Shown piece after piece: positions 1-64,000 of a stretch of 64,000 nt of DNA. The stretch is from a phage: the sequence record PZ386967.1; one strand, written 5' to 3'. Under the pieces are notes generated by a model. It worked only from the letters and a program-made list of their open reading frames with translations, made no database searches and had not been told where the DNA came from. How positions within the stretch are numbered: the first letter of the stretch is position 1; each line of letters starts with the position of its first letter. The position numbers and the translations under genes were made by a program.

Positions 1-174
1 ATCACCGAAGTCCGTGCCCTGAACAAGACACTGTCTAAAGTGGTGTATGGTATCGTTGCTGGCCACGGCTGGTTCACCGACCTCGACCTGGAAGAGTCCA
101 CCATGGAAGTTGAAGTGGATGGCGTGAAGTACAAGGTCACTGCCGAACTGACAGAGAAAGAAATCAAAATCTAA
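1..174 (+). CDS. 3-prime fragment of a CDS running in from upstream (hypothetical protein)
   Basis: Open frame from position 1 to TAA at 172-174; followed by a GC hairpin plus T-run. Confidence 0.4.
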   Translation: MTEVRALNKTLSKVVYGIVAGHGWFTDLDLEESTMEVEVDGVKYKVTAELTEKEIKI

Positions 175-182
175 TCCAACGG

Positions 183-206
183 GCGGGGCAACCCGCCTTT
201 CTTTGG
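183..206 (+). terminator. Putative rho-independent terminator
   Basis: GGGCGGGG-caa-CCCGCC stem-loop followed by TTTCTTT immediately after the upstream stop; coordinates approximate. Confidence 0.4.
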
Positions 207-216
207 GAGAAGTAGC

Positions 217-540
217 ATGAGCAGTAAACCAACATATGTTGAAGTCATGCGTCATCTGGCTCAGTACGCCACTGACAATCTGAACTTGGATCTGTGGCGT
301 GACGATGACAAGCGCAAATTGCTGGACGACGTGGCATCTCAGAACGAGGACGCCCTAGACAAGCTGGCTGGCCTCCGCACCAAGAAAGACCTCGGCGGTG
401 ATGAACTGGACGCTATCGAAATTGTAATGGACCTCGAAGAAGAGTTTCAGGTCGAAATCGACGATGGTTGGCTGGGCAGTAAAGGTGATGACCCGACCAT
501 GGGTGAACTCGCTGAACTCGTGGTTGCCCTGCGCAAATAA
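217..540 (+). CDS. Acidic acyl-carrier-protein-like protein; carrier Ser position is Glu
   Basis: Segment DLGGDELDAIEIVMDLEEEFQVEI closely matches the ACP phosphopantetheine-site helix ([20 protein letters not shown]) but has DEL instead of DSL. Confidence 0.5.
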   Translation: MSSKPTYVEVMRHLAQYATDNLNLDLWRDDDKRKLLDDVASQNEDALDKLAGLRTKKDLGGDELDAIEIVMDLEEEFQVEIDDGWLGSKGDDPTMGELAELVVALRK

Positions 541-545
541 CAGAA

Positions 546-611
546 GTCCCCAACAAACGTTGGGGATTTTTACTTTTAGGGGTTTACTTCTATAATGTAA
601 ATGCGTATTAT
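546..611 (+). promoter_or_regulatory. Terminator hairpin fused to early-type promoter (TTTACT-N17-TATTAT), repeat copy 1
   Basis: CCCCAACAAACGTTGGGG hairpin plus T-run, then TTTACT, 17 nt spacer, TATTAT; about 45 bp near-identical to 903-948. Confidence 0.5.
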
Positions 612-660
612 TGAATTCATAGAGCGGGGCGTTCCTGTTCATTGAAAGAAGGTATACATT

Positions 661-885
661 ATGTCTGCTATATCATGTGTTGTTGATCTCACCCCATTTT
701 GCCTGAACAATATTGCTAACCCTAAATTGGTCTTGTTTAAGGATCCCTCTAATTTCTGCTGGCTGGCAAGTTGTGATACCAACAACGGGCGTCGTGCTGT
801 TTGGGAGTTTCCCGCAACTGATGAAGGCAGAATTTCTGCTATAAGAAAATTAGAACTAGAAAATTCAAGCCGAGAAATTAAATAG
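661..885 (+). CDS. Hypothetical small protein
   Basis: ORF downstream of promoter copy 1. Confidence 0.35.
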   Translation: MSAISCVVDLTPFCLNNIANPKLVLFKDPSNFCWLASCDTNNGRRAVWEFPATDEGRISAIRKLELENSSREIK

Positions 886-902
886 GCATAACTTTTATTA
901 AA

Positions 903-968
903 TCCCCAACAAACGTTGGGGATTTTTAACTTTTAGGGGTTTACTTCCTTTAAGGAATGTCCTATTAT
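903..968 (+). promoter_or_regulatory. Terminator hairpin fused to early-type promoter, repeat copy 2
   Basis: Same hairpin and TTTACT-N17-TATTAT as 546-611. Confidence 0.5.
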
Positions 969-1019
969 TCAATAACTGGCGAACGATGGGTTCACCGGGT
1001 TGAAAGGTAAGATTATATC

Positions 1020-1259
1020 ATGAAGAACAAAATGGTCGAAACTTCAGTAGAGATTGATCGCAATTGGGGATTGCTCCGCGCTAAAGGGTTCCGTCGTGTG
1101 TATGCGACCAAAGAAGTCTACGCACAGCGCCGTGACGTTATCATCAGCAAGAAAGGCAAAGAGTGGGTTGCTGAAGAAGTTGATGTCGAGACAGGCATCG
1201 TAGGAAAGGTAAAGGCCAAGGCCGTGATCCTCTTCGCTCTTCTGAAGCACATCAGTTAA
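1020..1259 (+). CDS. Hypothetical protein
   Basis: ORF with ATG preceded by purine-rich stretch; downstream of promoter copy 2. Confidence 0.4.
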   Translation: MKNKMVETSVEIDRNWGLLRAKGFRRVYATKEVYAQRRDVIISKKGKEWVAEEVDVETGIVGKVKAKAVILFALLKHIS

Positions 1260-1318
1260 TTCTATAACTTTGGGCGGGGTATGATTACCCCGTCTATTTG
1301 AAATGCAGGAACTATACC

Positions 1319-1825
1319 ATGACCGATCAACAAATTCAAGATTTATTTTACCTCGTCCATGATAAGTCCCACATCATGCGCCCCGGTACTGTTTCCCCTG
1401 CCGTCCGTGATCTGGTGCAAGAATTGCGCGAACCACAGACGACCACACTTTATCGCGGGTTGCCTAAAGAGGACGTTGCGCGTTTAGAGATGATGTTTGA
1501 ACGAGGCGACATGTTCCAGACATGGGATTCTTGCCTTAGCTTCAGTGAACTGAAGCATGTGGCCAAAAAATTTTCTAAATCGTACGGAACCCAAGCTGTT
1601 GCCCGCATTTGTTACAAACATCGAAACAGACTCCCGGAGGGGCTTAATGTCTATGGTTCTCTAGAAAAATTTGTGAACAAAGGCGATGAATCAGAAATGG
1701 ATATGCTGGACTTGGCGTCCATGGAGAAAGAATGGATATTCTGCCAGCCTCGCGTCATACCAGTTTCAAGAAAAATGGCAACAGACGGCACGATGGTTTT
1801 TACCGTATCACTTGTTACCCTATAA
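1319..1825 (+). CDS. Hypothetical protein; possible ADP-ribosyltransferase-like (R, S-x-S, E-x-E motif order)
   Basis: Start trimmed to Met after AGGAACTATACC leader; motifs LYRG, WDSCLSFS, EKEW in the order of R-S-E class ARTs such as T4 ModA/ModB; weak. Confidence 0.45.
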   Translation: MTDQQIQDLFYLVHDKSHIMRPGTVSPAVRDLVQELREPQTTTLYRGLPKEDVARLEMMFERGDMFQTWDSCLSFSELKHVAKKFSKSYGTQAVARICYKHRNRLPEGLNVYGSLEKFVNKGDESEMDMLDLASMEKEWIFCQPRVIPVSRKMATDGTMVFTVSLVTL

Positions 1826-1877
1826 ACCCACGGCGGGGTATGATTACCCCGTCTATTTGAAACCAAGAGACTATATC

Positions 1878-2255
1878 ATGAAAAAGTTAATCCTCGCTGT
1901 TGCCCTGCTGGGCGCTTCCTTTGCTGCTGTTTCCGCCCCTCCTGTCATCACCGGAGTGTCTACCAACGGTGTTTATGCTTTCAAGGCGTATGGCCAAGAC
2001 CTCGTTCTGTATAAGAACGGGAAGATGATTGAGCGCTGCGTATCAGACGACGTGAATCGTGGGATCGACAATCAGGGTAGCCCATACGTCCTGGACATCT
2101 ATTCCTGCTCCAACGGGACGAAGTCCTTTGGCGTCAAGACCTTTGGCAACGTCGCCGACGGTGGCTGGGGCTTCATGTTCGAAACCCGCAACCACCACCC
2201 GGTCAAGACCATGCAAGAAGAGTTCTTGATCTCTGTCGGGGGTGGAACATTATGA
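1878..2255 (+). CDS. Secreted protein with N-terminal signal peptide
   Basis: Start trimmed to MKKLILAVALLGASFAAVSA after AGAGACTATATC leader. Confidence 0.5.
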   Translation: MKKLILAVALLGASFAAVSAPPVITGVSTNGVYAFKAYGQDLVLYKNGKMIERCVSDDVNRGIDNQGSPYVLDIYSCSNGTKSFGVKTFGNVADGGWGFMFETRNHHPVKTMQEEFLISVGGGTL

Positions 2256-2539
2256 CGCCTGAACAACGCCGTTCCGTGAAAGTCATGGTGAAAGGTAAGA
2301 CTCAGCTGAGTTATGTCCAGTCTGCCAATGTTGTCCGCCTGATGGAAGTCAAGAACGACATCGACAACTCCCGATTCCAATCGGCACTCTACGGGCTTCT
2401 CGAGTTCGTTCTTCGCCAGGCTGATCTTGGTCCTGTCTATACTCTTGATGATCTGACCAAGCTGTTGAACACGGGCGGGGAAGGTTTCGACACTGCTCGT
2501 ATCCTGATTGACGGTGGACCTAAAGAAGACGAGGTATAA
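2252..2539 (+). CDS. Hypothetical protein
   Basis: ORF with stop/start overlap to upstream gene. Confidence 0.4.
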   Translation: MTPEQRRSVKVMVKGKTQLSYVQSANVVRLMEVKNDIDNSRFQSALYGLLEFVLRQADLGPVYTLDDLTKLLNTGGEGFDTARILIDGGPKEDEV

Positions 2540-2699
2540 TTTGGATAAAGAATTGGTTTGGGAAATTGTGAAGGGTGTCCTAGTAATAATCGCGGTGGTT
2601 TTCATCTTGGGTGGAAACTTCTTCTATTGGTTATTCCGATCCGACCAGAAACGTCGCGAACGCAAGGAGAAAGAGAGAAAGGATCGATGGATGCGCTAA
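2508..2699 (+). CDS. Small membrane protein, start uncertain
   Basis: Hydrophobic segment VKGVLVIIAVVFILGG followed by a basic tail. Confidence 0.3.
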   Translation: MTVDLKKTRYNLDKELVWEIVKGVLVIIAVVFILGGNFFYWLFRSDQKRRERKEKERKDRWMR

Positions 2700-2731
2700 C
2701 TAAGGGATAACCCTATATCCCGAGGTGTGTC

Positions 2732-3181
2732 ATGTTCCTTACATCCTTTATTGACTGGTTGAACATCATTAACGGCCTGAGGATCCCTGTTGGGAACCTC
2801 GGGCTTTCTCGTTCTTCTATGCCGCAAATCGATGCCGACAAACAAGAAGATTTTCACAAATATCTTGAAGACAACGGCGTGTCCATAGATGCTGTGCAAG
2901 TGCCCATCAAAATGCTTCGTCTCACCCAGAACGAAATCAACAAGATGAAGGTCTGGAAGATCATGAAGCAGATCAGAAATAAGAAACCTATGGGTCGAGT
3001 TTGGGTGTCTTCTGACAATTACGTTGTTGACGGTTCTCACCGATTTGTCGCTGCGTTGAACATGGACGGCAAACAGCGCATGAAGGTCTACAAAGTTGAT
3101 TTGCCAGCGATGGAATTTGTTAAACTCGCTAAACAGTTTCAGGGTGTGCGATACAGAACGGTCAGCGATACCCGTTTCTGA
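2732..3181 (+). CDS. ParB/Srx-like nuclease domain protein
   Basis: Motif VVDGSHRFVAA resembles the ParB N-terminal DGxHR signature. Confidence 0.4.
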   Translation: MFLTSFIDWLNIINGLRIPVGNLGLSRSSMPQIDADKQEDFHKYLEDNGVSIDAVQVPIKMLRLTQNEINKMKVWKIMKQIRNKKPMGRVWVSSDNYVVDGSHRFVAALNMDGKQRMKVYKVDLPAMEFVKLAKQFQGVRYRTVSDTRF

Positions 3182-3260
3182 ATACGATAGTTTATTGAAA
3201 CCCTTTACTCATCATGGTGAGCCGCCTATCATTTCATCCAATGAAATAAGGAGAATCACC

Positions 3261-3947
3261 ATGAAACGTTTAATCCTCGGGGTCGTGCTGTCTGGTCTGG
3301 CATTACCCGCCGCTGCTAAGCTGAACCCCACAGGTGATAAACTGTGGTCCGACCTTTCCTATTGTGCTGGGTTCTCCCAGGCGGTTGCCATCGACAAGTC
3401 TGGTTCCATAGAGAACTTCGCTGAACTCTGGAACACAGGCAACGTCTCCACTGCTGTCGTCAATGCCGGAATTGAGTTCAACCGTTACAAACAGGGAGCC
3501 TATAACCTCAAGGGCTACCTCAATGACGACGAATTTAACCGTGGAGGCATGGAGGCTGGCGATTTGATCATGACTGGGCGTATGGGCACCCAAGGCCGAA
3601 TGACCGTAAGACAGTGCCGTTCGCTCCCTTCTCCGGCATTACAGAAGGGTGTGCAGGTTGGTCGCCGCCACCTGAACCTCATCAACGATGGCAACCAGTG
3701 CGTCAAAGTATTCGAATACAGCGCTACGCAGACCTCTGATCGCGTCCTGAAGAAGGAATGGCGCACCCGCGCTCTTGGTCTCAGAGCCTGGCTGGTTGAG
3801 AACGATTATTACTTTGAAGACAGGGTTCAGAACGGTCTGAAAGACCTGGCCACGAATCTGAGCGTGAACCTTGATGATCCTCGCATGTCGCGCGAACTCC
3901 AGCAGACTCGTGTTGACTGCGACAATATGATGAAGGAGAACGAGTGA
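3261..3947 (+). CDS. Secreted protein with signal peptide
   Basis: Start trimmed to MKRLILGVVLSGLALPAAA after AGGAGAATCACC. Confidence 0.5.
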   Translation: MKRLILGVVLSGLALPAAAKLNPTGDKLWSDLSYCAGFSQAVAIDKSGSIENFAELWNTGNVSTAVVNAGIEFNRYKQGAYNLKGYLNDDEFNRGGMEAGDLIMTGRMGTQGRMTVRQCRSLPSPALQKGVQVGRRHLNLINDGNQCVKVFEYSATQTSDRVLKKEWRTRALGLRAWLVENDYYFEDRVQNGLKDLATNLSVNLDDPRMSRELQQTRVDCDNMMKENE

Positions 3948-4273
3948 TGAAATGTAAAATCTTGCTCTTGTTGGTACTGATAGCCGGATGTGTAAACGCC
4001 GCGCCACCGTCCAAACTGAACACATGTGTGGCATGGATGGAGACGTATCAGCAGTTCCACCCAGATGACAAAGACACATCTATCCTCCTGTCTGACTTTG
4101 AGGGAGAGCTGAAGCGCCTTGATCTGTTCAGTGTTGATCAGATAGAGAATGCGCTGGATCTTCCCATGATGCTGACTGCGGCTGATAACAGTCCACAAAC
4201 GAAGAAAGACCTGATGTATTGTCGGGGGATTGCCCAGGACTTTGTCGGATTTCAAAATAAAGTTTCGGGTTAA
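3944..4273 (+). CDS. Putative lipoprotein
   Basis: N-terminus MMKCKILLLLVLIAGC has a lipobox-like LIAGC. Confidence 0.5.
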   Translation: MMKCKILLLLVLIAGCVNAAPPSKLNTCVAWMETYQQFHPDDKDTSILLSDFEGELKRLDLFSVDQIENALDLPMMLTAADNSPQTKKDLMYCRGIAQDFVGFQNKVSG

Positions 4274-4309
4274 AATTTAGCCCTACATTGTGAACTGAAG
4301 GAATACACT

Positions 4310-5179
4310 GTGATGCTCCTGACCAAAACAATCGCTGCGGCGATTATCGAAAAGAATAAGGCTTTTGCCCCCAACGTAGCCAAAGTTATGTTGGTACACG
4401 AAGACGCTCGCGTGATCTTCGCCGAGAAGTTCGAGATGGGCGCGAAGTTCTGGTATGCCGACAACTTACGTGAGAGCAAACTTCAGGGTATCATCCACAA
4501 ACTGACTCTGGTCGCCAAGCGTAATGACCAGGGTGACTGGGTCGGCGTTTCTGACTTCAGTACGAAGATCACCCCAAAGGCTCCGCTTTCTCGTCAAGAG
4601 CGCATTCTGGAAGCCCAGGAAAAGCTGCGTGCGGCTCGGAGTACCACAAAGGCGAAGCCAGATGCAAGCCCTGTCATCAAGCCAGCGGTTGTTCCTAAGT
4701 CCAAATACCTCCCGCCCGTGAGTCAAAAGTCTGTGGAGCAATTGGTTGAGAAGCGCAAGGGTGACGTTGTGATGAAGTCTGACTCTTCAGTGGAGTCGTT
4801 CAAGCCGGATCCAGCAGAAGTACAGGCGCTGGCAGAAAAGGTAAAGAATTCACAATTCATTTCCCTGCGCGAACTTGAACCGCCTACTCGCCGTCGTATC
4901 GCCAACGAGCTGTTTGTGTCGTTCAGGTCGGATGGCAAGATCGTCCTGTGCAAAGCCCTGCGCGATGCAATCCCTTGGACAACTCTGAACATGATGGTCA
5001 CTCGCGACTTCAAGCGTTTTGGTATCATGCAAGGCAAGGACTACAACGTCAACCAGAGCGGGACTTATGTTAATCGCGCCATGTGTGACAAACTGACCTT
5101 CCCAGAAGACACCGGAACGATCCGTGTCGTTCTGAATTGGGATGACAAGCTGAACATGTATGTTGGCGATTTCCAATAA
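4310..5179 (+). CDS. Hypothetical protein
   Basis: 289 aa ORF. Confidence 0.5.
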   Translation: MMLLTKTIAAAIIEKNKAFAPNVAKVMLVHEDARVIFAEKFEMGAKFWYADNLRESKLQGIIHKLTLVAKRNDQGDWVGVSDFSTKITPKAPLSRQERILEAQEKLRAARSTTKAKPDASPVIKPAVVPKSKYLPPVSQKSVEQLVEKRKGDVVMKSDSSVESFKPDPAEVQALAEKVKNSQFISLRELEPPTRRRIANELFVSFRSDGKIVLCKALRDAIPWTTLNMMVTRDFKRFGIMQGKDYNVNQSGTYVNRAMCDKLTFPEDTGTIRVVLNWDDKLNMYVGDFQ

Positions 5180-5235
5180 TCAATAACCTCGGGCGGCTTA
5201 TCATAAAGCTGCCCTTTCATTTGAGAGACTATATC

Positions 5236-5898
5236 ATGGAAAAACTTTATTCTATTATCGTCGGTCCTGATCCTGACGGATTATTCTTCGCCTCGTTGTC
5301 TTATATTGCCCACGCCCGTATCGGTAGCTATTACGCATATTGCACACGTGGCCACGACGGTTCCAATATCCTCCATTATAGCCGCCTGAACGATTTCCTG
5401 GCACTTCAACCAGAAGATGTTGTGCTGGCGCGTCGCGTGTTCATCGACTTCAACGCGATGCACAACAACGAAATCGACGCTCGCTACCATGCCATGCGTT
5501 CTATGGACGGGGGAGATTGCATTTATCGTATCGACCATTTTAGTGAGTTTACCGAATGTATTGATTGGTTTATCTCTGATAAAGTGATGGGTGAAAGAAT
5601 CGTCACAACTCCGTGGGCACATGCGGAACAACTTCGTGTGTCTACCGATGCGTACAAAGAAGTCGACAATCTGTGCAACAAGTTCCGCATCTCGGTGACC
5701 TGTAATCAAGACCTGGGCGAAGAGATACAATGGACAGCTGAGTCTCCTCATTTCAGTGGCCTGGTGATGACGGCCGAAACCCGTTCCCGTGCTGTTGTCC
5801 AGTTAGTACTCTGGGCGTTCTACCAGCGCACCCCGTTCTCGTACATGGGGCAGAAAGAGATTGATGAACTCCTGAAGTCTCACGCGGTGGAGGTGTAA
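5236..5898 (+). CDS. Hypothetical protein
   Basis: Start trimmed to MEKLY after GAGAGACTATATC leader; hairpin terminator upstream. Confidence 0.5.
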   Translation: MEKLYSIIVGPDPDGLFFASLSYIAHARIGSYYAYCTRGHDGSNILHYSRLNDFLALQPEDVVLARRVFIDFNAMHNNEIDARYHAMRSMDGGDCIYRIDHFSEFTECIDWFISDKVMGERIVTTPWAHAEQLRVSTDAYKEVDNLCNKFRISVTCNQDLGEEIQWTAESPHFSGLVMTAETRSRAVVQLVLWAFYQRTPFSYMGQKEIDELLKSHAVEV

Positions 5899-5899
5899 T

Positions 5900-6178
5900 A
5901 TGGCTGGCGTATGGTGTGATGTCTTGCTGGTTCGTTACAGCGTAAATGGGTGTGTCCAAGTGCGTTCCGCCTTCTATCCAGTACCGTTCTCTTCCGGTGG
6001 CCTGACGGTTCAGCGAGTTCTCGATATTGAGGCAGAACTGAACAAAAAGTCTTTTGGTGTACAAGTCCTGGGGTACGATCTTCTGAATGAAATGATGGTT
6101 GAAGAAGACAAAGTTGAGACTGTCATTGGTCGTCAGGAGATGGAATCGTTAATCTCCAAATCGGAGGTCAAATCATGA
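5900..6178 (+). CDS. Hypothetical protein
   Basis: ORF tightly packed after upstream gene. Confidence 0.4.
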   Translation: MAGVWCDVLLVRYSVNGCVQVRSAFYPVPFSSGGLTVQRVLDIEAELNKKSFGVQVLGYDLLNEMMVEEDKVETVIGRQEMESLISKSEVKS

Positions 6179-6426
6179 GTCCCAACATGGCAATAATCTG
6201 GGTTGGTGAATCGTCAATGCGTTGTCCTCACAAGACGATCACCTTCTTGGACGATGAGCGCCTGGCCGAACAACGGGTTGAAGTCCGCGAAATGCAGGTT
6301 TCTTCAAAGGTGGTGAACGTTCCTGTGACTAATATTCAGACTTTTAAGCCTTGCGTCAGAGTGATTTGTGAACGCTGTGGATGTTATGGCACGATGACGA
6401 CTGAAGACGTGGCGAAAGGCTATTAA
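6175..6426 (+). CDS. Hypothetical Cys-containing small protein
   Basis: ORF with overlapping stop/start. Confidence 0.4.
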   Translation: MSPNMAIIWVGESSMRCPHKTITFLDDERLAEQRVEVREMQVSSKVVNVPVTNIQTFKPCVRVICERCGCYGTMTTEDVAKGY

Positions 6427-6516
6427 TTCCGCTTTATTCAATAAAATTTGTTAGTTAAACTGTAGTCCTCTTGTAGTGAACATGAAAGTAAACATTAACC
6501 CAACGGAGAAATCCAG

Positions 6517-6795
6517 ATGAATCGTACTGAATTTGTTGCCCACATTGCTTCGACCCAGAACATCACCAAAGGCGAAGCGGAGAAAGTAGTGGCATCCTTT
6601 ATCAACGGTGTTAAGACTGCAGTTGCTGCAGGCGCATCTGTACAGCTGGTCGGCTTCGGTGCGTTCGAAGTGAAACACCAAGAAGCGCGTGAAGGCCGCA
6701 ACCCTCTGGACGGCCAGACCATTCAGATCGCGGCGAAAAACGTTGTGAAATTCAAAGTGGGCGAAGGTCTGAAGAACGCTGCCAACGGCAAGTAA
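6517..6795 (+). CDS. HU/IHF-family histone-like DNA-binding protein
   Basis: 92 aa; MNRTEFVAHIA, GFGAFEV, REGRNP, KFKVGEGLK are typical HU signatures. Confidence 0.85.
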   Translation: MNRTEFVAHIASTQNITKGEAEKVVASFINGVKTAVAAGASVQLVGFGAFEVKHQEAREGRNPLDGQTIQIAAKNVVKFKVGEGLKNAANGK

Positions 6796-6842
6796 TTCTA
6801 TCTGACGCGCGGCCAGGCTCTGCAATACAGGGCATGGCAAAG

Positions 6843-6876
6843 AGAAAGCCGGAGCATTGTACTCCGGCTTTTTCGT
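6843..6876 (+). terminator. Rho-independent terminator after HU gene
   Basis: AAGCCGGAG-cattgtact-CCGGCTTTTT; coordinates approximate. Confidence 0.5.
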
Positions 6877-6923
6877 TCTTGGGGATCGGGTAAACTATAG
6901 GCGAATCCCATAGGAGGAAGAAA

Positions 6924-8642
6924 GTGACAGCATTCAACCAATATACCAAGGCGCTTGACGGCGTCGGACCAGTCAGCATAGACCGCATCAAGTCTCTTGC
7001 CACTGAGTTCTTCCCGTATGACACCGCCAACCCCGGCCAGATGGAATGCATCGTTGAAGCCATTGATGCCCTTGTGAATAAGAAATTCAAACACGTGATC
7101 ATCGAGGCTCCGACTGGTGTAGGTAAATCCCTCATCGGCACTACCATCCATAATGTGCTTCGCCATTTGGTTCTTGAGCACAACCCGTATGGTCAGTTCC
7201 GCACGTCTATCACGACGCCGACCAAAGGTTTACAGGATCAGTATGCAGCAGAGAAAGCCGTGGCGATAGACATCCTGAAGGGCAAGAAGAACTACCGTTG
7301 CCACATCAGTCCCGACCTATACTACAACGCCATTCAGTGCCGTATGGCATGCCGTGATGGCCACTGTAGTAAGAATCGTTGCCCATATGTTCAGGCGCGT
7401 CGACAGTGGACCGACGTCTCCTCCCTGCGCTGCACCAACGCCGCCATGATGGTGGAGATGTGTACGACGATTTGTATGAAGCCGGAAAACCGTGCCGATA
7501 TGCTGATCCTTGACGAGTGTCATAAGATGCCCTCTACGCTCCTAGAGCATACTATCATGGAATACAACATAAAGGCTGTGGAAGGGTTGCTTACGATCCC
7601 CGAGGGAGTGCCTATCGTGGAGACCATCAAGGATATCATCATCCGCACAGAGAACTATGAATTGGGCAAGCTGTATTCCCTGTCTGGTGAGATGCATGCG
7701 ATATTTGATGAACTACACGGCAAGGTTGAAGCCCTGTTGGAAACTCTTGAAGAACTGGTAGAGGATGAGCGCCTGACTGAAGCCCAGGTGATGAAGCTGT
7801 CTGATATTATTGATAATCTTCACAACCTCAGTGACTACTGCGGTATCATGGGGCAGACCAACGCCAGCACTTTCATCGTACAGGAGAAGGACAAGGGTAT
7901 GATTCAGTTCAAGCCTGTCATCGCCTCTGATGTATCCCAGTTCGGTCTGTTCCGCAAGGGTGACTACCACGTTCACATGTCGGCGACCATCTGCGGGATT
8001 GACTCGTACGCCCGGTCACTGGGTATCCGCGAGGGTGAGTACCACAAGATACAGATCGGCAACCCTATCCCGATTGAGAACCGGAAAGTCAACTACATGC
8101 CCATCATGAAGATGACAGCGAACATGGGTGACTACGAGATGAAGAAGCTGGCTGAATACGTGGATGAAATTATCGCGTTCCACCCTGGGCAGTCTGGCAT
8201 CATTCACACAGTCAGTTATGACCGCGCCCTGGCTCTACAAAAGTTCAGTAAGTACCGGAATATGATTCACGTTCCTCGTACTCGTAAGGCTCTGATGGAC
8301 ATCATGGAAAACGCGTTCAGGACGAAGACGCCTTGTGTCATCGCCAGTCCGGCCATGGAAGAGGGGTATGACTTCAAAGGCGATTATAGTCGATTTCAGA
8401 TCTTGATCAAGGTGCCATACGATTACCTTGGTGATCCTCTGGTGGCCCACGTCAACAGTGTGGACCCATCGGCGTACTTCAGGATGGCGGTACTGCGTAT
8501 CGTTCAGATGTGTGGGCGTTCGGTCAGGGGTGTGAATGACTGGGCTGCGACGTACATCCTTGATTCTTCTTTTGAATCACTGATGATGCGCAACCCAGAG
8601 TTCTTCCCCGCTTGGTTCACTGATGCCGTGTTTGAGGTTTAG
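6924..8642 (+). CDS. SF2 DNA helicase, XPD/DinG (Rad3)-like with Cys cluster between Walker A and DECH box
   Basis: GTG start after AGGAGG; APTGVGKS Walker A, Cys-rich CHISPD..CRMACRDGHC..CPY insert, LILDECH box. Confidence 0.65.
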   Translation: MTAFNQYTKALDGVGPVSIDRIKSLATEFFPYDTANPGQMECIVEAIDALVNKKFKHVIIEAPTGVGKSLIGTTIHNVLRHLVLEHNPYGQFRTSITTPTKGLQDQYAAEKAVAIDILKGKKNYRCHISPDLYYNAIQCRMACRDGHCSKNRCPYVQARRQWTDVSSLRCTNAAMMVEMCTTICMKPENRADMLILDECHKMPSTLLEHTIMEYNIKAVEGLLTIPEGVPIVETIKDIIIRTENYELGKLYSLSGEMHAIFDELHGKVEALLETLEELVEDERLTEAQVMKLSDIIDNLHNLSDYCGIMGQTNASTFIVQEKDKGMIQFKPVIASDVSQFGLFRKGDYHVHMSATICGIDSYARSLGIREGEYHKIQIGNPIPIENRKVNYMPIMKMTANMGDYEMKKLAEYVDEIIAFHPGQSGIIHTVSYDRALALQKFSKYRNMIHVPRTRKALMDIMENAFRTKTPCVIASPAMEEGYDFKGDYSRFQILIKVPYDYLGDPLVAHVNSVDPSAYFRMAVLRIVQMCGRSVRGVNDWAATYILDSSFESLMMRNPEFFPAWFTDAVFEV

Positions 8643-9406
8643 TAACCCGCAACGAAGGACAGATGGCACTTGACATTCGGTTCCAACGACGTCACAGAAA
8701 CCGTCATATTGTCCGTATCTTGGCTGAAGTCAATGGTGGCGAGAGGTTTGGTCTGAATATGGTTGTAAACACTGTAGATCAGATCCTCGCCACGATACCC
8801 TACCTTCCCGTCGGTGTCTTGCCAATGACCCAGTGTCTCATCGTAGACATGCACTCTGAACTCGATCATATGGAAGAGTGCCTTGGGGATGTCCTTGAGT
8901 ACGCTGGTGCCAACCACGGGAATCTCTATGCTGGAATCATTGGAGTTCCCTTCATATACCGAAGCCCATGCAAAGGTGGGATCTCCCCCAGCAACAGGGG
9001 TTCGCTTCCAGTATTGGAATTCTGGGTTGCCTGAAGCGTTCTTCTGAAGTAGAATGACCTCACCACCTTTGAAGTTCGAAGTATCGATGTCGCCTCGCTG
9101 AAGTTCATCTGCTGGAGATCCAATAAATTTCCAGCCTTCGCGATCCAGTAAAGACTTATAATAGTCGGTGAACACGTTGCTGTCTTCTGCATCGTTGATG
9201 GCATCTTTGAGACCTTGGCCTGTCACCATCTCGTTGAGCTTCAACCACATGTTCTTGACAGCAGACGCTGCTGCGACTTGTCCAGCAGTCCCACCTGCAG
9301 CATAATCATAGATGATATCTTCTGACTTGATAGCATCATAGATAGAGAGGAGCAATTGCTCAATCTGCGGGGCGGTGAGACTGAAACGATATGCGCGGGG
9401 TGTCAT
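8639..9406 (-). CDS. Hypothetical late protein, possibly virion-associated
   Basis: Start trimmed to MTPRAY with GGAG-type RBS; TATAAATA late-promoter octamer on the minus strand about 35 nt upstream. Confidence 0.5.
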   Translation of the reverse strand: MTPRAYRFSLTAPQIEQLLLSIYDAIKSEDIIYDYAAGGTAGQVAAASAVKNMWLKLNEMVTGQGLKDAINDAEDSNVFTDYYKSLLDREGWKFIGSPADELQRGDIDTSNFKGGEVILLQKNASGNPEFQYWKRTPVAGGDPTFAWASVYEGNSNDSSIEIPVVGTSVLKDIPKALFHMIEFRVHVYDETLGHWQDTDGKVGYRGEDLIYSVYNHIQTKPLATIDFSQDTDNMTVSVTSLEPNVKCHLSFVAGY

Positions 9407-9441
9407 AGTTTCATTCCTCTTTCTATAAAACCAGTTTGGGA

Positions 9442-9449
9442 TATTTATA
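9442..9449 (-). promoter_or_regulatory. T4-type late promoter TATAAATA
   Basis: Exact octamer on the minus strand in the 45 bp gap between divergent genes; coordinates approximate. Confidence 0.45.
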
Positions 9450-9451
9450 TC

Positions 9452-9979
9452 ATGATAGAAATTTATTCTGACGGGGGTTCTAACCCGAAGACCAACCAGG
9501 CCGCAGGCTGGGCATTTGTCATCAGGCCAATAACGGGTATGCAATGGAAGGTGTTCTTCGGCCATCTACCTCCCCCGTCCACTAACAATATCGCCGAGTT
9601 GTTGGGTGTGACCAACGCATTGAAGCTACTGTGGGCATTCTCAGGAAAGGGTGAGCGCAGAATACCAAAGGCAACAATTTGGTCTGACAGCCAATATGCC
9701 ATCAAGAGTGTCACCGAATGGCGAGCGAAGTGGGAGTATCAGGGTTTCCCAGAAAAGAACGTTGAACTCATCAAAGATCTGTTCAGAATCTATGATCTCG
9801 TTTGTTCAATTTGTGATGTTGAACTAAAATGGGTTAAGGGTCATGCGGGGCACGAAGGCAACGAACTTGCCGATGACTGGGCCACAGCAGCCAAAAACGA
9901 CAGCAACTTCCTGATTGAGAATGACAAGATCTCAGTGAAGAAGGTTGTTGGATCTTTTGATGAATTTATCGGTATCTGA
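9452..9979 (+). CDS. rnhA: Ribonuclease HI (bacterial type)
   Basis: IYSDGGS, TNNIAELLG, IWSDSQYAI, WVKGHAGHEGNELADDWA match RNase H1 catalytic motifs. Confidence 0.85.
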   Translation: MIEIYSDGGSNPKTNQAAGWAFVIRPITGMQWKVFFGHLPPPSTNNIAELLGVTNALKLLWAFSGKGERRIPKATIWSDSQYAIKSVTEWRAKWEYQGFPEKNVELIKDLFRIYDLVCSICDVELKWVKGHAGHEGNELADDWATAAKNDSNFLIENDKISVKKVVGSFDEFIGI

Positions 9980-9990
9980 GGGCTTTCATA

Positions 9991-10782
9991 ATGGGAATGA
10001 ACTTCGTGGACAGAGGGGAGAATGTCGTCAAATATTTCACGGACGAAGACAACGAGCGTGTCATTAGTATCCTTCGTGATTGGATCCCCGCCCGCAAGAA
10101 AGCACTTGCTGAGGGCACCAGGCTTCCAAAGATCCCCAACTATGTTGCTCTGCAGGTCCAGCGCATCATCACCAAGATGAGTACCCGCTACAACTATCGC
10201 GACTATCCCTTCCGTGAAGACATGGTCTCTGAAGCAATAGTCAACATCCTGCGCTACCTCCACACCTTTGACGTCGAACACATTGGAAAGAAAGGGAAGA
10301 TCAACTTCTTCTCTTGGGTGACCATGTGCGCTGATCGATCATTCGCTCGTAAACTGAATATCGAAGAAGAACACACGTACATCAAATTGCGCTCATTTGA
10401 AGAGGCGGGTGGGTTCGCAGGCCTGGCAGACGATCCCGACTTCCAACAAGAGATCTTTGTTGACGCGACAGGGATTGGTATGGACTTCCGTGAGCGTATC
10501 GGTAACTTTGAGAACAAAAAGGACGCTCAAAGGCAGAAGGAGCGAGAGAAGGTGGAGGCGGCTCGTCTCGCAGAATCGAATAAAAAGATTGCGAAAGGCA
10601 TACTTCAATACATGGCGCAGGCTAAGAATACGGTAACAGCGCAGGCCGAAGACAATTCAGATCAGGACTTTGGCAAAACCCAATTCAATCTGGAAGATGA
10701 TATCTGTGCGATGGAACCAGATTGGGAAGCCCTCAAACAAAGATTAGAAGAACGGGAGAAAAAGAATAATGGCGATTGCTAA
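9991..10782 (+). CDS. 55: Late-transcription sigma factor, gp55-like
   Basis: Central region resembles T4 gp55 from memory; lies immediately upstream of gp47/gp46. Confidence 0.5.
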   Translation: MGMNFVDRGENVVKYFTDEDNERVISILRDWIPARKKALAEGTRLPKIPNYVALQVQRIITKMSTRYNYRDYPFREDMVSEAIVNILRYLHTFDVEHIGKKGKINFFSWVTMCADRSFARKLNIEEEHTYIKLRSFEEAGGFAGLADDPDFQQEIFVDATGIGMDFRERIGNFENKKDAQRQKEREKVEAARLAESNKKIAKGILQYMAQAKNTVTAQAEDNSDQDFGKTQFNLEDDICAMEPDWEALKQRLEEREKKNNGDC

Positions 10783-11884
10783 AATCGGCGATCTGCATAT
10801 CGGGAGCCGTAATGGTTCCCGATACGTTCGCGACTTCATCAAGAACTACCTCATCAATTATTTCATCCCTGAACTTGTCGCCTCCGACATCCATGAGGTC
10901 TGGCAGTTTGGTGACACATTTGACGTCCGCAAATTCATGTACGGGCGTGACAAGGACTGGTTGAAAGATGAGCTGACTCCGGCGCTGAAAGCTGCTGGGA
11001 TCAAGTGGAATGGTATTGTTGGCAACCACGACATCACCCTGGAAGAGTCTAACCGCATCAACTGGCCATCCTACCTGAACGAACTCGACCCAGATGTATA
11101 CTGCTATTATAGCGAACCGACCGAAGTGATGATCGAGGGTGTCAAGACTCTGCTCCTACCGTGGATCAACAAGGAGAACTATGATGCGTCTATTAAGGCG
11201 TTACAAGATACAGACGCCGAGTACTGTTTTGCGCATCTGGAGTTGGCAGGGTTCAAAATGTACCAGTCCTCTACTTGTGATCACGGTCAGATCGACGTTG
11301 CGTTGCTTTCCAAGTTTACCAGGGTCGACACGGGGCATTTCCATACCCGTTCGATGGAAGGTAACATTCAGTATCTTGGGACTCCGTATCACCTGAACTG
11401 GGAAGACTACAAAGATGGCACCAACCGTGGCTTCTATGTGGACGACATGCGCGGCGGTGAGGTATTCATTCCCAACAGCGAGCACCAGACGTTGTTCCGC
11501 TATGTGGAATATGATTACACCAAGTTGTCCTCAGACGATGAGGGTAACTGGATCGACCCGGAATGGTTGAACACAGGCTTGGGTATTGAAGGGCAAATCG
11601 TTAAGGTTATTGTACAGAATCGCGACAATGCTAAGCATTATGAAAAGTTCTGTGATGCAATGAAGCGATGCAAGTGTATTGACTACAACTTCATCGACCG
11701 GACTATTACCGTAGCGGCTGAGAAGGTTGAGGTCACCGAAGAGATGGTGGCAACCGACGCAGTGGAAGTCCTAAAGAAGGATATCCGCGCCGGGAACAAC
11801 ATCCAGCGCCCTGAAAACGTCTGCAAGCTAGCAGAGCACTTCTACAACGCTGCCCAACAACGCCTGAATACACTGGATGCATAA
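10769..11884 (+). CDS. 47: Mre11/SbcD-like recombination nuclease subunit (gp47)
   Basis: N-terminal GDLHIG and GNHD metallophosphoesterase motifs; adjacent to Rad50-like gene. Confidence 0.85.
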   Translation: MAIAKIGDLHIGSRNGSRYVRDFIKNYLINYFIPELVASDIHEVWQFGDTFDVRKFMYGRDKDWLKDELTPALKAAGIKWNGIVGNHDITLEESNRINWPSYLNELDPDVYCYYSEPTEVMIEGVKTLLLPWINKENYDASIKALQDTDAEYCFAHLELAGFKMYQSSTCDHGQIDVALLSKFTRVDTGHFHTRSMEGNIQYLGTPYHLNWEDYKDGTNRGFYVDDMRGGEVFIPNSEHQTLFRYVEYDYTKLSSDDEGNWIDPEWLNTGLGIEGQIVKVIVQNRDNAKHYEKFCDAMKRCKCIDYNFIDRTITVAAEKVEVTEEMVATDAVEVLKKDIRAGNNIQRPENVCKLAEHFYNAAQQRLNTLDA

Positions 11885-14222
11885 CATGACTCAAAGTACA
11901 GATATCCTGGCCAAATTTGGCAATCTTTTGAAGGAAGCTGACACCCCGGTAGAGGTGGAAGTCCCATTTGAAGTGCGTGATAACGTTACGCACAAACTGA
12001 CTTTCCGCAAAGGTCGCGCCAAGAACTTCCGCTCCATCGGCAATCAGTTCATGGAGATTGATTATCAGCGCAACCCAGCCACCCTTGTCACGTCTGATGA
12101 CAACGGCGCGGGTAAATCCACGATGTTGGTATGGCTGCTGTTCTTCGTACTGTACAACACCACGTACAGTAAGAAGGAGAAGAAGGCAGGCCTGGTTAAC
12201 TCACAAAGCCGCAAGGAATGTGTGGGTGAGGTAGAGTTTGCCTGTCGTGGTAGTGAATGGAAAGTTCGCCGGGGTATCAAGCCCGACTTTGTTGAAGTCT
12301 ACCAGATGGTGGACGGTAAGTGGTTGCAGATCGATAACGAAGCAGCCAAGGCCGACATGAACAAGTACATCGTGAACCTCATCGGTGTAGACCAGAAGAT
12401 GTTTGAGAACTCTCTGGTGCTGGGTAAAGAGAAGTTCATTCCGTTTACGGAGATGTACACTGCCGACCGTCGCGCCATGGTGGAGACAATTTGGGACTTG
12501 GGCTTCTTCAGCCTGATGAACGAAGATGTCAAGGCCGCCATCAAAAAGGCAAATACAACTCTGGACTCCATATCTAACGAATGCGCACTGAAGGTTATTG
12601 ACCACACCAACAAGAAGACGCAGCTTCAGCAGATCGAGCAATCCAACGCTCTGATCCAACAGCAGTCGGCCGATATCCTTGTACAGCAACAGGAAGCCCT
12701 GAATTCCCTGGATGCTGACATCGCTTCCCAGAACGAAGAGCGCAGCCGCCTCACTGCGGTTGAGTTCGAAGCCACCCAGGAAATGAAGACGGTAGAAAAT
12801 CGCCTGAATGATGAATCCATGGTGGAGATCGAGGCTATCAAGAAAGACTTTGATGCCAAGATCCAGGCGGTGAAGGATGCCGCTCAGGAAAAGGCCGATG
12901 ATTATGAGCGCATCGAAGTGTCTACTGCGGAGCATGAACTTCAGGTCTTGCGTGACCGTGCCTTTACAGTGGCCGAAAGCAAGAACACCCTGCTCACCGA
13001 GCGCAACACAAACCTGGACGCCCTGAACGCTGCTATTCAGCGCCGCCAGCAGGGTGAGAACTTCCGCATCAAGTTCCAGACCGAAATGGACGGACATCAG
13101 TCGGCCATCAAGCGCTTCCACGACATGGGGACTTGCCCTACCTGTACCCAACTGGTGTCTGATGACACCAAGGCGCGGATTGAGAGTGAGTACAATCCTC
13201 AGATCCAGGAACTACAGTCGAAGTTAGATCAACTAGACAAAGTTACCGCCGATATCAATGTCCTGATCGATGATCACAAGGCTCAGGATGATAAGTTGGT
13301 TGCTGACATTGCTGTGTTGGACACTGAACTGGATGCAATGCGCAAGCAGGCTGACGAAATCGTTGACAACATCAAGCAGCTGCGCCGTGATATTCAAGGT
13401 TTTCATGATGCTGCCACGATTGAGTGTAATTCACTGAACCGTGAATGTCAACAGAAGATCCTTGACATCCGTAAGGCACTGAACGTTCGTTTTGAAGACA
13501 TCACTGCGTCACTACAACAAACTCGAGAGAATGCCGTCAGCGGGATTAAAGCCGTCGATGATAAGATCGCCGAGCTGAAAGCCCGTCGTGCTCCTCTCGT
13601 GGCGTCTATTGCCGATCTGGAGCGTAAACTGGCTGTACAGCCAACACCTACCACCGACCTGGAGAACTCTATCGCTGCGTTGGAAGGTGAACTGGAGTCT
13701 CTGTATGAACTCCGTGAAGATGCAGATGAGGAACTCCAGGACTTACAGCACCTGCTGTTCTTCTTGAAAGATGACCAGACCAAGGCGCGTATCATCGCCC
13801 TGTATCTGCCATTCCTCAATAGCAAGATCAACGAGTATCTTGAAGCCCTCAACATGTTCTTGGATATCGTTGTTGACGATACCTTTGAGATCACCATGAG
13901 CGCAGCAGGCCGCAAGGGGCAGAGTATCTTCTCCCTGTCTACTGGCCAACGCAGTCGTCTGAACCTGGCTGTGACATTAGCTCTGCGCGATGTGGCTAAC
14001 CTCAAGGCATCGGTGCAATGTAACCTGTTTGTCCTGGATGAAATCCTTGAGAACATGAGCGAGCGCGGGGTGCAGGAATCGGTTGAGATGTTGAAGCATA
14101 AGTTCGGCGGGAACAACCTGTTTGTTATTAGCCAGCGCGAACAGGAGTTCCAAGAATACTTCCAACACAACATTCGCTACGGCCTGCGAAACGGCCTGAC
14201 TGAAGTTATCAAGAAGGATTGA
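11877..14222 (+). CDS. 46: Rad50/SbcC-like recombination ATPase subunit (gp46)
   Basis: Walker A GAGKST, long coiled-coil, zinc hook CPTC, C-terminal ABC signature region. Confidence 0.85.
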   Translation: MHNMTQSTDILAKFGNLLKEADTPVEVEVPFEVRDNVTHKLTFRKGRAKNFRSIGNQFMEIDYQRNPATLVTSDDNGAGKSTMLVWLLFFVLYNTTYSKKEKKAGLVNSQSRKECVGEVEFACRGSEWKVRRGIKPDFVEVYQMVDGKWLQIDNEAAKADMNKYIVNLIGVDQKMFENSLVLGKEKFIPFTEMYTADRRAMVETIWDLGFFSLMNEDVKAAIKKANTTLDSISNECALKVIDHTNKKTQLQQIEQSNALIQQQSADILVQQQEALNSLDADIASQNEERSRLTAVEFEATQEMKTVENRLNDESMVEIEAIKKDFDAKIQAVKDAAQEKADDYERIEVSTAEHELQVLRDRAFTVAESKNTLLTERNTNLDALNAAIQRRQQGENFRIKFQTEMDGHQSAIKRFHDMGTCPTCTQLVSDDTKARIESEYNPQIQELQSKLDQLDKVTADINVLIDDHKAQDDKLVADIAVLDTELDAMRKQADEIVDNIKQLRRDIQGFHDAATIECNSLNRECQQKILDIRKALNVRFEDITASLQQTRENAVSGIKAVDDKIAELKARRAPLVASIADLERKLAVQPTPTTDLENSIAALEGELESLYELREDADEELQDLQHLLFFLKDDQTKARIIALYLPFLNSKINEYLEALNMFLDIVVDDTFEITMSAAGRKGQSIFSLSTGQRSRLNLAVTLALRDVANLKASVQCNLFVLDEILENMSERGVQESVEMLKHKFGGNNLFVISQREQEFQEYFQHNIRYGLRNGLTEVIKKD

Positions 14223-14225
14223 TCA

Positions 14226-14387
14226 TGAACTACGAACAAATTAAACTCGCAATACTGATCTTTGCATGCATCATTGACATCGTTGCGTTTTCTCGTGAAG
14301 TCGAAAGGAAAAACTACCTGAAATCACTGGGGTATCTCGGGTTCTCTGTCTGGTTCTGTTATCTACTTGCAGGTCAAATCCTGAAAT
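14226..14387 (+). CDS. Putative 53-aa membrane peptide
   Basis: Short ORF below the track cutoff with hydrophobic core; ATGA overlap with next gene; coordinates by hand. Confidence 0.25.
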
Positions 14388-14715
14388 GAAAGTCGTCCAC
14401 TTCAAGAAGGAGCCATATGACGTCTACATTGGTCGGCCTGGTAAATGGGGGAACCCGTTTGAGGTCAAAGACCATGGACGAGGCGTCTGTATCGAGCTGT
14501 TTGAGGACGACCTGTATGTGCGCCTGGTTGAAGGGGATATCACTGAGGATGAACTCCTTGAGCTTGACGGGAAGGTATTGGGGTGCTGGTGTAAGCCACG
14601 CCCCTGCCACGGGGATGTTTACGTCAAAGTCATTGGTCGTATTAAACTATTCCGCAAGCTGGGTAAATCCTTTACTGAACACCTGAGACAAACATATGTC
14701 AGAATCAAAAGATGA
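14386..14715 (+). CDS. DUF4326-like protein
   Basis: Motifs GNPF and CWCKPRPCHGDV. Confidence 0.45.
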   Translation: MKVVHFKKEPYDVYIGRPGKWGNPFEVKDHGRGVCIELFEDDLYVRLVEGDITEDELLELDGKVLGCWCKPRPCHGDVYVKVIGRIKLFRKLGKSFTEHLRQTYVRIKR

Positions 14716-14980
14716 AATCCAAGACTCCTGTGACATTGCAGTTGAAACCTGGAACCGTCGGAACCCGCATTACCAGGTGACTGTCACTCCGAATCGTTAT
14801 CTTGAGCAGGGCGGCCTGATTGTGGTTGATGCTGTACTCGCTTTCAACAAGTACCAAGATATGCAGATCCTGGACGGCAACTTTACCGTCGCGACCAAGA
14901 CGGCATGGGATGACCCTCTACAGTTCGTCTACGGCTGGCTGGAGTGTATCGAGGAATCCTACCACCTCATCTACGAATGA
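14696..14980 (+). CDS. Hypothetical protein
   Basis: ORF overlapping end of upstream gene. Confidence 0.4.
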   Translation: MSESKDEIQDSCDIAVETWNRRNPHYQVTVTPNRYLEQGGLIVVDAVLAFNKYQDMQILDGNFTVATKTAWDDPLQFVYGWLECIEESYHLIYE

Positions 14981-15077
14981 GGCTGAAGGGCACTAAATAT
15001 CACGTGCCCTTTATCTTTTAACCCCTGTCAGGAGGCTCAAGCGAGCTGCAAGTCGACAAAACATAAGGAACGCCATC

Positions 15078-15692
15078 ATGACGATGACAACGTTGAAGGC
15101 CATGGCCTTGTCCGTGACCTTTACCATTGCCAGCGGGAATGTGCACGCTTCCCAAAGTACCACCCAATGTGATTATAATTTCTCCGAGCAACAACTCAAT
15201 ACACTGGCAACTGCCTACCATGTAGGCAAGACACAAGACCTTGGTTACACCCTGGCTGCAATATCCTGGCGAGAGAGCCGCGCTGGTGAAGATGTAGTGT
15301 CAATGCGATACGGCCTCAAGGCGGCCAACATGGGAGCCTTTCAGAACAAGGTGAAGACAGTTGGTGATCGCGAAGGTTGTAAGAATCGCAAGTGCTATGC
15401 CAATGTCGCCATAAAGTTGCTGACCGACCAAGAATATGCCGCGCAAGCCGCCCTCGATGAGATGCAGTTCTGGCTGACCTATCACAATCAGAATATCCGC
15501 AAATCCCTCTCCTCTTACAATGCTGGCTTCGCCCGTAATCCTGCATCGAACGCTTATGCTGCCGACGTCGTGAAGAAAGCTAAATATCTTCAGAAATGTG
15601 TGTCTTTCGAAGGCCGGACCATCTCCGAGGTAGATCCTCGGGTGATCGCCATGAACAAGCACACAATAGAGAAACTGAAGAGGACAAGATAA
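15078..15692 (+). CDS. Secreted lytic-transglycosylase-like (SLT domain) protein
   Basis: Signal peptide; AISWRESRAG (E-S catalytic motif) and YNAG motif typical of family 1 lytic transglycosylases. Confidence 0.5.
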   Translation: MTMTTLKAMALSVTFTIASGNVHASQSTTQCDYNFSEQQLNTLATAYHVGKTQDLGYTLAAISWRESRAGEDVVSMRYGLKAANMGAFQNKVKTVGDREGCKNRKCYANVAIKLLTDQEYAAQAALDEMQFWLTYHNQNIRKSLSSYNAGFARNPASNAYAADVVKKAKYLQKCVSFEGRTISEVDPRVIAMNKHTIEKLKRTR

Positions 15693-16330
15693 TGAACATC
15701 ACTCCATCTCAGGCCGGATATGAACATATCTTGGTCTTCATTGCTCTACAGGGTGCGAAGGAAGGCATCATCGTATCCGAGTACTCAGGCACGGTTCGCC
15801 TTGCCGATTATGTCGCACCAGAGGCATTTATCAAGAAGTGTATTGACGCATGGTGTCTCTATGCCCTCAGCACATACCCTGCTCCTCCTGAGGGTGAGCT
15901 GTTGTTTACTGTACCGACTCCGGCTGTTGGGGATACGGATGCCATCTTTGCCGATATGCTGGCGAAGGGGTATCTGGTGTATGACATCACCCACGATGTC
16001 TACTCTTTTACTTCGCTGAACACCGTGTTTGGATTCACCATCACATCTGAAGCCAACATCCCTGACTGGGGTATCTTGGCATGGGGTGTTGACGGCCTGG
16101 GTGCAACCTACGCATCGTCTGACGTCGGTGCAGTTCTGATTGATGAGGGTGTCACCATGGAGCAGTACCTTGCCCAGTTCCCTCAGCACAATATCACAGG
16201 CAGCGACATCATTTTGGTCCAGCCTGGCGCTATCGCTCTCCCCCGTTTGGTGGATGGATGGAATCCTCGGCTGAAGGGCATCATCGCAGGTATTCGATCC
16301 CACATTCCGATTGTGAATCCGACGCCGTAA
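15692..16330 (+). CDS. Hypothetical protein
   Basis: Start trimmed to MNITPSQ; ATGA overlap with upstream gene. Confidence 0.5.
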   Translation: MNITPSQAGYEHILVFIALQGAKEGIIVSEYSGTVRLADYVAPEAFIKKCIDAWCLYALSTYPAPPEGELLFTVPTPAVGDTDAIFADMLAKGYLVYDITHDVYSFTSLNTVFGFTITSEANIPDWGILAWGVDGLGATYASSDVGAVLIDEGVTMEQYLAQFPQHNITGSDIILVQPGAIALPRLVDGWNPRLKGIIAGIRSHIPIVNPTP

Positions 16331-16343
16331 AATAATTCAATAA

Positions 16344-16388
16344 AAGGGGCTTTTGCCCCTTTACTTCTTCAATATCCTTCCCTATACT
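16344..16388 (+). promoter_or_regulatory. Terminator hairpin plus early-type promoter TTTACT-N17-TATACT
   Basis: AGGGGC-tttt-GCCCCT hairpin then TTTACT, 17 nt, TATACT; coordinates approximate. Confidence 0.45.
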
Positions 16389-16436
16389 TCATTCCATAAG
16401 CAACACAACACCAACTTGAAAAGCAGGAACTACACC

Positions 16437-16712
16437 ATGAAAATTATCCTCGACGCATATATCCGCCACGGTCAGAAATACCTGATGGCCAAGGTTTACG
16501 ACGGCGAAGAATTGATCCACGCCCAGACCGCCCCAGCTGCCCAGCTGCGAGAAATCATGTCACGCGACTTCCCTGGTGTTGAAATGGTAGAGCCTACCAA
16601 CCAGGCCGAAGTAGACAAAGAGTGGGAGCGCGAATGGAGTCCAGCGGCTATCGCTCGGGCTGAAAAGAATTGGTCTAACCGCGAAAACGCAAACCGCCCT
16701 TTCCGCCGTTAA
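16437..16712 (+). CDS. Hypothetical protein
   Basis: Start trimmed to MKIILD after CAGGAACTACACC leader. Confidence 0.5.
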   Translation: MKIILDAYIRHGQKYLMAKVYDGEELIHAQTAPAAQLREIMSRDFPGVEMVEPTNQAEVDKEWEREWSPAAIARAEKNWSNRENANRPFRR

Positions 16713-16734
16713 TTTGAACCGAAGGAACTATATC

Positions 16735-17070
16735 ATGACACAACTCAAGAACTTCACCGCCGATGACATGTTTGCCTTCCAGGGTGCTGAGCACTTTGCT
16801 GACGGCTCCGTACCTCGCATCTACTACTTCTCCGACGAAGAAATGGAAGATTTCTTCGCCCTGATGGAAAAGGACTACGAACCAGACGACTTCGTTTATA
16901 TCATCCATCACGCCGAAGGACTGACATTGGGCTGGACGGCCAACAATGAACCAGAAGAAGTAAACTTCCCTGAAGGTATCATGTCAGAGCGCGTCGAATA
17001 TCTACTGGAAGCCCTGGACCCCCACACCCTCCCGCTCTGGGCGATGTCTGTAGCCCAAGTTCAAAAATAA
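16735..17070 (+). CDS. Hypothetical acidic protein
   Basis: Start trimmed to MTQLK after AAGGAACTATATC leader. Confidence 0.5.
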   Translation: MTQLKNFTADDMFAFQGAEHFADGSVPRIYYFSDEEMEDFFALMEKDYEPDDFVYIIHHAEGLTLGWTANNEPEEVNFPEGIMSERVEYLLEALDPHTLPLWAMSVAQVQK

Positions 17071-17145
17071 GATAAGGGGGCTGACGCTCCCTTTTGGTTT
17101 CGCTAATTAGAAGAAACCGCCGTTAATTCAATCAGGAGATATAAA

Positions 17146-20130
17146 ATGTCAAAGCCAAGTTTCCTCCAGTTCATGCAGGAAAGAGATCAGTTGGACGAAG
17201 CGTTCAACTCCGCTCCGTATGAGCTGACCATGGGTAAGAAGAACGCAGGCGATGTGTTCTTCACCTTCGTCGACGAAGATGATAAGGAATACCGCATTCA
17301 GTTCTATACTCCTCAGGGACTGGGCAAGAGCGTTCGTCAGGTTTTCATCGGCCAGAAGCGCGGCTCCGTCTATCCTGACGCCATCGCTCGCTTCAAGAAC
17401 CCAATGCGCGTTATTGCTTCCATGATCGAAGCGACCAAACAATTCATGGCGACTCCTCTGGGCAAAACTATCGATGGCTATGCTGTCAACTTCTCGAAGA
17501 AAGCGCTGGATCGCGGTATGACCCTGATTCCTAAGATCATCCGCCAGTCCGGTCTGAAGCAGAAACTGAATGTCATGGACCTGACCTACGCGCCTGTCCC
17601 TGACCGTGGTTATGTGTGGCTAGTTCGTAAGGGCAAAGATCCGGCTCAGGTATTCGACGGTCCGAAGATGCAGGGTATCACCTGGGATGATCCAGACAAG
17701 GTCGGTGACGTTCCGGTTCAGAACAATACTCCGGATGTGGGTGTGTCATCTTCTGTTGATAATTCCAACGGATGGAAATTAACTTCAAACGGGGATCAGC
17801 CCATGTTGATATGGGCTGGTAAGGAGAGAGGCCGCACGAATACGGCAAATATCGCTCCCCACTACAATGAGCCGGGCGTGTATGTTGGCGCATACATGAA
17901 TGAGAAACCTGTGCGTGGGCAAAGTGCTGATTTCATTGCTCGTCAGTTGAAATTACCACAAGTCCCTATCAGTATCCTGAATGATTTCACCACGGCGTCC
18001 ACAAAATTTTGGAAAGGTTCTCAACAGAAATCTGCGCCTGTTGTGCCGGCAGGTTCGGACAGAAATAACCCAGCCAACATTATCGGTTCTGGAACTGCTG
18101 TTATTGATGCCAAACGGCTTGGTGCTCAGGAAGTAAACGTGGAACGATTCAAAAACGGCGTTCGCATGCGTTCTCGAAACGGTGACGTCGACATCAGTAT
18201 TTCTGACCCAGACTTTTCAAATGCAGCAAGTGCGGCTGATGCTGCCACAGCCTCTGTTGTGGTCAAGAACGGGCGTTACGAAGGTGCCATCAATTCAAAG
18301 CGCAAGATTGCCCGCACCTCGAACGAGCAGGGTACTGAATGGGATATCATCGGTGTCAACGGGGAAACCCTTGTCTCTATCAAGTTGAACAAAGTGTCTA
18401 AATCCACATCAGATTCGACCGAGGGTGCAACCAGTGTTGATCAATTACGTGACAGCGGTTTCATCGCTCGTGTTCTGGGTATCATTGATACCAACGTTGG
18501 GCTGGACACTTCTATTCTTCCTGGTGAAAACATCCGTCGCGTGGGCGCTGGTCGTTACACGACGGCAGGCGGGTTGGTTATCGTTGTCAACTTCACAAAC
18601 GTCCTCGCTGGTTTCGTTCAATACTCAGTTTTCAGCGAAATTGCTGAAGAGGAGAACGTGGCCAAAGGTAGCGCCCGTGACGTCGCCAAGGCGGTAATTG
18701 CGTCCATCTTTGAGGTTGCTAAGACCCAGTACACTGGCAAATGGGAAATTAGCGCAGTGCCAACAAGCGCTCCATATCCTATCAAAGCCATTCGCCGTTC
18801 TCGGGGCTGGGGTTATGTGGAAACCGCAAACTGGACTCTGACAGTGTCCGACGCTGTCCTGAATCGTGTGAAGCCAGGGAACACTGCTCTACTGGAACTC
18901 ATCAAAGAACCTCCGCGTGGCAAGCACCCGCTGGAAATCATCCCAGAGAAGGGCGACAAGACCCTGATGCTGAAAGATCGTATCACCGGGGCCATCTATG
19001 GTTCTATCGACCTGAATGCCCAAGGCGCTGATCTGGTCAACTCTGGAACCCTGAAGATACCAAGCAACGCCATGGTGTTTGGTGAGACTGTCAACGGTAT
19101 GTCCATTCGGTGGGATGTCAATTTCCCCGAAACGGGAAAATACGCCGGTACTTCTATGATAACCAACGTGACCTATTACTACGACAAAGGTAAAGTTGCA
19201 TTCACCCCAATTGTCTCTCAGAAAGGGCGTACCCTGAACAATCCGAAGACATATGAACTTCCTTTAAACAAAGATATGGTCCAGAGTGTGATTGATGAGA
19301 TTTCATCAAAAATGGTATATCTTTCCAGAAACCTCCAACAGTTGAAAAGTCAGTCATACAACCCAAACCAGGTGTTCTTGAACGATATAACCATCACGGA
19401 TAAAGGTGAAGTGATTTGGAATGATTACAACTTGTCTGACGGCAAAGTTACACAAATTATGCTGTCCATGATAAGCGCAGAAAATAAACGCCTGGAGAAA
19501 GTAGCAAACACGCCGGATATCAATATCACATTGCCCAAGAAACAAGCTGAAGTGGTAGAATTTATAAACCGGATGATCGATGTCGATCTCACCCCTTATG
19601 TGAGAACCCCCAAAAAACGTGATGTGGTATTATTTGACTCTTCTGAATTGTCGATAAACCAACTCAACAACATAGAACGCCTGGGAAGAGAAACAGGAAA
19701 ATGGTCTCTTCAGCCAAACGGTGGTATGGGTCATGCACTACTTCTGAAAAGCACGTCGCACAATCCGAAGGACGACCTTGCGGCATACGCCGACTCCATT
19801 CGCGACAACGCACCAAAAGGTCGCGACCTGGATTGGCAGATCTATGCAAGCCGTGATGGTCAGACTCTGAACGTGGACTGGGATATCACCTTCCGCCGCA
19901 ACACAACTGAAGGGGCATATCGCGAGTTCAAAGCTCAGATTGACCGCGCCAACCAGTACCTGCAGACACTGTACCGGGATGCGAAGTCCAAGGGTTACAA
20001 CCCGACTGAACCAAACCTGATGACTCTGGATAGCGCCCAGCAGTCTGACCAGTGGGCACGAGACTACGGGGAAGGCGCATACAGCGAGTACGAGCAGTCC
20101 CTGGGTGGCAACATGCAGATTAAGATCTGA
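17146..20130 (+). CDS. Large hypothetical protein (994 aa)
   Basis: Long uninterrupted ORF; no recognisable catalytic motif. Confidence 0.6.
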   Translation: MSKPSFLQFMQERDQLDEAFNSAPYELTMGKKNAGDVFFTFVDEDDKEYRIQFYTPQGLGKSVRQVFIGQKRGSVYPDAIARFKNPMRVIASMIEATKQFMATPLGKTIDGYAVNFSKKALDRGMTLIPKIIRQSGLKQKLNVMDLTYAPVPDRGYVWLVRKGKDPAQVFDGPKMQGITWDDPDKVGDVPVQNNTPDVGVSSSVDNSNGWKLTSNGDQPMLIWAGKERGRTNTANIAPHYNEPGVYVGAYMNEKPVRGQSADFIARQLKLPQVPISILNDFTTASTKFWKGSQQKSAPVVPAGSDRNNPANIIGSGTAVIDAKRLGAQEVNVERFKNGVRMRSRNGDVDISISDPDFSNAASAADAATASVVVKNGRYEGAINSKRKIARTSNEQGTEWDIIGVNGETLVSIKLNKVSKSTSDSTEGATSVDQLRDSGFIARVLGIIDTNVGLDTSILPGENIRRVGAGRYTTAGGLVIVVNFTNVLAGFVQYSVFSEIAEEENVAKGSARDVAKAVIASIFEVAKTQYTGKWEISAVPTSAPYPIKAIRRSRGWGYVETANWTLTVSDAVLNRVKPGNTALLELIKEPPRGKHPLEIIPEKGDKTLMLKDRITGAIYGSIDLNAQGADLVNSGTLKIPSNAMVFGETVNGMSIRWDVNFPETGKYAGTSMITNVTYYYDKGKVAFTPIVSQKGRTLNNPKTYELPLNKDMVQSVIDEISSKMVYLSRNLQQLKSQSYNPNQVFLNDITITDKGEVIWNDYNLSDGKVTQIMLSMISAENKRLEKVANTPDINITLPKKQAEVVEFINRMIDVDLTPYVRTPKKRDVVLFDSSELSINQLNNIERLGRETGKWSLQPNGGMGHALLLKSTSHNPKDDLAAYADSIRDNAPKGRDLDWQIYASRDGQTLNVDWDITFRRNTTEGAYREFKAQIDRANQYLQTLYRDAKSKGYNPTEPNLMTLDSAQQSDQWARDYGEGAYSEYEQSLGGNMQIKI

Positions 20131-20154
20131 TCATTGAAAGCCCCTTCGGGGGCT

Positions 20155-20162
20155 TATAAATA
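20155..20162 (+). promoter_or_regulatory. T4-type late promoter TATAAATA
   Basis: Exact octamer about 25 nt upstream of ATG at 20188, after a hairpin terminator; coordinates approximate. Confidence 0.45.
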
Positions 20163-20187
20163 ACTGAAATCCCCGAGGAGAGATCCA

Positions 20188-20493
20188 ATGAAACCTTTTA
20201 TCGAATATTTTAAAGAACAAGCCGCTCAACCCCAGACCCATGCTGGTGTCCAGGGTAAGACCGTATCCATCACCAAGCAAGCTGACGGCACCCAGTGGTG
20301 TTCCGGCGCTACCGTGACCCAGATTACCCCTGACAATCAGGCGGATGTATATAACCTGGAGTTAACCAACGGCAACACTATCAAGGTGAAGCTGACCCCA
20401 GACCAGACTCACGGTATCTCCCAAGGTCAGGAAGTCGTTGCTGTTCATGACGGCTTCGAATTCTTCTTTGGCAAGTCTATCGACAAAGACTAA
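20188..20493 (+). CDS. Hypothetical late protein
   Basis: ORF with GAGGAG RBS downstream of the TATAAATA element. Confidence 0.5.
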   Translation: MKPFIEYFKEQAAQPQTHAGVQGKTVSITKQADGTQWCSGATVTQITPDNQADVYNLELTNGNTIKVKLTPDQTHGISQGQEVVAVHDGFEFFFGKSIDKD

Positions 20494-20578
20494 GTGAAAC
20501 CATCAAGATGACTCTTGTCAAGCCATGATCATAATCCCCCTTAAATACAGGGGGATTTCTTTTTCTGAGGACAACATC

Positions 20579-20932
20579 ATGGTCAATGCGAGTATTTTCA
20601 TCAACCGTGGACTGCTTGCTATAGCCCACTCTCATGCCTTGCACTTCGTTACAACATCCTATGCCAAGCACAAGGCACTCGGGGAGTTCTACGGGGAATT
20701 GGAGGGCTTGCTGGACACGTTTACCGAAGCATACATCGGTGCGGGTGGTCAGTATGTTCCATCATTCGAGAATATCAAATTGTACAACCCAGACCCTATC
20801 TCCTATATTAACAGTGTGGTGATAGACGTCGATGGCATCTACAAGCAGTGTGACTCCCACCTTCAGAGCACTCTTGACGATATCAAGACACTGTGCTACC
20901 AGACGATCTACAAACTGAAGCAGCTGTCGTAA
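20579..20932 (+). CDS. Hypothetical protein
   Basis: Start trimmed to MVNASIF. Confidence 0.4.
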   Translation: MVNASIFINRGLLAIAHSHALHFVTTSYAKHKALGEFYGELEGLLDTFTEAYIGAGGQYVPSFENIKLYNPDPISYINSVVIDVDGIYKQCDSHLQSTLDDIKTLCYQTIYKLKQLS

Positions 20933-21175
20933 GTCAATACGAAATAAAGGCATATAATTTTGCTCATTATTCGCCAAAAGGAAAGGACAATGAGCAAAAT
21001 CTTTACCCCGACACATGCGCAGCTACATGAATCTCTTGGACGGCTTCGCCCACTTCGAGCGCAACACGGCTGATAAACAGAATATATTGTATGGGGCTTG
21101 ACGACAACTGTGTATAGCTCAAAGTCGTGATGTAGACTATACTGTGACCGAAGTGTTCCAGAGGCAGAAGATCTA

Positions 21176-22237
21176 ATGAAATTTCTTGATGAACAATTCA
21201 TAAATTACGTTGCTCCTAGACTCGATAAATTCAAGTGGGAACGTGTTGGGTCTGTCGCAAATTTTAGATGCCCAATTTGTGGAGATTCTCTCAAAAGTGC
21301 TAACAAGCGACGCGGTTATTTTTTCTTCGATCGAGATAATGATTGCTTTCGGTTTAAATGTCATAATTGCCATAACATGAGTGGCTGGGCGTTTGAGTTC
21401 TGGTTGAAGAAGTTTGATGAACGCTTGTCCACTGAGTACAACATGGAGAAGTTCCGTCTGCTGGGTGATTCATCTTCCAAGCCGCTCCCGGCGCTGAAGC
21501 CTTTGCCAAAGCTGACACAATCAGCCCGTATCGGTTCAATGGAGGCTAAACGCGACGAGAGCCTCCTCGGCAATATGCTCCGGCTTGATCTGCTACCGCC
21601 TGACCATAAGGCTCGGCAGTACGTACAGGGCAGGGGAATGCCGGAGAGCACGTTGCCCCTCCTGTATTACACCCAACACTTCCGCCAGGATCTACTCCAG
21701 TTCGAAACGAATCCCGAGAAGCAGCTGAAAATCCCCGATGACGAGCGGCTGGTGATTCCGTTCTGGACTCAGGATGGTCGCATGAAGATCGTCCAGGGAC
21801 GTGCATTTGAAGTGCGTGATGGGGTACTGCGTTACTCTACTGTCAAGCCGCGCGATGAAGACACTAAGGTCTATGGTGAAGACCGGGTGAACTTTCACAA
21901 GACCAAGCTGGTTGTGGAAGGTCCGATTGACAGCCTGTTCCTACCCAACTGTCTTGCATCAGCCGACGCCGATCTACTGAGTGTGAAGGGTGACATCTAT
22001 ATCCCCGACAACCAGTACCGAAACCCGCAGGTATGTGATGGCATTCAGAAGATGATAGATAAAGGTGTCAAGGTCGTCCTCTTCCCGCCGAACATTCCGT
22101 GGAAGGACATCAATGATATGGTCATGCCTTCGAAGGGTAACATGGCCATACGAGACCTCCTGAAGCTGATTGCACAGAACGTCTACCAGGGGATGGCCGC
22201 ATCACTGCAATTTGCTGAACTGAGGAAAGTGAGATGA
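21176..22237 (+). CDS. 61: DNA primase, gp61-like (zinc ribbon plus TOPRIM)
   Basis: CPICGD..CHNCHN zinc-binding motif near N-terminus; VVEGPIDSLFL TOPRIM-like motif. Confidence 0.75.
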   Translation: MKFLDEQFINYVAPRLDKFKWERVGSVANFRCPICGDSLKSANKRRGYFFFDRDNDCFRFKCHNCHNMSGWAFEFWLKKFDERLSTEYNMEKFRLLGDSSSKPLPALKPLPKLTQSARIGSMEAKRDESLLGNMLRLDLLPPDHKARQYVQGRGMPESTLPLLYYTQHFRQDLLQFETNPEKQLKIPDDERLVIPFWTQDGRMKIVQGRAFEVRDGVLRYSTVKPRDEDTKVYGEDRVNFHKTKLVVEGPIDSLFLPNCLASADADLLSVKGDIYIPDNQYRNPQVCDGIQKMIDKGVKVVLFPPNIPWKDINDMVMPSKGNMAIRDLLKLIAQNVYQGMAASLQFAELRKVR

Positions 22238-22440
22238 CATTAGAAGAACTGAACAAACTGGACGACGGAGAGATCTTGCGGGGGTACTTGAAATCTCGTG
22301 AGGGATATGTCCTATCTGGGGAAGAGTCTCCGAGTTTCATCCACGGCTGGAAGAATGGTCAGGTGGACTTCCATGGGGTTCCCATCAGTGCTGAGCAAGC
22401 CGAATTGGCTCGCGAGTTTGTAAGATTTCGCCCGAACTAA
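22234..22440 (+). CDS. Hypothetical small protein
   Basis: ATGA overlap with primase gene. Confidence 0.4.
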   Translation: MTLEELNKLDDGEILRGYLKSREGYVLSGEESPSFIHGWKNGQVDFHGVPISAEQAELAREFVRFRPN

Positions 22441-22467
22441 AACTTTTTACTTCACATTACTTCCATC

Positions 22468-22563
22468 CAGGCCTCATTCGACGAGGCCTTTTAAAATACT
22501 TCAAAAATAATTTTAAAAAATTATTGAAAAAGACTTTACTCTTCAATAATGATGCACTATTAT
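22468..22563 (+). promoter_or_regulatory. Terminator hairpin plus early-type promoter TTTACT-N17-TATTAT
   Basis: AGGCCTC-attcgac-GAGGCCT hairpin with T-run, AT-rich tract, then promoter; coordinates approximate. Confidence 0.45.
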
Positions 22564-22636
22564 AGTTCACATAGGGCGGTAACACACCGCCGAATGAAAA
22601 GTGAAATGAACCAACTACATTATGAGGAATTACATC

Positions 22637-23125
22637 ATGGCTACCACCAAAACTCTGATCACCAACGGCACCATCTCTTTCGAACTGAACACCGAAGTTG
22701 CTAAAGTTGAAATGTTCCGCATCGCTCAGGCAGCTGGCTTCACTGGTGGCAAAACTTCCTTCATGAACCTGCTGAACGGTAAAGTGAAAGCGACTAACGG
22801 CTTCACCCTGGTAGAGCAGGTTGTGGTTGATAAAGCTGTGGTTGCTAAGACTGCCGACAAAGTTGGTATGCTGAAAAACCTGGGTCACGACATCCACATT
22901 GTCGAAGCAAGCACCGAAACTTACGGCACCATCGTAGTCGGTAAAGGTCGCATCCAGCTGAACCCGCTGAACAACGGTTCCTTCTCTGTGATGGTCTTCC
23001 CTAAGAAGGGGTACGACAACACCGACATCGTGAAAGCTGTTGGCGGCGAAGCAAAAGCTCAGTACGTCAAAATGGGTAAACTGAGCGCCGACGCAGTTGA
23101 AGCTCTGGTGAACAAACTGGCTTAA
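22637..23125 (+). CDS. Hypothetical protein, likely highly expressed
   Basis: Start trimmed to MATTKT after GAGGAATTACATC leader; codon usage biased to CTG/AAA/GGT/GAA. Confidence 0.55.
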   Translation: MATTKTLITNGTISFELNTEVAKVEMFRIAQAAGFTGGKTSFMNLLNGKVKATNGFTLVEQVVVDKAVVAKTADKVGMLKNLGHDIHIVEASTETYGTIVVGKGRIQLNPLNNGSFSVMVFPKKGYDNTDIVKAVGGEAKAQYVKMGKLSADAVEALVNKLA

Positions 23126-23307
23126 TCCAGACGTGTAACATAGGGGAGGCAACTCCCCCTATCAGGTCTTTGGAGGAGATCGCAGTCATTCAATCCTCTT
23201 TGGTGCTCTCTGGGTTGCTGACACATCCAGAACAAAGTCTCCCCCAGCTCCTCGAGTAGTTCACTTTCACTTTAAATACCTCTGCATTCATTGTGGAGGT
23301 ATTTCTT

Positions 23308-24102
23308 ATGGCCATTCTAAAACTTGGCAACCGTGGCACTGAAGTGAAGGCACTTCAGAATAGCCTCAACAAAATCGGCTTCACCCTCGTCGCTGATGGT
23401 ATCTTTGGCAAGGCAACAGAGAACGCCGTCAAGACTGTTCAGGCGGGTGCGGGGCTTGTCATTGATGGTATCGTGGGTCCAAAGACCTCCTATGCTATTC
23501 GCAACGCCGGAGACGCCCATCAGGATCATCTAACTGAGTCAGACCTGATTGATGCTGCTAACGATCTGGGTGTTGACCTCGCCTCTGTCAAGGCGGTGAA
23601 TCAGGTTGAGTCGCGCGGCACGGGCTTCACCAAGTCAGGTAAGATCAAGACATTATTTGAGCGCCACATCATGTATAAGAAGCTGATGGCGAAGTTCGGA
23701 CAGGCTCGAGCGAATGCCATGGGACATATGTACCCGACGTTGGTCAGTCCTTCCGCAGGCGGGTACACGGGAGGCGACGCGGAGTTGGATCGACTTCATG
23801 CGGCCATCAACATCGATGAGGATTGTGCGTACGAGAGCGCCTCTTACGGTCTCTTCCAGATCATGGGATTCAACTGCCAGATCTGTGGATATGCCAACGC
23901 CAAGGAGATGTTCAACGACTTCCTGACAGGAGAACGTGCTCATTTGATGGCATTCGTGAAGTTCATCAAGGCTGACGCCAAGCTCTGGCAGGCTCTGAAG
24001 GACAAGAACTGGTCTGAATTTGCACGGCGCTATAATGGTCCGGCGTATGCCAAGAACCAGTACGACAAGAAGCTCGCAGCAGCATACAAGAGTTTCAGTT
24101 AA
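23308..24102 (+). CDS. Endolysin: peptidoglycan-binding domain plus muramidase-like domain
   Basis: N-terminal PG_binding_1-like LKLGNRGTEVKALQNSL..GIFGKATENAV; C-terminal NWSEFARRYNGPAYAKNQYDKKL typical of phage muramidase (DUF3380-type) endolysins. Confidence 0.75.
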   Translation: MAILKLGNRGTEVKALQNSLNKIGFTLVADGIFGKATENAVKTVQAGAGLVIDGIVGPKTSYAIRNAGDAHQDHLTESDLIDAANDLGVDLASVKAVNQVESRGTGFTKSGKIKTLFERHIMYKKLMAKFGQARANAMGHMYPTLVSPSAGGYTGGDAELDRLHAAINIDEDCAYESASYGLFQIMGFNCQICGYANAKEMFNDFLTGERAHLMAFVKFIKADAKLWQALKDKNWSEFARRYNGPAYAKNQYDKKLAAAYKSFS

Positions 24103-24204
24103 CTCAAAGGCCGGAAACGGCCTTTTCTTTATCCAATCCTCAGGTATGCTGGGGTTGTCACCTTAATTAGAGGTGATGACACCCTGAGATATAGGAAGGT
24201 TCCC

Positions 24205-25047
24205 ATGCAATCTGCCACCAAAGTTGTAAGTAAGAAGCCAGCGGGTAAGACCAAGTCAGCACGTAAGAAAGAGACAATTCAGAAAGAAGATGACTGGATG
24301 AAGTTCTCTAAAGGTGACTTCAGAATCGCTCCATTCAATGGCCTCTCAGAAAATCAGAACCTCGCGTATCAATCTGCTCTTGAAGAAAACCTCACCATCG
24401 CAATCGGTCCGGCAGGCACAGGTAAATCGTATTGTGGTGCCTCAGCCGCCGCCAAGCTCCTGATCGATAAAGTGGTCAGCAAGATCGTCATCACGCGCTC
24501 TCCGCTGCCAACAGGCCAGACTGCAGGCTTCCGCCCTGGCGACACATACGAAAAACTGATGCCATATCTGATGCCCCTGATTCAGACGCTGAAGAAGGTG
24601 CTGAAGACTGACACAGGTAGCGACGGTTTCTTCAACTATCTGTGGGAGAAGCGGATCATTGAGATCCAGGATCTGGAGACCATCAAGGGGATGACCTTCG
24701 ACGACACCTTCCTGATCATTGAAGAAGCGCAGGAATGTGATATGGAGCAGCTGAAGAACCTACTGACCCGCGCATCCGACTCGACTTATATCTTTGTCAA
24801 CGGTGACATCAAACAGTCCAACAAGCGCCTGCGCGACAGCGCCCTTGAAAAGTACGTCAGTTCCTTCCGCGACTTCAACGCCAAGCTGGAGGCCGGAACC
24901 CTGAAGATCGATGGTATTGACGTCGGTGATGAGTACCCTGAATGGGTTCAGCCGTTCAGTATCATCGAGTTCGACAAGTCTGACCGCAACGGGCGCGGCG
25001 ACTTCACCCGCCTGATGCTGGAAGTCAACGATCTGTACGACATTTAA
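24205..25047 (+). CDS. phoH: PhoH-like ATPase
   Basis: Walker A GPAGTGKS and overall PhoH-family layout. Confidence 0.8.
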   Translation: MQSATKVVSKKPAGKTKSARKKETIQKEDDWMKFSKGDFRIAPFNGLSENQNLAYQSALEENLTIAIGPAGTGKSYCGASAAAKLLIDKVVSKIVITRSPLPTGQTAGFRPGDTYEKLMPYLMPLIQTLKKVLKTDTGSDGFFNYLWEKRIIEIQDLETIKGMTFDDTFLIIEEAQECDMEQLKNLLTRASDSTYIFVNGDIKQSNKRLRDSALEKYVSSFRDFNAKLEAGTLKIDGIDVGDEYPEWVQPFSIIEFDKSDRNGRGDFTRLMLEVNDLYDI

Positions 25048-25130
25048 GTAACTCGCCAACCCTCCCCGCCGCCTTCAATCTACGAGGGCGGCGTATAATA
25101 AAACCTGCGTAAACAAACCCGAGGAACACC

Positions 25131-27413
25131 ATGATTAACGTTATAAAACGTGACGGATCTTCTGTCCCATTTGATATTGAGAAACTACACGCAGTCGTAG
25201 ACCGCGCATGTGATGGCCTGTCTGGTGTGTCAATGTCAGAGGTGATCGCTGCATCGAAGATTCAGTTCACCGACAACATGAGAACAGATCGCATTCAGGA
25301 TATCCTCATCCAGGCTGCGGCTTCACTGATCTCTGTAGAGAAACCCAACTACCAGTATGTGGCCGCTCGCCTGAAGTCATATGATCTGCGCAAGGCTGTC
25401 TATGGCCAGTACAAGCCGCCTCACCTGCTGGACATCTTCGTCAAGAACATCAAACAGCGCGTGTATGATCGTGAGTTCCTTGATCTCTACACGACCGAAG
25501 AGTTCAACGAGCTGAACGATGTTATTAACCACAAACGTGACAAGAACTTCACGTGGGCGGCCATGGGCCAGCTGACAGAGAAGTATCTGCTGCGCGACCG
25601 TTCCAAGAAAGACAGCAAGATCTTCTATGAAACTCCACAGGTCATGTACATGGGCATCGCCATGGCGTTGTTCTCCAACTGGGACAAAGCCAGCCGCCTG
25701 GAGATGGTGAAAAAGTTCTATGAATATGCCAGCACAGGCAAGTTCAGTCTTCCCACCCCGATTATGGCAGGTGTTCGTACTCCTACCCGTCAGTTCAGTT
25801 CCTGTGTGTTAATCAAGACGGATGACACCCTGAACTCTATCAACGCAACAGCCAAGACCATCGTTGACTATGTGTCCAAACGTGCGGGTATCGGCTTCGA
25901 TGTCGGGGCAATCCGTGGGATTGGTAGTCCTATTCGCGGCGGAGAGATGGTTCACACAGGCCTGATCCCGTTCATCAAGTATCTCACTGGGGCACTCAAA
26001 TCGTGCTCTCAGGGCGGCATTCGTGGTGGTGCAGCAACAGCGTACATCCCTCTGTGGCATTACCAGTTCGATGACGTCGTTGTTCTGAAGAACAACCGTG
26101 GTACTGAAGAAAACCGCGAACGCCGTATCGACTATGGCATTCAGATCAACCGCGTGATGTTTGAGCGCCTGGTTGCCAAGCAGCCTCTGTATCTGTTCGA
26201 CCCGAAAGACAACCGCGAAATGTATGAAGCATACTTCGCTGACGTTGACAAGTTCCGTACTCTGTATGAGAACATGATCAAGGCCGCTGATGCTGGTTTG
26301 GTTCGTGCTAAAAAGTTGCAGGCAGAAGAGGTGTTCCAGATGCTGTTAGACCAGCGTTCAGACACAGGCCGCATCTACATCGCATTTGTCGATCACATGA
26401 ATGAATACAGTCCATTCAACCTAGACACGATTTATTCTTCAAATCTTTGTTTAGAAATCGCCCTGCCGACCCGTGAGTTTGAGCAGTACAACGATGAAAA
26501 CGGGCGCGTGGCTCTGTGCACCCTGGCTTCCTTCAACCTGACAGCGTTCGAAGATCCTACGGAAATGGAAGACGTGGCGTTCGTGTTGGTGTCTGCGCTG
26601 GACATGCTGTTGGAATATCAGGACTATCCAGCGATTCAGGCTCGCAAGGCTGTTGAAGACTATCGTCCTCTGGGTGTTGGTATCGTGAACGTGGCTCACT
26701 TCCTGGCCAAGAACTTCACGGGCTATGGCTCACCAGCTGGTCTTGAAATGCTGGATGCGTGGATGGCACACCTGCACTTCTATCTGGTCAAGGCGTCCAA
26801 CCGTCTGGCCATGAAGTTCGGGGCGTGTAAACGCAGAACCATCCACAATAATGGGCAGGTCACCGCCGACCTTCAGCCGCTTCCACTTGATATCCTACCA
26901 AATGGCAAGAAGCCAGAAGGGATGGCATACGGGCTGGATTGGGATGAGTTGAAGGATAATCTGAAGACCTATGGTATCCGCAACGCCACTCTGCTGGCAG
27001 TAGCCCCTACCGAAAGCTCCTCACAGGTCCTCAACGCAACGAACGGCATTGAGCCACCGAAGGGCTTGGTGAGCATCAAGGGTAGCAAGGACGGCACTTA
27101 TAAGCAGGTCGTCCCGGACGTTGAGACCCTTGGACCGATGTATGACCTCAAGTGGGACCTGGACTGTATTGAGTACCTGAAGACCGCTGCTGTCATCCAG
27201 CGCTGGGTTGACCAGTCCATCAGTACCAACACGTGGTATGACCCAGAGAAGTACCCTGACAGCAAGATCCCTCGCGCCAAGATGATGCAGGATATCCTGT
27301 CGTTCTATATGTGGGGTGGCAAGACTCTGTATTACAACACAAACAAGGACGCCAAGGAAGACGAAGAGCTGAAGCAGGCTGAGGAAACTCAGTGCGATAG
27401 CTGTGTTGTATAA
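25131..27413 (+). CDS. nrdA: Ribonucleoside-diphosphate reductase alpha subunit (class Ia) with ATP-cone
   Basis: N-terminal VIKRDGS ATP-cone; 760 aa; C-terminal Cys pair CDSCVV. Confidence 0.9.
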   Translation: MINVIKRDGSSVPFDIEKLHAVVDRACDGLSGVSMSEVIAASKIQFTDNMRTDRIQDILIQAAASLISVEKPNYQYVAARLKSYDLRKAVYGQYKPPHLLDIFVKNIKQRVYDREFLDLYTTEEFNELNDVINHKRDKNFTWAAMGQLTEKYLLRDRSKKDSKIFYETPQVMYMGIAMALFSNWDKASRLEMVKKFYEYASTGKFSLPTPIMAGVRTPTRQFSSCVLIKTDDTLNSINATAKTIVDYVSKRAGIGFDVGAIRGIGSPIRGGEMVHTGLIPFIKYLTGALKSCSQGGIRGGAATAYIPLWHYQFDDVVVLKNNRGTEENRERRIDYGIQINRVMFERLVAKQPLYLFDPKDNREMYEAYFADVDKFRTLYENMIKAADAGLVRAKKLQAEEVFQMLLDQRSDTGRIYIAFVDHMNEYSPFNLDTIYSSNLCLEIALPTREFEQYNDENGRVALCTLASFNLTAFEDPTEMEDVAFVLVSALDMLLEYQDYPAIQARKAVEDYRPLGVGIVNVAHFLAKNFTGYGSPAGLEMLDAWMAHLHFYLVKASNRLAMKFGACKRRTIHNNGQVTADLQPLPLDILPNGKKPEGMAYGLDWDELKDNLKTYGIRNATLLAVAPTESSSQVLNATNGIEPPKGLVSIKGSKDGTYKQVVPDVETLGPMYDLKWDLDCIEYLKTAAVIQRWVDQSISTNTWYDPEKYPDSKIPRAKMMQDILSFYMWGGKTLYYNTNKDAKEDEELKQAEETQCDSCVV

Positions 27414-27482
27414 ATTGGTCTAAACCTACTACCGTTATATCATCAGGGGTGAGAGATCACCCCTATTCATCAGGAGTTCTAT

Positions 27483-27776
27483 ATGTTCCAAACGTTATTG
27501 TTAGTCCCTGGCCAACCAGGTATCTTGCTCGAACACAACAGCAAAATGGAAGCGGAGAATGTTCTGCGCAACGTGAAGGTGGCCACTGCTTGGCACAACG
27601 GCGGCGAAGTCACGGCTATCCCGTTGAACTACACGGATCCAATGGATACTGTGAACCGTACTCACATCCTTCTAGACCTCAGCAAATTACCTGCAGACAA
27701 ACGCCGGGATTTTGTTGTTAACATCAAGAATTACATTACCACCGAACAGATCAAACTCCACGAAGGCAAGGCATAA
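27483..27776 (+). CDS. Hypothetical small protein between nrdA and nrdB
   Basis: 97 aa ORF, partly overlapped by the nrdB N-terminal extension frame. Confidence 0.35.
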   Translation: MFQTLLLVPGQPGILLEHNSKMEAENVLRNVKVATAWHNGGEVTAIPLNYTDPMDTVNRTHILLDLSKLPADKRRDFVVNIKNYITTEQIKLHEGKA

Positions 27777-27777
27777 C

Positions 27778-28881
27778 ATGAGCGAACAGAAACAATTCTC
27801 CGTATTCGACCCAAGCTCCGATAACACTGGTCTGCCGTTCTTCGGTGACCCAGTGAGCATTCAGCGTTACGATGTCGTGGCCTGGCCATTCGTACAGAAG
27901 TGGTATGAGAAAGGTCTCAGTCAATTCTGGCGTCCTGAAGAGGTGGACATCACCAAGGACAAGGCAGACTTCGCTACTCTGAACGAAGCAGAGAAACATG
28001 TCTACTTCAGCAACCTGAAGCGCCAGACCATGCTGGACTCTATCCAGGGTGCGGCTCCGTTCGAGGCGTTTGGTCCATGGGCGTCTACCCCTGAAATGCA
28101 GTTTGCTGTCCTTGAATGGACGCGCCAGGAAGCCATTCACTCTTTATCTTACACCCACATTTTGCGCAATACTGTGAACGATCCAGGTATTGTGTTTGAC
28201 CACGTACTGGATGTTGTGGAGATCGTGGACTGTGCTCACCAGATCAGTGTGTACTACGATGACATGGTACAGTACAGTGGCATGCGTATGGCCGGACGCA
28301 TCTTCACCCGAGAAGATCTGATGAATGCCAAACGCGCATTCTGGCGTGCTCTGTTTGCTGCCAACACACTGGAAGGCATCCGCTTCTACGTGTCCTTTGC
28401 ATGCTCTTGGGCATTCACACAGTTCCAGAAGAAGATGGAAGGCAATGCCAAAATCATTCGACAGATCGCCCGTGATGAGCAGGATCACCTGATCCTGACC
28501 CAGACGCTGCTAAACCGCCTGCCTGGTATGGACCCTGACTTTGCAATCATCCGTGAGGAACTGCGTGGTGAGATGACCCAGATGTTCCTGGACGTGGTTC
28601 ATCAAGAGAAGGAGTGGGCGAACTACCTATTCAAAGACGGTTCCATCCTGGGGCTGAACGCCAAGATCCTTCATCAGATGGTAGACTGGCTGGCAACCCA
28701 CCGAATGGGCGCTATCGGGCATCCATATCCCGGTGAACCTCGCAAGGAGAACCCAGTCCCATGGATTAATGACTGGCTAGATAATAAGGCAATGCAGTAC
28801 GCGTTGCAGGAAGCGGAAGCTCCTGATTATCTGATGGGTGTACTGACTGGTTCGGTATCCGATGGCCTCAAATTCGCTTAA
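27778..28881 (+). CDS. nrdB: Ribonucleoside-diphosphate reductase beta subunit
   Basis: Start trimmed to MSEQKQFSVF; ferritin-like di-iron motifs (EAIHS, EGIRFY). Confidence 0.9.
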   Translation: MSEQKQFSVFDPSSDNTGLPFFGDPVSIQRYDVVAWPFVQKWYEKGLSQFWRPEEVDITKDKADFATLNEAEKHVYFSNLKRQTMLDSIQGAAPFEAFGPWASTPEMQFAVLEWTRQEAIHSLSYTHILRNTVNDPGIVFDHVLDVVEIVDCAHQISVYYDDMVQYSGMRMAGRIFTREDLMNAKRAFWRALFAANTLEGIRFYVSFACSWAFTQFQKKMEGNAKIIRQIARDEQDHLILTQTLLNRLPGMDPDFAIIREELRGEMTQMFLDVVHQEKEWANYLFKDGSILGLNAKILHQMVDWLATHRMGAIGHPYPGEPRKENPVPWINDWLDNKAMQYALQEAEAPDYLMGVLTGSVSDGLKFA

Positions 28882-28890
28882 AGGTGAGAA

Positions 28891-29115
28891 ATGATTACTA
28901 TCTATTCCAAACAAGGTTGCGCTCAGTGTGTAACAGCCGAAAATCTGTGCAAAATGAAAGGGCTGGAACACAAGATCCTCAAGCTGGACAAAGATTACCG
29001 GCTGGAAGAACTTCAGCAGTTGACGGGTAAGCCGCGCGTGTCGATGCCTGTAATCGTCCTCGCTGACCAGACCGTGACCGACGTTAATGGACTCGCCGCC
29101 AGCCTTAAACGCTGA
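28891..29115 (+). CDS. Glutaredoxin-like redoxin (NrdH/NrdC-type)
   Basis: 74 aa with CAQC active-site motif immediately after nrdB. Confidence 0.7.
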   Translation: MITIYSKQGCAQCVTAENLCKMKGLEHKILKLDKDYRLEELQQLTGKPRVSMPVIVLADQTVTDVNGLAASLKR

Positions 29116-29122
29116 CAAGCCA

Positions 29123-29170
29123 AAGCCCCTCAATGAGGGGCTTTACTTCTATAATCCCTGCGCTTATACT
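29123..29170 (+). promoter_or_regulatory. Terminator hairpin plus early-type promoter TTTACT-N17-TATACT
   Basis: AGCCCCTC-aat-GAGGGGCT hairpin then promoter; coordinates approximate. Confidence 0.45.
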
Positions 29171-29221
29171 TCCCAGTAATTCATTGGCATTCGCCACAAA
29201 TTGAACAGCAGGAACTATATC

Positions 29222-29461
29222 ATGACCGACTCTGAAGTCTACGACACCTCAATGAAATACCACGCCATGACAGCCAAACGCGGCTGTGCTGCTAACAAGG
29301 CATATTGGATAGGTGAACTCAGAACCCTCCGCGCCGTGGTCAACCACGAAATCATTATGAATCACGACAACAACGGTCAAGGTAAAGACCGAGAAGAATT
29401 GAAGGTTGCTCGTGAACGTCTTCGCTTTGGTCTGACCAAAGCCCTTGAATATGTGAAATAA
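29222..29461 (+). CDS. Hypothetical protein
   Basis: Start trimmed to MTDSEV after CAGGAACTATATC leader. Confidence 0.5.
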   Translation: MTDSEVYDTSMKYHAMTAKRGCAANKAYWIGELRTLRAVVNHEIIMNHDNNGQGKDREELKVARERLRFGLTKALEYVK

Positions 29462-29472
29462 GGAACTATATC

Positions 29473-29934
29473 ATGACAAACAAAGTACTCACCAACCCAC
29501 TGCACAACTTCGGTTACATTCAACTCCCTCTGGTGATCGACACCCTGTACGCCGACGACAAAGAAGAGATCTGCTGGTCACCCACCGCACTGATTGAACG
29601 CGAAATCTTCAAGTCTGTTGTTGATGTCATGTTCCGTATCGGTCGCAATGGACCTCTGGTCTACCTCGGCAAGGTGACTGAGTTGAAGACAAGCCACAAC
29701 GAACGCTTCCTTCGTATCGATACAACGGGGTGCTCTCATCAGGACTTCAACACATTGCGCAATTATGTTCTGGTCAACCGCCCGGTCAGTCAACACCGCC
29801 CGTATCTGACGTCAATGCACATCGACAATTTCATCACCGACGTACACCTCCGCGCCGAAACCCTCCATGAAGAGGAAACAGGCCGAGCTATCGACACAGT
29901 CTTAAATATGGTTGTGATCACCCTGGCGGAGTAG
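29473..29934 (+). CDS. Hypothetical protein
   Basis: ATG preceded by AAGGAACTATATC leader. Confidence 0.5.
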   Translation: MTNKVLTNPLHNFGYIQLPLVIDTLYADDKEEICWSPTALIEREIFKSVVDVMFRIGRNGPLVYLGKVTELKTSHNERFLRIDTTGCSHQDFNTLRNYVLVNRPVSQHRPYLTSMHIDNFITDVHLRAETLHEEETGRAIDTVLNMVVITLAE

Positions 29935-29939
29935 TCCTC

Positions 29940-30290
29940 ATGCAAGATTACAAAGAGTTGAGAATGCAGCTGGCAGTCCCCATACCAGACAAAGGTTTAT
30001 ACCAGAACCTGCATCATCTGATGTCTGAAGGGCATATGCTGCCCTTGCGGTCTGAGGATGGATCTCAGATCGGTTATGCCACCAGTTGCGTGGTCTACGA
30101 CAAACCAGGAGACGAAGAGCGCGGAAAGGTCAGTGTGGGTTCCAGATTTGTGTTGAACAAGAAGCTGGAGGGATCAGTGGTTGACGTCAGGCCGATGATT
30201 ATCCTCTACCAATTCAACGGCAAAGAAATGTTCAGGTTATTGAGCCACTTCATGTTAGTCGTGGCTCCGGCATTCAGGACGAAATTCTAA
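29940..30290 (+). CDS. Hypothetical protein
   Basis: ORF close-packed after upstream gene. Confidence 0.4.
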   Translation: MQDYKELRMQLAVPIPDKGLYQNLHHLMSEGHMLPLRSEDGSQIGYATSCVVYDKPGDEERGKVSVGSRFVLNKKLEGSVVDVRPMIILYQFNGKEMFRLLSHFMLVVAPAFRTKF

Positions 30291-30667
30291 TTCGTCCTTT
30301 TCAACCACACGGTGTCTGTTATTGGATCTGGATTGTTGACCACATAGAATGTGATGGTCACGCCCAGAGAGTGGTAATCCTCTGACAGACTCACCGTGAC
30401 TTCTTCTACCTCTGCTCTGGGTTCATACAGGGCGATGGCGTCCTCTACTTTGTTCTTCACATCTACCTGGATAGTCGGTGTCGTGTTTTCACCCAGCAGC
30501 CCATAAAGTCCCGCGCCGATCCCAGGATAAGTGGGCCAGTCCCCGACTGAAGACATGACGATATTCCGCACGGATTGTAAGACAGCATACACACCTGATT
30601 TCATGGTGACATCTTTGGTCACCGGATGCATGCCGAACTTCAGATCGACATCTTTATACTCTTTCAT
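30287..30667 (-). CDS. 25: Baseplate wedge protein gp25-like
   Basis: YEPRAEVEEV and VNNPDPI match T4 gp25 YEPRI and IDNPDDI regions from memory. Confidence 0.7.
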   Translation of the reverse strand: MKEYKDVDLKFGMHPVTKDVTMKSGVYAVLQSVRNIVMSSVGDWPTYPGIGAGLYGLLGENTTPTIQVDVKNKVEDAIALYEPRAEVEEVTVSLSEDYHSLGVTITFYVVNNPDPITDTVWLKRTN

Positions 30668-30740
30668 TTCGCGATCCTCTCAGGATGCCTATAAGGAGCA
30701 GAGAGACGTGCTGTCCCTCTGCCACTAAACTTATACCAAC

Positions 30741-32351
30741 TTACTCTTTGGTGCCGAAATTACCACCATTGTCTTTTAATTCTGCCTTGATGTCAATCTC
30801 ACCCGGACCCGTAGGGGATGCAGGGGTTGCACCTGACAGAGAAGAAGCGCGACCAGCACCTTCGGCATATATGATGTTACCATTGATCGTCTGAGCGACA
30901 GTCAGTTTGTCAGCGATTATCTCAGTCGTTAGAATCTTAGGAACCTTCAATGTCCCACCGACCTCCAGAGTCTCGCAGATAATGCGCAGAATATTCTGCG
31001 CTTGCATTTCCGCTAGGTCACTGAATTTCATCAGCGCTGTGCCCGCAACCACGTTGGAGTAATTGTTGGAATGCAAATGATAGACCTCACCTGTCTTGCG
31101 CTGAACTTCAGTTCCTTTGACCGTCAGGTTGTGGTCCCCGCCGACATAATAACGCTTGTTGAACATCGTCAGGTCATAGTGGTCTTTGACGGACTTGTTG
31201 ACCACATCACCATCCGGCAACATTTGCTTGTAAGACCCAGACTTATGCATCCAGTGAAGACGTTCACCACCAGGGGTGTCGTCCACTTCCATAATATGCC
31301 CAGCTCGGGACACCATGACGTTATTGTACGGGTATTTAGATCCACCCGCAGCCGGAACCATGGTTTCTCCAGTGTTGTCAATATCCTGTACTCGCCCAGT
31401 AGGAGCCGGAGTCGGTTGTTCCTTTGGGGTACGATCTGGGATAGGTTCTGACCATTTACCATTCTGCTGCGCAGGCGCGGCTGTGGCTGTGTTAGCAGGA
31501 CCAGGCCAACGATATCCCAAGACCGAAGAACGTCTGAAACGACTGACCTTCACTGAATCGGATTGGTTGCCACCAATACACCAGACATAGTTTGCATCGA
31601 ACTTCTGCACAAACGCTACGTGTCCAAATGTGGGGTTGTTACCACGCCGGAAGACTACGATAGCGCCATATTGTGGTGCTGACAGTGCAGTACCCCATGT
31701 AAGGTAAGATCGGGCAAGAGCGGAGCGTGTAGACGTGTATCCAGCCTGTATCATAACCCAACCCACGAACGCCGCACACCACGACACTTCATCTTCAGAA
31801 GCACCAAGGGAGGTTGTCTTGTGATATTCTATAATGCGCGGGTTGTTGTTGAACTTTCCGGCATACTCCTTGATACCTAATTCGCCACGAGCGATTGTCA
31901 TCCACTTCTCTGGATCATACCCACCAACAGGTGGTTGTGGATCTGGTTGTGGTTCGTCTTCTTGTTTCACAGGAACGTCAGTGACAGCGTTGTACGCCTG
32001 ACGTTCTACAGATTGAACGACCTGCCCGAGAGCCAGTGGGTTTGTGTCGGCGCCATCAGTAGGACTTGAACCAGTCCAAGTCCAGGTGATGCGTAAATTC
32101 TGGTATGCTTCGTCAAGGGCGAACCCCATAACCTCAGTACCAGGAATGATACCCGTTGGAGACCAACCTAAACCAGCAGAGGAGGCGTTAGAAGCAGGCA
32201 TCAGTACCTTCGCCCACGGGAGTTTGTCTGTAGGCAGGAGGACGGGATCGTCGGTGTGTACGCCATAGATGCGGACGGCGACGCGCCCGTTTTGGTCTGG
32301 ATCGTTGACATCTTCAACGGTGCCGTAAAACCATCTCATATTGTCTAACAT
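30741..32351 (-). CDS. 5: Baseplate central spike gp5-like with CHAP peptidase domain
   Basis: N-terminal OB-fold spike motif (VEDVNDPDQNGRVAVRIYG); central CHAP-like Cys/His pair (SWCAAFVGWV and GHVAFV). Confidence 0.7.
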   Translation of the reverse strand: MLDNMRWFYGTVEDVNDPDQNGRVAVRIYGVHTDDPVLLPTDKLPWAKVLMPASNASSAGLGWSPTGIIPGTEVMGFALDEAYQNLRITWTWTGSSPTDGADTNPLALGQVVQSVERQAYNAVTDVPVKQEDEPQPDPQPPVGGYDPEKWMTIARGELGIKEYAGKFNNNPRIIEYHKTTSLGASEDEVSWCAAFVGWVMIQAGYTSTRSALARSYLTWGTALSAPQYGAIVVFRRGNNPTFGHVAFVQKFDANYVWCIGGNQSDSVKVSRFRRSSVLGYRWPGPANTATAAPAQQNGKWSEPIPDRTPKEQPTPAPTGRVQDIDNTGETMVPAAGGSKYPYNNVMVSRAGHIMEVDDTPGGERLHWMHKSGSYKQMLPDGDVVNKSVKDHYDLTMFNKRYYVGGDHNLTVKGTEVQRKTGEVYHLHSNNYSNVVAGTALMKFSDLAEMQAQNILRIICETLEVGGTLKVPKILTTEIIADKLTVAQTINGNIIYAEGAGRASSLSGATPASPTGPGEIDIKAELKDNGGNFGTKE

Positions 32352-32685
32352 ATTGAGTTCCGGTTGTCAAACAAGGATTTGAAGGTATTTATGCGCAGCT
32401 GATTTTGCCTTATATACTATAGGAAGCTCTGCTTCCGTTCATTTTATTTGTTTTATTCGATCCTATTCGCTTCGCTCATCAAACCGCCCTATGCGGGCAG
32501 CACCATTCCAATGCCATGGAGGCATAAGGGCGAGGCAATAACTGTACACCCCAGAACACTCCTTGAAAAATGGTATTTTACTGACAATCTGATTCAAAAC
32601 AGACAAACACCAACAAATGACTCGGGAACAAGCCCATTATAGCAATTTCAGGTAAAAAGAGCGCGTGTTAACCGATTTTACAGTT

Positions 32686-32716
32686 AAGCCAATAAAAATC
32701 CCGCCGAAGCGGGATT
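32686..32716 (-). terminator. Rho-independent terminator for the minus-strand gene ending at 32864
   Basis: AATCCCGC-ttcg-GCGGGATT followed by TTTTTATT on the minus strand; coordinates approximate. Confidence 0.5.
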
Positions 32717-32863
32717 ACTGTTTCTTAGACAACCTGACCTTGAGGGCTTCGGTTAACAAGTCAAGATGCCATGGCATCGACTCGTTGATTTCAAATATGC
32801 TATAGCCGTGTAACTTCAATTCATCACACATCACGAAGTAGGATAATAAATCAGTTTCAAACA

Positions 32864-33670
32864 TTAAATGAAAATTTCATTAATACTATTGAATTCGATT
32901 TTGTGCTCCTTACCACATTTCGGACACTTGATCGAACTCTTGTAGTGGATGCGCGGTATTTTATGGAAGAAGTTCTTCGTAATGCTGTCAATAACATCTG
33001 ATTCGATGTTATCCTTCACCCACTCAACAAACGCTTCTTTCACACGGCGGCGCTCAGTAGCCTCTTCCGGAGTGATTCCGATTTCTTCAGGATTCTCAAC
33101 CTTCCACACCTGACCGTCATCATCGTACAGACAGTCGATAAAGGTGGCCAGCATCATCTCAACGCTTGCAGCATCAGACAGTGCCGTAGCGTCCGAGAAG
33201 GAAGGTTGGCGCATCTTGAGGTGATATCCACCTGGCAGGTCAAACGTCTCCCGGAAGCCGTCCTGAGCAATGCATTTGACGTTGTTCAACGGGATAGGTA
33301 GAGTCAGTTCCTGCTCACAGGGAACCATCTGGTGCTTTTCTTGACCATCTCCCAGATCGATCGTTTCTTCAATCTGATTATTGCACTTATAACGAATCTT
33401 CATCAATTCACCGATGGAGATCATGCGCATGCGGATGAACACTTCCTCAACAACGCCGATTGGCAGTTTACTGAAAGGTGCGCCTGCATTTACACACTCG
33501 CTAAAGAGACTCTCCATCATGGCCGCGCGTTCTTCAATCGGCGTTTGCGGATCTGACACCTGAAGTAATAAAGTTTGTTGCCCCGCAGTAAAGGCGCGAT
33601 ATTTGATCACAGTAGGCCAAAAGTCGCTTTTATATGTCTTTTCTGTTCTGGGCAATGATGGTAAATTCAT
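32864..33670 (-). CDS. Hypothetical protein with C-terminal CxxC motif; possible baseplate-associated by position
   Basis: Start trimmed to MNLPSLPRT with GGAG RBS; C-terminal KCPKCGKEHK. Confidence 0.5.
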   Translation of the reverse strand: MNLPSLPRTEKTYKSDFWPTVIKYRAFTAGQQTLLLQVSDPQTPIEERAAMMESLFSECVNAGAPFSKLPIGVVEEVFIRMRMISIGELMKIRYKCNNQIEETIDLGDGQEKHQMVPCEQELTLPIPLNNVKCIAQDGFRETFDLPGGYHLKMRQPSFSDATALSDAASVEMMLATFIDCLYDDDGQVWKVENPEEIGITPEEATERRRVKEAFVEWVKDNIESDVIDSITKNFFHKIPRIHYKSSIKCPKCGKEHKIEFNSINEIFI

Positions 33671-33713
33671 AATGTATCTCCACGGTATATTGTAAGAGTA
33701 ATTATAACGAGGA

Positions 33714-34244
33714 ATGAAAATGCGCGGATTTTGTTTTAGTGAAATAGGCAAAGAACTGTCTATACAATATCCCGATCCCAACACAGACTTCTTTATCTTC
33801 CTGACTGATTATGCCAAGAAAGAGAATATCCTCCATGTGGCAATGAAACACGAAGATTATAAGTTCTGTCGGCTGGGTGTCAAAGACCTGCTGCGTTATG
33901 GTCTACAAGTGGTCATTGTAGACCCATACTACAGCCCTATCGACGATGAAGAAGTTCTACCCGTATATGTTCACCGCAACATCAATACATTGGAAAAGCA
34001 TTATCCAGATTGTATTGTCATCGGCGAACTCATCTCGTATTATCATCGTGTGCGAAAGCTGGAACAGATTAAAAGTTATTTTCAAGAGGGTGTTGGTCAA
34101 TATAAGATGAATGCCCTTAGTAGTGGATGGATGGTGCTGTCTTCAGCAGGCAGTGCTGACTATATTAAGATGCGTGTCTACCAATACGTTGTGGAGCGCG
34201 ATTATGAACTGGAGAAAAGTAATGCAAAACGAAAAACCCGTTGA
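33714..34244 (+). CDS. Hypothetical protein
   Basis: Divergent from the minus-strand gene across a 43 bp gap. Confidence 0.45.
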   Translation: MKMRGFCFSEIGKELSIQYPDPNTDFFIFLTDYAKKENILHVAMKHEDYKFCRLGVKDLLRYGLQVVIVDPYYSPIDDEEVLPVYVHRNINTLEKHYPDCIVIGELISYYHRVRKLEQIKSYFQEGVGQYKMNALSSGWMVLSSAGSADYIKMRVYQYVVERDYELEKSNAKRKTR

Positions 34245-34713
34245 ACGTGCTCCGATTGAGGAAGTACAACAACACGTCCTGGACCTTATGAAACACACAG
34301 TTTCTGATGCCGAAGGTAAAGTGCCGGATGAGTTCATCGGTGCGTTCGATCAGGTGGCTTTCGATACAGAGGGAGTTCCTTTGATCCAGACGATCGCTGG
34401 TATGGTTTTGTTTGAACCAAAAGCAGTAGAAAATGGCGTAATCGTCTACTCAGCCAACATCGGTGTGGACGGTGAGTCCCTGTCTCTCGAAGTTAGCAAC
34501 ATTGCTAAGTACCTGATCAAGTGTGGTTATGATCTGCAGGTTGTGACAGCCCACTACATCGATCCTCAGGGACAGATCTCCTACGGTGATGAAGCGCGCA
34601 AAGTGAAACGCCACATCGACACTACCGTGATCCTGCAGAGTATCCAACAGATGCAGAAGAACCTGGACCACCCTGGTCTGATCCTACCTGATAGCAAAAT
34701 CATCACCCGTTAA
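34222..34713 (+). CDS. Hypothetical protein
   Basis: Start trimmed to MQNEKP with GGAGAAAAG RBS. Confidence 0.45.
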   Translation: MQNEKPVERAPIEEVQQHVLDLMKHTVSDAEGKVPDEFIGAFDQVAFDTEGVPLIQTIAGMVLFEPKAVENGVIVYSANIGVDGESLSLEVSNIAKYLIKCGYDLQVVTAHYIDPQGQISYGDEARKVKRHIDTTVILQSIQQMQKNLDHPGLILPDSKIITR

Positions 34714-34764
34714 CCCGGCGTAAATAGCCCATACACCAATGAAACTTCGTTATGGGCTATTTAC

Positions 34765-35355
34765 ATGAAATATTGCGGAATCGACTACTCCTATGGCTGT
34801 CCATCCCTGTGCTTCTGGGATGACAAAGACCCTCTTGATTTTGATCATCTGCGCTTCTACGCATATTATACTGTGGAGAAGTACTGCACTCAGATTCGTC
34901 AGAATATCCTTATCATGAAGCAACCGAAGTGGGAGACCCCAGAAGAACGCTTCTATAACATCTGTAAATGGGCTGAGGCTGTCCTGTTGACTGAGAAGCC
35001 GGATGTGATCACTCTTGAAGGGTATGCTATGGGCAACTCTAAGAACTCCAACAACATATGCCAGACCGCAGAGAATACCTCACTGTTGAAGCAAGCCCTG
35101 CGCCGTAACAATTTCGACTTCCAGATCGTGACGCCATCCCATGTGAAGAAGATGTTCACCGACAAGGGCAACGCGGATAAACACGCCATGATCGCTCACT
35201 TCGAGTCGCTGTTCAATGTTAATATGCGCGGTATAATGGATATGTTGGAAGTTAAGGATCCTAAGCCAATCGATGACCTCGTGGATTCGTTTGCGATAAT
35301 GGCTTGTGGCTCTTACTTCATTGAGAATAATCCAGACTTCAACAGAGGTATATGA
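34765..35355 (+). CDS. Putative RuvC-like Holliday junction resolvase
   Basis: N-terminal GIDYS, mid TLEGYAMG and C-terminal DSFAIMA follow the RuvC D/E/D acidic-residue layout. Confidence 0.4.
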   Translation: MKYCGIDYSYGCPSLCFWDDKDPLDFDHLRFYAYYTVEKYCTQIRQNILIMKQPKWETPEERFYNICKWAEAVLLTEKPDVITLEGYAMGNSKNSNNICQTAENTSLLKQALRRNNFDFQIVTPSHVKKMFTDKGNADKHAMIAHFESLFNVNMRGIMDMLEVKDPKPIDDLVDSFAIMACGSYFIENNPDFNRGI

Positions 35356-35666
35356 TGGTCGATTATTGGTTGTTGGCGAACTTCCTGACGTTCGCTTTGT
35401 TGTTAGTGGTTGTCTTGGTCTGGGTGAAGTCGTTCTTCACTCTGGTTCATGCGTATGTGTACCAGATCAACTTCTACACGCTGTCCCCACATCGTGACAC
35501 GAACGTTCGTGCCGATCAACAGGCCGAGGCTATCCTCTCATATCAGTTCATCCACATGCGCGATAAAATGATCAAGCGTGTAGTGTTTTCTACAGTGATG
35601 TTGCTGGTTATCATTATGGTGCGTTTCGTACTGACAACCGTGGGGGTGTTCCATGCCGCTGTATGA
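35352..35666 (+). CDS. Membrane protein (two predicted TM segments)
   Basis: Hydrophobic stretches LLANFLTFALLLVVVLVWV and VVFSTVMLLVIIMV. Confidence 0.45.
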   Translation: MMVDYWLLANFLTFALLLVVVLVWVKSFFTLVHAYVYQINFYTLSPHRDTNVRADQQAEAILSYQFIHMRDKMIKRVVFSTVMLLVIIMVRFVLTTVGVFHAAV

Positions 35667-35898
35667 TTATCAATGCAAGGGCTGTGGTAACGCGATGACA
35701 CTGCGTAAATCTATTGCAGATCGCCATGAGCCTGAATCCAACCCTTGCACTGAGTGCGGAGGGGAGATTAAAATGATCGTGGGTGCTCCCAAGATTGTCT
35801 CTGGGGTGAAGGGACCACAATCAGCTCCAGACGGCTTCAAGGACGTCTTGCGTACGATAAAGAAGGGTTCGGGTAAGGGGAACACAATCGATGTCTGA
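35653..35898 (+). CDS. FmdB-family zinc-ribbon protein
   Basis: MPLYDYQCKGCG ... CTECGG matches the FmdB regulatory zinc-ribbon signature. Confidence 0.5.
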   Translation: MPLYDYQCKGCGNAMTLRKSIADRHEPESNPCTECGGEIKMIVGAPKIVSGVKGPQSAPDGFKDVLRTIKKGSGKGNTIDV

Positions 35899-36136
35899 CG
35901 AAAAACAGCCAGCGCTTGTGATGACACCAGAATTATTTTCTGAAATCGTCCTACTACGCGCCGCCCAAACCAAGGATAGTATCCTTGAGACTCTGGCAGC
36001 TGTCTGTGAAGAGAACGACATAGACGAGACCAAAGTCAAAAAGATGATTACAGCACCATTGTTGTCACGACTGACAGCTGAGTGCTCCGATGCGCGCCTG
36101 ATCAAAGACGCGCTAAAGTCTAAGAAATTAGTGTAG
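35891..36136 (+). CDS. Hypothetical protein
   Basis: ORF overlapping upstream stop. Confidence 0.4.
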   Translation: MSDEKQPALVMTPELFSEIVLLRAAQTKDSILETLAAVCEENDIDETKVKKMITAPLLSRLTAECSDARLIKDALKSKKLV

Positions 36137-36143
36137 GTCTATT

Positions 36144-36383
36144 ATGAGCAAAGAATCAATTTACAGCGCAATGAAAGCCTCCGAATTCCTTCCTGGCTCT
36201 ATGCGCTGGCGTGTGGGTAGCCTGAACGAGCATGCCGACCAGACGGATCGTATTCGTTACGTTACCCCTGATGGTCGCTCATATGTCGTTGAGTATCACA
36301 CGCACGACGAAGGCAAGAAGACGTTTTCGGACGTGTTCGACATTATTGAAATTGACCCAGCAAATCAAGTGCTTAAAGGTTAA
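36144..36383 (+). CDS. Hypothetical protein
   Basis: 79 aa ORF. Confidence 0.4.
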   Translation: MSKESIYSAMKASEFLPGSMRWRVGSLNEHADQTDRIRYVTPDGRSYVVEYHTHDEGKKTFSDVFDIIEIDPANQVLKG

Positions 36384-36481
36384 TTCAATGTAAGATCGGG
36401 GTATAATTACCCCGCTTTGTAGCAAACTGAAATACATGTAACAGAATAGCCCTGAGGGGCGGAAACAGAGGAAATTAAGAA

Positions 36482-37492
36482 ATGGGTAATTTATTCGATC
36501 GTCTGAAAGCATCTCGTGGCCAGCAAACTGAAGCAATGCAGGCGCGTCTTGCACAGCAAGGCCAGAAGTCCGGTTTCCAGAAGGATCCTCGCATCTGGAA
36601 ATGGACTTGGAACAAAGATGGTATCTCCGAGAATATCATCCGCTTCCTGCCAGTCCCGCTGGTAGACCTCAAGGCACAGGAAGAAGGGACGATCGATAAA
36701 GATCAGATCCTCACCCCTTGTGCCATGATCATGAAGCATCAGTTCCAAGGACCTGGTGGTTGGTACATTGAGAACTCACCTCAGACGTTCGGCAACGACG
36801 ATCCGGTGCGCGACCATGACCGTCCGCTGTGGGCGCAGCAGAAAGAAACGAACGACGAAAAGCTGAAGGACATCCTGAAGAAACGTCTACCCAACACCGA
36901 TTACTACGCTAACATTCTGGTGATCAAAGATGTCAACGTACCGGAAAACAACGGCAAGGTCTTCCTGTTGAAATTTGGTAACGCCATCAAGAAAATCCTG
37001 GATCAGGCGCAGAATCCTAAGTTCCCAACCGACCCTAAATTCGATCCGTTCGATCTGTGGGAAGGTGCCAACCTGAACCTGAAGCTCTTTGGCGAGCAGA
37101 AGAAGTTTGGGAACTGGGAAGGTCTGGTGGCAAACTTCAGTAAGGTGGTGTGGGAGAACCCTGCCCCGCTGAGTGATGACGAAGCGTATATGGAAGACGT
37201 CTGGTCTCGTGAGCATAGCCTGTTTGAATTCTTCAATCCGGCTAACTTCAAAGACTACGACACCCTGGAAAAGCGCCTGCGCAAAGTTCTGGCAATTCCT
37301 GATGACCAGCCTCTGGTTGAAGGTGGTGCAGCCACGATGGCTCATGCTCCTAGCACCCAGACTACACATCAGCCAACTGCTCAAGACAGCCTGAAACAGC
37401 AACAGGCCGCGCCGTCGCAGGCTCAGACTCAACCGGATGCCAGAAACACGGCTACCATTGATGAATTCGAGCAGTATCTCAAGTCTAACTGA
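36482..37492 (+). CDS. 32: Single-stranded DNA-binding protein gp32
   Basis: IRFLP, YYANILVIKDVNVPENNGKVF and WEGANLNLK match T4 gp32 (IRFLP, [30 protein letters not shown]); acidic Q/A/P-rich C-terminal tail. Confidence 0.85.
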   Translation: MGNLFDRLKASRGQQTEAMQARLAQQGQKSGFQKDPRIWKWTWNKDGISENIIRFLPVPLVDLKAQEEGTIDKDQILTPCAMIMKHQFQGPGGWYIENSPQTFGNDDPVRDHDRPLWAQQKETNDEKLKDILKKRLPNTDYYANILVIKDVNVPENNGKVFLLKFGNAIKKILDQAQNPKFPTDPKFDPFDLWEGANLNLKLFGEQKKFGNWEGLVANFSKVVWENPAPLSDDEAYMEDVWSREHSLFEFFNPANFKDYDTLEKRLRKVLAIPDDQPLVEGGAATMAHAPSTQTTHQPTAQDSLKQQQAAPSQAQTQPDARNTATIDEFEQYLKSN

Positions 37493-37519
37493 TCAAACAA
37501 GCCATCTTCGGATGGCTTT

Positions 37520-38464
37520 TTATTTTCCCATCACGTCTTTCAATATCCCCAACAGGCTTGTCTTCTCCGCCGCCGTCAGGTTATCGTTGCCCATGATGTC
37601 ACGAGAGATACCTACCGAGATGCGCTCGAAGTCCTGTATGCTTATCCCAGCCAGGTTGTTTACAAGTTGGTCAAGCTGTTTGTAAGCCAGGAGAGCCTCT
37701 CCTGTGAAGTTCCCTTCTTTCACCTTGCGATAAAGCTGTCCGGCTTTTGAGGCCGCAGTTTCCCAGTCACCACTGGTAAGAGCGTCAGCAATACCGAGAG
37801 GAAGAAAATCGCTGGAAAGGCTGCGTGTTTCATATTCTGTCTCCGAAAGCACTTTGTTGTAAGAGAAAGAAATGTTGTACTGGTTGAACTGGTCTGTGGC
37901 ACCTTTATCCAGCTCAATAGAACTGAAATTTATTGGGTGAGCCTCGACGATGTAGACGCGGTGGACCACTTGATCTTCGGTGTCAAGCTGTTCAATGCAT
38001 ATGTCAGTCACGAAGTCTTCGTAATATCCCATTTTGGTGGTGTGTGGATCAAAGATCAGACTCTTCCACTTGTCCATCACAGACTTCTCATAATAGTCAT
38101 TGGCTAATAAGAATGACAAGTCGAGGTCGACGTTGGACTTGTTGTTCGGCATCTTGATGTGATTACCGTTGCTTGTCATTGGAGTGGTGTCGATACCAAC
38201 CCCTGGCAATGAGGCAACCATACACATCATCTGAAGGGAACGGGACGTCTGGTTTGTCCCTCCAAAGAAAGCGTTTACAATACGGGCTGACTGCTTAAAC
38301 AAGTCACCGAAAGATGAATTGGTTCTGTACGCCTTTCCGTCATTAGCCAGAGTGGCATTGGAGTCAAAGATCCCTGGTGGTAGAGGGATGGTCACTCTGA
38401 AGCGGTTCTTGCGCGACAAGCCCCGCTGTAATATCTGTGTGATAAAATTGCGATAGTCTTCCAC
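37520..38464 (-). CDS. Late structural protein, possibly baseplate/tail-tube associated (gp48/gp54-like); assignment uncertain
   Basis: TATAAATA octamer on the minus strand about 35 nt upstream. Confidence 0.45.
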   Translation of the reverse strand: MEDYRNFITQILQRGLSRKNRFRVTIPLPPGIFDSNATLANDGKAYRTNSSFGDLFKQSARIVNAFFGGTNQTSRSLQMMCMVASLPGVGIDTTPMTSNGNHIKMPNNKSNVDLDLSFLLANDYYEKSVMDKWKSLIFDPHTTKMGYYEDFVTDICIEQLDTEDQVVHRVYIVEAHPINFSSIELDKGATDQFNQYNISFSYNKVLSETEYETRSLSSDFLPLGIADALTSGDWETAASKAGQLYRKVKEGNFTGEALLAYKQLDQLVNNLAGISIQDFERISVGISRDIMGNDNLTAAEKTSLLGILKDVMGK

Positions 38465-38498
38465 GGTGAGGACTCCACTTAAATAAAATAACTGTTAT

Positions 38499-38506
38499 TA
38501 TTTATA
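38499..38506 (-). promoter_or_regulatory. T4-type late promoter TATAAATA
   Basis: Plus strand reads TATTTATA upstream of minus gene start at 38464; coordinates approximate. Confidence 0.45.
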
Positions 38507-38517
38507 GGAGTTGACAA

Positions 38518-39222
38518 ATGGCAAAGAATGCAGCTGGCGAAGAAGATCCGTTGCTGTTTCCGGCCGAGATGGACGCCCCCGAGCTGGTCAAGCGTTACAT
38601 CCGCAAGTACCGTCAACACTTCGGTCCAGAGGCGAAGCGTAACATCCGCCGTTCGCATGTGTGGTTCATGGAGCGTGTGTCTAAGGACGCCAACCTGAAT
38701 CCCAACCATATGAAACAGGCGTTTGCTGATCACAAACGTCCGGTACAAGGTGTGCGGTATATAGTCGGGCGTATGTTCTATTTCAAATATGATGCTCTGA
38801 CGAAGAATGAACTACCCTACTGGGATATGTACCCTCTGGTGTTCTTCTTCAACTTTGTCAAGGGTGATGGTATCACCTTTGGAGAGAAGGGTGTGACATA
38901 CCTCTGGGGACTCAACATGCACTACCTGCCACCGAAGCTCAGGCTGTTGGTGTTTGAGGATCTGATTAAGTTGCGTAACGAACGGGCATACCGCTCAAAG
39001 ACGCGTCTGAAGCTCACCTGGGAAGCCCTGAAGCGCTTCGCCAACCATCCGCTGTACAATCACTGTGTGAAGCTGTACCGCGCCGATCAGTTCCGTTCAC
39101 AGCTTTACGAGATTGAACCACAGTACTGGGAGATCGTTCTCTTCATGCGCACGGCTCGCTTCCAGAAACAGAGCCAGATGTCTGTGTGGAAAGATGCACG
39201 TCGTATGCATAAGAAGAAATAG
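38518..39222 (+). CDS. Hypothetical protein
   Basis: 234 aa ORF with GGAG RBS. Confidence 0.5.
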   Translation: MAKNAAGEEDPLLFPAEMDAPELVKRYIRKYRQHFGPEAKRNIRRSHVWFMERVSKDANLNPNHMKQAFADHKRPVQGVRYIVGRMFYFKYDALTKNELPYWDMYPLVFFFNFVKGDGITFGEKGVTYLWGLNMHYLPPKLRLLVFEDLIKLRNERAYRSKTRLKLTWEALKRFANHPLYNHCVKLYRADQFRSQLYEIEPQYWEIVLFMRTARFQKQSQMSVWKDARRMHKKK

Positions 39223-39285
39223 TTCTATAACCTGTTCCGAGGGATAATTCGTGAACGGGTAATCCTTCAACAATGAGGCTATAAC

Positions 39286-40035
39286 ATGTCACAAATGTAT
39301 CGTTTGTTCGGTCTGGAGTTTACGCCAGCCCGTCTTGAAATGAAACTCCCAAACTTTGAAAAGAGCGGGTTCGAAGTCGGTTGCGTCCTGGGGTTCGATC
39401 GCAATGGCAGATCTGTCCGTGAACACAATATCTTCGACGCGCTGGGTCTGAAAGAAGACAGCGAAACCGCAATTCAGTTCAGCGAAGACATTCGTTTTGG
39501 TCATGCCGACCTGTACGATTATGTCCGTGATGTGATCGCTGGATATGAACATGCCAAAGCGCATATGAAGATGGCGACAGAGGCTTGCCTGAAGCTGGCG
39601 CATTGTCTATACTTCTTTGGTCGCAAGCGTCAGAATCTCGATATGGTATTCCCATCGGAACTGCTTGAACGCTTCTCTGAAACCGAATTCCTGCTGAAGC
39701 AAGCTGACGGAGTTGCTGTCAAATCTAGTGAAGTATTCAAACACCCGATAAATCTGGTGTCTGGGCATCTGCTGGTAGGGCGTGATCAGGTCGACCTGGC
39801 GATTCATCCGGATATGGAGTATGATCAGAACTCCTGTCGTGCCATCCACAACTACGTAGGTGCCATTCTAGAAAACTTGTACTCAGCCATGGAAGAAGTG
39901 ATGGCAGCAGAACAACAGGAAGAAGTGATTCGTCGTATCCGCGAAGATATCGAAGGGAAGGTGAAACAGGATGTTCTGGTGGGATATCTACCAGAGCATT
40001 TCCCTGAAGTTCCAAACTTCTACCTGTCCAAATAA
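39286..40035 (+). CDS. Hypothetical protein
   Basis: 249 aa ORF. Confidence 0.5.
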   Translation: MSQMYRLFGLEFTPARLEMKLPNFEKSGFEVGCVLGFDRNGRSVREHNIFDALGLKEDSETAIQFSEDIRFGHADLYDYVRDVIAGYEHAKAHMKMATEACLKLAHCLYFFGRKRQNLDMVFPSELLERFSETEFLLKQADGVAVKSSEVFKHPINLVSGHLLVGRDQVDLAIHPDMEYDQNSCRAIHNYVGAILENLYSAMEEVMAAEQQEEVIRRIREDIEGKVKQDVLVGYLPEHFPEVPNFYLSK

Positions 40036-40049
40036 CTCCACTGTGAGAG

Positions 40050-40331
40050 GTGTGTATGAAACGTTATCTGAAGCTGACGACTGTCCTTGAGTCGATCATA
40101 GAGTATTTCATCATGCAACACCTCCGCGCCGACAACATGCATTTAGACGGTTGCCTGACGTATGACCACAAGATCATTGTCCATTCTGTTGAAGTGGTGG
40201 ATGATGATCTGATGATTGCAAATGTAGAACACTGTCTGTTTGATGAGTCGGTTGATGCGTACTGCCAACCACGGTTCGCAAAAGTCGAGCTAACAAATTG
40301 TTGGCCGCCGGAAATGGTTTTTCTATATTGA
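40050..40331 (+). CDS. Hypothetical protein
   Basis: 93 aa ORF. Confidence 0.4.
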   Translation: MCMKRYLKLTTVLESIIEYFIMQHLRADNMHLDGCLTYDHKIIVHSVEVVDDDLMIANVEHCLFDESVDAYCQPRFAKVELTNCWPPEMVFLY

Positions 40332-40423
40332 CGTAGAAAGTTAATATTCACGCAAGTTCGCGCTCCACTTGGTCGCGCACCTTATAACACTAAGGTGTTA
40401 ACTTTCTTTTCAATAAAAAGTAG

Positions 40424-40452
40424 TTTACATCTATGAAAATGCAGTATATTAT
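40424..40452 (+). promoter_or_regulatory. Early-type promoter TTTACA-N17-TATTAT
   Basis: Near-consensus sigma70-like hexamers with 17 nt spacing upstream of 40521; coordinates approximate. Confidence 0.5.
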
Positions 40453-40520
40453 GTTCTCACTACACAGTCAGAACAACAATATGCCGCGGATACGGTCTTA
40501 ATAACGAAAGGGTTTTTATT

Positions 40521-41360
40521 ATGTCATATATTCTTCATGTGGATTCTGGAACCAAAATTGAAATTGAAGGCAAAGACGTTGCTGCTATTCAGGCTGAAAT
40601 CAAAGAAGCAGGTCTGATCATCGGAAACGTTACCCTGCGCCGTATGGTTGAAGGTGTTCTTCAGGCTGCCAACGGCTTCGAACTGATTGAAGGTCTGAGC
40701 GCCGAAGAGAAGGAAGAAACTCAGCAGGCTCTGGCGCAAGCCCAAGAGCAAGCCCAAGCTGAAGTATCCCTGAAAGTCGCTGAAACCGTTGATGCTGAAG
40801 CACCGATCTCTGCCGATGCATGTGAAGCCCCAGTGTCCGACGCCCCGGTAGACGCGGTTGAAGATGCAGTCAACGCGGCGCTGGAAGAAGGCAATCAGCC
40901 GTCCGACGCGAAAATCGGTTCCTTAGCGTCTTCTATGCTGAAAGAAGCATCGAAGGGTAAGACCCTGACCCCGCAGGCAGCGCTGGTAGAGCGTAAACGC
41001 CGTCACACCAAACGTGAGGAAATGGTTGACTTGGCTCGCGCTTCTAATCACGGTCCGGTCTTGGCGGCGATTGAAGCTGGTGTTGTCCCCGGCGTGTTCC
41101 TGAGCTACGTGAACCCAGACATGCGTTGGTTCCAGTTCCCGGTCACCGAACTGGCTAACCCTGAAAACCTTCACGCCCGCACCAATACGTATGTCGACGT
41201 TGCGCCTATCGTTTCCGGTGGCTGGGGCTTCAGTCTGTACGTGAACGGCAAGTCCTTCACCAAACGTCAGAAGATCAAAGAGTCTGATGCTGAGTCTCTG
41301 GTTAAGGCGATCAATGAATGGCTTCCACAGGCTCTGGCTGAAGCGAAAGCTGCTGCGTAA
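40521..41360 (+). CDS. Hypothetical protein with acidic Q/A/E-rich linker
   Basis: 279 aa ORF after strong promoter. Confidence 0.5.
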   Translation: MSYILHVDSGTKIEIEGKDVAAIQAEIKEAGLIIGNVTLRRMVEGVLQAANGFELIEGLSAEEKEETQQALAQAQEQAQAEVSLKVAETVDAEAPISADACEAPVSDAPVDAVEDAVNAALEEGNQPSDAKIGSLASSMLKEASKGKTLTPQAALVERKRRHTKREEMVDLARASNHGPVLAAIEAGVVPGVFLSYVNPDMRWFQFPVTELANPENLHARTNTYVDVAPIVSGGWGFSLYVNGKSFTKRQKIKESDAESLVKAINEWLPQALAEAKAAA

Positions 41361-41434
41361 TTTAAGTTCAGAAACTGTTCAAAAGATGAAGGGGCTGCTA
41401 TAATAGCAGCTCCTTTTGTTTATTGGAGCAGTTT

Positions 41435-42094
41435 ATGTCCTACTCCCTGAAGGGGTTGATGAAGCGCCCCGTCCACACATTCTTTAAACCACCCGTCGTA
41501 AAGGGGATCTACCCAGCACGAGGGCAAATCTACTACGTCAAAGGCTCCAATGGTAGCGGTAAATCCACTGTGCCGTCTCAGCTGGCGGAGAGGGATCCTC
41601 AGGCGTATGTCGTGACCCATAATGGCAAGGTCATGCTGACTGTCTGTCCTTCGTTCAACGTGGTCTGTATCGGTAAATATGACAAGTCGAAGTCCAAGGG
41701 GGTTGATTCCCTGAAGGACACTGAGCAGATGTTGTTCGCGTTGTCTATTGCTGACCAACCAGAATACTTGAAATATGATGTGATTTTCGAAGGTATCATT
41801 CCATCCACATTATTGAGTTCTTGGATCCCCCGTCTGACACGCCCACCACGTGAATTGGTTGTGCTCTTTATGGACACTCCTCTTGAAACGTGTATCACCC
41901 GCGTTAAATCACGTAACGGCGGTGTGGACTTCAATGAAAGTCTGGTGGTCGAGAAGTGGGAGAGAGTTCATGACCATCGTCAACGACATAAAGACTTGTT
42001 CCCTACGGTAGCTGCGGGTATGATGAAGTCTCACGGCCTAACGGTAGACCAGGCTGTGATGGCATTCCTCTGTCGTGATTTTGGGAGTATCTGA
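41435..42094 (+). CDS. P-loop kinase of unknown substrate (candidate nucleotide or DNA-base kinase)
   Basis: Start trimmed to MSYSL; Walker A GSNGSGKST; first gene of a translationally coupled nucleotide-metabolism operon. Confidence 0.5.
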   Translation: MSYSLKGLMKRPVHTFFKPPVVKGIYPARGQIYYVKGSNGSGKSTVPSQLAERDPQAYVVTHNGKVMLTVCPSFNVVCIGKYDKSKSKGVDSLKDTEQMLFALSIADQPEYLKYDVIFEGIIPSTLLSSWIPRLTRPPRELVVLFMDTPLETCITRVKSRNGGVDFNESLVVEKWERVHDHRQRHKDLFPTVAAGMMKSHGLTVDQAVMAFLCRDFGSI

Positions 42095-43140
42095 TGGAAA
42101 TCAAAGCAATTAACAACAATGACATGCTGAAGCAGGCTGTCTTGGCTATCCGTGAATTCGGGATCGAATCTGATCCTGGTAATGCTGAAATCAATACTGA
42201 TAGCACCCGCTTCCTTGATGGTGTGACTATCACTGTTTCCGATATTCGTGACCGCTGGCTCTCCGTTGAAGGTCGCAACTCATCGGCTATCGCTGCCATC
42301 GGCGAGACCTTCTGGGTGTTGTCAGGTCGCAACGACATAAAGTTCCTGTCACGCGTATTGCCTCGCGCTGCTAACTTTTCGGATGATGGGGTAACATGGC
42401 GAGCTGCTTATGGTCCGCGTCTGTACGCCCATGGCCAGCTGGATAGCGTTATCAACCGCCTGCGCAAGAACCCAAACACTCGTCAGGCGTACCTCACCAT
42501 CTATGACCCGGCTCTAGATTCGGATGCTGGTCTGGCGAAGTTCAGCGAGAGCGGCGAAGCAAAGACTAAAGACATGGTGTGTAACCTGGCTCTGTTGTTC
42601 GCCATCGTTGAAGGTCGTCTGAACCTGACGGTCATCAATCGCTCACAGGATGTTCTGTGGGGGATGAGTTCAATCAACTTCATTGAGTTCTCTATTCTTC
42701 AGGAAGTGATTGCTCGGGTGTTAGATGTTGATGTCGGTCAGTACAAGCTCTTCTCCAACAATCTTCATTACTACAACAATGAAGTCAGCCAGAAGCAGCT
42801 GGGAAAGATCACGAAGGACACCAAAGTAGAAGCTGGGTTCATCAACACCATGATTCACTTCACGAACGTGACCAACCAGAACCATATCCGCAATCTGTTC
42901 ACTGGTGTGCTTCATCACTGTGATATCGGTAGCCCGTGGGAAACTGTGGTTGCTCACCTGAAGGAATACGATGCGGATCGCGGCCTGATTGTACAGATGG
43001 CGTACTGTCTGCACTGCAAACTGAACGAAAAGCTCATTAACCTGGACCTGATTCAGGATCATGGCTTGAACACCGCGCTCACCCATTCTCCGGTTGACCG
43101 CAAGATCGTTGATCCTAAGTTCCTGGAAGGTGTAGTATGA
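42094..43140 (+). CDS. Thymidylate-synthase-family pyrimidine hydroxymethylase-like enzyme (dUMP or dCMP hydroxymethylase candidate)
   Basis: Catalytic-Cys region DMVCNLALLF and NRSQDVLWG align to T4 gp42 (FMCTNT, MRSNDVVFG) and TS (PCH, QRSCDVFLG); lacks canonical TS WNP and PCH motifs; about 100 aa C-terminal extension. Confidence 0.6.
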   Translation: MEIKAINNNDMLKQAVLAIREFGIESDPGNAEINTDSTRFLDGVTITVSDIRDRWLSVEGRNSSAIAAIGETFWVLSGRNDIKFLSRVLPRAANFSDDGVTWRAAYGPRLYAHGQLDSVINRLRKNPNTRQAYLTIYDPALDSDAGLAKFSESGEAKTKDMVCNLALLFAIVEGRLNLTVINRSQDVLWGMSSINFIEFSILQEVIARVLDVDVGQYKLFSNNLHYYNNEVSQKQLGKITKDTKVEAGFINTMIHFTNVTNQNHIRNLFTGVLHHCDIGSPWETVVAHLKEYDADRGLIVQMAYCLHCKLNEKLINLDLIQDHGLNTALTHSPVDRKIVDPKFLEGVV

Positions 43141-43706
43141 TGTACCCAAATCTTGAATTCTTTACGGGGCGCAAACGCTCCGGTAAGGACTTCTGTTTGG
43201 AGTCCCTCATCAGCTATCACCAACTACAGGGTGATATGGACATCCAGCGCCTTTCGTTCTCAGATGAACTGCGCCGTGTGGCCAACTACATCTACCCATG
43301 GCTGCCAGCGGAGGTAGAGGATGCCGTGAAGGACGTTCCTTACGTGCACCCTGATAACCCCAAGGGCTTAACTCCACGGCAGATCTGGCTTCATCTGGGC
43401 AGCGATACGGGCTTGCGTTACGTACAGCCTGATCTGTTCCTGGCATTCTTCAAGCGCTTCCAGCTTCCTCTGGTAGAGCAGAACCCCCACGTCCATTATA
43501 TCGTGAGTGATCTGCGTACCCCTCAGGAATATGAATGGGCGCTGAGTACGAAATGTCCTATCACCCGTATTTCAAAGGCCGACCGTGCTGGTATCATAGA
43601 GGACGATATAGAGGCTTTCATTGACCAAATGAAAGTGGACTACGAATTCCTCAATCCATTTGATGGTTGGGAACCGTTCGTTAAATTCTACGGAGAACGT
43701 AAATGA
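43137..43706 (+). CDS. 1: Deoxynucleoside monophosphate kinase, gp1-like
   Basis: FTGRKRSGKDF matches T4 gp1 LSGVKRSGKDT; VSDLRTPQEYE resembles gp1 VPDTRQDHEMD. Confidence 0.65.
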   Translation: MMYPNLEFFTGRKRSGKDFCLESLISYHQLQGDMDIQRLSFSDELRRVANYIYPWLPAEVEDAVKDVPYVHPDNPKGLTPRQIWLHLGSDTGLRYVQPDLFLAFFKRFQLPLVEQNPHVHYIVSDLRTPQEYEWALSTKCPITRISKADRAGIIEDDIEAFIDQMKVDYEFLNPFDGWEPFVKFYGERK

Positions 43707-44257
43707 TCACAGCAGGACATATCAAAAGCCTGCTCGAACTCCAAAAGGCCACCAACGTGGCCTATTTTGGGGAAGAGTGGAAGAATGTATGGAGTCAGAA
43801 CGCAGTCATCAACTCTATCTATCGTGAGTGGGCAGAGTTCCTTGATGAAACCACCCGTGACTGGAAGGTCTATGGCAACGACATCAGGTTTGACCATACG
43901 AACGCAGTTTATGAACTGGTGGACGTGGTACACTTCATGTTGTGCTTCATCCTTGTGGACCGCACCAAAGGTGAGATCGAAGAAGAATTTGAAGTCCTTA
44001 GCAATCGCGAATTCACCCCATCTGCTTTGGGTGTTGTAGGGCATCGCAATGTTACGTACCGCCTTGGGCAATTCATGAACGATCCTTGCGTTGAGACTCT
44101 CATGTTCTTCCTGTCGTCTGCGTGTTCTTATATGGAGATCGACATTGAGACTTACATGCTGGCACACAAACGCAAGAACGATCGCAATCGTCTGCGTGCT
44201 TCTGGTGGTGTGGATTACGACAAGTCCGCAGAAACCCCTCTGACCCTGGAGTTCTAA
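43703..44257 (+). CDS. 56: All-alpha NTP pyrophosphatase, gp56 dCTPase/dUTPase-like
   Basis: YELVDVVHFMLCF matches T4 gp56 FELVDIFHFVLNMF. Confidence 0.6.
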   Translation: MITAGHIKSLLELQKATNVAYFGEEWKNVWSQNAVINSIYREWAEFLDETTRDWKVYGNDIRFDHTNAVYELVDVVHFMLCFILVDRTKGEIEEEFEVLSNREFTPSALGVVGHRNVTYRLGQFMNDPCVETLMFFLSSACSYMEIDIETYMLAHKRKNDRNRLRASGGVDYDKSAETPLTLEF

Positions 44258-44799
44258 TGTTTACAGTCGTCGTTTCATACCATGCGGAGAACGCTGCTCA
44301 GGCATCCTCCAAATTCGCCGAGCACATCATCGGCGGCGGCCATAATGTATTCCTTACCGAATACAACAGGCCTGTTAAACCGGGCGACGGTCTTTCGGCG
44401 ACTGTTACGCATAAGATCGCCAGCGAGCAACCAGAGTCTCTGTTCAGAATGATCGAAGAGTATGCCAGTGGTGGCATCAAGATACCAGATGAACTGGTAG
44501 ACGTCTATTTCGAAGGCTCGATCTATTACATCCACGCTATGCCAAAGGATATAACCATTGAACAGATGATGTATATCCTGAATATAGCACTGAACACTGC
44601 GTGCATCAACCGCACGAACTACAACAATCTGCGCAATATGTACCTAACCGACCGGCATAATGACGCATCGTCACTTGTTGAGACAATGTCCCTGAAGAGC
44701 ATCCAAGAGGCGGTTAACATTTTGTCCCAGAAGGTTATGGGTGTAGACTTACTAACGACGATTAACAACAAAGAGGAAGTGAAATGGCCAGTTCATTAA
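44257..44799 (+). CDS. Hypothetical protein within the nucleotide-metabolism operon
   Basis: 180 aa ORF, start overlaps upstream stop. Confidence 0.5.
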   Translation: MFTVVVSYHAENAAQASSKFAEHIIGGGHNVFLTEYNRPVKPGDGLSATVTHKIASEQPESLFRMIEEYASGGIKIPDELVDVYFEGSIYYIHAMPKDITIEQMMYILNIALNTACINRTNYNNLRNMYLTDRHNDASSLVETMSLKSIQEAVNILSQKVMGVDLLTTINNKEEVKWPVH

Positions 44800-45869
44800 T
44801 GGACCGCATGCTGAAGGTTGCTAAGAAACACGATGACCAGGCTTCAGTGCTGTCCCAATCAGACGCTCTGGAACCGTCTATCATCTGTTCTACTGGTATT
44901 CCCCTGATCGACATCGCATGGTCTGGGCGTATTGACGGCGGTCTGATCTCCGGTATCAAGATGATGGTGGGTGATTCCCGTACCTTCAAAACGATGTTCG
45001 GCCTGGTCGATGTCAAGGCGTACATGGACAAGTTCCCTGATGCTATCTGCGTCTTTGCGGACTCAGAAAAGGGTGCCAACGCAGATTACTGGACCTCTAT
45101 GGATATTGACATGGACCGCGTCCTGTACGTACCGATCGACAACGTTGAACAGACCAAGATCCGCTTGCTACAGATCCTACAGGAAGTCAAGAAAGGCGAC
45201 CATGTTATTGTCTTCATCGACTCTATCAGCCAACTTCCCTCCACCAAGGAAGTTGAAGATGCGATCAAAGGGAACGACACTCAAGACATGACCCGCGCCC
45301 GTGCCCTCAACAGCTTCTGGCGTGTCATGACTCCTGAAATCAACAGCAAAAATCTCGTGTGTGTTTGGATCAACTCCTATTACGATGAGATCGGCAACCA
45401 GTATGCCGAGCCCAACATCAAAGGCGGCAAGCAGGGCTTCTTATCCTCCAACTTGATCTGGTTTATCACCCGTTCTCAGGTGAAGGAAGACAAAGATCTG
45501 CTGGGCTGGAACTTCAACATAAGCATCATGAAAGGTCGCCATGTCAAAGAGAAAGCCAAGCTCCCTGTGACGGTACTGTACAACGGTGGTATTGATCGCT
45601 GGAGCGGCCTGCTTGAGATCGCTCGTGCTCTGGGTTATGTTGATATGCCGTCTTCCGGCTGGTATGTGCGTACAGCCAAGGGTGGTTTCGATCCTGAGAA
45701 GGAAAAGAAATATCAGAAGCGTCAGATGGGTGATGATTTCTGGTATCCGCTGCTGGAGAATGTCAACTTCGCCGATGACGTGAAGAAAATGTTCGGTGTT
45801 TCTAACGGTACTGTTATGCCTGCTAACATGCTGGAGCAAATGGACCATGTTATTAACACAAGCGAATAA
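44784..45869 (+). CDS. uvsX: UvsX RecA-like recombinase
   Basis: Extensive similarity to T4 UvsX from memory (DAVCLFYDSE versus DAICVFADSE; VVFIDSL; DMTRAK; GGIDPYSGLL). Confidence 0.85.
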   Translation: MASSLMDRMLKVAKKHDDQASVLSQSDALEPSIICSTGIPLIDIAWSGRIDGGLISGIKMMVGDSRTFKTMFGLVDVKAYMDKFPDAICVFADSEKGANADYWTSMDIDMDRVLYVPIDNVEQTKIRLLQILQEVKKGDHVIVFIDSISQLPSTKEVEDAIKGNDTQDMTRARALNSFWRVMTPEINSKNLVCVWINSYYDEIGNQYAEPNIKGGKQGFLSSNLIWFITRSQVKEDKDLLGWNFNISIMKGRHVKEKAKLPVTVLYNGGIDRWSGLLEIARALGYVDMPSSGWYVRTAKGGFDPEKEKKYQKRQMGDDFWYPLLENVNFADDVKKMFGVSNGTVMPANMLEQMDHVINTSE

Positions 45870-46176
45870 TAGTGGAGGGGGAGGAGACTCCCCCAATAAC
45901 TACACAATCATCGACCCTGGTGCTGATCAGCTGGCGATCATCAAGATCACTTCTGGCAAATTCCGTGGTGTTCAATTCCGGTTCGGCAAGGTGGCTATTA
46001 ACGAAGTGGACGGCGAACCCCGCCTGTCTTTCGTGACTGATATATTGAAGAAACCATTGCGTCTGATGTTTGTGAATTTGAAAGAAAATGACTTGTTCAC
46101 TGAGGTATCAGGGGATATCCTTGTAGACCTCATGCAGCGTAATGCTCAGGAATATAATAAATTTTTGGTGGGGTAG
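45847..46176 (+). CDS. Hypothetical protein between uvsX and gene 41
   Basis: Start trimmed to MLLTQ; overlaps end of uvsX. Confidence 0.4.
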   Translation: MLLTQANNSGGGGDSPNNYTIIDPGADQLAIIKITSGKFRGVQFRFGKVAINEVDGEPRLSFVTDILKKPLRLMFVNLKENDLFTEVSGDILVDLMQRNAQEYNKFLVG

Positions 46177-46182
46177 TGGCCA

Positions 46183-47607
46183 ATGTTACTCGAATCTGTC
46201 GTGCTTTCACAGTTGATTTACAATGAAGATTACCAAAGAAAGATCCTGCCGTACCTGAAAGCCGATTATTTTGACAACGAAGGCGAAAAGGTCATCTTTG
46301 GCCTGATTGACAGTTATACCTCAGAGTACAATGCCCGCCCGTCTGTCGAAGCACTATCTATCATTCTTGAACGGACAAAGTTGAACGAATATGTGTTTGA
46401 CCAGGCAGTGACTGCCCTGGAGAACATCAACGACAACACCTTCAATGAAGAGTGGCTGGCGAAGGAAACCGAGGCTTGGGCGCGGCAAAAAGCCGTACAC
46501 AACGCAATCAAGACCGCCGTCAACATCTACGGTGACGAGAAGCGCAAGGACGAGATGAACAACATCCCGACCATGTTGCAGGAAGCCCTGGCTATCCGGT
46601 TTGATTCATACCTCGGTCACATCTATTGGGAGATGGCGGCAGAGCAGTATGACCACATGAACTCCAACGAGGCCAAGATCCCGTTCGCAGTTGAGATCTT
46701 CAATAAGGCGACACGTGGTGGCGTTGGTAAGAAGACACTGAACATCGTAACAGGTGCGATCAACGCAGGTAAGACCACAACGCTGATTGACCTGACCGCA
46801 GGGTACTCGGAGCAGGGGCTGAACGTCTTTGTCTTCACCCTTGAAGTGGCCGAGAACGTCTGGCGACACCGTCTTGATGCCCGTATCATGCGTCGCGACT
46901 TTGAGTCTTTAGAGAAACTCACAAGGCACGAGTATATTGCAACGATAGAGAAGCTCCGCAGTCGCCAAGATGGTGCGCCCAAGGGTGATATCGTCATCAA
47001 GGAATATCCTTCTGGTACTGGACACACGGGTTTATTCCGCCGCGATATCCTTGAGTACATCCAGGCAACAGGTCGTGCTCCTGATGTTATCGTTATTGAC
47101 TATCTTGGCGAAGCTGCTTCCTCGCGCCTGCCTTCCCACCTGATGCAGAACACGAACGTCTATTACACGTCTGTGGCTCGTGAGTTTCGTGCGCTGGGAT
47201 TTGAGTTTGATGTCCCTGTATGGACTGGTATGCAGTTCAATCGTGAGAATCAGAATAGCACTGATGGTGGAATCAGTGATCTGGCAGATGCTATCGGTAT
47301 TCCGAAGGTGGCCGACTTCATCATGGCATTCTATGCTCCTGACGAACTGGCGGCGGTCAAGAAAGCCCGAGCCTCAATACTCAAGAACCGTTATGCCAAC
47401 AAGCAGAAGCTGAAGTCATTCCTGTTTGGTATGGACCAAGACAAACAGATCCTGTTTGACCTGGACTGGAACGAAGTTAAGAAGGATCTGACTGAGGCTG
47501 AGGCCAAATATGTCGAAAACGTACACATCAAACATGACCTCAACAAGTCCGGGGCTGCTGCCAGCGATGAGCAGAAAGCCCAAACAGTCAATAATTGGAA
47601 ATTCTAG
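46183..47607 (+). CDS. 41: Replicative DnaB-like helicase gp41
   Basis: Walker A GAINAGKTT; strong collinearity with T4 gp41 including C-terminal NWKF/ELKF ending. Confidence 0.85.
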   Translation: MLLESVVLSQLIYNEDYQRKILPYLKADYFDNEGEKVIFGLIDSYTSEYNARPSVEALSIILERTKLNEYVFDQAVTALENINDNTFNEEWLAKETEAWARQKAVHNAIKTAVNIYGDEKRKDEMNNIPTMLQEALAIRFDSYLGHIYWEMAAEQYDHMNSNEAKIPFAVEIFNKATRGGVGKKTLNIVTGAINAGKTTTLIDLTAGYSEQGLNVFVFTLEVAENVWRHRLDARIMRRDFESLEKLTRHEYIATIEKLRSRQDGAPKGDIVIKEYPSGTGHTGLFRRDILEYIQATGRAPDVIVIDYLGEAASSRLPSHLMQNTNVYYTSVAREFRALGFEFDVPVWTGMQFNRENQNSTDGGISDLADAIGIPKVADFIMAFYAPDELAAVKKARASILKNRYANKQKLKSFLFGMDQDKQILFDLDWNEVKKDLTEAEAKYVENVHIKHDLNKSGAAASDEQKAQTVNNWKF

Positions 47608-47671
47608 GCAATTCAATAAAGCGGGTCATAGGGTATAATTCTATGATCTGAATGTAAACCAGGAGCACATC

Positions 47672-48007
47672 ATGTCACACAATGATTTTATGGCTGGCCT
47701 GGTGCAGGCCGCCAAACAGGTGTGCCACACCAAACAAGCGATTGAGCTGAGTCCGGAGCAGACTCTGGAGTTCTTCAACAATCGTAAAATCTGGGAGGAA
47801 TATGGAATTGGTATGATATGCCAAGAGGGTGAACTCGTACAGCTGGATCTGCCGTCATTCCCCCTTCCAGTGCGCACTAACACAGTGGAATGGTATACGA
47901 CGGAAGATGGTGTAGAGATCATCCCGAAGTTCCAGTATCACTCCATCGTAAACTTCTTTTTACGCCGTTGCGGGACTAATCTGATCCCACAAGGTATGAG
48001 ATCCTAA
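47672..48007 (+). CDS. Hypothetical protein
   Basis: 111 aa ORF. Confidence 0.4.
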   Translation: MSHNDFMAGLVQAAKQVCHTKQAIELSPEQTLEFFNNRKIWEEYGIGMICQEGELVQLDLPSFPLPVRTNTVEWYTTEDGVEIIPKFQYHSIVNFFLRRCGTNLIPQGMRS

Positions 48008-48022
48008 CAAGAGGAACACCAA

Positions 48023-48337
48023 ATGTCTGTAGAACAAATCGGTTTTTATGTACTACCTTCTGATCCTGAATCCCGTCGCAAGCTGATAGGTGCGATTGAA
48101 AACTGTCGTGCCGCCCAGGTCCGCATCAAGTCGGAACAGACTTTCATTACTGAGACTCTGGCCGAGCTGGCGAAAGAGACGGGCATCAAGGCCAGCGACC
48201 TGCGCAAGGTTGTATCCGACCGCGCCAATGGAACTTACCATAAGACGATCGAAACGAGCGAGAAATATCAAGACTTGTACGAGTCTCTATTCCCGAACGC
48301 CAAGCCCGATCGAGATCCGAATGCCAGTGGCGAATAA
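48023..48337 (+). CDS. Hypothetical protein
   Basis: 104 aa ORF. Confidence 0.4.
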   Translation: MSVEQIGFYVLPSDPESRRKLIGAIENCRAAQVRIKSEQTFITETLAELAKETGIKASDLRKVVSDRANGTYHKTIETSEKYQDLYESLFPNAKPDRDPNASGE

Positions 48338-48344
48338 GTCAATA

Positions 48345-48420
48345 GAACACCAAGAAGCCCAGTCAAGTACTGGGCTTTTTAACTTCAATAACTTTACTTT
48401 CAAGAAATAATCGCCTAATA
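48345..48420 (+). promoter_or_regulatory. Terminator hairpin plus early-type promoter TTTACT-N17-TAATAT
   Basis: GCCCAGT-caagt-ACTGGGC hairpin with T-run then promoter; coordinates approximate. Confidence 0.45.
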
Positions 48421-48452
48421 TTTAATCTGTATTGAAGAGTTACAACTACATC

Positions 48453-49658
48453 ATGAGGCTGGAAATGAACGTCAAAACATTCAATATTCCGATCGACAAT
48501 GAAGGGTTGGTAGTTGAGCGACTGAAGAAGCTCGAGCGCACTGCCGAAAGGTTGGGTGTTCCGTTTCCGACTGTGACTTATGGTGAACCCTTCAAAACCC
48601 ACACCCGCGACTTCACTGGTGAGATCCTTACTCACTGGTGGAAACCTGTTACTCTCGAAGGCGAAGGCATTGACCGCCCCGTCTCTTATGGTGGCTGGAA
48701 GATCATCGGTCAGTTCAATCACGAATATCCAAAGGTTATTCTTAACCGCCTGTCCGACAACATCAATCCTGACTTCATCCGTCACTTCGAGACAGAGAAC
48801 GTCTCTTGGTGTCAGCATTGCAATCTAGTCATCCGTCGCAAGAACACGTATGTGATTGAAAATGAGGAAACGCATACCCAGATGCTGATTGGTAGCACCT
48901 GTATGCATCATTATGTGCCTCATCAGAAGTCCCTTGACGCGATTATGTCTTACTATCTGGAAATCCAAGAGTTCTTCATGCCAGACGAGGACGACCCAGA
49001 GGGTATATATCGCGTCCAAAATGAGCGCTTCGTCGACACCCACAGTTTCCTGCGCGCATGCTTCCAGGTGATGCTAGCAGGCGTGGATATCAAGTCTGAA
49101 CTGTTTGACAAAGTACTGGGCTATGTCCGGTCTCATCAGAAACCAAAAGCAGGTTCCGATGAAGAGTATTTCGTAAACAAGGCACACGAATACCGTGAAG
49201 ATGCCGAGTCGGAAATGTACCATATGAAGCTTTTCATCAGTGCGCTGTCCGAATCTAATGAGTTCAATGTTCGCCTGAAACGCATGTGTGAACCCGGCTA
49301 TCACCTCATCAAGGATAACAACACAGTCCGCTGGGGTGCCAAGAAGTATTACGATTACATCCATCGTCCTCGTACTGACCGCAAGGCGGAGAACAAATGG
49401 GTGGGTGAAGTCGGTGAAATGCTGGAAGTGCAAGTCAGGTTCGACAAGCGCACCTTCCTCTTCTCCAATGAATATGGTGATAGCTACCTGTTTACTTTCA
49501 AAACAGCAGAAGGCAATACAATTACCTGGAAGACCTCTTATATGGATACAGAGTTCTTGCAGGGTGATATGATCATCCGTGGTCGTGTTAAAGAACTGAC
49601 TGAGTACAACGGCGTTAAACAAACTCAGGTCACCAGAGCTAAATTGAGGAAGTTATGA
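48453..49658 (+). CDS. Hypothetical protein (402 aa) with Cys/His cluster
   Basis: Start trimmed to MRLEMNVK; CQHCN ... CMHH region suggests metal binding. Confidence 0.5.
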   Translation: MRLEMNVKTFNIPIDNEGLVVERLKKLERTAERLGVPFPTVTYGEPFKTHTRDFTGEILTHWWKPVTLEGEGIDRPVSYGGWKIIGQFNHEYPKVILNRLSDNINPDFIRHFETENVSWCQHCNLVIRRKNTYVIENEETHTQMLIGSTCMHHYVPHQKSLDAIMSYYLEIQEFFMPDEDDPEGIYRVQNERFVDTHSFLRACFQVMLAGVDIKSELFDKVLGYVRSHQKPKAGSDEEYFVNKAHEYREDAESEMYHMKLFISALSESNEFNVRLKRMCEPGYHLIKDNNTVRWGAKKYYDYIHRPRTDRKAENKWVGEVGEMLEVQVRFDKRTFLFSNEYGDSYLFTFKTAEGNTITWKTSYMDTEFLQGDMIIRGRVKELTEYNGVKQTQVTRAKLRKL

Positions 49659-49770
49659 ATTTGATTGAGTTTGTTCTGAAGTCGTTCGCCTTCGGTCTGA
49701 TAGCATGTGGGATGATTACAGCTATGCTTCTCATCATAGCCCTGGTCATCCCCTTTAAGAGGAAACGTTG

Positions 49771-49983
49771 ATGGAATGTTCATGCGGAGGGCAGGGCACA
49801 AGTGCTTACCTGCCATTCACCACTGTGAAGGAAGCCGAAGCCGCTGGATTTGCCGTGGACAAGGCTCCCTGTGTAATCGCCACGAAGGATTGCCCGTGCT
49901 GTAAGAGGCACTCTCAGGACGTCTTCTACGCTCCTGATGCGCGTCCGGCTACGGTCAACCTACTCTCATTGATGAGGAAGTGA
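49771..49983 (+). CDS. Cys-rich small protein
   Basis: MECSCGG ... CPCC, 8 Cys in 70 aa. Confidence 0.4.
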   Translation: MECSCGGQGTSAYLPFTTVKEAEAAGFAVDKAPCVIATKDCPCCKRHSQDVFYAPDARPATVNLLSLMRK

Positions 49984-50213
49984 CATGCGCAAGTATTTCA
50001 ACTGGCTGTTGGCAAGCCCCTGAGCACCGAAATCCGTTGTCTGATAGATGCGATCGATGTTGAAATGGAATGGCGAGCGCCGGATTAATCGCACAAAGGC
50101 TCAGGCCGAAATTAAAATCGTGAAGAAGTCCACAAGGCTCTGGGTTTCATAACAAATAATTCAATAAACTATTCACCCATATAATACATGGGAACTTACA
50201 GAAGGAACAGACC

Positions 50214-50555
50214 ATGACTACACTCGTAGAAACATTATTCCCAGGCTGCGTGCTTGGGCGCGGTGGATCCGAAGCCAACGGGCTACCGATTGACGTCGAA
50301 CCTCAGAACTGTGTTATTGTTGACAAGTTTCACGACAACCACTATGCCCTGAACAATCGTCGTGACCACTATCTTGTTTCCGTAGGAGATTCTTTGGTCA
50401 GTCTGCGCATCTGCAAGGCTATGCCAGGATCCGGCTATGGAGCATTCGCCTATATTCACAGCGTGTCAAATGACAAGCTGGGTAAAGAAGCCCTGGTTGA
50501 AAAATTCAAGAGTTGGAAGGATTCTTTCACCTCAATTGAACCCCCGAAGAAATAA
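50214..50555 (+). CDS. Hypothetical protein
   Basis: 113 aa ORF. Confidence 0.45.
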   Translation: MTTLVETLFPGCVLGRGGSEANGLPIDVEPQNCVIVDKFHDNHYALNNRRDHYLVSVGDSLVSLRICKAMPGSGYGAFAYIHSVSNDKLGKEALVEKFKSWKDSFTSIEPPKK

Positions 50556-50572
50556 CTGAGGACTACACACTG

Positions 50573-51181
50573 ATGTCACTGAAAAACTTACTGAAACGCA
50601 TCTTCACCACTGTTGAAGCTAACGTCACCGCAGGTCTGGATAAACTGACCGACACCGAAAAGCGCCTGAACCTGGCTGCTCGCAAGCTGTCTGACGAAAT
50701 CCGTCGCCTGGAGGAAGCCCGTGTCACCAACGTCCGCAACGGCGTCAAGCTGAAGAAGACCGCAGAACAGAACCTAAGTGAAGCCGCCAAGCGCGAAGAA
50801 GTTCTGAAGGACGCCATCGCTCGTGGTGTCACACCAACCCGCGCCGACGCCCTGATTATTCTGCATCGCCGCCGTATCGGTGAAGCCCTGTTGGCTCAGG
50901 TGAAGGACATCGAAGCAAGCAGCGACAAACTGAACGGTGCGATCATCCAGCTGGGTGACAAACTGGACGAAGTCAAGTCCAATCTCGAGCTGGTTCGTGT
51001 TCAGAAAGAGACGAACGACCTGGGTCTGGTGCTCCCTGAAGATATCGATTATGCCGCTGGTATGACCACCATCGATATCGATGCCATCCTGCGCGAAACC
51101 GAAATCGCTGATTCGAGCTACTCCGCCAACAGCCCGTCGTCTATCGAAGCCGACAACTACCTCGCCAGCCTGAGCAAATAA
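50573..51181 (+). CDS. PspA/IM30 (phage shock protein A)-like coiled-coil protein
   Basis: N-terminus LKRIFTTVEANVTAGLDKLTDTEK parallels PspA [24 protein letters not shown]; all-helical coiled-coil composition. Confidence 0.5.
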   Translation: MSLKNLLKRIFTTVEANVTAGLDKLTDTEKRLNLAARKLSDEIRRLEEARVTNVRNGVKLKKTAEQNLSEAAKREEVLKDAIARGVTPTRADALIILHRRRIGEALLAQVKDIEASSDKLNGAIIQLGDKLDEVKSNLELVRVQKETNDLGLVLPEDIDYAAGMTTIDIDAILRETEIADSSYSANSPSSIEADNYLASLSK

Positions 51182-51195
51182 CATCAGAGGGGCTT

Positions 51196-51756
51196 ATGCC
51201 CCTCTATCACTTCGGGGATCTTATGAACATTATTGATTCTTTCAACATACTCACTGGTGCTACTGCTTTCGTTCTTTTGTGTATTGGCAGTGCCTGGCTG
51301 AGAGGTCGACTGAAGAAACGGGAAGTCTTGAAGCGAGACCGTATTGACATCCACAAAATAATGCTGGATAGAACTTGCAAACATGGCCCCAGCGGTGACT
51401 TCCGTTTGTATTATTTGTCGGATGAAGTCACCCCTTCGGAATTCTTCAATTATGCGATGGCTGGGTTGCGATGGCCGGAGATAAACGGCGTTGTTCAGAA
51501 AACTGATTACGTGTACGTGAATATGGCTTCCCTGAACAAGCACGGGGAACGCGACGATCTGCGGATGTGGTTCTTTGGAGGAGAGGAACAAGAAGAGTTT
51601 GTAAAAGAACTTGCTCTCTTGCTTAACACGTACGAAAAGGCTGGTTGCCCACCACTCGAGGTGGAAGAATCAGTAGAATCTATCGTGGCTCGCGCTCGTG
51701 GTGAAACCGTGGATCTACTGAACAAATACGGCTTTGTCTGGGCGGAGGGTTCATGA
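51196..51756 (+). CDS. Membrane-anchored protein (N-terminal TM), holin-like topology
   Basis: Single N-terminal hydrophobic segment then soluble domain; hairpin terminator between it and the PspA-like gene. Confidence 0.45.
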   Translation: MPLYHFGDLMNIIDSFNILTGATAFVLLCIGSAWLRGRLKKREVLKRDRIDIHKIMLDRTCKHGPSGDFRLYYLSDEVTPSEFFNYAMAGLRWPEINGVVQKTDYVYVNMASLNKHGERDDLRMWFFGGEEQEEFVKELALLLNTYEKAGCPPLEVEESVESIVARARGETVDLLNKYGFVWAEGS

Positions 51757-51811
51757 TGGATACAGAAGTCATTATCAGCCAAGCAAGATCCCACACCCGC
51801 CAATAATCTAT

Positions 51812-51844
51812 TGAAGTCCCCAGGGTTATAATAGCAGCACATAT
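51812..51844 (+). promoter_or_regulatory. Perfect 11-bp inverted repeat containing TATAAT upstream of ligase gene
   Basis: CCAGGGTTATA-atagcagcaca-TATAACCCTGG; coordinates approximate. Confidence 0.4.
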
Positions 51845-51861
51845 AACCCTGGAGACACCGC

Positions 51862-53292
51862 ATGATCCCTATCCTTGAAACAGTCCGCCGACTTCGCGAA
51901 ACCAAAGGCAGCAATGCGAAGAAAGCCGTGCTGACCGAAGCATTCAAGAACAACCCAGACTTGGCAGACTTCCTGCAGTATGTCTATGACCCAATGACGT
52001 CGTTCTATCGGACTGAGTTGAAGCTCAGCGCGTACCCTCGCATGCTCGTCCGTGAGAAGACTGATGACATTAGCGAAGTCTATGGCGTCCTCGACCAGAT
52101 GGCGCAGCGCCTTGTCGGTGGCCAAAAGGCTGATGCCCTGTTGGCCTCTGTCGCCCTGAAGATGGATCCCCAATACCACGAACTCATTCAGATGATCCTA
52201 GACCGTGATATCAAGGCGGGTATCGCTGAGAAGGGCATCAATGCAGCGTTCAAAGCAGCGGGTGGCACAGGCCGACTGATCAACATCCTTCCGTATCATC
52301 GTTATGACAACATGACGATTGACCTGCTGAAGAAGATGGACTTCAAGCGTGGTGTCTACAGCCAGCTGAAGTCAGACGGTATGTTCGCCAACATCATATG
52401 TCGGTACAATAAAGAGCCTGAGATTCGCTCTCGATCCGGTTCCCTTATCGCAGGCGGTTCGGTTGACAACCTGTCACTGGTGTTCAAGGACATCATCTAC
52501 GATGCGGGGATTGGTGAGAGTGTGTTCCATGGTGAACTTCTCGTTGTTGACCTCAAGTCGAATACCATCCTGCCTCGTGCTGTCGGTAACGGTAAACTCA
52601 ACAGCGTGATTCAGACAGGAGAACCCCTAGAAGATCGTTATCGGGTGATCTACCGGGTGTGGGATGTTATCCCGTACGACAACTGGTTCAACGCCCAGCG
52701 CGTGGACACCCCGTATGAAACCCGCTTCGACATGATCATGCAAATGTTTTGTGAAGACGACGGTCTGGTTCAGGTTCAAGAAACCCGTGTTGTTCACTCA
52801 TTTGCCGAAGCCGTCGACCACTTCAAAGACGCGCTGGCTCGCAAAGAAGAAGGCACGATATGTAAGGCCGCAGACATGCCGTGGGAAGATGGTACTTCTT
52901 CTGAAGGTCTGAAGCTGAAGATGGAGGTTGAGTGTGACCTTGAAATCGTGGGCTTCAACGAGGCTGACAAGAAGGGTAAACACGCCAAGACTTTTGGCTC
53001 ACTGATTTGTAAAACTTCCGATGGCCTGCTTGTTGTTGGCGTATCAGGGATCTCAGATGAGCTGAGACGCCATATGTGGGAGAACCAGGGCGATTACATT
53101 GGCAAGATCGCCGCAGTGCTCTCCAATGGCGTACAGGACAAGACAGACGATGCGATGAAGTCTTTGTTCCTACCTCGCCTTGTAGAAGTCCGCATTGACA
53201 AGAAAGTGGCCAACACACTGGATGAAGTCTATGCGATACAGAAAGCGTACATCGAAAACATCGCATTCCTGTTGGAGAAGGGTAATGGGTGA
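51862..53292 (+). CDS. 30: ATP-dependent DNA ligase
   Basis: Adenylation motif KSDGM (KxDG); size and layout of phage ATP-dependent ligase. Confidence 0.75.
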   Translation: MIPILETVRRLRETKGSNAKKAVLTEAFKNNPDLADFLQYVYDPMTSFYRTELKLSAYPRMLVREKTDDISEVYGVLDQMAQRLVGGQKADALLASVALKMDPQYHELIQMILDRDIKAGIAEKGINAAFKAAGGTGRLINILPYHRYDNMTIDLLKKMDFKRGVYSQLKSDGMFANIICRYNKEPEIRSRSGSLIAGGSVDNLSLVFKDIIYDAGIGESVFHGELLVVDLKSNTILPRAVGNGKLNSVIQTGEPLEDRYRVIYRVWDVIPYDNWFNAQRVDTPYETRFDMIMQMFCEDDGLVQVQETRVVHSFAEAVDHFKDALARKEEGTICKAADMPWEDGTSSEGLKLKMEVECDLEIVGFNEADKKGKHAKTFGSLICKTSDGLLVVGVSGISDELRRHMWENQGDYIGKIAAVLSNGVQDKTDDAMKSLFLPRLVEVRIDKKVANTLDEVYAIQKAYIENIAFLLEKGNG

Positions 53293-53518
53293 GTATATGA
53301 GTTTCTGGTGGGCGAAGTTCTTGGTTGAACTTCAGATATCCGGCATCGTCTTCTTGATCGCCTTGATCCCAGTTGCCCGTTCGGCGTTCAAGCAATGGCG
53401 CTGCAAACACAGCACCTATCGTGAGAACCATGCTTGCCATGCTATCTGCACCCATTGTGGGAAGGATCTTGGGTTTGTGGGCACTGTCCGCAAGATGAAG
53501 AATCACAAAGAGGTGTGA
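53285..53518 (+). CDS. Small membrane protein with Cys/His cluster
   Basis: Start trimmed; TM segment then CKH..C..C..HC. Confidence 0.35.
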   Translation: MGEYMSFWWAKFLVELQISGIVFLIALIPVARSAFKQWRCKHSTYRENHACHAICTHCGKDLGFVGTVRKMKNHKEV

Positions 53519-53522
53519 TCTG

Positions 53523-53780
53523 ATGGACGAGCTATTCGCATTGGTGATTGCATTAACGTTCTTACTGTCCTTGATTATCAGCTCGCTTGTGTTGTTGCTG
53601 GTGTGGATAGCTATTCCCGAGATCAATAACCACAAGGCGCTCGTTGTCGTGATTATCCTAGGTCTGAGTGCTTCCCTTACTCTTCACTATTCCAAACAGG
53701 AGTATAATCCTAACAAATATTACAAGACATTAGCGGACAAGTATCATGAGTTTAAGAATGAAAGAGCTTCCGGTAAATGA
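53523..53780 (+). CDS. Small membrane protein (two TM segments)
   Basis: Two hydrophobic helices. Confidence 0.4.
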   Translation: MDELFALVIALTFLLSLIISSLVLLLVWIAIPEINNHKALVVVIILGLSASLTLHYSKQEYNPNKYYKTLADKYHEFKNERASGK

Positions 53781-54000
53781 CAAGAAGTACATGTACAAGG
53801 TTCTGCTGAGCCTCGGGGTGTCACAATCTGGGCTGGCTCGTTTATTGGATTGTTCTAATGTTGTGAACTACTGGGCGAAGGGATATCGTGTTGTCCCCCG
53901 CTCCTTCCGTCGCTTCATCCTGGTGTTACAGTTCATCAAGAAGAAAGGGCTGATGGAAGAGTTATTGCAATTTATTAAAGAAGAGGAACGCAAATGCTAA
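53746..54000 (+). CDS. Helix-turn-helix DNA-binding protein
   Basis: VLLSLGVSQSGLARLLDCSNVVNYW resembles an XRE-type HTH. Confidence 0.45.
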   Translation: MSLRMKELPVNDKKYMYKVLLSLGVSQSGLARLLDCSNVVNYWAKGYRVVPRSFRRFILVLQFIKKKGLMEELLQFIKEEERKC

Positions 54001-54653
54001 CAGAGTGGCAGAAGATGGAGTTCGAGCGGGCGTTCAACGTTTACTGTGTCTTCATGGCGATCAAGCTGCACTTCACCACTAAGGACTTCGATTACAGCTT
54101 GTATGGGCCGATGAATTACAAGTTCGAGACGTTCTTGGCGAAGGAGGCCGTGTGCAAACAGTTTGCTCGCCTTGCCCGTCGGTTCGAGTCATCACAGGGT
54201 GAAGTGGTAGAGAACTACATCATTGCCAACTTCATCAAATCACCCAAGACCTGGGTGACGACATTGCTTACACGCCAGGCTCAGGCCAATTATGATGAAT
54301 ACCGTAAGCTGTACGAGAACTTCACATATAACTTCCTTGAGGAGTTCGAGCGGGAGATGATCCCTGCCATAAGGGAGCGCAACTGCACCTTCATTGAGTA
54401 CATCAAGGGGACGGGTACAGGCCATCCACCGTTGCTGACAGACATCATCATCAAGAAGTTCCCGATTTGGTTCCTTGTCGGTCTGAACAAGATCGTTGGT
54501 TTCATTCATCTATACGATACGATTCTGCGTGATGACATCTATTGGAACTCGGAGGCGTTCTTGCTCAGGAAGACGAATGCTGTGGTTCCGGATGAGGATA
54601 CCACATATTCAAAACAGAGACTCCGTGAGCTAATACAAGCCCACGGAATTTGA
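53994..54653 (+). CDS. Hypothetical protein; weak resemblance to gp59 helicase loader
   Basis: 219 aa, size and basic/aromatic composition comparable to T4 gp59; similarity not firm. Confidence 0.35.
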   Translation: MLTEWQKMEFERAFNVYCVFMAIKLHFTTKDFDYSLYGPMNYKFETFLAKEAVCKQFARLARRFESSQGEVVENYIIANFIKSPKTWVTTLLTRQAQANYDEYRKLYENFTYNFLEEFEREMIPAIRERNCTFIEYIKGTGTGHPPLLTDIIIKKFPIWFLVGLNKIVGFIHLYDTILRDDIYWNSEAFLLRKTNAVVPDEDTTYSKQRLRELIQAHGI

Positions 54654-56600
54654 TTACCATTCCCACAGGATGCGGGAATTATCTGTTTTGTTCTCAGGCT
54701 CAAGATATGAGCTGTTGAAGTTATTGGTCGTGTTGATCCTCTTAGAAGCATCCACATTCTGCTGTACTGGCATCACGACGCTGGCTGGAGGCGGTGAATA
54801 GCCGCCTTGTACTTGCTCAATATTAGACAGCGCCCTCCCTTGTGTTGGCATGGCCCCGCCCAGAGTACCACCCCCGATAGAACCATACGCAGCTTTCAGC
54901 TGAGAGGTGCGGTCATTAGTCATATTCTTGTCATCCGAAGACGCACCAGAAGGTATTGGAGTCAGCGTTTGTGGATCGATGTTCGGTTGTGCTGGCTTCT
55001 GTGGCTGCTGGGTCTCTGTCACATTAGGAGACGGATTCTCATCAGTGTCAATCAGCATAGACTGGCGAGCCTCATCCATCTTCTGCTTCGCAGCCTGTCC
55101 ACCCAGAGCGTCAGGGATGATGCTGACGAACTTGTCAACGATATCGAACATCGCATTGGTGATTGTGTTCAGCATGTTGAAGAAAGGTTTCTTCACATTT
55201 TCGGCAAATCCCTTCTTGATATCGTCAATGACCTTGTTGGCCACACCCATGCCCTCGTCGATCACACTACTGATACCCCCTGTGATCCAGTCTACCAGCT
55301 TTATCAACTCGGACTGTAGGTTGTCTGCTAACTTGCCAGGGATATCCGTAAGAGACGTGTCTCTCCCGATCCCTGCAAACAAGTCGTTGCTAATCCAGTC
55401 GATAATACCATTCAGCCAACGAGCGGGAGCCTCAGTGATCATGAGGGTGTATTTGCGCAGGGTTTCACCCGCCTCGGTATCAAAGCCAAAGATCTTGGAC
55501 ACCCAGTCAAATAGATCACCAAATCCACCAACCAGTTCTGATATCCCCGCCCGTACTCGGTCAACTATCGTGACAGCACCTTTACCCAGGATCTCCTTCG
55601 CATCAATGAAGCCTTTACCGAAGTCCCAGATCATAGACAGGAGAGCCAGTGGGCCGACTTTCAGGAACTTAAACACCTTCCCAAATGGACCCAGAAGTTT
55701 GGTGATACCTTCTCCCAGCTTGGAGAACATGCCGAGGAAAGTCCCGACAACACCACCGATGATCTTGAACGGCTTGAGCAAGAAGCCCTTCAGTGCATTC
55801 AGGCCAAGCATGGCCGCCACCGCCGCCCCGATACCGGAGGAATCGTCTTTCTGGTCATCGTCTTTGGGTATAACAGAACCCGCCTGAGGATGACCACCCG
55901 TTTCTTTGTCGGTTTCCCCACGGCGCATCTCGTCCTTCTCACGCCACTTCTGGTCTTCATCAAAGATGCGTGTCAACACTCCAACGATATGACCACCCGT
56001 GCGCCCAATCTTGTTTTCAATGCTAGACAAGCGAGTAAGGGTGTCATCGGAGTTCTTTTTCAGTTCAGCAACATCGTCACGAACCTCGATCATCACTCCG
56101 TCGATCATGTTCAAGAATGATCCCACGCGGACCAGAGACACACTCTGCTCGTCCATGCGCTTGAGGGTGTCATCATTGGCAGACTTCAGCTGGTCTGAGA
56201 TCAGGTTAAGATACTCCAGGGACGTGTCATCTGTTGGCATGCGGGTGATCTCACCGAGGCGGTCAATCTTGCCTGCGATATTCTCCAGTTCCCGATTGCC
56301 TTCGTTACCCACATCGACAGTATCCTTCATCCATACGCTGAAGTCGCGGGTGAAGATCGGAGACATGCGAGCGAATCCCATGACGATCTCATTGACTGTC
56401 GGGATACGGATTTCAAATGGCTTGGACTCGGCCTTGGTGCCCTGTTTAGTGGCAGATTCCAGCTTGGCCAGATTCTTGTTCATCCGGTCAAGCTGTCTGT
56501 TGGTTTCATTCTGAGCGCGGAGTTGTTTGCGCTGCATCATCTCCGCCTTGATCTTGTCTAGAACTTTGACAACATCATTGTTCGTTGCTTCCTGTGCCAT
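54654..56600 (-). CDS. 29: Tail tape-measure / baseplate hub protein gp29-like
   Basis: 648 aa with central Gly-rich hydrophobic repeats and N-terminal coiled coil; downstream of hub gene on same strand. Confidence 0.6.
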   Translation of the reverse strand: MAQEATNNDVVKVLDKIKAEMMQRKQLRAQNETNRQLDRMNKNLAKLESATKQGTKAESKPFEIRIPTVNEIVMGFARMSPIFTRDFSVWMKDTVDVGNEGNRELENIAGKIDRLGEITRMPTDDTSLEYLNLISDQLKSANDDTLKRMDEQSVSLVRVGSFLNMIDGVMIEVRDDVAELKKNSDDTLTRLSSIENKIGRTGGHIVGVLTRIFDEDQKWREKDEMRRGETDKETGGHPQAGSVIPKDDDQKDDSSGIGAAVAAMLGLNALKGFLLKPFKIIGGVVGTFLGMFSKLGEGITKLLGPFGKVFKFLKVGPLALLSMIWDFGKGFIDAKEILGKGAVTIVDRVRAGISELVGGFGDLFDWVSKIFGFDTEAGETLRKYTLMITEAPARWLNGIIDWISNDLFAGIGRDTSLTDIPGKLADNLQSELIKLVDWITGGISSVIDEGMGVANKVIDDIKKGFAENVKKPFFNMLNTITNAMFDIVDKFVSIIPDALGGQAAKQKMDEARQSMLIDTDENPSPNVTETQQPQKPAQPNIDPQTLTPIPSGASSDDKNMTNDRTSQLKAAYGSIGGGTLGGAMPTQGRALSNIEQVQGGYSPPPASVVMPVQQNVDASKRINTTNNFNSSYLEPENKTDNSRILWEW

Positions 56601-56611
56601 GGGTCACCTCG

Positions 56612-58000
56612 TTAAACCTTCTGTGCTTGGCCTTTCTCAATCGCCTGAGGAGTAGTGGTGGAAGCAGTTGTCTGATTGGTCTGAGGTGGAAGCACCTGCT
56701 CCAGCAAACTGTCCTTGGCAATCTCAGCGATGCACTGATAATCTTTGGTCAGGCGGGAAATTTTGTGACGCACTTTGGTCACGATATAGTGGCCTGTCGA
56801 TAGCTTACTTAACTCTGCCAGGTTTTCGTTCTTCTTAGGACGGTTGGACTGGTCTTCGACGTAGAACACCTGACCGACGTTCAGGCGGTTATCACCAACG
56901 AGCAACACGCGCATCACAGTGCTGGCAAGACTGAAGTTGATAACACGACGAGCATAATCAATCTGCTCCGCTCCATCCGGCTGGGCTTCAATGTAACGGA
57001 CGTTCTGACGATTGAATTCATCTGAGAACATCGGGAACGGATCAAGGTGAGCCGTCTCTGCAAACCACTCAGTATAGATGCGCTGTGTTGGGGTGACTGT
57101 CTTGGTCTCAAAGTCGTAGACGCGCTCGTTCACCGCCAGGACATCGCGGTAGTTTGCCATAAATTGGTCACGCGTCAGCTTCTTCTCTGCCTTGATGATC
57201 GTGCGCATAAAGCGCTCAGAGTTGAAGTTGTTATCCTGCATGAGCGGTGCGTCCTGAGGATCACGGAATAACTTGTTCTGCTGAGCCAGTTCCTGCTTCT
57301 CTTCTGCCGTCAATGACTGGCTGCCCTGGTTGAACAACGTCGTCAGGCTCTTGAAGTGATAGCCATTGAAGTCTTCATAGAAAACGAATGGCATGAACAA
57401 TTCGTCATAAGAACGGCTCGCCATATAATCAATAGATCGCAGCACAGGCCAGAGCGGGGTGGCGAACCGCTCTTGAATTCCATACGACGGGTCGATGTCT
57501 TCGAACTTGGTGCGCGACTCCAACTGATTGAAGATTGCCTTCGCCATGTCAGAATACGAACCGTCGAGACCGAGGGAGCATCGGATCATGCTGTCCTTAT
57601 AGGCATCGGTGGTCACCATGTGCAACCAGAATGCTTTCTTGGACGAGCTGTTGGACTCATCAGCTACGCGCCCAACACGCGCTACGCGCAGGGAGAGAGT
57701 GGTGTATTCCGAGGCCGCCGGACTCTTGAATGACACCACAACTTCTTCACCACCCAAGATAGGCATTGTGTCAAGAATGTCCCACCCTTCTTTTATCAAG
57801 ACATTGGCTGTAAGTGATGGAGATGACTTCCCTTCAAGACCCAGATCCTGGAATACGTTGAACTCCTCAAACAACGCCGTCAGGTCATATGGCGTTGGTG
57901 ATCCGCCCTGGGGTGTATGAGGGAGTATCGCCATATACTTCAGGTCAAATGTTGTTGACGGTGTTACAATACCGTCTTGGGTCTCTCTGTTTTCGATCAT
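56612..58000 (-). CDS. 27: Baseplate hub subunit gp27-like
   Basis: Position immediately upstream of the tape-measure gene; assignment by context. Confidence 0.45.
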   Translation of the reverse strand: MIENRETQDGIVTPSTTFDLKYMAILPHTPQGGSPTPYDLTALFEEFNVFQDLGLEGKSSPSLTANVLIKEGWDILDTMPILGGEEVVVSFKSPAASEYTTLSLRVARVGRVADESNSSSKKAFWLHMVTTDAYKDSMIRCSLGLDGSYSDMAKAIFNQLESRTKFEDIDPSYGIQERFATPLWPVLRSIDYMASRSYDELFMPFVFYEDFNGYHFKSLTTLFNQGSQSLTAEEKQELAQQNKLFRDPQDAPLMQDNNFNSERFMRTIIKAEKKLTRDQFMANYRDVLAVNERVYDFETKTVTPTQRIYTEWFAETAHLDPFPMFSDEFNRQNVRYIEAQPDGAEQIDYARRVINFSLASTVMRVLLVGDNRLNVGQVFYVEDQSNRPKKNENLAELSKLSTGHYIVTKVRHKISRLTKDYQCIAEIAKDSLLEQVLPPQTNQTTASTTTPQAIEKGQAQKV

Positions 58001-58551
58001 TTCGCCAACTCCTGCTCCAGCTGATTGACAAACGAAGACACATAATCTGGGTCGAGTACTTGGATGTTCCGTTTGGCTTCATTCTTACTGATTGCATCAT
58101 CATGGTATGAAACTGCCGTCAGACCATAGTTAGCAATTATGGACGGCTCATCTAGGTCTAGGTTATATGCAAATTTGATAGCACGGGCGTCGGTCACATT
58201 GTTGAACTGGTCGACATAATAGGCTGTATCCCACATACCATCGATGCCGTAATCTGCAGTCAGTTCTTCAACAATACGGCGTTCCGGTTTCGGCCAGTCC
58301 TTATTGATGTCCATGATGCCGTTTATCAGACAAGGTATCCAAAACAACTCGAAGGATCCGTAAACGCGTTCTGCGAAAGACCTTGGGGTTTCCCCATCTT
58401 GGATCGTATACGGCAGGAGAAGTCCTTCGATGTCCTTAATTTTCTGTAAGATCATCACCCGGCGCGTTAAGTTCTGTAACAGCACCTGATCATTCTCTTG
58501 GACATCTTGCAATTGATGCCAAACAAGTGGAAACTTCTCAAAATATTTCAT
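57997..58551 (-). CDS. Baseplate hub-associated protein (gp51/gp28-like by position)
   Basis: Overlapping start/stop with flanking hub genes. Confidence 0.4.
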   Translation of the reverse strand: MKYFEKFPLVWHQLQDVQENDQVLLQNLTRRVMILQKIKDIEGLLLPYTIQDGETPRSFAERVYGSFELFWIPCLINGIMDINKDWPKPERRIVEELTADYGIDGMWDTAYYVDQFNNVTDARAIKFAYNLDLDEPSIIANYGLTAVSYHDDAISKNEAKRNIQVLDPDYVSSFVNQLEQELAK

Positions 58552-58562
58552 GGCATCCTCTC

Positions 58563-59531
58563 TTAGAAGCTATCGCCTTCGGTTTCAAAGCGCCCTTTGT
58601 GTAGAGGCTCCAGTTCGATGAAGGTCATGTCAACCTGCGTGGACACGATACCATCATCTTTGTGAACCGCGTATGAACTGTCCGGCGTCTCGTTGACGAA
58701 CATGTTGGAAAGTACACAAGTGGAGATGCGGTGCAGCCACTGGTTACGCTCCCCATTGACCATGAACGTAATGTCGAATGTTGAAGGATGCAAGTAAAAC
58801 GCGCTGGAATTCTTGTTGTACTTGTACTCTGGGTACATATGCATCTTGAACATGCGGATGATCTCACGGACCATCTTGGCTTCCTTCTGAGATCGCGGCG
58901 TGAATTTGAATGTAAATGGAATCTCACGGTTGCGAACACCCTGGAAGATCATCTCCACATATGGGTTGGTCATGGTGCCTGTGAACAACTCAAGGGTGTC
59001 ATGAGCGTTAATGCTCGGCAGGAATGGAATAGCCTCCGACGCAGATTGGATAGCCTTGGTGGCAGCGAATCGCCCCATCTCCTTCCCGACGTTGAGCGCA
59101 TCACCCAGTTTAAACTGAGTCATGTCTTGGGCGGCGCGGGAAAGGAACTGTGCCCCCATACCAGCCAGCCCCAGCTCGCTACCGTTCCAGCCAACACCAT
59201 AGTTGGTTGTAATGGACTCCGGCATACACAGAACAATAGATTCGTTCGAACGAACGTGACGCGCCCATGCATATTTGGTGATGGAACCAGACTTGGACCC
59301 ATAGACCACAGGAGTATTCCCCAGAGGGTTCTGTATTGGGTTCTCGATAGTCTGAGTAGCCGTGTTGCCATAAGATGAACCGGAGATGCGGTTGATGTTG
59401 AATAGGACATAGTGTCCCAAGGTCTTACCCCCAGTAACGTCTAGGGGATAAGACAATTGCTTCTGAGCCTGGGACAATCCCTTCGTGTTCAGAACCTTGA
59501 TCTTATCGATTGTCTTCTTGAAGTCGGCCAT
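58563..59531 (-). CDS. Late structural protein, baseplate/tail-tube junction candidate (gp48/gp54-like)
   Basis: First gene of the minus-strand late operon after divergent promoter region. Confidence 0.45.
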   Translation of the reverse strand: MADFKKTIDKIKVLNTKGLSQAQKQLSYPLDVTGGKTLGHYVLFNINRISGSSYGNTATQTIENPIQNPLGNTPVVYGSKSGSITKYAWARHVRSNESIVLCMPESITTNYGVGWNGSELGLAGMGAQFLSRAAQDMTQFKLGDALNVGKEMGRFAATKAIQSASEAIPFLPSINAHDTLELFTGTMTNPYVEMIFQGVRNREIPFTFKFTPRSQKEAKMVREIIRMFKMHMYPEYKYNKNSSAFYLHPSTFDITFMVNGERNQWLHRISTCVLSNMFVNETPDSSYAVHKDDGIVSTQVDMTFIELEPLHKGRFETEGDSF

Positions 59532-59581
59532 GGTCTCAGCCCTTAAATAGATAGAGTGTTATGGCTATTTAGGACTAGATT
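59532..59581. promoter_or_regulatory. Divergent late promoter region with TAAATAG inverted repeat
   Basis: 50 bp gap containing TAAATAG ... CTATTTA, close to the TATAAATA late-promoter octamer on each strand. Confidence 0.4.
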
Positions 59582-60196
59582 ATGAGCAACTATCTTCAGG
59601 GGAAGTACACCCCGGTTAATCCCAAGAAGTATCAGGGGAATGTGAATAACATCATCTTCCGCTCTTCGCTGGAGTTGGTGGCTTTCAAGTTCTGTGATAT
59701 GAACTCCGCGATAGTGAAGTGGTCTAGTGAGGAGACCGTAATCCCTTACATTTCCCCAGTCGACGGGCGCACCCATCGTTACTTCATGGACCTCAAGGTC
59801 TGGACGCGCCGTGAAGGGCAAGAGGAACTACAGGTCACCCTCATTGAGATCAAGCCCAAAGACCAGATCAAGCAGCCGAAGAAGACTCCGAACATGAAGG
59901 AGTCGACATTCAACAATGCGATGCGAACCTGGTTGGTCAATTCTGCCAAGTGGGAGGCCACCCGCGAACTGTGTGCCAAGAAGAACTGGAAGTTCATTAT
60001 CTGGACCGAAGAGCATCTTGTTCCAGGTGAAGATCCGGATGTTCGTAAACAGTTTGAGCTGAAGTCGAAAAAGAAACGGGATATGGAGATGCAAGATCGC
60101 CGACATGCCGAACGTGTCAGGGTGCTGAAGGAACAGATGCGGAAGGAGATTAAACCCGCCCCAACGGAGCGGGATGATGGACTTCTATTACCTTAA
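59582..60196 (+). CDS. Hypothetical late protein with PD-(D/E)XK-like motif; possible head-completion nuclease-like
   Basis: FMDLKVW ... LIEIKPK resembles D ... ExK nuclease core; basic C-terminal tail. Confidence 0.4.
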   Translation: MSNYLQGKYTPVNPKKYQGNVNNIIFRSSLELVAFKFCDMNSAIVKWSSEETVIPYISPVDGRTHRYFMDLKVWTRREGQEELQVTLIEIKPKDQIKQPKKTPNMKESTFNNAMRTWLVNSAKWEATRELCAKKNWKFIIWTEEHLVPGEDPDVRKQFELKSKKKRDMEMQDRRHAERVRVLKEQMRKEIKPAPTERDDGLLLP

Positions 60197-60201
60197 CTAC
60201 C

Positions 60202-60414
60202 TTAACTTCTTTTGTGGCCAGGGGCGTAGCAGGTATGCCTGTCGCGCCCGATTTGCCAGCCGTCTGCTCGCGCCTGTTTGACACAATCACCCCAAGTCTC
60301 ACCAGTGTATTGTTTGAACCCGCACTTGGGGTGATGCTCTTCCCAAGCCCAACTGCATGCCTTGCAATCTGAGCATTCACAATAAAGATCGATGGTGTAA
60401 CCTGAAATGATCAT
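60202..60414 (-). CDS. Cys-rich small protein
   Basis: 8 Cys in 70 aa. Confidence 0.4.
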   Translation of the reverse strand: MIISGYTIDLYCECSDCKACSWAWEEHHPKCGFKQYTGETWGDCVKQARADGWQIGRDRHTCYAPGHKRS

Positions 60415-60416
60415 AA

Positions 60417-60824
60417 TCAGTCTTCTAGGTGATCGTAGATCTTCTGACGGAACGCATTACCACCAGCACAACCCTTGGCCAGCAGGTGGGTGCCGCCCGT
60501 ACCGATCACGCTGATTGTTGAGAAGCCCAAGATACGGCCTGTGATGGACTGATCAACCTTCACTGTCTCCACCTTACCGATGCGCAACTCATCAGCATCA
60601 CGACGGATGAAACCACGTTTGACGATGACACGCTTATTAGTCACAGCGAATTCAGTTGTCAATACATTTAAAATTGTTGGTATCAGAAATAACAAGCTGA
60701 ATCCAAATGTTGGGATAAACGTTAAAATAACCAGAACGTAAATCCAAAAACCGCTCCACCAGGTCGGGCGGGTGAAGGCAATAACGTGCTCGTCTTTGCC
60801 GAGCATACGATCTACATAACGCAT
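60417..60824 (-). CDS. Bacterial PH-domain (YdbT/DUF304-like) membrane protein
   Basis: N-terminal TM hairpin followed by FAVTNKRVIVKRGFIRRD, characteristic of bPH_2 proteins. Confidence 0.5.
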   Translation of the reverse strand: MRYVDRMLGKDEHVIAFTRPTWWSGFWIYVLVILTFIPTFGFSLLFLIPTILNVLTTEFAVTNKRVIVKRGFIRRDADELRIGKVETVKVDQSITGRILGFSTISVIGTGGTHLLAKGCAGGNAFRQKIYDHLED

Positions 60825-60834
60825 GATAAATTCC

Positions 60835-61344
60835 TTATTTGTCAGGGTTCACTAAAACAGGGGTGGATACCAGTTCGCCGTTCTTCACAGAATGCTGGAC
60901 TACAACAAACTGATCGACCATGCGATATACTTCAATTCCAGCAGCCAGCATGTCAATAATGCCGTCTATGATACGATATGGTCGGTCATAGAACACTTTA
61001 GCGATCTTGCCACTGTCGATAATACGACGGGTGCACTCTGGGCATGGACTATGAGTGACAAACATCACTAGGCCACAACAGTCTTCAGTGTGCTGGGGGA
61101 GTTTGCTCAGAGCATTCTCCTCGGCGTGGATAACACCCACCGATACCAGTTGACCGTCTACTTCCTTCTCACAGACATTAGGAGCGCCAGGAGCAGTCCC
61201 GTTCCAACCGATAGACAGGGGCTGGTCAACACGCGGGTCAACGATAACACAGCCGACCTTCAGGCGCTGGGCATAGCTGGACAGGGCGTATGCATGAGCC
61301 GAGCGCATATGCGCAAATAACATACGGGGTTTGATAGCCATCAC
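60835..61344 (-). CDS. cd: dCMP deaminase
   Basis: Zinc-binding HAEENAL and SPCPEC motifs. Confidence 0.8.
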   Translation of the reverse strand: MMAIKPRMLFAHMRSAHAYALSSYAQRLKVGCVIVDPRVDQPLSIGWNGTAPGAPNVCEKEVDGQLVSVGVIHAEENALSKLPQHTEDCCGLVMFVTHSPCPECTRRIIDSGKIAKVFYDRPYRIIDGIIDMLAAGIEVYRMVDQFVVVQHSVKNGELVSTPVLVNPDK

Positions 61345-61655
61345 ATCACCAGTTTCTTTTCAAGGAGGAAGATCATGTCGTCTTGGTCTGCACGACCAAA
61401 GATCTGACCCATGGCGACCATCTGGTGGACTTCCCTGACAATGATTTCTTTACCAGGAGTAACTTCATCCAGGTCCATGATAGTGCTGACGCGGTCTACC
61501 ATGCGCGGCGGGTGATTAATGTAGCGCTGCAGGTACTTCTCGCGAGTGGCAATCAGGTTGTTCAGCTCGGAGATTTCAGACTCTTCTTCTGAGAAGCGCT
61601 TTTCCTTCGCCTGCAGTTCAGCCAGGCGCTCATACATTTCTTTTAATGGGGTCAT
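61341..61655 (-). CDS. Hypothetical protein
   Basis: Stop/start overlap with dCMP deaminase gene. Confidence 0.45.
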   Translation of the reverse strand: MTPLKEMYERLAELQAKEKRFSEEESEISELNNLIATREKYLQRYINHPPRMVDRVSTIMDLDEVTPGKEIIVREVHQMVAMGQIFGRADQDDMIFLLEKKLVM

Positions 61656-61724
61656 TTCCGGTTCCTCTTAATAAACGAAGGGAAGTATATACTCCCCCTT
61701 CTTCAATAACCGCTGAATCTTTAT

Positions 61725-62054
61725 TCAGAGATAAGATTTACCGAGTTCGGTCAGGCGATAGAACGTCACCTCAGTGTTCGGCCAGTTCACGTAAGAACCG
61801 TCATGAACCATTGAGCCAGCTGGTTCGATCAACCCCTTGGCGAGCAGGGAAGCCCCAGTGCGGGGGTTGCCTTTGACGGAGGTGAAACCACCAGCGTTCG
61901 GGCATACCTGGAACGTCCAGACGGTGTTGCCCTTGTCATTGGTCCAGGATTTGGGATGAAAGTACCATTCACCATAACGGTAATGACCTTTCTCAAAGTT
62001 CAACATTCCTAAAAGGACGCAGAGTTGATGTCCTGTGATGCGCGGCTTTTTCAT
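61725..62054 (-). CDS. Hypothetical protein
   Basis: Start trimmed to MKKPRITGH. Confidence 0.45.
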   Translation of the reverse strand: MKKPRITGHQLCVLLGMLNFEKGHYRYGEWYFHPKSWTNDKGNTVWTFQVCPNAGGFTSVKGNPRTGASLLAKGLIEPAGSMVHDGSYVNWPNTEVTFYRLTELGKSYL

Positions 62055-62368
62055 GACAATACTCCTTTCAGAGCTAAAACGGAAAGCACACCAATAATCA
62101 ACCATGTCGGGATAATTGGCTTGCAGTTCATGTGGGTTTCTCCACCTTCGATGTTCGGGCTTCCTTGTATAAGAACGTGTTCACAGGAAGCTCTGAACGT
62201 CATTACACAGCCCATCAACACAATTGGCCTGATATAATAACCCGTTTTAGTTTGCTTCACGATACATGGAGAGGAGAAGCGCAGATATGGATCCCCTTTC
62301 CGGTAGCCTGTGATTGTGACCTTCTGCACTTCAGAAGGCACTTTTTGGCCAGGAAAATAAATTTTCAT
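62051..62368 (-). CDS. Hypothetical protein with C-terminal TM anchor
   Basis: C-terminal hydrophobic tail [15 protein letters not shown]. Confidence 0.45.
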
Positions 62369-62925
62369 ATTTCAATCCCCAGATTGGTGTATAACAACTC
62401 AGACAGGGTTACAGGACGCTTGAATTGTTCCCAGCTGCAGTTCAGGTATTCGCGCTCTTCACGCATTTCACCGTGAAGATGGCCATGGATATTATACGCC
62501 CAGCGGTCTAATTGATAAGGAACGTGAGTGGTCAGCACACGACCAACCGGAGTATCACGCTCATACATCGCACCAAAGGAGCTAATCCATCCCTCTTGAT
62601 ACAGCTGCATCAACATCTTGAATTTGTCATGGTTGCCTTGCGCCACCCTGATGATAAAGTTCGGTCGCCAGTCATCAGGGACGGGGCGGCGCTTGAACTC
62701 ATCAATATTCCGCTTGGCACCCTCGCGCATCAGGCGAATGAACCCCTCAGCCCCGATGAAGCAGATGTCCCCAGCCAGTTCAAGGACGTCTCGGGACTTC
62801 AGCCCCTGAAAGATACTGTCGATAACTGCAGCATCATGTGCCTCTTGGGTATCGAACCCACGGGGCTTGAAGATCTTCTTGTGTCCGAGGTGAGTGTCGC
62901 CCAGATACTTTACAATTCCTGCCAT
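62365..62925 (-). CDS. Calcineurin-like metallophosphoesterase
   Basis: GDTHLGH, GNHD and HGHLH motifs; start trimmed to [10 protein letters not shown]. Confidence 0.7.
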
Positions 62926-63353
62926 TATGGTCTCCTCAACCATTCTAAAATCGGTACGTTCACAAACCCTTTATGCCAGCGATGGGGTTTATGGCCTCTG
63001 TTGTGTTCGAGCAAACACGTATCCGGTGGGACACTGAAGTGGATGCCTTCGATGTCGTAGTAATGCCCATCAATCAGAGTATACACATGACCTTCGGTCT
63101 GACTGTAATGGATCTCTGCTTGGGGATACACGTGCTTCAGAAGTAGAGCAACCTGGTAACACTTCCCGTTCTTCCCCACGTACTCGACATCCACCTGTTG
63201 TGGAAACACATCTTTGATAAGGTTTATCAATCTCGTGATGTCATTTACGACAACCGAACGTTTCATATCACCTCTCCCGAGGATTCGTTGGTGAACCAAT
63301 GATACTCTATCCCGGATATAGAAAAGCCCCTCACGGGGCTTGATCGTCTTCAT
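62925..63353 (-). CDS. Hypothetical protein
   Basis: 142 aa ORF; start uncertain. Confidence 0.4.
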
Positions 63354-63633
63354 CAGGGAATATACGCCATCGACCTATTCCATACCACTCACCGATAGAG
63401 TTCCATGTCCTTTCCCCAGGCCAGCCGCCGACCGAGTAGTAATGCGTCACCAGCCGCCAGTAAGGAAGAGAGGCCGTGTTCACGCCGCCGTCGGCCTTTA
63501 GGCAGGCCAAGTACCAATTCGTGAGACTGAACGCCTGAAATAACGGATGAAGGAACATGAAGTACAGGTAGCCCAATATGGCTGTGAATACCCCAGCTGT
63601 TACGATCACACCGATGACAGTGAATACAATCAT
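63331..63633 (-). CDS. Membrane protein
   Basis: N-terminal hydrophobic segments. Confidence 0.4.
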   Translation of the reverse strand: MIVFTVIGVIVTAGVFTAILGYLYFMFLHPLFQAFSLTNWYLACLKADGGVNTASLPYWRLVTHYYSVGGWPGERTWNSIGEWYGIGRWRIFPDEDDQAP

Positions 63634-63962
63634 CCCACAACCTCCAGACCCATCAGATCTTCCATGGTCTTCTGAATACGCAGCCAGTCAAGCGCAGCGT
63701 CATAACGAGGGTCATGATAGACCATACCTTCCAGTTCCCACGCCTTGATACCAGCATACCGATCCTGCTGTCCAACACCCTTCAGCCAACTCACGATGTC
63801 GAAGGTGTGGTGGTAGTCCCAAGGCTCGTTGGAGTCCTGCTTACATGTCACCTCAATGATGTGCTGAGCCTTGCGCAGATCAAACAGGTTGCGATCACAC
63901 CAGTCGACCGAGCGCGGGTCTACCCCAAGACGATGACAACCCTTGCGGATTTCATCGGCCAA
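63630..63962 (-). CDS. Hypothetical protein
   Basis: 110 aa ORF with overlapping stop/start to downstream gene. Confidence 0.4.
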   Translation of the reverse strand: MADEIRKGCHRLGVDPRSVDWCDRNLFDLRKAQHIIEVTCKQDSNEPWDYHHTFDIVSWLKGVGQQDRYAGIKAWELEGMVYHDPRYDAALDWLRIQKTMEDLMGLEVVG

Positions 63963-64000
63963 TTGGAAGATAGAGATGTCATCTTCCTTGGGGTACAGAC

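What the first reader, a model, noticed from the sequence alone, without database searches (positions are those of the whole stretch)
1319..1825. Possible ADP-ribosyltransferase-like early protein
The 168-aa product has a Tyr-Arg-Gly element (LYRGL), then a Ser-rich strand (WDSCLSFSE), then E-K-E-W (EKEWIF), in the order and spacing of the R / S-x-S / E-x-E motifs of cholera-toxin-class ARTs. T4 ModA/ModB are about 200 aa early proteins of this class. The match is weak and could be coincidental.
Basis: inference. Interest (0 to 1): 0.4.

Follow-up and report, generated by a model that had tools for sequence, protein, structure and literature searches.

The report
ModA/ModB-type phage ADP-ribosyltransferase gene
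The 168-residue gene is a real, intact relative of the phage T4 ModA/ModB enzymes that attach ADP-ribose to host proteins; public databases already label near-identical genes in related phages this way, so the find is correct but ordinary.

The parts
1319..1825 (+). CDS of the 168-aa Mod-family ADP-ribosyltransferase (stop codon included)
   Evidence: ORF and sequence; PHROG 832; AF2 models and fold searches; hhalign to T4 ModB and ModA
1307..1310 (+). Shine-Dalgarno-like AGGA, 8 nt upstream of ATG 1319
   Evidence: read directly from the sequence
1358..1372 (+). Codons for H14-D-K16-S-H18. This N-terminal HDKxH motif is conserved in the family (H14 and K16 at least 90% in 43 sequences). In T4 ModA and ModB only the Lys is kept.
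1451..1459 (+). Codons for Y45-R46-G47. This is the catalytic Arg motif on strand beta-1 and aligns with T4 ModB R73-G74 and with YRG of Vis.
   Evidence: ModB R73 is catalytically important (PMC10468400)
1535..1549 (+). Codons for L73-S74-F-S76-E77, the equivalent of the S-T-S motif, on strand beta-2
1724..1735 (+). Codons for E136-K-E138-W139, the ExE catalytic motif at the start of strand 138-142
1271..1296 (+). Upstream hairpin (11 pairs, loop UGAU, -18.8 kcal/mol) within direct repeat copy 1 (1273-1322). It has no long U tract.
   Evidence: the equivalent site in LIMEstone1 is annotated as a putative factor-independent terminator
1832..1853 (+). Downstream hairpin (9 pairs, -16.8 kcal/mol) within direct repeat copy 2 (1832-1881). 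The two copies share a 31-nt identical core and bracket the gene.
   Evidence: phage YX22 has a single copy and no ART gene
940..968 (+). Sigma-70-like promoter candidate TTTACT-N17-TATTAT, the nearest upstream promoter-like site on the gene's strand. It lies just after terminator hairpin 900-925.
   Evidence: the equivalent site is annotated 'putative early promoter' by the LIMEstone1 depositors. Consensus match only; function not shown.

Best explanation
The gene encodes a small single-domain mono-ADP-ribosyltransferase of the Mod family (T4 ModA/ModB type, R-S-ExE clade) in an Ackermannviridae phage. Inferred mechanism: after infection it is made from the host-RNA-polymerase-dependent early/middle transcription direction. 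It binds NAD+ with R46 (beta-1) and S74/S76 (beta-2). E138 activates the ribose-nicotinamide bond. The ExE arrangement (E136) directs ADP-ribose onto arginine side chains of host proteins, most plausibly parts of the transcription or translation machinery as for ModA and ModB. This would help host takeover. The ORF, the conserved motif, the ART fold and the homology to ModA/ModB are shown. Catalytic activity, arginine specificity, the target and early timing are inferred. The gene is accessory. It is a 559-bp cassette bracketed by a repeated hairpin element, and the same slot holds denV or nothing in related phages.
Against: There is no experimental evidence for this protein or any Ackermannviridae orthologue; no paper was found. 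Direct similarity to T4 ModB is weak: 23% identity, E 0.009 pairwise. tblastn with ModB lists no Ackermannviridae phage among the rows shown, though only 30 of 1016 records were listed. The protein is 32-39 residues shorter than ModA and ModB. It carries an HDKxH motif they lack, so substrate choice may differ. The label 'RNA polymerase ADP-ribosylase' is transferred by homology. ModA and ModB themselves have different targets, so the target here is open. The local Pfam and NCBIfam libraries gave no significant hit. The gene is dispensable in nature: it is absent from close relatives.
Confidence: 0.9

Rival explanations
1. It is an active Mod-family enzyme whose relevant reaction is not plain ADP-ribosylation of RNA polymerase. 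It could be ModB-like: acting on ribosomal protein S1, L2, EF-Tu or trigger factor, and/or using NAD-capped RNA to attach RNA chains to proteins (RNAylation). Alternatively it could target a host defence protein.
For: The family profile is closer to ModB than to ModA (hhalign E 1.6e-19 against 9.6e-12). ModB, not ModA, carries out RNAylation and targets the translation apparatus (PMC10468400). The extra conserved HDKxH motif suggests a specificity of its own.
Against: No sequence determinant is known that separates ModA-type from ModB-type specificity; the authors say this is not understood. The two hhalign scores each rest on a single T4 sequence, so their difference is not a phylogeny. Nothing in the neighbourhood points to a target.
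Confidence: 0.35
2. It is an ART-fold protein that acts on a non-protein substrate (DNA or RNA bases, as in pierisin/Scabin-type enzymes, or a small molecule), or that mainly hydrolyses NAD+.
For: Some R-S-E-clade enzymes modify DNA or act as NADases. A 763-aa relative (P0013) fuses the Mod-like domain to a topoisomerase IB, a DNA enzyme.
Confidence: 0.07
3. The motif match is coincidental and the ORF is an unrelated small phage protein, for example related to the RavZ catalytic domain hinted at by Pfam, or is not a gene at all.
For: The only hit in the local Pfam was RavZ_cat at E 0.041, 13.6 bits. A single-sequence search of PDB sequences found nothing.
Against: The RavZ hit is far below its 27-bit cut-off and was seen in 1 of 10 family members. 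The ORF is conserved at 56-99% identity in many phages. It folds with pLDDT 94.3 into an ART, and the motif residues are the conserved ones.
Confidence: 0.01

Closest known systems
T4 ModB (NAD--protein ADP-ribosyltransferase; ADP-ribosylates and RNAylates S1, L2 and others)
   Same: Single-domain phage-encoded R-S-ExE ART. Same PHROG 832. hhalign 99.2%. LYRG aligns with ModB R73-G74, and EKEW aligns with EQEW.
   Different: Only about 23% identity. 168 aa against 207 aa; the alignment begins at ModB residue 29, so the first ~28 ModB residues have no counterpart. HDKSH replaces ModB MEAKK. A different phage family (Ackermannviridae, not Straboviridae). Target and RNAylation ability are untested.
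T4 ModA (ADP-ribosylates RNA polymerase alpha)
   Same: Same PHROG and fold class. hhalign 97.4%. BFVD Foldseek hit to ModA of phage Sf22 at 1.4e-10.
   Different: More distant than ModB by hhalign. T4 has modA and modB in tandem, whereas only one Mod-like ORF exists in this 64-kb window. The RefSeq name 'RNA polymerase ADP-ribosylase' is borrowed from ModA without any test.
Vis toxin of Vibrio splendidus (PDB 4xzj; NAD+--arginine ADP-ribosyltransferase), with C3 exoenzymes, VIP2, Certhrax and HopU1
   Different: 7-17% identity. Those are secreted bacterial toxins or effectors aimed at eukaryotic proteins and are larger (200-445 aa). C3 enzymes have QxE and modify Asn.
T4 Alt / VIP2-type virion-packaged ARTs
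   Same: Phage R-S-E ART that acts on host RNA polymerase.
   Different: hhalign probability 0.4%. Different PHROG, 802. Alt is 682 aa and injected from the capsid, whereas this is a 168-aa stand-alone domain.
PeSL composite terminator/promoter cassettes of T4-like phages (PMC2839356, PMC4122927)
   Same: Short repeated regulatory stem-loop elements bracket small variable genes. Closely related phages differ by exact indels or replacements at these repeats.
   Different: Described for T4-like phages, not Ackermannviridae. The repeat around the ART gene is a hairpin plus leader with no recognisable promoter. Only the repeat around ORF 661-885 is a terminator-promoter composite.

Membership tests
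R-S-E clade ADP-ribosyltransferases (C3/VIP2/cholera-toxin type) | ART fold | tested here: met
R-S-E clade ADP-ribosyltransferases (C3/VIP2/cholera-toxin type) | Aromatic-Arg on strand beta-1 | tested here: met
   Y45-R46-G47 lies on strand 44-47. G47 is invariant and R46 is at least 90% conserved in 43 sequences. Aligned to YRG of Vis and FRG of ExoS/T.
R-S-E clade ADP-ribosyltransferases (C3/VIP2/cholera-toxin type) | Ser-x-Ser/Thr on strand beta-2 | tested here: met
   S74-F-S76 lies on strand 72-76. S74 is at least 90% conserved. Aligned to STS of Vis and ExoT.
R-S-E clade ADP-ribosyltransferases (C3/VIP2/cholera-toxin type) | E/Q-x-E catalytic motif at the start of strand beta-5 | tested here: met
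   E136-K-E138; E138 is invariant and E136 is at least 90% conserved. Aligned to EAE of Vis and EQE of ModB.
R-S-E clade ADP-ribosyltransferases (C3/VIP2/cholera-toxin type) | NAD+-dependent ADP-ribosyl transfer | not testable with these tools
   Needs a biochemical assay.
Mod family (T4 ModA/ModB; PHROG 832; Pfam PF26816 Mod_ADP_RT) | Significant profile match to the family | tested here: met
   phrog_832 at E 5.8e-15 over residues 2-159. ModA and ModB hit the same profile region. hhalign 99.2% and 97.4%. PF26816 is precomputed on homologues 81% and 57% identical. PF26816 itself is not in the local Pfam copy, so the window protein was not scored against it directly.
Mod family (T4 ModA/ModB; PHROG 832; Pfam PF26816 Mod_ADP_RT) | Small stand-alone catalytic domain (about 200 aa), not fused to a virion protein | tested here: met
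   168 aa, one domain. Shorter than ModA (200 aa) and ModB (207 aa).
Mod family (T4 ModA/ModB; PHROG 832; Pfam PF26816 Mod_ADP_RT) | Early expression from host-RNAP promoters | tested here: inconclusive
   A sigma-70-like site lies at 940-968 and its equivalent is annotated 'putative early promoter' in LIMEstone1. The gene shares its strand with replication genes. No transcript data were found.
Mod family (T4 ModA/ModB; PHROG 832; Pfam PF26816 Mod_ADP_RT) | Defined target (ModA: RNAP alpha; ModB: S1, L2, EF-Tu, trigger factor, and RNAylation) | not testable with these tools
   Needs labelling and mass spectrometry.
Alt/VIP2-type packaged phage ARTs | Sequence relationship to Alt; ART as the C-terminal domain of a large capsid-packaged protein | tested here: not met
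   hhalign probability 0.4%. Alt falls in PHROG 802, not 832. The protein is 168 aa with no other domain.
H-Y-E clade ARTs (diphtheria toxin / PARP / Tpt1) | H-Y-E catalytic triad and closest fold matches within that clade | tested here: not met
PeSL-like mobile regulatory cassettes (for the flanking repeats) | Repeated terminator/promoter stem-loop elements bracketing variable genes, with indels at the repeats between close relatives | tested here: inconclusive
   Repeats and exact indels are seen. The ART-flanking repeat has a hairpin but no promoter match. Recombination is inferred, not shown.

The most novel reading that the evidence does not exclude
The HDKxH-bearing Mod subfamily, to which this compact 168-aa enzyme belongs, might have a substrate or reaction different from both T4 ModA and ModB. 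Examples would be a dedicated RNAylating enzyme or an inhibitor of a host defence protein. It might also be traded among Ackermannviridae as a host-specific cassette, interchangeable with denV at a hairpin-flanked recombination hotspot.
Probability: 0.15. Interest if true: 0.5.

Novelty: already known. Interest (0 to 1): 0.22.

Why it matters
This confirms by independent fold and profile evidence that an annotation transferred by homology is sound at the level of enzyme class. It also shows that the target named in that annotation, RNA polymerase, is untested. Ackermannviridae such as CBA120, Det7 and relatives are used or proposed for biocontrol of E. coli O157, Salmonella and Dickeya. A host-modifying ART that is present in some members and replaced by denV or absent in others is a natural handle for studying host takeover. 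The small size (168 aa) and very confident model make it a convenient minimal Mod-type enzyme for structural and RNAylation studies.

Tried and rejected
- Local Pfam-A gave only a sub-threshold RavZ_cat hit (E 0.041, against a 27-bit cut-off) in 1 of 10 family members. I rejected it as chance.
- NCBIfam has no model for this protein, nor for T4 ModA or ModB.
- Searches of PDB sequences with the single protein or the shallow profile found nothing significant. Only the 43-sequence profile reached Vis and ExoT.
- The relationship to T4 Alt was tested and rejected.
- A second Mod-like paralogue in the window, like T4's modA-modB tandem, was looked for and not found.
- Rfam found nothing in 1-6000, so the flanking hairpins are not a curated RNA family.
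- The hairpin-adjacent GTCTATTTGAAA box is not a window-wide motif: 7 matches against 5.6 expected.
- Neighbouring genes gave no Pfam hit (apart from the ACP) and only 'unknown function' PHROGs. No macro-domain, ARH or immunity partner is evident.
- Literature searches found no paper on an Ackermannviridae ART and no transcriptome for these phages.
- The minus-strand ORFs overlapping the gene (1450-1608, 1484-1621, 1651-1866; 45-71 aa) and the + strand ORF 1359-1487 (42 aa) were not pursued. They are short and lie inside a conserved, well-folding CDS.

Full report
**Source of the window.** The first 6 kb match Ackermannviridae phages. The best match is Escherichia phage vB_EcoM-ZQ1 (MW650886) at 96.8% identity. 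Agtrevirus and Kuttervirus members follow.

**The observation.** An ORF on the + strand runs from ATG 1319 to TAA 1823-1825 and encodes 168 aa.
- The mechanical ORF list starts it at TTG 1298. All homologues begin at MTDQQIQ, and AGGA (1307-1310) sits 8 nt before ATG 1319.
- The quoted elements are present: LYRGL at residues 44-48, WDSCLSFSE at 69-77 and EKEWIF at 136-141.
- As a crude chance test I used the ordered pattern [YFW]RG-(15-45)-S.[ST]-(40-80)-E.E. It occurs in 1 of 126 stop-to-stop ORFs of at least 120 aa in the window, and in 20 of 20,000 shuffles of the protein. The pattern was defined post hoc.

**Conservation.**
- Nine close homologues (56-93% identity) keep R46, G47, S74, E77, E136, E138 and W139 invariant.
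- A profile search of 1.84 billion representatives found 58 proteins at E of 0.001 or better.
- In an alignment of 43 of them (24% mean column identity), G47 and E138 are invariant. R46, S74, E77, E136 and W139 are at least 90% conserved.
- So are L9, H14 and K16 of an N-terminal LxHDKxH motif.

**Family assignment.**
- The protein matches PHROG 832 "RNA polymerase ADP-ribosylase" at E 5.8e-15. T4 ModB (1.1e-41) and ModA (1.7e-33) match the same PHROG over the same profile positions. T4 Alt falls in PHROG 802.
- hhalign of the 43-sequence profile gives 99.2% (E 1.6e-19) to T4 ModB and 97.4% (E 9.6e-12) to ModA. LYRG aligns with ModB L71-Y-R73-G74, and EKEW aligns with EQEW.
- The same profile gives 0.4% to Alt.
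- ModB R73 is catalytically important, and ModA and ModB carry the R-S-EXE motif of Arg-specific ARTs (PMC10468400).
- Homologues 81% and 57% identical carry a precomputed hit to Pfam PF26816, which another output names Mod_ADP_RT. That family is absent from the local Pfam copy, which explains the empty Pfam result.
- The "Mod family of the RSE clade" is a recognised group of viral ARTs (PMC9503650).
- Direct pairwise similarity to ModB is weak: 23% identity, E 0.009. No Ackermannviridae phage appears among the rows listed for a tblastn with ModB (30 of 1016 records). On what was run here, the link shows clearly only at profile level.

**Structure.**
- AlphaFold2 with 10 sequences gave pLDDT 83.7. 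With 43 sequences it gave pLDDT 94.3 and pTM 0.88.
- R46 sits on strand 44-47, S74/S76 on strand 72-76 and E138 at the start of strand 138-142. This is the order expected for R-S-E ARTs.
- The top 50 Foldseek hits against the PDB are all ARTs: HopU1 at 2e-7, then C3 enzymes, ExoS/T, Certhrax, Vis, XopAI, iota/CDT toxins and Tre1.
- Against predicted viral structures, the best hits outside the protein's own family include ModB of Serratia phage CBH8 (9e-11) and ModA of Shigella phage Sf22 (1.4e-10).
- A sequence profile search of PDB chains hit the Arg-specific Vis (4.2e-5) and ExoT (1.6e-3). For Vis, all three motifs are aligned.

**What is already known.** tblastn finds the gene in 78 phage records. 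About 67 are Ackermannviridae infecting Salmonella, Escherichia, Shigella or Enterobacter. Eleven are distant copies in Erwinia jumbo phages. RefSeq already names the 94.6-95.2%-identical orthologues (CBA120 orf140, Det7 gp48, PhaxI and others) "RNA polymerase ADP-ribosylase". In the closest genome, ZQ1, the ORF is not annotated at all. I found no paper that studies it. The enzyme class is therefore catalogued, while the target named in the label is untested.

**Context and likely expression.**
- The gene heads a long co-directional block: helicase, RNase H, gp55-like late sigma factor, SbcCD, primase, ribonucleotide reductase, thymidylate synthase and UvsX. Interspersed baseplate and tail genes lie on the opposite strand.
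- The phage carries gp55- and gp33-like late transcription factors. From that I infer that, like T4, it redirects the host RNA polymerase, which makes a Mod-type enzyme plausible.
- Upstream on the same strand are sigma-70-like sites at 569-596 (TTTACT-N16-TATAAT) and 940-968 (TTTACT-N17-TATTAT). Each directly follows a terminator hairpin.
- The LIMEstone1 depositors annotate the equivalent of 940-968 as a "putative early promoter". They annotate the hairpin equivalent to 1271-1296 as a factor-independent terminator.
- Early expression is therefore a reasonable inference but is not shown. No transcriptome was found.
- Neighbouring genes give no functional clue and no ADP-ribose hydrolase partner.
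- Only one Mod-like ORF exists in the window.

**Cassette structure (new detail).**
- The gene is bracketed by a 50-nt direct repeat (1273-1322 and 1832-1881). The repeat has a 31-nt identical core: a stable hairpin plus ATTTGAAA.
- Close relative YX22 has exactly one copy and no ART gene. There the 79-aa ORF is followed directly by the 125-aa ORF. PH4, CAU_YEP3 and Marshall show a similar gap.
- In LIMEstone1 the same hairpin and leader precede denV instead. denV is found in 88 Ackermannviridae records.
- In the sampled rows the ART and denV lists do not overlap. This was not checked exhaustively.
- CBA120 has the ART between two diverged hairpin copies.
- GC3 of the ART gene is 0.479 against 0.55-0.67 for the conserved neighbours.
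- This resembles the PeSL-mediated modular shuffling described for T4-like phages (PMC2839356, PMC4122927). Here, however, the repeat has no recognisable promoter.

**Mechanism and confidence.** I am about 90% confident that this is an intact Mod-family R-S-ExE ADP-ribosyltransferase that modifies host macromolecules with NAD+, most likely proteins on arginine. The specific target is open: RNA polymerase as in ModA, or translation factors and RNAylation as in ModB. The profile is somewhat closer to ModB. The shorter N-terminus and the HDKxH motif (ModA has ITNK and ModB has MEAK at that position) suggest its specificity need not equal either.

**Verdict.** The finding is a correct identification of a catalogued enzyme family, with low novelty and modest interest.

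Noticed in passing
window 1273-1322 and 1832-1881; L003 1400-1470; L006 540-610 and 1050-1075: The ART gene is a 559-bp cassette between two copies of a hairpin-plus-leader repeat. In related Ackermannviridae the same slot, after the 79-aa ORF, is empty (YX22, PH4, CAU_YEP3, Marshall) or holds denV (LIMEstone1, EspM4VN, SFP10 and others; denV is in 88 records). ART and denV did not co-occur in the sampled rows.
   Followed up: partly
window 547-616 and 900-973, around ORF 661-885: A 74-aa ORF (PHROG 22629, unknown function, GC3 0.35) is bracketed by a repeated composite of an intrinsic terminator hairpin and a sigma-70-like promoter (TTTACT-N16/17-TATAAT/TATTAT). YX22, CBA120 and LIMEstone1 have one copy of the composite and lack the ORF. 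The arrangement resembles a PeSL cassette.
   Followed up: partly
window-wide, e.g. 1011-1022, 1310-1321, 1869-1880, 5227-5238, 16726-16737, 29213-29224, 29464-29475: The motif (G/A)ACTATATCATG, ending in the start codon, is strongly enriched: 21 matches with up to 2 mismatches against 4.7 expected, and 0 of 100 shuffles reach 21. This points to a conserved translation-initiation or leader sequence shared by many genes of this phage.
   Followed up: no
window 217-540 (+); L008 2940-3224: A phage-encoded acyl carrier protein (PHROG 4154; Pfam PP-binding) lies upstream of the ART. In a metagenomic contig carrying a 43%-identical ART, the order large protein, ACP-like gene, ART is kept, with no 79-aa ORF between.
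   Followed up: no
P0013 (763 aa): A distant relative has the Mod-like ART domain at its N-terminus (residues 10-146) fused to a type IB topoisomerase (Pfam Topoisom_I, Top1B_N_bact). This fusion hints at a DNA-linked role for some family members.
   Followed up: no
window 1358-1372 (residues 14-18): The N-terminal HDKxH motif (H14 and K16 at least 90% conserved in 43 diverse family members) is not kept in T4 ModA (ITNK) or ModB (MEAK), apart from the Lys. Its role is unknown. Its position relative to the NAD pocket could not be inspected with these tools.
   Followed up: partly
MW650886.1 106449-106952 (closest genome, ZQ1): The 99.4%-identical copy of the ART ORF in the best-matching deposited genome has no annotated feature. 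Many GenBank records call it 'hypothetical protein', while their RefSeq twins call it RNA polymerase ADP-ribosylase.
   Followed up: no
window 1878-2255 and 3261-3947 (+): Two ORFs begin with similar signal-peptide-like N-termini (MKKLILAVALLGAS... and MKRLILGVVLSGLA...; DNA repeat D4). Both fall in unknown-function PHROGs and may be secreted or lipoprotein-type products.
   Followed up: no
window 2732-3181 (+): The homologue of this 149-aa ORF is labelled 'cytidyltransferase' in PQ306799. Here it matches only PHROG 2859 (unknown function) and no Pfam family, so that label looks unsupported.
   Followed up: partly

Follow-up and report, generated by a model that had tools for sequence, protein, structure and literature searches.

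Do the exported proteins and the ParB-like protein encoded between positions 1878 and 4273 form one functional unit, and what are the two exported proteins that databases call spanins? The 64-kb window (the whole stretch of phage DNA analysed) comes from the genome of a ViI-like member of the Ackermannviridae that shares 96.8% identity with E. coli phage vB_EcoM-ZQ1. A sequence-only reading had described this locus as an early cluster in which signal-peptide proteins and a lipoprotein flank a ParB/Srx-like protein. It did not mention the prevailing database label of the last two exported proteins, i-spanin and o-spanin. All four ORFs that it named (1878-2255, 2732-3181, 3261-3947 and 3944-4273) are present on the + strand. 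Comparative data indicate that the 2.4-kb stretch is not a single module and that three evolutionarily separate elements lie here side by side: a probable accessory exported protein, a putatively virion-borne ParB/sulfiredoxin-fold protein and a separately promoted, predicted periplasmic pair. We hold the combined explanation, three separate elements with a virion-delivered ParB/Srx domain and an early periplasmic pair that is not a spanin, with slightly better than even confidence.

Export signals were judged by rule-based checks of the n-, h- and c-regions and of the lipobox. A heuristic six-frame scan found a clean signal-peptide profile only in 1878-2255, 3261-3947 and 3944-4273 across the window; the other eight matches were set aside by judgement as spurious ORFs. 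The only credible lipobox ORF in the window was 3944-4273. Since these three are the only clean signal-peptide ORFs in 64 kb, their clustering is beyond chance.

The 125-aa product of 1878-2255 (+ strand, phrog_5474) has the N-terminus MKKLILAVALLGASFAAVSA, in which a basic n-region is followed by an uncharged h-region longer than 12 residues and a small-x-small c-region, in agreement with the signal peptide proposed for it. The signal, Cys54 and Cys77 are kept in the orthologs, including that of Klebsiella phage Magnus, which has an AHA↓D site. The protein had no match in Pfam, NCBIfam, PADLOC or PDB. It occurs in only 105 phage records, versus about 280 for the exported pair, and is predicted to be an accessory Sec-exported protein.

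The ParB-like gene is conserved across the Ackermannviridae, and its product and the 228-aa protein encoded by 3261-3947 are the most conserved locally. A functional module that unites the ParB-like gene with the exported pair was considered and rejected: in distant relatives, phages of Vibrio and Aeromonas, the ParB-like gene adjoins a helicase gene and the exported pair is not beside it. Of the flanking cluster described earlier the coordinates are right, but the unit is not supported by the comparative data.

The genes of the pair lie on the + strand and overlap by 4 bp, with the larger one first, an arrangement kept in all relatives examined. The two genes co-occur in about 272-282 phage records. 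The 228-aa protein (3261-3947, phrog_4260, 'i-spanin' in some records) starts with MKRLILGVVLSGLALPAAA↓K. It has a basic n-region, an uncharged 12-residue h-region (L4-L15) and a small-x-small c-region, so that here, too, the proposed signal features are present. In the family P16, A17 and A19 are invariant, whereas position -2 and the sequence of the 12-residue h-region vary; the sites of the Kevin and Bue1 orthologs read ANA↓G and VHA↓R. The prediction is thus a cleavable signal peptide (residues 1-19) and a two-domain mature protein, with four invariant cysteines. Among phages that infect Salmonella, Escherichia, Klebsiella and Dickeya, four host genera, identity is at least 83%. The AF2 model, which contains short helices only, is of low confidence (pLDDT 39.8), probably because the homologs used were at least 76% identical.

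The 109-aa protein (3944-4273, phrog_3843 'Rz-like spanin') starts with MMKCKILLLLVLIAGC. Its lipobox, IAGC with Val at +2, is followed by a family-conserved SPase-I site, VNA↓AP; A19, P21, Cys28 and Cys93 are invariant in the family. Of the 36 family clusters 6 have the lipobox, and each of these shares at least 96% identity with the window protein; the other 30, which include the orthologs of Vi01, CBA120, LIMEstone1, Magnus, Kevin and Bue1, lack it. Identity is 60-70% in Klebsiella phages versus 94% in some Dickeya phages. The description as a lipoprotein, correct for the motif seen here, would fit only the sublineage of the window phage, most orthologs having what looks like an ordinary SPase-I signal. 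In GenBank both pair members of LIMEstone1 carry the note of a predicted signal peptide, and the methods of the LIMEstone1 paper used SignalP. Neither protein matched Pfam, and PDB profile searches with both families gave no match.

A promoter-like site, TTTACT-N17-TATCAT (3204-3232, + strand), lies directly upstream of the pair. It is T4-early-like; GTTTAC is the -35 consensus of T4 early promoters (PMC1524935). The motif occurs five times in the window (0.07 expected), and its hexamers persist in Klebsiella phage Magnus, where the spacer has diverged. Because of this conserved T4-early-type site, the term 'exported early proteins' seems reasonable for the 228/109-aa pair. A literature search found no Ackermannviridae transcriptome, and the timing of the pair is read from the promoter-like motif. 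Downstream, between the pair and an intrinsic-terminator-like hairpin (5191-5214, + strand; 9-bp stem with six G-C pairs, T-run), lies a gene for a 289-aa protein without export signal (4310-5179, + strand, phrog_3828). It probably belongs to the same transcription unit, which presumably spans 3204-5214 and ends at the hairpin; its product diverges much faster than the exported pair. The T4 late-promoter motif TATAAATA, with three copies in 64 kb and none in the region, was uninformative on the expression of the ParB-like gene.

We propose the following course of events. Translationally coupled behind their own T4-early-like promoter, both proteins of the pair would be exported through Sec. 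Signal peptidase I would free the 228-aa protein into the periplasm. The 109-aa protein would be soluble in most relatives, whereas in this sublineage the acquired lipobox would anchor it in the outer membrane. Invariant cysteine pairs in both proteins suggest disulfides formed by DsbA. From gene coupling and co-occurrence we infer an early periplasmic heterocomplex of the two proteins that would protect or modify the envelope; cleavage and lipidation in the cell, the formation of the complex, the timing of expression and every biochemical function are likewise predictions. The pair is thus best read as a putative disulfide-bonded periplasmic complex made early, and superinfection exclusion of the kind known from T4 Spackle is, plausibly, its most likely role. 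Like T4 Spackle (Sp) and Imm, these are small envelope-exported proteins of a T4-related lytic myovirus with an apparently early promoter, and the gp5-like tail lysozyme of the phage family is a possible target. In contrast to Spackle and Imm, there are two coupled proteins instead of one, and the likeness is a functional analogy of location and presumed timing only. The pair had no PDB, Pfam or PHROG relationship to T4 Sp or Imm. The structures of T4 Spackle and RI are already solved, so the lack of a PDB match argues against detectable homology to either.

The ParB-like protein (2732-3181, + strand; 149 aa, 17.3 kDa, pI 9.9) contains VVDGSHRFVA at residues 98-107 and LRLTQNEINK at 62-71. The segment D100-G-S-H-R104 is invariant across 21 ParB-like sequences and reads DGhHR in an alignment of 165 family members. 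In the structure model the DGSHR motif sits between strand 97-100 and helix 102-111, and fold comparison identified the ParB/Srx alpha+beta fold. The structural neighbours include kinases, Srx, NTP-binding or -hydrolysing ParB-family proteins and proteins named 'nuclease'. The earlier assignment as a ParB/Srx-like DGxHR protein agrees with the invariant motif and, to judge from the model, is right at the level of fold. The closest fold relatives are members of the ParB/sulfiredoxin superfamily (the ParB N-terminal domain, sulfiredoxin, SerK/SbnI kinases, PadC, KorB and Osa). The phage protein differs from these in being a single domain of only 149 aa, which lacks the HTH and C-terminal dimerisation domains of partition ParB, and in having a family-specific N-terminal R-x-x-M-P-Q-I element. 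It reached no Pfam ParB model (ParBc and ParBc_2, no match at E up to 1), matched PHROG ParB families weakly (E 1.5e-3 and 9.7e-3) and had no match in a PDB sequence search; no ParA-like gene was found among its neighbours, nor was parS noted nearby.

The domain family is large. Foldseek matched viral ParB/Srx proteins in which the domain stands alone or is part of proteins of up to 1,289 aa, and a profile search found it in 4,870 50%-identity clusters, either solo or as a segment of a longer protein, the longest having 2,359 aa. Among its partners are additional ParB domains, a kinase domain of the zeta-toxin/AAA_33 type and regions that are head-protease-like; one large multidomain protein with a homologous domain carries a DarB-like antirestriction annotation. 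As a phage-restricted ParB/Srx domain that occurs solo or in large multidomain proteins, it resembles the DdrB-like, polyvalent ParB modules (Iyer et al. 2017). Membership in the P1 DdrB-like family was nevertheless rejected: the hhalign probability against DdrB was 0.1%, and the broadened 165-sequence HMM scored -0.9 bits against P1 DdrB. Since neither the narrow nor the broadened profile detected similarity to P1 DdrB, the phage domain appears to be a ParB/Srx family distinct from DdrB that shares its lifestyle.

Solo and polyvalent phage ParB domains have been described as head-packaged early effectors (Iyer et al. 2017), and orthologs of the protein were detected in virions, which matches the packaging proposed for this class. 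The LIMEstone1 ortholog is annotated as 'confirmed structural protein' and corresponds to a 17.31-kDa virion protein identified by 5 peptides (35.6% coverage). Sajous1 gp192, which is syntenic with the ParB-like gene and identical at 147 of 149 positions, gave 11 spectra from CsCl-purified virions. On these detections in two relatives, drawn from virion MS lists that may contain contaminants, the ParB-like protein is probably delivered pre-made and not only expressed early, so that 'early', reasonable for the pair, would describe this protein incompletely. Most likely it would be packaged in the virion and enter the cell together with the DNA, to act at the very start of infection as an NTP-binding or -hydrolysing, possibly DNA-nicking, effector. 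As a solo protein of 17 kDa it offers tractable access to a very large and so far uncharacterised phage ParB/Srx family that apparently travels in virions, and its activity would inform many polyvalent proteins holding the same domain.

A wider reading, for which we see a small chance, is that the pair is a so far unrecognised periplasmic system, that the ParB/Srx proteins are virion-injected effectors as a class, or both, the two parts being non-exclusive. The pair would then be either a two-protein exclusion device against the incoming tail lysozyme or a non-canonical outer-membrane disruption device without an inner-membrane anchor. In that case the lipobox gained in the sublineage of Marshall, Maynard and the window phage would capture the passage of a periplasmic protein from a soluble form to a lipoprotein of the outer membrane. 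The members of at least 4,870 50%-identity clusters would be virion-injected, nucleotide-handling effectors, possibly targeting nucleotide-based defence signalling of the host.

It is rather improbable that the ParB-like protein is an intracellular nuclease, made early to degrade host or competitor DNA, and that its virion signal is contamination. The ParB/Srx fold, the conserved Arg-containing motif, the basic pI and the location within a non-structural gene region are compatible with a nuclease, and non-specific nicking or DNase activity has been reported for some ParB-like domains (reviewed in Iyer et al. 2017). The nearest structural neighbours are, however, kinases and NTP-binding proteins as often as nucleases, and the homologous domains in large multidomain phage proteins, one of them annotated as DarB-like antirestriction, speak against this role. 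As to contamination, the LIMEstone1 virion list does include apparently non-structural proteins (rIIB and DNA ligase), but suspected carry-over proteins had less than 5% coverage, the ortholog was detected in two independent virion proteomes with the LIMEstone1 coverage given above, and the upstream vWA protein is virion-associated as well.

We return to the pair, which we favour as a periplasmic complex made early. That 3261-3947 and 3944-4273 encode a genuine two-component spanin, as labelled in phage Marshall, PHROG 3843 and RefSeq, is likewise rather improbable. The likeness to lambda Rz/Rz1 and T4 PseT.3/PseT.2 is real in several respects: the two genes adjoin and overlap, the larger coming first, which is the order of spanin genes (an o-spanin gene directly follows, overlaps or lies within its i-spanin gene), both products are exported and both have periplasmic cysteines. 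In this phage the small protein also has a lipobox with outer-membrane sorting residues (non-Asp at +2). Marshall and several other records carry the i-/o-spanin annotation, the match to PHROG 3843 has an E value of 9e-55, and the Ackermannviridae are otherwise without recognisable spanins. The spanin label of PHROG 3843, we presume, derives from the Marshall annotation.

The large protein fits the i-spanin type poorly. An i-spanin has an uncleaved N-terminal transmembrane anchor (type II, N-in/C-out), whereas by the rule-based checks the 12-residue h-region of the 228-aa protein, followed by the invariant P-A-x-A, makes up a cleavable signal; the LIMEstone1 record of the ortholog also notes a predicted signal peptide. 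T4-type i-spanins are about 82-85% helix in the SpaninDB tables, while the Marshall protein (98% identical) has 35% helix and no coiled coil there. The Marshall system has the longest periplasmic length of the 528 systems in SpaninDB. The small protein differs from o-spanins in being about 56% helical and not proline-rich and in lacking the lipobox in most orthologs (30 of 36 clusters). The pair has an early-type promoter, and neither of the features that are usual, although not obligatory, for spanins (holin/endolysin linkage or late expression) was found: about 20 kb separate the pair from the endolysin homolog, and no holin is annotated near it. The sole source of the label, Marshall, is an outlier and a singleton in both SpaninDB family tables, in which relatives with the same genes are spanin-less; most of these Ackermannviridae are so listed (Kongari et al. 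2018).

Judged by these sequence features, the spanin label appears poorly founded, and we do not think that the pair fuses the inner and outer membranes. A role in lysis is still conceivable, since no other system that disrupts the outer membrane is recognised in the Ackermannviridae. About 280 Ackermannviridae genomes and PHROG 3843 carry the label unsupported by sequence features, and many of these phages are candidates for phage therapy and biocontrol, for which the annotation is to be treated as unverified.

Still less can be said for the exported proteins being 'moron'-type envelope modifiers, which would inhibit a host periplasmic enzyme or alter receptor or capsule to the benefit of the host, unrelated to phage-phage exclusion or lysis. 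They are exported, contain no known domain and, for the pair, follow an early-type promoter; the 125-aa protein has the patchy distribution of an accessory gene, and the 109-aa protein diverges with host genus. These phages are strictly lytic, however, and host-benefit morons are not expected in such phages. The identity of the 228-aa protein across four host genera, moreover, points to a conserved target, in phage or host, and not to host-specific adaptation.

Least probable of all is that the pair sets the timing of lysis like the antiholin T4 RI, through a periplasmic partner, for instance a holin domain, that it senses or binds. T4 RI is likewise a small, helical, disulfide-bonded periplasmic protein, the phage family encodes rIIA and rIIB, and no holin or antiholin was identified for it in the literature examined, but the pair matched no solved structure, RI's among them, no holin is nearby, the N-termini look like ordinary cleavable signals and not of the SAR type, and nothing found bears directly on lysis inhibition. 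The favoured complex is encoded by genes that are among the most conserved non-structural elements of the region, and this conservation across four host genera makes the pair a good candidate for a screen of exclusion, adsorption or lysis phenotypes.

As to the rest of the region, searches of NCBIfam and PADLOC brought no useful match to its proteins. The window contains neither the 'superinfection exclusion' gene of Vi01 (P22 gp17-like) nor the LysM gene that lies downstream in relatives, so that neither gene bears on this locus. Between the 125-aa protein and the ParB-like protein two further genes are present on the + strand. The first encodes a 95-aa protein without export signal (2252-2539, phrog_4458). 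The second encodes a protein of 63 aa that crosses the membrane once and whose C-terminal tail is highly basic (2508-2699, phrog_14464 'membrane protein'); its Pfam matches are weak and sub-threshold, including a holin family at E 0.061, and its relatives are annotated with later starts.

Over its first 9 kb the window matched Ackermannviridae (ViI-like) phages in a sequence search (276 related records), the top match being Escherichia phage vB_EcoM-ZQ1 (96.8% identity, 97% of the query covered). Upstream of the region lie genes for a vWA-domain virion protein and an acyl-carrier protein, downstream those for an HU-like DNA-binding protein and a DNA helicase. The region's proteins are uncharacterised members of known phage protein kinds in a well-sampled phage family, and their novelty is low to moderate.

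A sequence-only reading had proposed a cluster of exported early proteins (1878-4273) flanking a ParB-like nuclease. All the ORFs it named were found at their coordinates. Classical Sec-type N-termini are present on the 125-aa (1878-2255) and 228-aa (3261-3947) proteins, the 109-aa protein (3944-4273) carries an IAGC lipobox followed by Val (+2), and the 149-aa protein (2732-3181) contains the motifs LRLTQNEINK and VVDGSHRFVA. A six-frame heuristic scan of the whole 64 kb gave 11 hits, among which the three exported proteins had a clean signal-peptide profile; the remaining eight were set aside as spurious ORFs by judgement alone. The 109-aa ORF is also the sole credible lipobox ORF in the 64-kb window. 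On both results, the clustering of exported proteins is real. GenBank notes for phage LIMEstone1, whose paper lists SignalP among its methods, give a predicted signal peptide for the orthologs of both the 228-aa and the 109-aa protein. The observation as such is thus confirmed and its interpretation partly supported: export and the ParB fold stood, but 'lipoprotein' holds for one lineage only (6 of 36 clusters), and for the ParB-like protein, apparently carried in the virion, 'nuclease' and 'early' are hypotheses. Superinfection exclusion by the exported proteins is plausible by analogy.

Of most use is a negative finding, that the name 'spanin', widely attached to the exported pair, is not supported. 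In the record of phage Marshall the orthologs of the 228-aa and 109-aa proteins are annotated as i-spanin and o-spanin, PHROG 3843 (the small protein) is named 'Rz-like spanin', and the same names recur in many records. Four lines of evidence speak against this identity. First, in the 228-aa family the residues after a 12-residue hydrophobic core of variable sequence include P16, A17 and A19, all invariant, while position -2 varies, the signature of a signal peptidase I site; shorter orthologs have ANA|G (Serratia phage Kevin) and VHA|R (Erwinia phage Bue1). The N-terminus is therefore predicted to be a cleavable signal rather than a type II anchor. Second, the lipobox Cys of the small protein is patchy. 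It occurs in 6 of 36 cluster representatives, each sharing 96% identity or more with the window protein. In the other 30, among them those of Vi01, CBA120, LIMEstone1, Magnus, Kevin and Bue1, the signal is of the usual kind, with x-A|x-P at its end and A19 and P21 invariant. Third, in the spanin survey from which the label came, both spanin family tables show Marshall as a singleton, it is the longest among 528 systems, and CBA120, ECML-4, PhaxI, Vi01, SFP10, Maynard, SJ2, SJ3, AG3 and RC-2014 are listed as spanin-less; in the survey's supplementary tables the Marshall 'i-spanin' has no coiled coil and a helix content of 35%, against 56% for the 'o-spanin'. Fourth, the endolysin homolog lies about 20 kb from the pair.

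The 228-aa and 109-aa genes share a 4-bp overlap and are found together in about 272-282 phage records. Invariant cysteines (35, 119, 147 and 220 in the large protein, 28 and 93 in the small one) all fall in the mature parts, a pattern consistent with periplasmic disulfides. The large protein consists of a core N-terminal domain, common to the 134-165-aa versions of Kevin and Bue1, and a helical C-terminal extension; it is at least 83% identical over Kuttervirus, Agtrevirus, Limestonevirus and Taipeivirus, and is more conserved than its downstream neighbours. A promoter-like TTTACT-N17-TATCAT lies 28 nt upstream of the 228-aa start codon, and a terminator-like hairpin (5191-5214) follows the third gene of the presumed unit. 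In Klebsiella phage Magnus both hexamers are retained and the spacer has diverged; the -35 element agrees with GTTTAC, the -35 consensus of T4 early promoters (PMC1524935). Together, the overlap, co-occurrence, cysteines, conservation, promoter-like site and hairpin suggest that the pair would form a periplasmic complex expressed early, which in this sublineage may be tethered to the outer membrane via a newly acquired lipobox. The most economical guess for its role is superinfection exclusion or other envelope protection, as with T4 Spackle. This guess is by analogy only, as neither family matched a solved structure or a curated family.

The ParB-like protein had no match in Pfam, NCBIfam or PDB sequences. 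Its match to PHROG 2859 was strong and covered profile positions 316-467 of 740; those to the PHROG ParB families were weak. A profile search against 1.84 billion representatives yielded 4,870 clusters with E ≤ 1e-3, of which 2,272 had E ≤ 1e-10. In some members the domain makes up a solo protein of about 150 aa; in the others it is embedded in proteins of up to 2,359 aa, alongside partners that include head-protease-like regions, a zeta-toxin/AAA_33 kinase domain and further ParB domains. Genes of the phage collection annotated 'DarB-like antirestriction' and 'PLxRFG protein' also contain it. The LIMEstone1 ortholog, recorded as a 'confirmed structural protein', has a computed mass of 17.30 kDa and corresponds to the 17.31-kDa protein of the virion proteome (35.6% coverage, 5 unique peptides). 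The syntenic Sajous1 protein gp192 (147/149 identical) was represented by 11 spectra in CsCl-purified virions. The protein and its virion association agree with Iyer et al. 2017, who describe phage ParB domains, solo and polyvalent, as packaged and active at the start of infection. Kinship with the prototype of that study, P1 DdrB, was rejected, no relation being detectable.

A single module of ParB-like gene and exported proteins was ruled out. In two distant relatives, Vibrio phage K364 and Aeromonas phage phiA8-29, the ParB-like gene stands beside the helicase gene and has no exported pair as its neighbour. The 125-aa protein is patchy, occurring in 105 records only, and its Marshall ortholog (2463-2771 of the Marshall locus) has a 23-residue internal deletion, consistent with a dispensable gene. 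The window is mosaic here too. For the ParB-like allele it shares 98.7% identity with Vi01 and 83% with Maynard, whereas its exported pair is about 98% identical to Maynard, 98-99% to Maynard-type phages and 72-93% to Vi01. Judged from these alleles, a recombination junction is predicted near 3181-3260.

The motif TTTACT-N17-TATnAT has five copies in the window (0.07 expected), every one on the coding strand; the fifth (22535-22563, + strand) is far from the exported cluster. An intergenic cassette, in which the predicted terminator-like hairpin TCCCCAACAAACGTTGGGGA is followed by TTTACT-type promoter-like sites, occurs twice (547-616 and 900-973; 76% identity over 55 nt), upstream of the small genes 661-885 and 1020-1259. 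A 50-nt direct repeat (1273-1322 and 1832-1881, 88% identical) contains the hairpin GGCGGGGTA-TGAT-TACCCCGTC, TATTTGAAA and a conserved ribosome-binding and start region. Its copies directly precede an Alt-like gene and the 125-aa gene; a part in RNA processing, termination or translational control is possible. Three genes share the near-identical translation-initiation region AGAGACTATATCATG (1008-1027, 1866-1885, 5224-5243), which could be an operator, given that a RegA-like translational repressor is encoded in this phage family.

The Alt-like 175-aa ORF (1298-1825) matched the PHROG for Alt-like RNA polymerase ADP-ribosyltransferases (E 1e-15), aligning with its C-terminal part alone (positions 1265-1425 of 1480); in phage CECAV_050 its counterpart bears the name 'RNA polymerase ADP-ribosylase'. 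The closeness of the window's ORF to the virion vWA and ParB-like proteins hints at a neighbourhood of injected effectors. The 63-aa protein at 2508-2699 has a single transmembrane segment, and its C-terminal tail, KRRERKEKERKDR, is strongly basic. Its match to a holin family was weak and sub-threshold (E 0.061), and it may merit attention as a holin candidate since the sources consulted identify no holin in the Ackermannviridae. Between their ImpD-like and HU-like genes, Vi01, Magnus and Sajous1 have a LysM-domain gene and a 'superinfection exclusion' gene that is P22 gp17-like and without an export signal (4824-5312 in locus L004 and 4596-5233 in locus L006 of the relatives compared). Neither is present in the window, where an unrelated 83-aa Cys-rich ORF (6175-6426) occupies their position.

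Follow-up and report, generated by a model that had tools for sequence, protein, structure and literature searches.

HU-family proteins contact DNA in the minor groove and generally prefer DNA that is flexible or distorted. In TF1, the HU-family protein encoded by phage SPO1, residue F61 and the C-terminal tail contribute to site selectivity and to an extended wrapping of the DNA, as worked out in the Geiduschek and Grove laboratories, and the preference of the protein for hmU is ascribed to hmU-A steps being flexible. An increase of DNA flexibility by hmU has been described (PMC4797264). SPO1 synthesizes its DNA via 5-hmdUMP, which is provided by a hydroxymethylase of the thymidylate synthase type, and its hmU substitution is full. 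In contrast, the virion DNA of ViI-like phages, the group to which the relatives of the phage analyzed here belong, carries 5-(2-aminoethoxy)methyl-dU (5-NeOmdU) at ~40% of thymines, and this base is formed post-replicatively from 5-hmdU in DNA (PMC5889632, PMC11721090). The thymidine modification points into the major groove (PMC5889632). For the HU/TF1 homologues of ViI-like phages, our literature search returned annotation tables alone, with no DNA-binding study or link to the modification found. As an example, orf127 of phage Ag3 was listed in 2011 as a PF00216 protein of 9.7 kDa and pI 9.5 (PMC3121705 supplement). In GenBank, the orthologues are labeled “DNA-binding protein”, “DNA-binding protein HU”, “HU-beta”, “transcription factor” or “transcription factor 1”. 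The gene described below is an ordinary one, already annotated in public records, and its identity is not new.

The analysis was carried out on a 64,000-nt stretch of phage DNA (record PZ386967.1), hereafter called the window. Over its entire length, the region 5000-9000 is 98% identical to Escherichia phage vB_EcoM-RPN242, a member of the Aglimvirinae within the Ackermannviridae, while Shigella phage Ag3 and Salmonella phage SKML-39 reach 92-93%. Judged by these identities, the window derives from an Aglimvirinae/Agtrevirus-like, ViI-like phage of the Ackermannviridae. It corresponds approximately to 13.7-77.7 kb of the RPN242 genome in reversed orientation, and its gene content is a T4-like mix, in which genes for replication, recombination and nucleotide metabolism occur together with baseplate genes. 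Scans of the window against Rfam and for tRNAs were both empty. The coordinates of the features discussed here are collected in Table 1.

Table 1. Features of the HU locus and of the thymine-modification module in the window
Feature	Coordinates	Strand	Remarks
Upstream block CGCTTTATTCAATA with intergenic TTCAATA box	6430..6443	+	Probable promoter element, 14 nt
-10-like element TAAACTGTA	6456..6464	+	13 nt 3' of the box; putative function
Shine-Dalgarno GGAG	6505..6508	+	8 nt 5' of the ATG; kept in 5/5 genera
HU-family (DNABII) DNA-bending protein gene	6517..6795	+	92 aa; PF00216, fold, motifs
Intrinsic terminator	6842..6880	+	13-bp GC-rich hairpin, then T-tract
Second -10-like element TAAACTATA	6891..6899	+	Precedes the helicase gene
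DinG/Rad3-like helicase	6924..8642	+	Helicase_C_2, ResIII, DEAD; phrog_2488, E 1.3e-259
5-hmdU DNA kinase	41423..42094	+	PF18748 HMUDK_HMUD1, E 1.7e-108
Thymidylate-synthase-family dUMP hydroxymethyltransferase homologue, divergent	42094..43140	+	PF00303, E 1.1e-15
dNMP kinase-like protein + dUTPase	43137..44257	+	Completes the nucleotide-supply module
dCMP deaminase	60835..61344	-	

An earlier note on this DNA had claimed a clear HU/IHF-family protein at this locus, and the claim is confirmed: the gene encodes a genuine HU-family (DNABII) protein. Its frame starts with ATG, includes the stop codon and has the coordinates given in the earlier note. For PF00216 (Bac_DNA_binding), the product scores 100.6 bits (cut-off 22.4; E 5.7e-29) in a match that spans residues 1-90 of 90, and it also matches phrog_379, “DNA binding protein” (E 4.2e-35). 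In a sequence search of solved PDB chains, the best single-domain match was B. anthracis HU (3rhi, E 2.4e-19) and the top multi-domain match a single-chain IHF, with TF1 also matched (E 4e-11). A six-frame HMM scan of the ORFs of the 64 kb window retrieved exactly one HU ORF. The AlphaFold monomer model, for which 46 homologues were the input, has a mean pLDDT of 95 and the HU fold, with its elements in the HU order (helices 3-14 and 18-37, five strands, helix 83-90), and the top Foldseek matches in the PDB are all HU or IHF (TM 0.78-0.88). Both the arm motif R58-x-G-R61-N-P63 and the core motif GFGAF (G46-F47-G48-A49-F50) are intact, and they are invariant or nearly so among homologues. Across genera, the gene has a dN/dS of 0.10-0.23, indicating purifying selection. 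Given this selection and the family match of the plus-strand frame, a longer antisense ORF (6451..6840, minus strand) was dismissed as spurious. At the level of NCBIfam equivalogs, the protein scored below the cut-offs for HU-beta (69.6 versus 157 bits) and HU-alpha (67.3 versus 162), as well as for those of IHF (62-71 versus 111-120 overall; IHF-alpha 71.4 versus 111, IHF-beta 65.7 versus 115).

With bacterial HU proteins (B. anthracis 3rhi, Anabaena 1p71, E. coli HU alpha and beta), the window protein has in common the 90-92 aa class, the fold and a full-length PF00216 match, as well as the R58-x-G-R61-N-P63 arm with its intercalating proline, the GFGxF core, the charge and the pI. Identity amounts to 40/41% with E. 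coli HU alpha/beta, 45% with B. anthracis HU and 53% with HUs of Flavobacteriia. The window protein has Q55, L64 and E83, whereas bacterial HU usually has R55, Q64 and K83; compared with E. coli HU, R55 and K83 are thus changed to Q and E. The fold and arm motif are found in IHF alpha and beta as well, at an identity of 28-30%; however, IHF consists of two subunits, while the window encodes one HU and no partner subunit for it, and this HU does not have the longer C-terminus of IHF alpha. In a neighbor-joining tree, the Ackermannviridae HUs form a clade of their own (bootstrap 82-100), apart from bacterial HUs and from TF1. In the protein catalog, the next sequences beyond the phage clade (at least 72% identity) are Bacteroidota HUs at 50-53%, and among genomes scanned at one per species, the closest cellular HUs were those of Lachnospiraceae and Bacteroidia, at 53-56%. 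A recent capture of a host HU was rejected, since E. coli HU is 40-41% identical and these searches found no cellular relative above 56%; on such comparisons, the gene represents an old phage lineage rather than one lately copied from the HU of the enterobacterial host.

The reading that we favor, with a probability of about 0.5, is that of a canonical HU-type core gene of the Ackermannviridae, whose product would be synthesized ahead of the late phase and serve phage DNA transactions as an architectural cofactor. The comparison with bacterial HU also bears on a quite unlikely alternative, in which the phage protein would bind the host nucleoid, or pair with host HU alpha/beta in mixed dimers, and thereby disturb chromosome structure, transcription or repair of the host to the benefit of the phage. 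The canonical scaffold speaks for it and, since the dimer-core motif GFGAF is intact, mixed dimers with host HU are conceivable. However, an identity to host HU of just 40-41% makes heterodimers uncertain, and the gene has a conserved position in a replication/recombination block and not among host-takeover genes. The charge of the protein was considered as well. With a net charge of +4 and a pI of 9.7, the values are those of E. coli HU, so no adaptation to a cationic DNA modification is visible, and the idea of a charge adapted to 5-NeOmdU DNA was discarded. It is also conceivable, although highly improbable, that the protein is packaged with the genome, where it would condense the cationic hypermodified DNA and so help to package it, or protect it on injection. 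A small, basic (pI 9.7), DNA-binding protein would suit such a role, and some viruses package HU-like proteins, with ASFV pA104R being among the structural matches of our model. On the other hand, the supplements on the virion proteins of phages Ag3 and Sajous1 list the HU in annotation and operon tables and not in the mass-spectrometry tables (text search).

TF1 (PDB 1wtu, 1exe) is, like the window protein, a phage-encoded member of the HU family and, like SPO1, the window phage is predicted to supply 5-hmdUMP for its DNA with a hydroxymethylase of the thymidylate synthase type. For the comparison we used TF1, HU-alpha and HU-beta sequences that exactly match PDB 1wtu, 1mul and 2o97_B. The earlier note had, in effect, offered TF1 as the model for this protein, with an architectural protein tuned to modified DNA as the outcome, and the proposal is supported in part: an HU-family architectural protein is encoded together with a dUMP hydroxymethylase pathway, but no feature of the sequence points to such tuning. 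TF1 and the window protein are 38% identical, which is below the identity to several bacterial HUs; residue 61 is F in TF1 and R in the window HU, and the core motif is GFLNI in the former and GFGAF in the latter. TF1 has 99 aa with a C-terminal tail of nine residues, whereas the window HU, with 92 aa, ends two residues past the HU core. The two proteins do not cluster in the neighbor-joining tree, and TF1 was not among the first 50 structural matches of the model (Foldseek, PDB). E83 is, however, common to both. Based on these alignments, the window HU would be related to TF1 at the family level alone.

The functional version of the TF1 comparison is nevertheless worth weighing, namely that the protein selectively binds modified phage DNA (nascent hmU and/or mature 5-NeOmdU) over host DNA, and thereby serves genome organization or transcription control, in the manner of TF1 in SPO1. 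We regard this as possible but rather doubtful. The differences at residue 61 and in the core motif, the missing tail, the low identity, the separate position in the tree and the absence of TF1 from the top 50 structural matches all count against it, as does a charge that is the same as in host HU. In addition, the modification lies in the major groove, whereas HU contacts the minor groove. In its favor, hmU makes DNA more flexible, and a hydroxymethylase and a 5-hmdU kinase are encoded in the same genome.

Within the modification module, the hydroxymethyltransferase homologue shares 42% identity (E 2e-50) with PhiW-14 gp231, a protein whose annotation notes a similarity to the dUMP hydroxymethylase of SPO1. 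Of the two proteins encoded next, the dNMP kinase-like one matches a deoxynucleoside monophosphate kinase family (phrog_139, E 1.2e-47) and the dUTPase matches PF08761 dUTPase_2 (E 4.4e-09). A kinase directly adjoining the hydroxymethylase is the arrangement described for these phages (PMC5889632). The module is that of ViI-like thymidine hypermodification and, by analogy with the studied relatives, its product would be a hypermodified cationic base and not plain hmU; hmU in such phages would be just a transient intermediate of replication. This bears on two points of the earlier note. The assumption that hmU-DNA, as in SPO1, is the modified DNA to be bound finds no support, since the studied close relatives carry 5-NeOmdU at ~40% of thymines (PMC5889632, PMC11721090). 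The description of the HU gene as lying alongside the hydroxymethylase operon stands in part: both are in the window, but 34.6 kb separate the kinase/hydroxymethylase cluster from the HU gene, and the two belong to different transcription units.

The co-occurrence of the HU gene with the hydroxymethylase pathway, also put forward in the earlier note, holds well beyond the window. Homologues at at least 60% identity were found in ~270 phage records for HU and in ~267 for the 5-hmdU kinase, and both genes are essentially universal in the Ackermannviridae; these, however, represent a single lineage. This joint presence across essentially all of the family speaks for a protein selective for modified DNA, and HU genes are also found in further thymine-modifying phages. 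TF1 homologues were found in SPO1, SP8 and CP-51 (55%) as well as in SP-10 (36%, tblastn), a hypermodifying phage, and an HU of the Vibrio ViI-like type is kept in ~61 Vibrio phage records. As a phage HU recurs in four thymine-modifying groups, a role connected with the modification is conceivable. Two kinds of observation weigh against it. Two phages that hypermodify thymine, the M6-like Pseudomonas phage LKO4 and Delftia phage PhiW-14, gave no HU ORF in whole-genome six-frame HMM scans, with best E values of 0.3 and 0.96, respectively. Conversely, HU homologues are common among phages, with 569 records that include ~94 Ralstonia, 30 Flavobacterium and 13 Burkholderia phages as well as SPbeta-like ones, and these Ralstonia, Flavobacterium, Burkholderia and SPbeta groups are missing from the list of kinase matches. 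Given the phages that modify without HU and the groups that have HU without a kinase match, the association is neither necessary nor specific and, with very few independent lineages, is suggestive at best.

The HU of the Vibrio ViI-like phages is highly divergent. In K446, a ~157-kb myovirus of this type (OZ196324, 132876..133148), it is a member of the HU family (PF00216, E 2.4e-12), and K446 also has the kinase/hydroxymethylase pair as well as the block of helicase, RNase H, sigma factor, gp47 and gp46 genes. However, the protein is only 29% identical to the window HU and lacks the GFG and RNP motifs, and its gene adjoins a tRNA cluster, whereas the window HU gene is 5' of the helicase gene. 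It is probably a separate acquisition or a case of extreme divergence, and its position away from the helicase implies that the link between HU and helicase is not universal.

Within the Ackermannviridae, the genomic context is conserved. The order of HU followed by helicase is found in Agtrevirus-like, Limestonevirus, Kuttervirus, Taipeivirus and Miltonvirus phages, and beyond the helicase lie genes for RNase H, a gp55-type late sigma factor and the gp47/gp46 recombination nuclease. The locus was aligned across five genera, represented by the window, Limestonevirus Coodle, Kuttervirus ECML-4, Taipeivirus KpS110 and Miltonvirus phiMAM1. The upstream block is invariant in 5/5 genera, despite differing upstream genes and a phiMAM1 protein at 51% identity, and TAAnCTGTA, which covers the first -10-like element, is invariant across the alignment as well. 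The terminator hairpin is kept across genera with compensatory changes, and the fold of 6790-6890 reaches -41.9 kcal/mol (z = -4.35), with 0/200 shuffles being as good. In front of the helicase gene, GGGTAAACTATA is kept in four genera and partly in phiMAM1. A generic sigma-70 and terminator scan of 4000-9000 made no call at the HU gene and missed the terminator; the -10-like element is skipped by the sigma-70 scan because a good -35 is absent. Other readings of the upstream region were discarded. The spacing between the MotA box and the -10 in T4 middle promoters is ~12 nt, so CGCTTTA, which lies 19 nt from the -10, does not fit as a MotA box; the extended pattern GCTTTW-N17-20-TAAACT has two occurrences in the window, in the upstream regions of HU and helicase alone. 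Similarly, TTCAATAAAATTT does not fit the consensus of an IHF site.

Since our literature search found no transcriptome or other expression data for Ackermannviridae, the timing of HU expression rests on motif analogy. For the promoter survey, the RPN242 annotation was transferred to the window and all upstream gaps were inspected. The TTCAATA/TATTGAA box recurs 5' of TATAAT-like -10 elements, often inside GC-rich hairpins, and 15 of the 24 TTCAATA copies in the window fall within the ~13% that is non-coding. It precedes the genes for ligase, gp32 and nrdA, several small ORFs and the HU gene, and was not found 5' of structural genes in the upstream gaps of the mapped annotation. Structural genes bear TATAAATA-like late motifs, and no late-type TATAAATA promoter is present in the HU upstream region. 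With a box common to DNA-metabolism genes and without a late promoter, expression of the HU gene before the late phase is plausible; the earlier note had called it an early gene, which goes further than the sequence does. The distance from box to -10 varies between 9 and 16 nt among these promoters, and the -10 of the HU gene (TAAACT) is weak, so we leave the architecture and type of the promoter undefined.

These observations on timing bear on each of the alternatives. In RPN242, the 98%-identical relative, the kinase/hydroxymethylase genes are also preceded by TTCAATA, while the box before the kinase gene in the window itself is TTCAAAA, one mismatch away. A promoter box common to the HU and modification genes in a near-identical relative speaks for selective binding of modified DNA, as the HU protein and hmU-DNA would then coexist. 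A plausible pre-late expression would also suit an action on the host nucleoid, which other phages target early, for instance through T4 MotB (PMC6070864). For a virion protein, in turn, the lack of a late-type promoter 5' of the HU gene is unfavorable.

Taking together the family, fold, motifs, conservation, synteny and regulatory sequence elements observed for the gene, we infer the following for dimerization, timing, target and role of the protein as a general architectural cofactor. The gene would be transcribed from its own promoter-like element (TTCAATA box and TAAACT) into a short transcript, ~6468-6880, that ends at the strong terminator. Since DNA-metabolism genes have the same class of box in front of them, synthesis of the protein probably precedes the late phase. 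It would most likely be a homodimer, whose two beta-arms wrap the minor groove of the DNA and kink it via the conserved proline of R58-x-G-R61-N-P63. Present in abundance on the replicating phage DNA, it may be an architectural cofactor that aids replication and recombination, and perhaps late transcription or packaging, acting beside its partner gene, the DinG-like helicase, and the RNase H/gp55/gp47/gp46 module. Any preference for the modified phage DNA would then stem from the general liking of HU for flexible or distorted DNA and not from specializations of the TF1 type.

Whether the protein discriminates modified DNA matters in either case. If it does, it would be a second, independently evolved case beside TF1, and would provide a handle on how a partial, sequence-selective thymidine hypermodification is organized. 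If it does not, phage HUs would simply be generic cofactors of replication and recombination. A more far-reaching version, which we consider unlikely, is that the Ackermannviridae HU converged on a TF1-like selectivity through other residues (e.g., Q55, L64 and E83) and preferentially coats nascent hmU-DNA. The protein would in that case set phage DNA apart from that of the host, and might influence the choice of the ~40% of thymines that become 5-NeOmdU. Were this true, the recurrent and apparently independent HU genes of SPO1-like phages, SP-10, Ackermannviridae and Vibrio ViI-like phages would represent a coupling of hmU-derived DNA to dedicated architectural proteins. A possible parallel to such convergence is found in dinoflagellates, in which hmU-rich DNA occurs together with HU-like proteins (PMC6723414).

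Across the whole window, the combination GCTTTW-N17-20-TAAACT is confined to the promoter of the HU gene, which encodes the HU-family DNA-bending protein, and a site before its downstream neighbour, the DinG/Rad3-like helicase gene, where a conserved element is found (see table), against a chance expectation of 0.01. This restriction suggests that both genes may share an unusual promoter type devoid of a -35 element. The HU-helicase cassette is constant between genera, while the genes upstream of HU vary, with superinfection-exclusion and spanin-like genes being found there in Kuttervirus and Taipeivirus and, in the window, a DUF7425 protein ORF.

A second element, the TTCAATA box (or its complement, TATTGAA), is strongly enriched in non-coding DNA, which holds 15 of its 24 copies in the window. 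TATAAT-like -10 elements follow the box 9-16 nt downstream and are often contained in GC-rich hairpins, as is the case 5' of the 5-hmdU DNA kinase gene. The box stands in front of DNA-metabolism genes and not of structural ones. T4-type phages have promoter/stem-loop cassettes, which the arrangement of TTCAATA box and hairpin-embedded -10 element in the window resembles.

Features identified in the window and in a Vibrio phage
Feature	Record	Position (strand)	Details
Conserved element before helicase gene	window	6891..6899 (also 6867..6896)	GGGTAAACTATA; directly after HU terminator
Intergenic TTCAATA or complement	window	609, 968, 3193, 6437, 16336, 16368, 22522, 22542, 40409, 47612, 48384, 48430, 50160, 51809, 61702	
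-10 element in GC-rich hairpin	window	41395-41411	GCTGCTATAATAGCAGC; 5' of kinase gene
5-hmdU DNA kinase	window	41423..42094	PF18748, E 1.7e-108
DUF7425 protein ORF	window	5900..6178	PF24200, E 1.6e-47; two genes upstream of HU
Divergent HU-family protein	Vibrio phage K446, OZ196324	132876..133148 (-)	PF00216, E 2.4e-12

The HU-family protein of Vibrio ViI-like phages is highly divergent, lacking both GFG and the RNP motif (…AGIKISTKDVAERAYPIPGKPGET…), and is conserved in ~61 Vibrio phage records. Its gene adjoins a tRNA cluster and is not located upstream of a DinG-like helicase. In a neighbour-joining tree, the protein grouped loosely with TF1, the HU-family transcription factor of Bacillus phage SPO1, a placement probably caused by long-branch attraction. 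Dinoflagellates, which acquired bacterial HU-like proteins and in whose nuclear DNA 5-hmU replaces up to 70% of thymine, are a further case of hmU-rich DNA coinciding with such proteins (PMC6723414). Also listed among the Ackermannviridae core genes is a second "putative histone-like protein", unrelated to HU (PMC3121705 supplement; PMC10892097 core-genome table). This protein (170 aa in Shigella phage Ag3, orf009; Vi01 gene product 4) is encoded outside the window, near topoisomerase II genes.

The 5-hmdU DNA kinase of the window falls within phrog_800, labelled "terminase small subunit", and many GenBank phage records name the enzyme "terminase small subunit", "baseplate hub" or "thymidylate kinase"; these labels are propagated misannotation.

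In a blastn comparison of the window with the 98% identical Escherichia phage vB_EcoM-RPN242 (OL656110), no match was obtained for seven genes of the latter, all small (gp17, gp18, gp38, gp78, gp79, gp108 and the HNH endonuclease gp35), and part of gp86 diverges. Nearly identical phages differ here by the presence or absence of homing-endonuclease-type genes and small accessory genes.

Follow-up and report, generated by a model that had tools for sequence, protein, structure and literature searches.

The window analysed here, a stretch of 64,000 nucleotides from a phage (record PZ386967.1), encodes at positions 6924..8642 of the forward strand a protein of 572 amino acids which, judged from its sequence and its modelled structure, is a compact SF2 DNA helicase of the XPD/DinG/Rad3 family. 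This helicase quite probably carries a [4Fe-4S] cluster in a small cysteine domain and would serve as a 5'-3' accessory helicase in the niche that is occupied in T4 by Dda; of these features we infer the metal, the polarity and the role. The protein is best described as belonging to a viral subfamily within a known class of helicases.

The gene starts with GTG and was assigned to the SF2 XPD/DinG family and to PHROG 2488 from the list of open reading frames, profiles and a fold search; in relatives the same coding sequence, of 1719 nt, is annotated. All the features given below lie on this same (+) strand unless stated otherwise. A Shine-Dalgarno sequence, AGGAGG, read from the sequence at 6912..6917, is found six bases 5' of the GTG codon. 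Further upstream, and 3' of the gene for an HU-like protein, there is a terminator-like hairpin (6842..6874) whose GC-rich stem, AGCCGGAG/CUCCGGCU, precedes a run of U. RNA folding gave this hairpin -21.6 kcal/mol with z = -3.2, and it is absent from the output of a simple terminator scan. The promoter scan of the interval from the hairpin to the helicase start codon showed no sigma-70-like site, and the overall count of such sites was not above that in shuffled sequences.

The source phage is, according to its sequence, a ViI-like member of the Ackermannviridae. In a megablast search the helicase gene matched 135 phage records over its full length; Escherichia phage LHE287 scored best (99.1%), and ZQ1, AV101, Maynard, Marshall, Ag3 and the Dickeya limestoneviruses are among the others. 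Phage AV101, with 98% identity in the helicase gene and with a complete genome that is used below for comparison, is classified in the Ackermannviridae; Aglimvirinae.

The comparison with known proteins points to the XPD/DinG/Rad3 family at the levels of sequence, profile and fold. The Pfam model Helicase_C_2 (PF13307) matches the protein above its cutoff (3.8e-12) and is found in 49/49 family members; Pfam gives in addition generic ResIII and DEAD matches for the helicase. DEAD_2, the XPD-specific N-terminal model, is recognised in 6/49 members and HBB in 1/49. The N-terminal half is very divergent at the Pfam level, and this is probably the reason why annotation has halted at "DNA helicase". 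In a phmmer search of the PDB sequences E. coli DinG ranked first. The profile built from 49 homologs found in the same sequences DinG (1.8e-19), Finegoldia magna DinG, Thermoplasma acidophilum XPD and yeast Rad3, and also human XPD, FANCJ and CHL1, the alignments to T. acidophilum XPD and F. magna DinG extending without a break from motif II across the insertion as far as motif VI. When the family profile was aligned with E. coli DinG by hhalign, a probability of 99.3% was obtained over 512 columns (query 23-543, DinG 20-678).

An AlphaFold2 model built on the 49-sequence alignment had a mean pLDDT of 89.6 and a pTM of 0.88, with no segment below 50. Foldseek compared this model with the PDB and returned XPD, DinG, CasDinG and Hna structures at all of the first 44 ranks, the first match from outside the family standing at rank 45. 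The best matches were E. coli DinG (1.8e-26), F. magna DinG, T. acidophilum XPD, CasDinG and human XPD, with TM-scores up to 0.67. The preliminary description of this DNA, made from the letters alone, had proposed a Rad3/XPD/DinG-type helicase with a cysteine domain between Walker A and the DExH motif, and Helicase_C_2, the hhalign result and the first 44 Foldseek ranks all bear this out: the protein combines Helicase_C_2, a four-cysteine domain recognised by both sequence and position, an Arch insertion and a nearest fold within the family.

Membership of the family at large is to be distinguished from orthology. The NCBIfam model for DinG (NF008729) scored 66 bits with a cutoff of 598 bits, that for YoaA (NF053712) 56 bits with a cutoff of 680 bits and that for rad3 (TIGR00604) 23 bits with a cutoff of 247 bits, and a DinG-related NCBIfam model likewise stayed far below its cutoff, all four matches being partial. 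None of the DinG, YoaA and rad3 scores comes near its cutoff; the protein is therefore an ortholog of no characterised enzyme, and on these scores it is a distant, paralog-level relative of DinG and YoaA. The DinG proteins of E. coli (6FWR/6FWS) and F. magna (9KQH) are nevertheless its best matches in sequence, profile and fold; they have in common with it the order RecA1, Fe-S insertion, DExH, Arch, RecA2 and the motif CP[YF]xxAR. They differ from it in that identity is 16-21%, that DinG measures 716-748 aa and the phage protein 572 aa, and that the phage helicase is encoded by a phage and is not a gene of the SOS regulon. The four-domain architecture is common also to XPD/Rad3 (T. acidophilum XPD, 4A15/9P55, and human XPD in TFIIH), with a contiguous profile alignment running from motif II over the Arch to motif VI and a TM-score of 0.59-0.67; here identity is 12-19%, the Fe-S domain of the phage protein is much smaller and the TFIIH context is missing.

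The protein contains an SF2 motor with the motifs Q, I, Ia, II (DExH), III, V and VI. Of 262 proteins aligned to the helicase family profile, 256 cover the cysteine region. The Q motif region, FPY..NPGQ (aa 30-39; 7011..7040), has F30, G38 and Q39 invariant in the 49-sequence alignment and was aligned to FPYK-AYPSQ of FANCJ. Motif I, the Walker A sequence APTGVGKS (aa 62-69; 7107..7130), contains K68, present in 254/256 members. Motif II is DECH (aa 197-200; 7512..7523), with D, E and H invariant in the 256 members and position 199 occupied by C in 172 and by A in 66 of them. Between motifs II and III there is an Arch-type insertion (aa 201-345; 7524..7958) of five helices and a beta-hairpin, and it is followed by the motif III region HMSATIC (aa 351-357; 7974..7994), located by alignment and profile. 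The part of RecA domain 2 that corresponds to Helicase_C_2 (aa 464-565; 8313..8618), placed by Pfam and alignment, contains motif V (SPAMEEGYD) and motif VI (Q528..G531 R532..R535). The ATPase motifs are all intact and invariant.

The relation of this protein to the helicases of T4 was considered next to its fold, the preliminary description having stated that T4 has no such helicase and that the enzyme stands in place of one of the UvsW/Dda type. The first statement holds. The T4 genome was searched whole (168,903 bp, reassembled from five stretches): tblastn with the phage helicase gave a best E of 4 and no homolog, and the family profile touched the dda frame alone, weakly (21.8 bits) and probably at the P-loop. 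No homology of the phage helicase to T4 Dda, UvsW or gp41 was detectable. The second statement is right for Dda and goes too far for UvsW. Dda is absent both from the window and from the AV101 genome as a whole, a tblastn search of the two with T4 Dda having reached at best E = 0.9, at the P-loop of PhoH; AV101, on the other hand, keeps UvsW, encoding an annotated homolog (33.5% identity to T4 UvsW over 501 aa, E 8e-75) outside the part of its genome that matches the 64-kb window, and the window keeps a homolog of gp41, a gp41-type replicative helicase at 46183..47607 (32% identity, E 1.4e-72, tblastn with T4 gp41). Across the phage collection, Salmonella phages number 49 among the matches to Dda as compared with 165 for the XPD/DinG-type helicase, and these counts fit Ackermannviridae lacking Dda.

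Because its lineage is without Dda, the phage helicase would fill the 5'-3' accessory niche of that enzyme. It may act in replication, recombination and repair, unwinding forks, D-loops or R-loops and clearing obstacles beside gp41 and UvsW. The niche proposed to be common to both is that of a monomeric 5'-3' accessory helicase of the T4-type replisome, and the equivalence would be one of role, since T4 Dda (SF1B) is unrelated to the phage helicase in superfamily and fold and has no sequence similarity to it.

The genes around the helicase belong largely to a replication and recombination block comprising HU, RNase HI, the gp55 late sigma factor and gp47/gp46 (SbcCD-like). Directly upstream is the gene of the HU-like DNA-binding protein (6517..6795; PF00216, 5.7e-29), which is annotated as HU-beta in AV101. 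Two genes downstream is a bacterial-type RNase HI gene (9452..9979; PF00075 at 7e-25), separated from the helicase by a convergent gene of unassigned function (PHROG 3833). A Vibrio phage with a helicase of 45-47% identity preserves the order helicase, opposite-strand gene, RNase H, gp55, gp47, gp46; this order does not hold in PhiW-14, in an Acinetobacter phage or in two metagenomic contigs. Of the loci compared, only those of the Ackermannviridae/Vibrio lineage share it.

This neighbourhood raises the question of whether the main task of the helicase is rather a DinG-like one, namely the unwinding of R-loops or RNA-DNA hybrids at origins or at collisions between replication and transcription, in partnership with the RNase HI encoded nearby. 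Both R-loops and D-loops are unwound by E. coli DinG, and the DinG proteins are the nearest solved relatives by both sequence and fold; the position of the RNase HI gene, preserved in the Vibrio phage, points in the same direction. The loss of this synteny in PhiW-14, the Acinetobacter phage and the metagenomic relatives means, however, that it may reflect shared ancestry alone, and UvsW, the R-loop unwinder in T4, is kept in AV101. We regard such a specialised function as possible and, on this balance, somewhat doubtful. A DinG-like role on R-loops and D-loops is an alternative compatible with the accessory-helicase role, and the latter is considered the most likely.

The core of the cysteine domain (aa 126-159; 7299..7400) forms an insertion of the first RecA domain that separates motif Ia from motif II, and has the pattern C126-x12-C139-x3-C143-x4-C148-x4-C153-P-Y155-xxx-R159. 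From Walker A to motif II the protein has the cysteines C126, C139, C143, C148 and C153, and then C170, C180 and C184. The succession of Walker A, cysteine cluster (aa 126-153) and DECH, noticed at the outset as an insertion with four cysteines, was confirmed in the translation with a refinement: the cluster region holds five cysteines, of which exactly four (C126, C139, C148 and C153) are invariant in the 49 homologs, down to 36% identity, in an alignment whose mean column identity is 42%. C143 occurs in just 18/49 homologs. In the larger set, at least four cysteines stand between the C126 and C153 columns in 249/256 members, the segment having a median length of 28 aa; C126 is present in 256/256 and C153 in 255/256, and the middle two cysteines vary slightly in register. 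As read from these alignments, the conservation of the cysteines is far above the chance level.

The alignment of the family profile with E. coli DinG by hhalign placed C126 on C120, C143 on C194, C148 on C199 and C153 on C205, pairing GKKNYRC126 with GRGRYVC120 of DinG. We take C120, C194, C199 and C205 to be the four cluster ligands of the E. coli enzyme. The family-invariant second cysteine (C139) differs from the one aligned with C194 of DinG (C143), and the second ligand could be either C139, as the family-invariant residue, or C143, as the DinG equivalent. The fourth cysteine stands in the sequence C153-P-Y155-V-Q-A-R159, with Y or F at position 155 in 255/256 members and R or K at position 159 in 236/256. 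This CPYxxAR motif aligns with CPFFVAR of DinG, CPYYTAR of FANCJ and CPYFIVR of Rad3, and corresponds to the C190-P-Y192...R196 pocket of human XPD. When the cysteine segment alone was compared with the PDB, DinG was found at 0.011 with the single sequence and at 1.9e-4 with the segment profile, and Rad3 just at E = 1.2. The cysteines span 28 aa, as compared with 85 aa in DinG (C120 to C205), and the phage helicase is without the insertion of about 70 residues that DinG has between the first and the second ligand. The domain (aa ~122-167) is most likely a miniaturised XPD/DinG-type Fe-S domain, the preference for Fe-S over zinc being drawn from homology.

The small size of the domain is also an argument for another assignment, according to which the four cysteines bind a structural zinc ion, in a knuckle or ribbon that replaced the ancestral cluster, while the fold is still that of an XPD/DinG helicase. 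In size, the compact ligand span (C-x12-C-x8-C-x4-C, median 28 aa) resembles a zinc finger more than the Fe-S domain of either XPD or DinG, and the segment profile touches CCCH zinc fingers (C3H1 domain, Roquin, TTP) at E 0.3-5. These CCCH matches are, however, non-significant and the His ligand of the CCCH type is missing, whereas the same segment profile matches DinG, the full profile puts the cysteines on the ligand positions of DinG, and CPYxxAR beside the fourth ligand is the signature of XPD, DinG and FANCJ. Staphylococcus aureus DinG, like CasDinG, has lost the cluster, and because of these two losses the binding of Fe-S is not guaranteed by the fold. The abstract of a study of CasDinG describes the FeS domain of that protein as vestigial and cysteine-less (PMC10450177). 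Zinc is considered unlikely in the phage protein. The outcome that the preliminary description itself named as refuting it, a plain zinc finger lacking both the arch and an Fe-S domain, was not found.

The protein has two RecA-like motor domains, which bear all the ATPase and helicase motifs, and two accessory modules inserted into the first of them. The cysteine domain, which most likely holds [4Fe-4S] on C126, C139 or C143, C148 and C153, is one of these modules, and a helical Arch domain (aa ~201-345) is the second. For the preferred Fe-S helicase, the following mechanism may be proposed. In the manner of XPD and DinG, the helicase would load on single-stranded DNA and move 5' to 3' at the expense of ATP, the duplex would be split at the wedge formed by the Fe-S domain, and the translocated strand would pass between the Fe-S and Arch domains. 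It is tempting to speculate further that the protein is the prototype of a very large clade of minimal viral XPD/DinG helicases with the smallest known Fe-S wedge (about 28 residues), that they displaced Dda in T4-type replisomes and that they made replication dependent on Fe-S assembly by the host; as a whole, this can be put forward only tentatively.

The distribution of the family also bears on a possible connection with DNA modification. A tblastn search detected helicase family members in 498 phage records, including all the ViI-like phages, as well as phages of Vibrio, Aeromonas, Acinetobacter, Rhizobium, Serratia, Delftia (PhiW-14) and Yersinia (YerA41), Prevotella (Lak) phages and haloarchaeal viruses. 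The numbers of records for the helicase and for the 5-hmdU DNA kinase (5-HMUDK), another gene found throughout the phage family, match across the phages of Salmonella, Klebsiella, Escherichia, Dickeya and Serratia, in keeping with the helicase being a core gene of the Ackermannviridae. A helicase dedicated to thymidine hypermodification, which opens DNA for the 5-HMUDK pathway or is adapted to bulky modified DNA, might be suggested by the Delftia phage PhiW-14, in which the homolog is one small gene away from a PF18723 5-HMUDK gene, by the Ackermannviridae, which also encode 5-HMUDK (PF18723 at 2.6e-79), and by the occurrence of homologs in YerA41, which we take to be a modified-DNA phage. In AV101, however, the 5-HMUDK gene lies about 17 kb from the helicase. 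In tallies by organism name, the 5-HMUDK matches include Microbacterium, Pseudomonas and Bacillus phages, absent from the top ten of the helicase, and those of the helicase include Rhizobium, haloarchaeal and Prevotella phages, absent from the top ten of 5-HMUDK. The co-occurrence of the two genes tracks phage lineage, not function. With the gap in AV101, and with tallies that overlap only in the Ackermannviridae/Vibrio lineage, hypermodification was rejected as a general rule and is judged very improbable as the dedicated function.

A part in type IV CRISPR, as a CasDinG-like protein, or in another system of defence or counter-defence hardly deserves credence and was rejected, for although the PADLOC model PDLC01439 (typeIV_DinG, 'CAS-IV-A associated') matches at full length (2.8e-51) and CasDinG (Csf4) has the same fold family and a similar size (~600 aa), this 'associated' model is the only one to match, the canonical Csf4 models being weak (Csf4_0_IVA of PADLOC 8.8e-7 and over aa 36-111 only; NCBIfam TIGR03117 E = 0.054), CasDinG structures rank below DinG and XPD in Foldseek with 11-12% identity, the vestigial FeS domain reported in the abstract for CasDinG (PMC10450177) differs from that of the phage family with its four cysteines kept, and the annotated or profile-matched neighbours are replication genes that include no CRISPR-related gene and constitute no type IV neighbourhood. 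Annotators of defence systems can mislabel the helicase gene as a type IV CRISPR DinG.

The assignment to a helicase family is not new, since far more than a hundred genomes already carry a helicase annotation for this gene. In the megablast relatives it is labelled "DNA helicase", "ATP-dependent helicase" or "hypothetical protein", PHROG 2488 ("DNA helicase") matches at 1e-259, and the label "Rad3-related" is already used in the haloviruses HRTV and HCTV and in JGI records. The PHROG 2488 relatives (haloviruses HRTV/HCTV, Rhizobium, Vibrio and Acinetobacter phages, PhiW-14) are 27-99% identical over the full length and do not differ in kind, the present protein being the ortholog of the Aglimvirinae type. 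The clade to which the protein belongs is very large and for the most part viral. An exhaustive profile search of 1.84 billion representatives gave 4,339 clusters (50% identity) at E <= 1e-30, with almost every one of the top 150 measuring 500-620 aa, and viral models of BFVD are similar to the helicase with TM 0.7-0.8. The genome paper of CBA120 lists just "helicases" among the T4-like replication genes. In the searchable literature no experimental work on any phage member of the family and no account of its Fe-S domain were found.

A viral helicase of 572 aa with a very small cysteine domain would be a convenient minimal model for the study of the cluster domain as a wedge for strand separation. 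To our knowledge, Fe-S helicases such as XPD, FANCJ and DinG have been studied extensively in cellular organisms but scarcely in phages. The presence of the helicase in this lineage also illustrates the swapping of accessory helicases in T4-type replication modules, Dda being absent and an XPD/DinG type present, with gp41 and UvsW kept. If the domain does hold Fe-S, the replication of the ViI-like phages (Ackermannviridae), a family in therapeutic use, would be tied to the iron-sulfur biogenesis of the host.

The helicase gene (6924-8642, plus strand) is preceded by a phage-encoded HU-like DNA-binding protein gene on the same strand (6517-6795; PF00216 at 6e-29), which together with a strong hairpin located 3' of it occupies 6517-6874. 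The hairpin (6842-6874) is flanked by an A-tract on one side and a U-tract on the other, and it was not detected in a simple terminator scan. Directly 5' of the HU-like gene are two small conserved genes (5900-6426, plus strand), one of which encodes a DUF7425 protein (PF24200 at 1.6e-47) and the other an 83-aa cysteine-rich protein of PHROG 31251, containing five cysteine residues, four of them clustered toward the C-terminus.

Convergent to the helicase, and overlapping its stop codon by 4 nt, is the PHROG 3833 gene (8639-9406, minus strand; match at 1e-159). The mechanical ORF at 8639-9565 (minus strand) was found to be 53 codons too long compared to the annotation in AV101, a close Ackermannviridae relative, and the PHROG 3833 match begins at residue 54 of this ORF. 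In some relatives the gene carries a structural, virion or baseplate label. The next gene encodes a bacterial-type RNase HI (9452-9979, plus strand; PF00075 at 7e-25), in contrast to the rnh product of T4, which is a FEN-type enzyme. Since the RNase HI and PHROG 3833 genes are divergent and their starts are only about 45 bp apart, their promoters would be expected to share a compact divergent region between the two genes.

The SbcD/gp47 homolog was identified at 10769-11884 (plus strand; PHROG 100 at 3e-106). Its AV101 counterpart (83833-84948) carries the label 'cell division trigger factor', which is likely a misannotation in the public record. The 994-aa PHROG 3867 protein (17146-20130, plus strand) contains a short internal segment with similarity (1e-9) to PHROG 7673, an internal head protein, and the AV101 version of its gene is annotated as shorter, 2721 nt.

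In Delftia phage PhiW-14 (region 8001-10982 of the stretch L007), a helicase homolog of 39% identity is located upstream of a PF18723 5-hmdU DNA kinase gene and separated from it by one small gene. The helicase/5-HMUDK adjacency is absent from Ackermannviridae; in AV101 5-HMUDK is located at 105024-106223. Two database helicases near-identical or related to that of the window, P0002 and P0060, are labelled at NCBI as Escherichia coli and a Methanosarcina MAG protein. The contigs bearing them are short (20.7 and 9.7 kb), and are probably of phage origin, having been placed among cellular assemblies by binning or at deposition.

The helicase matched the PADLOC model PDLC01439 ('typeIV_DinG, CAS-IV-A associated') over its full length at 2.8e-51; the canonical Csf4 models gave a bare match to it. 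Type IV CRISPR components could be falsely called on phage contigs by defence-system annotators.
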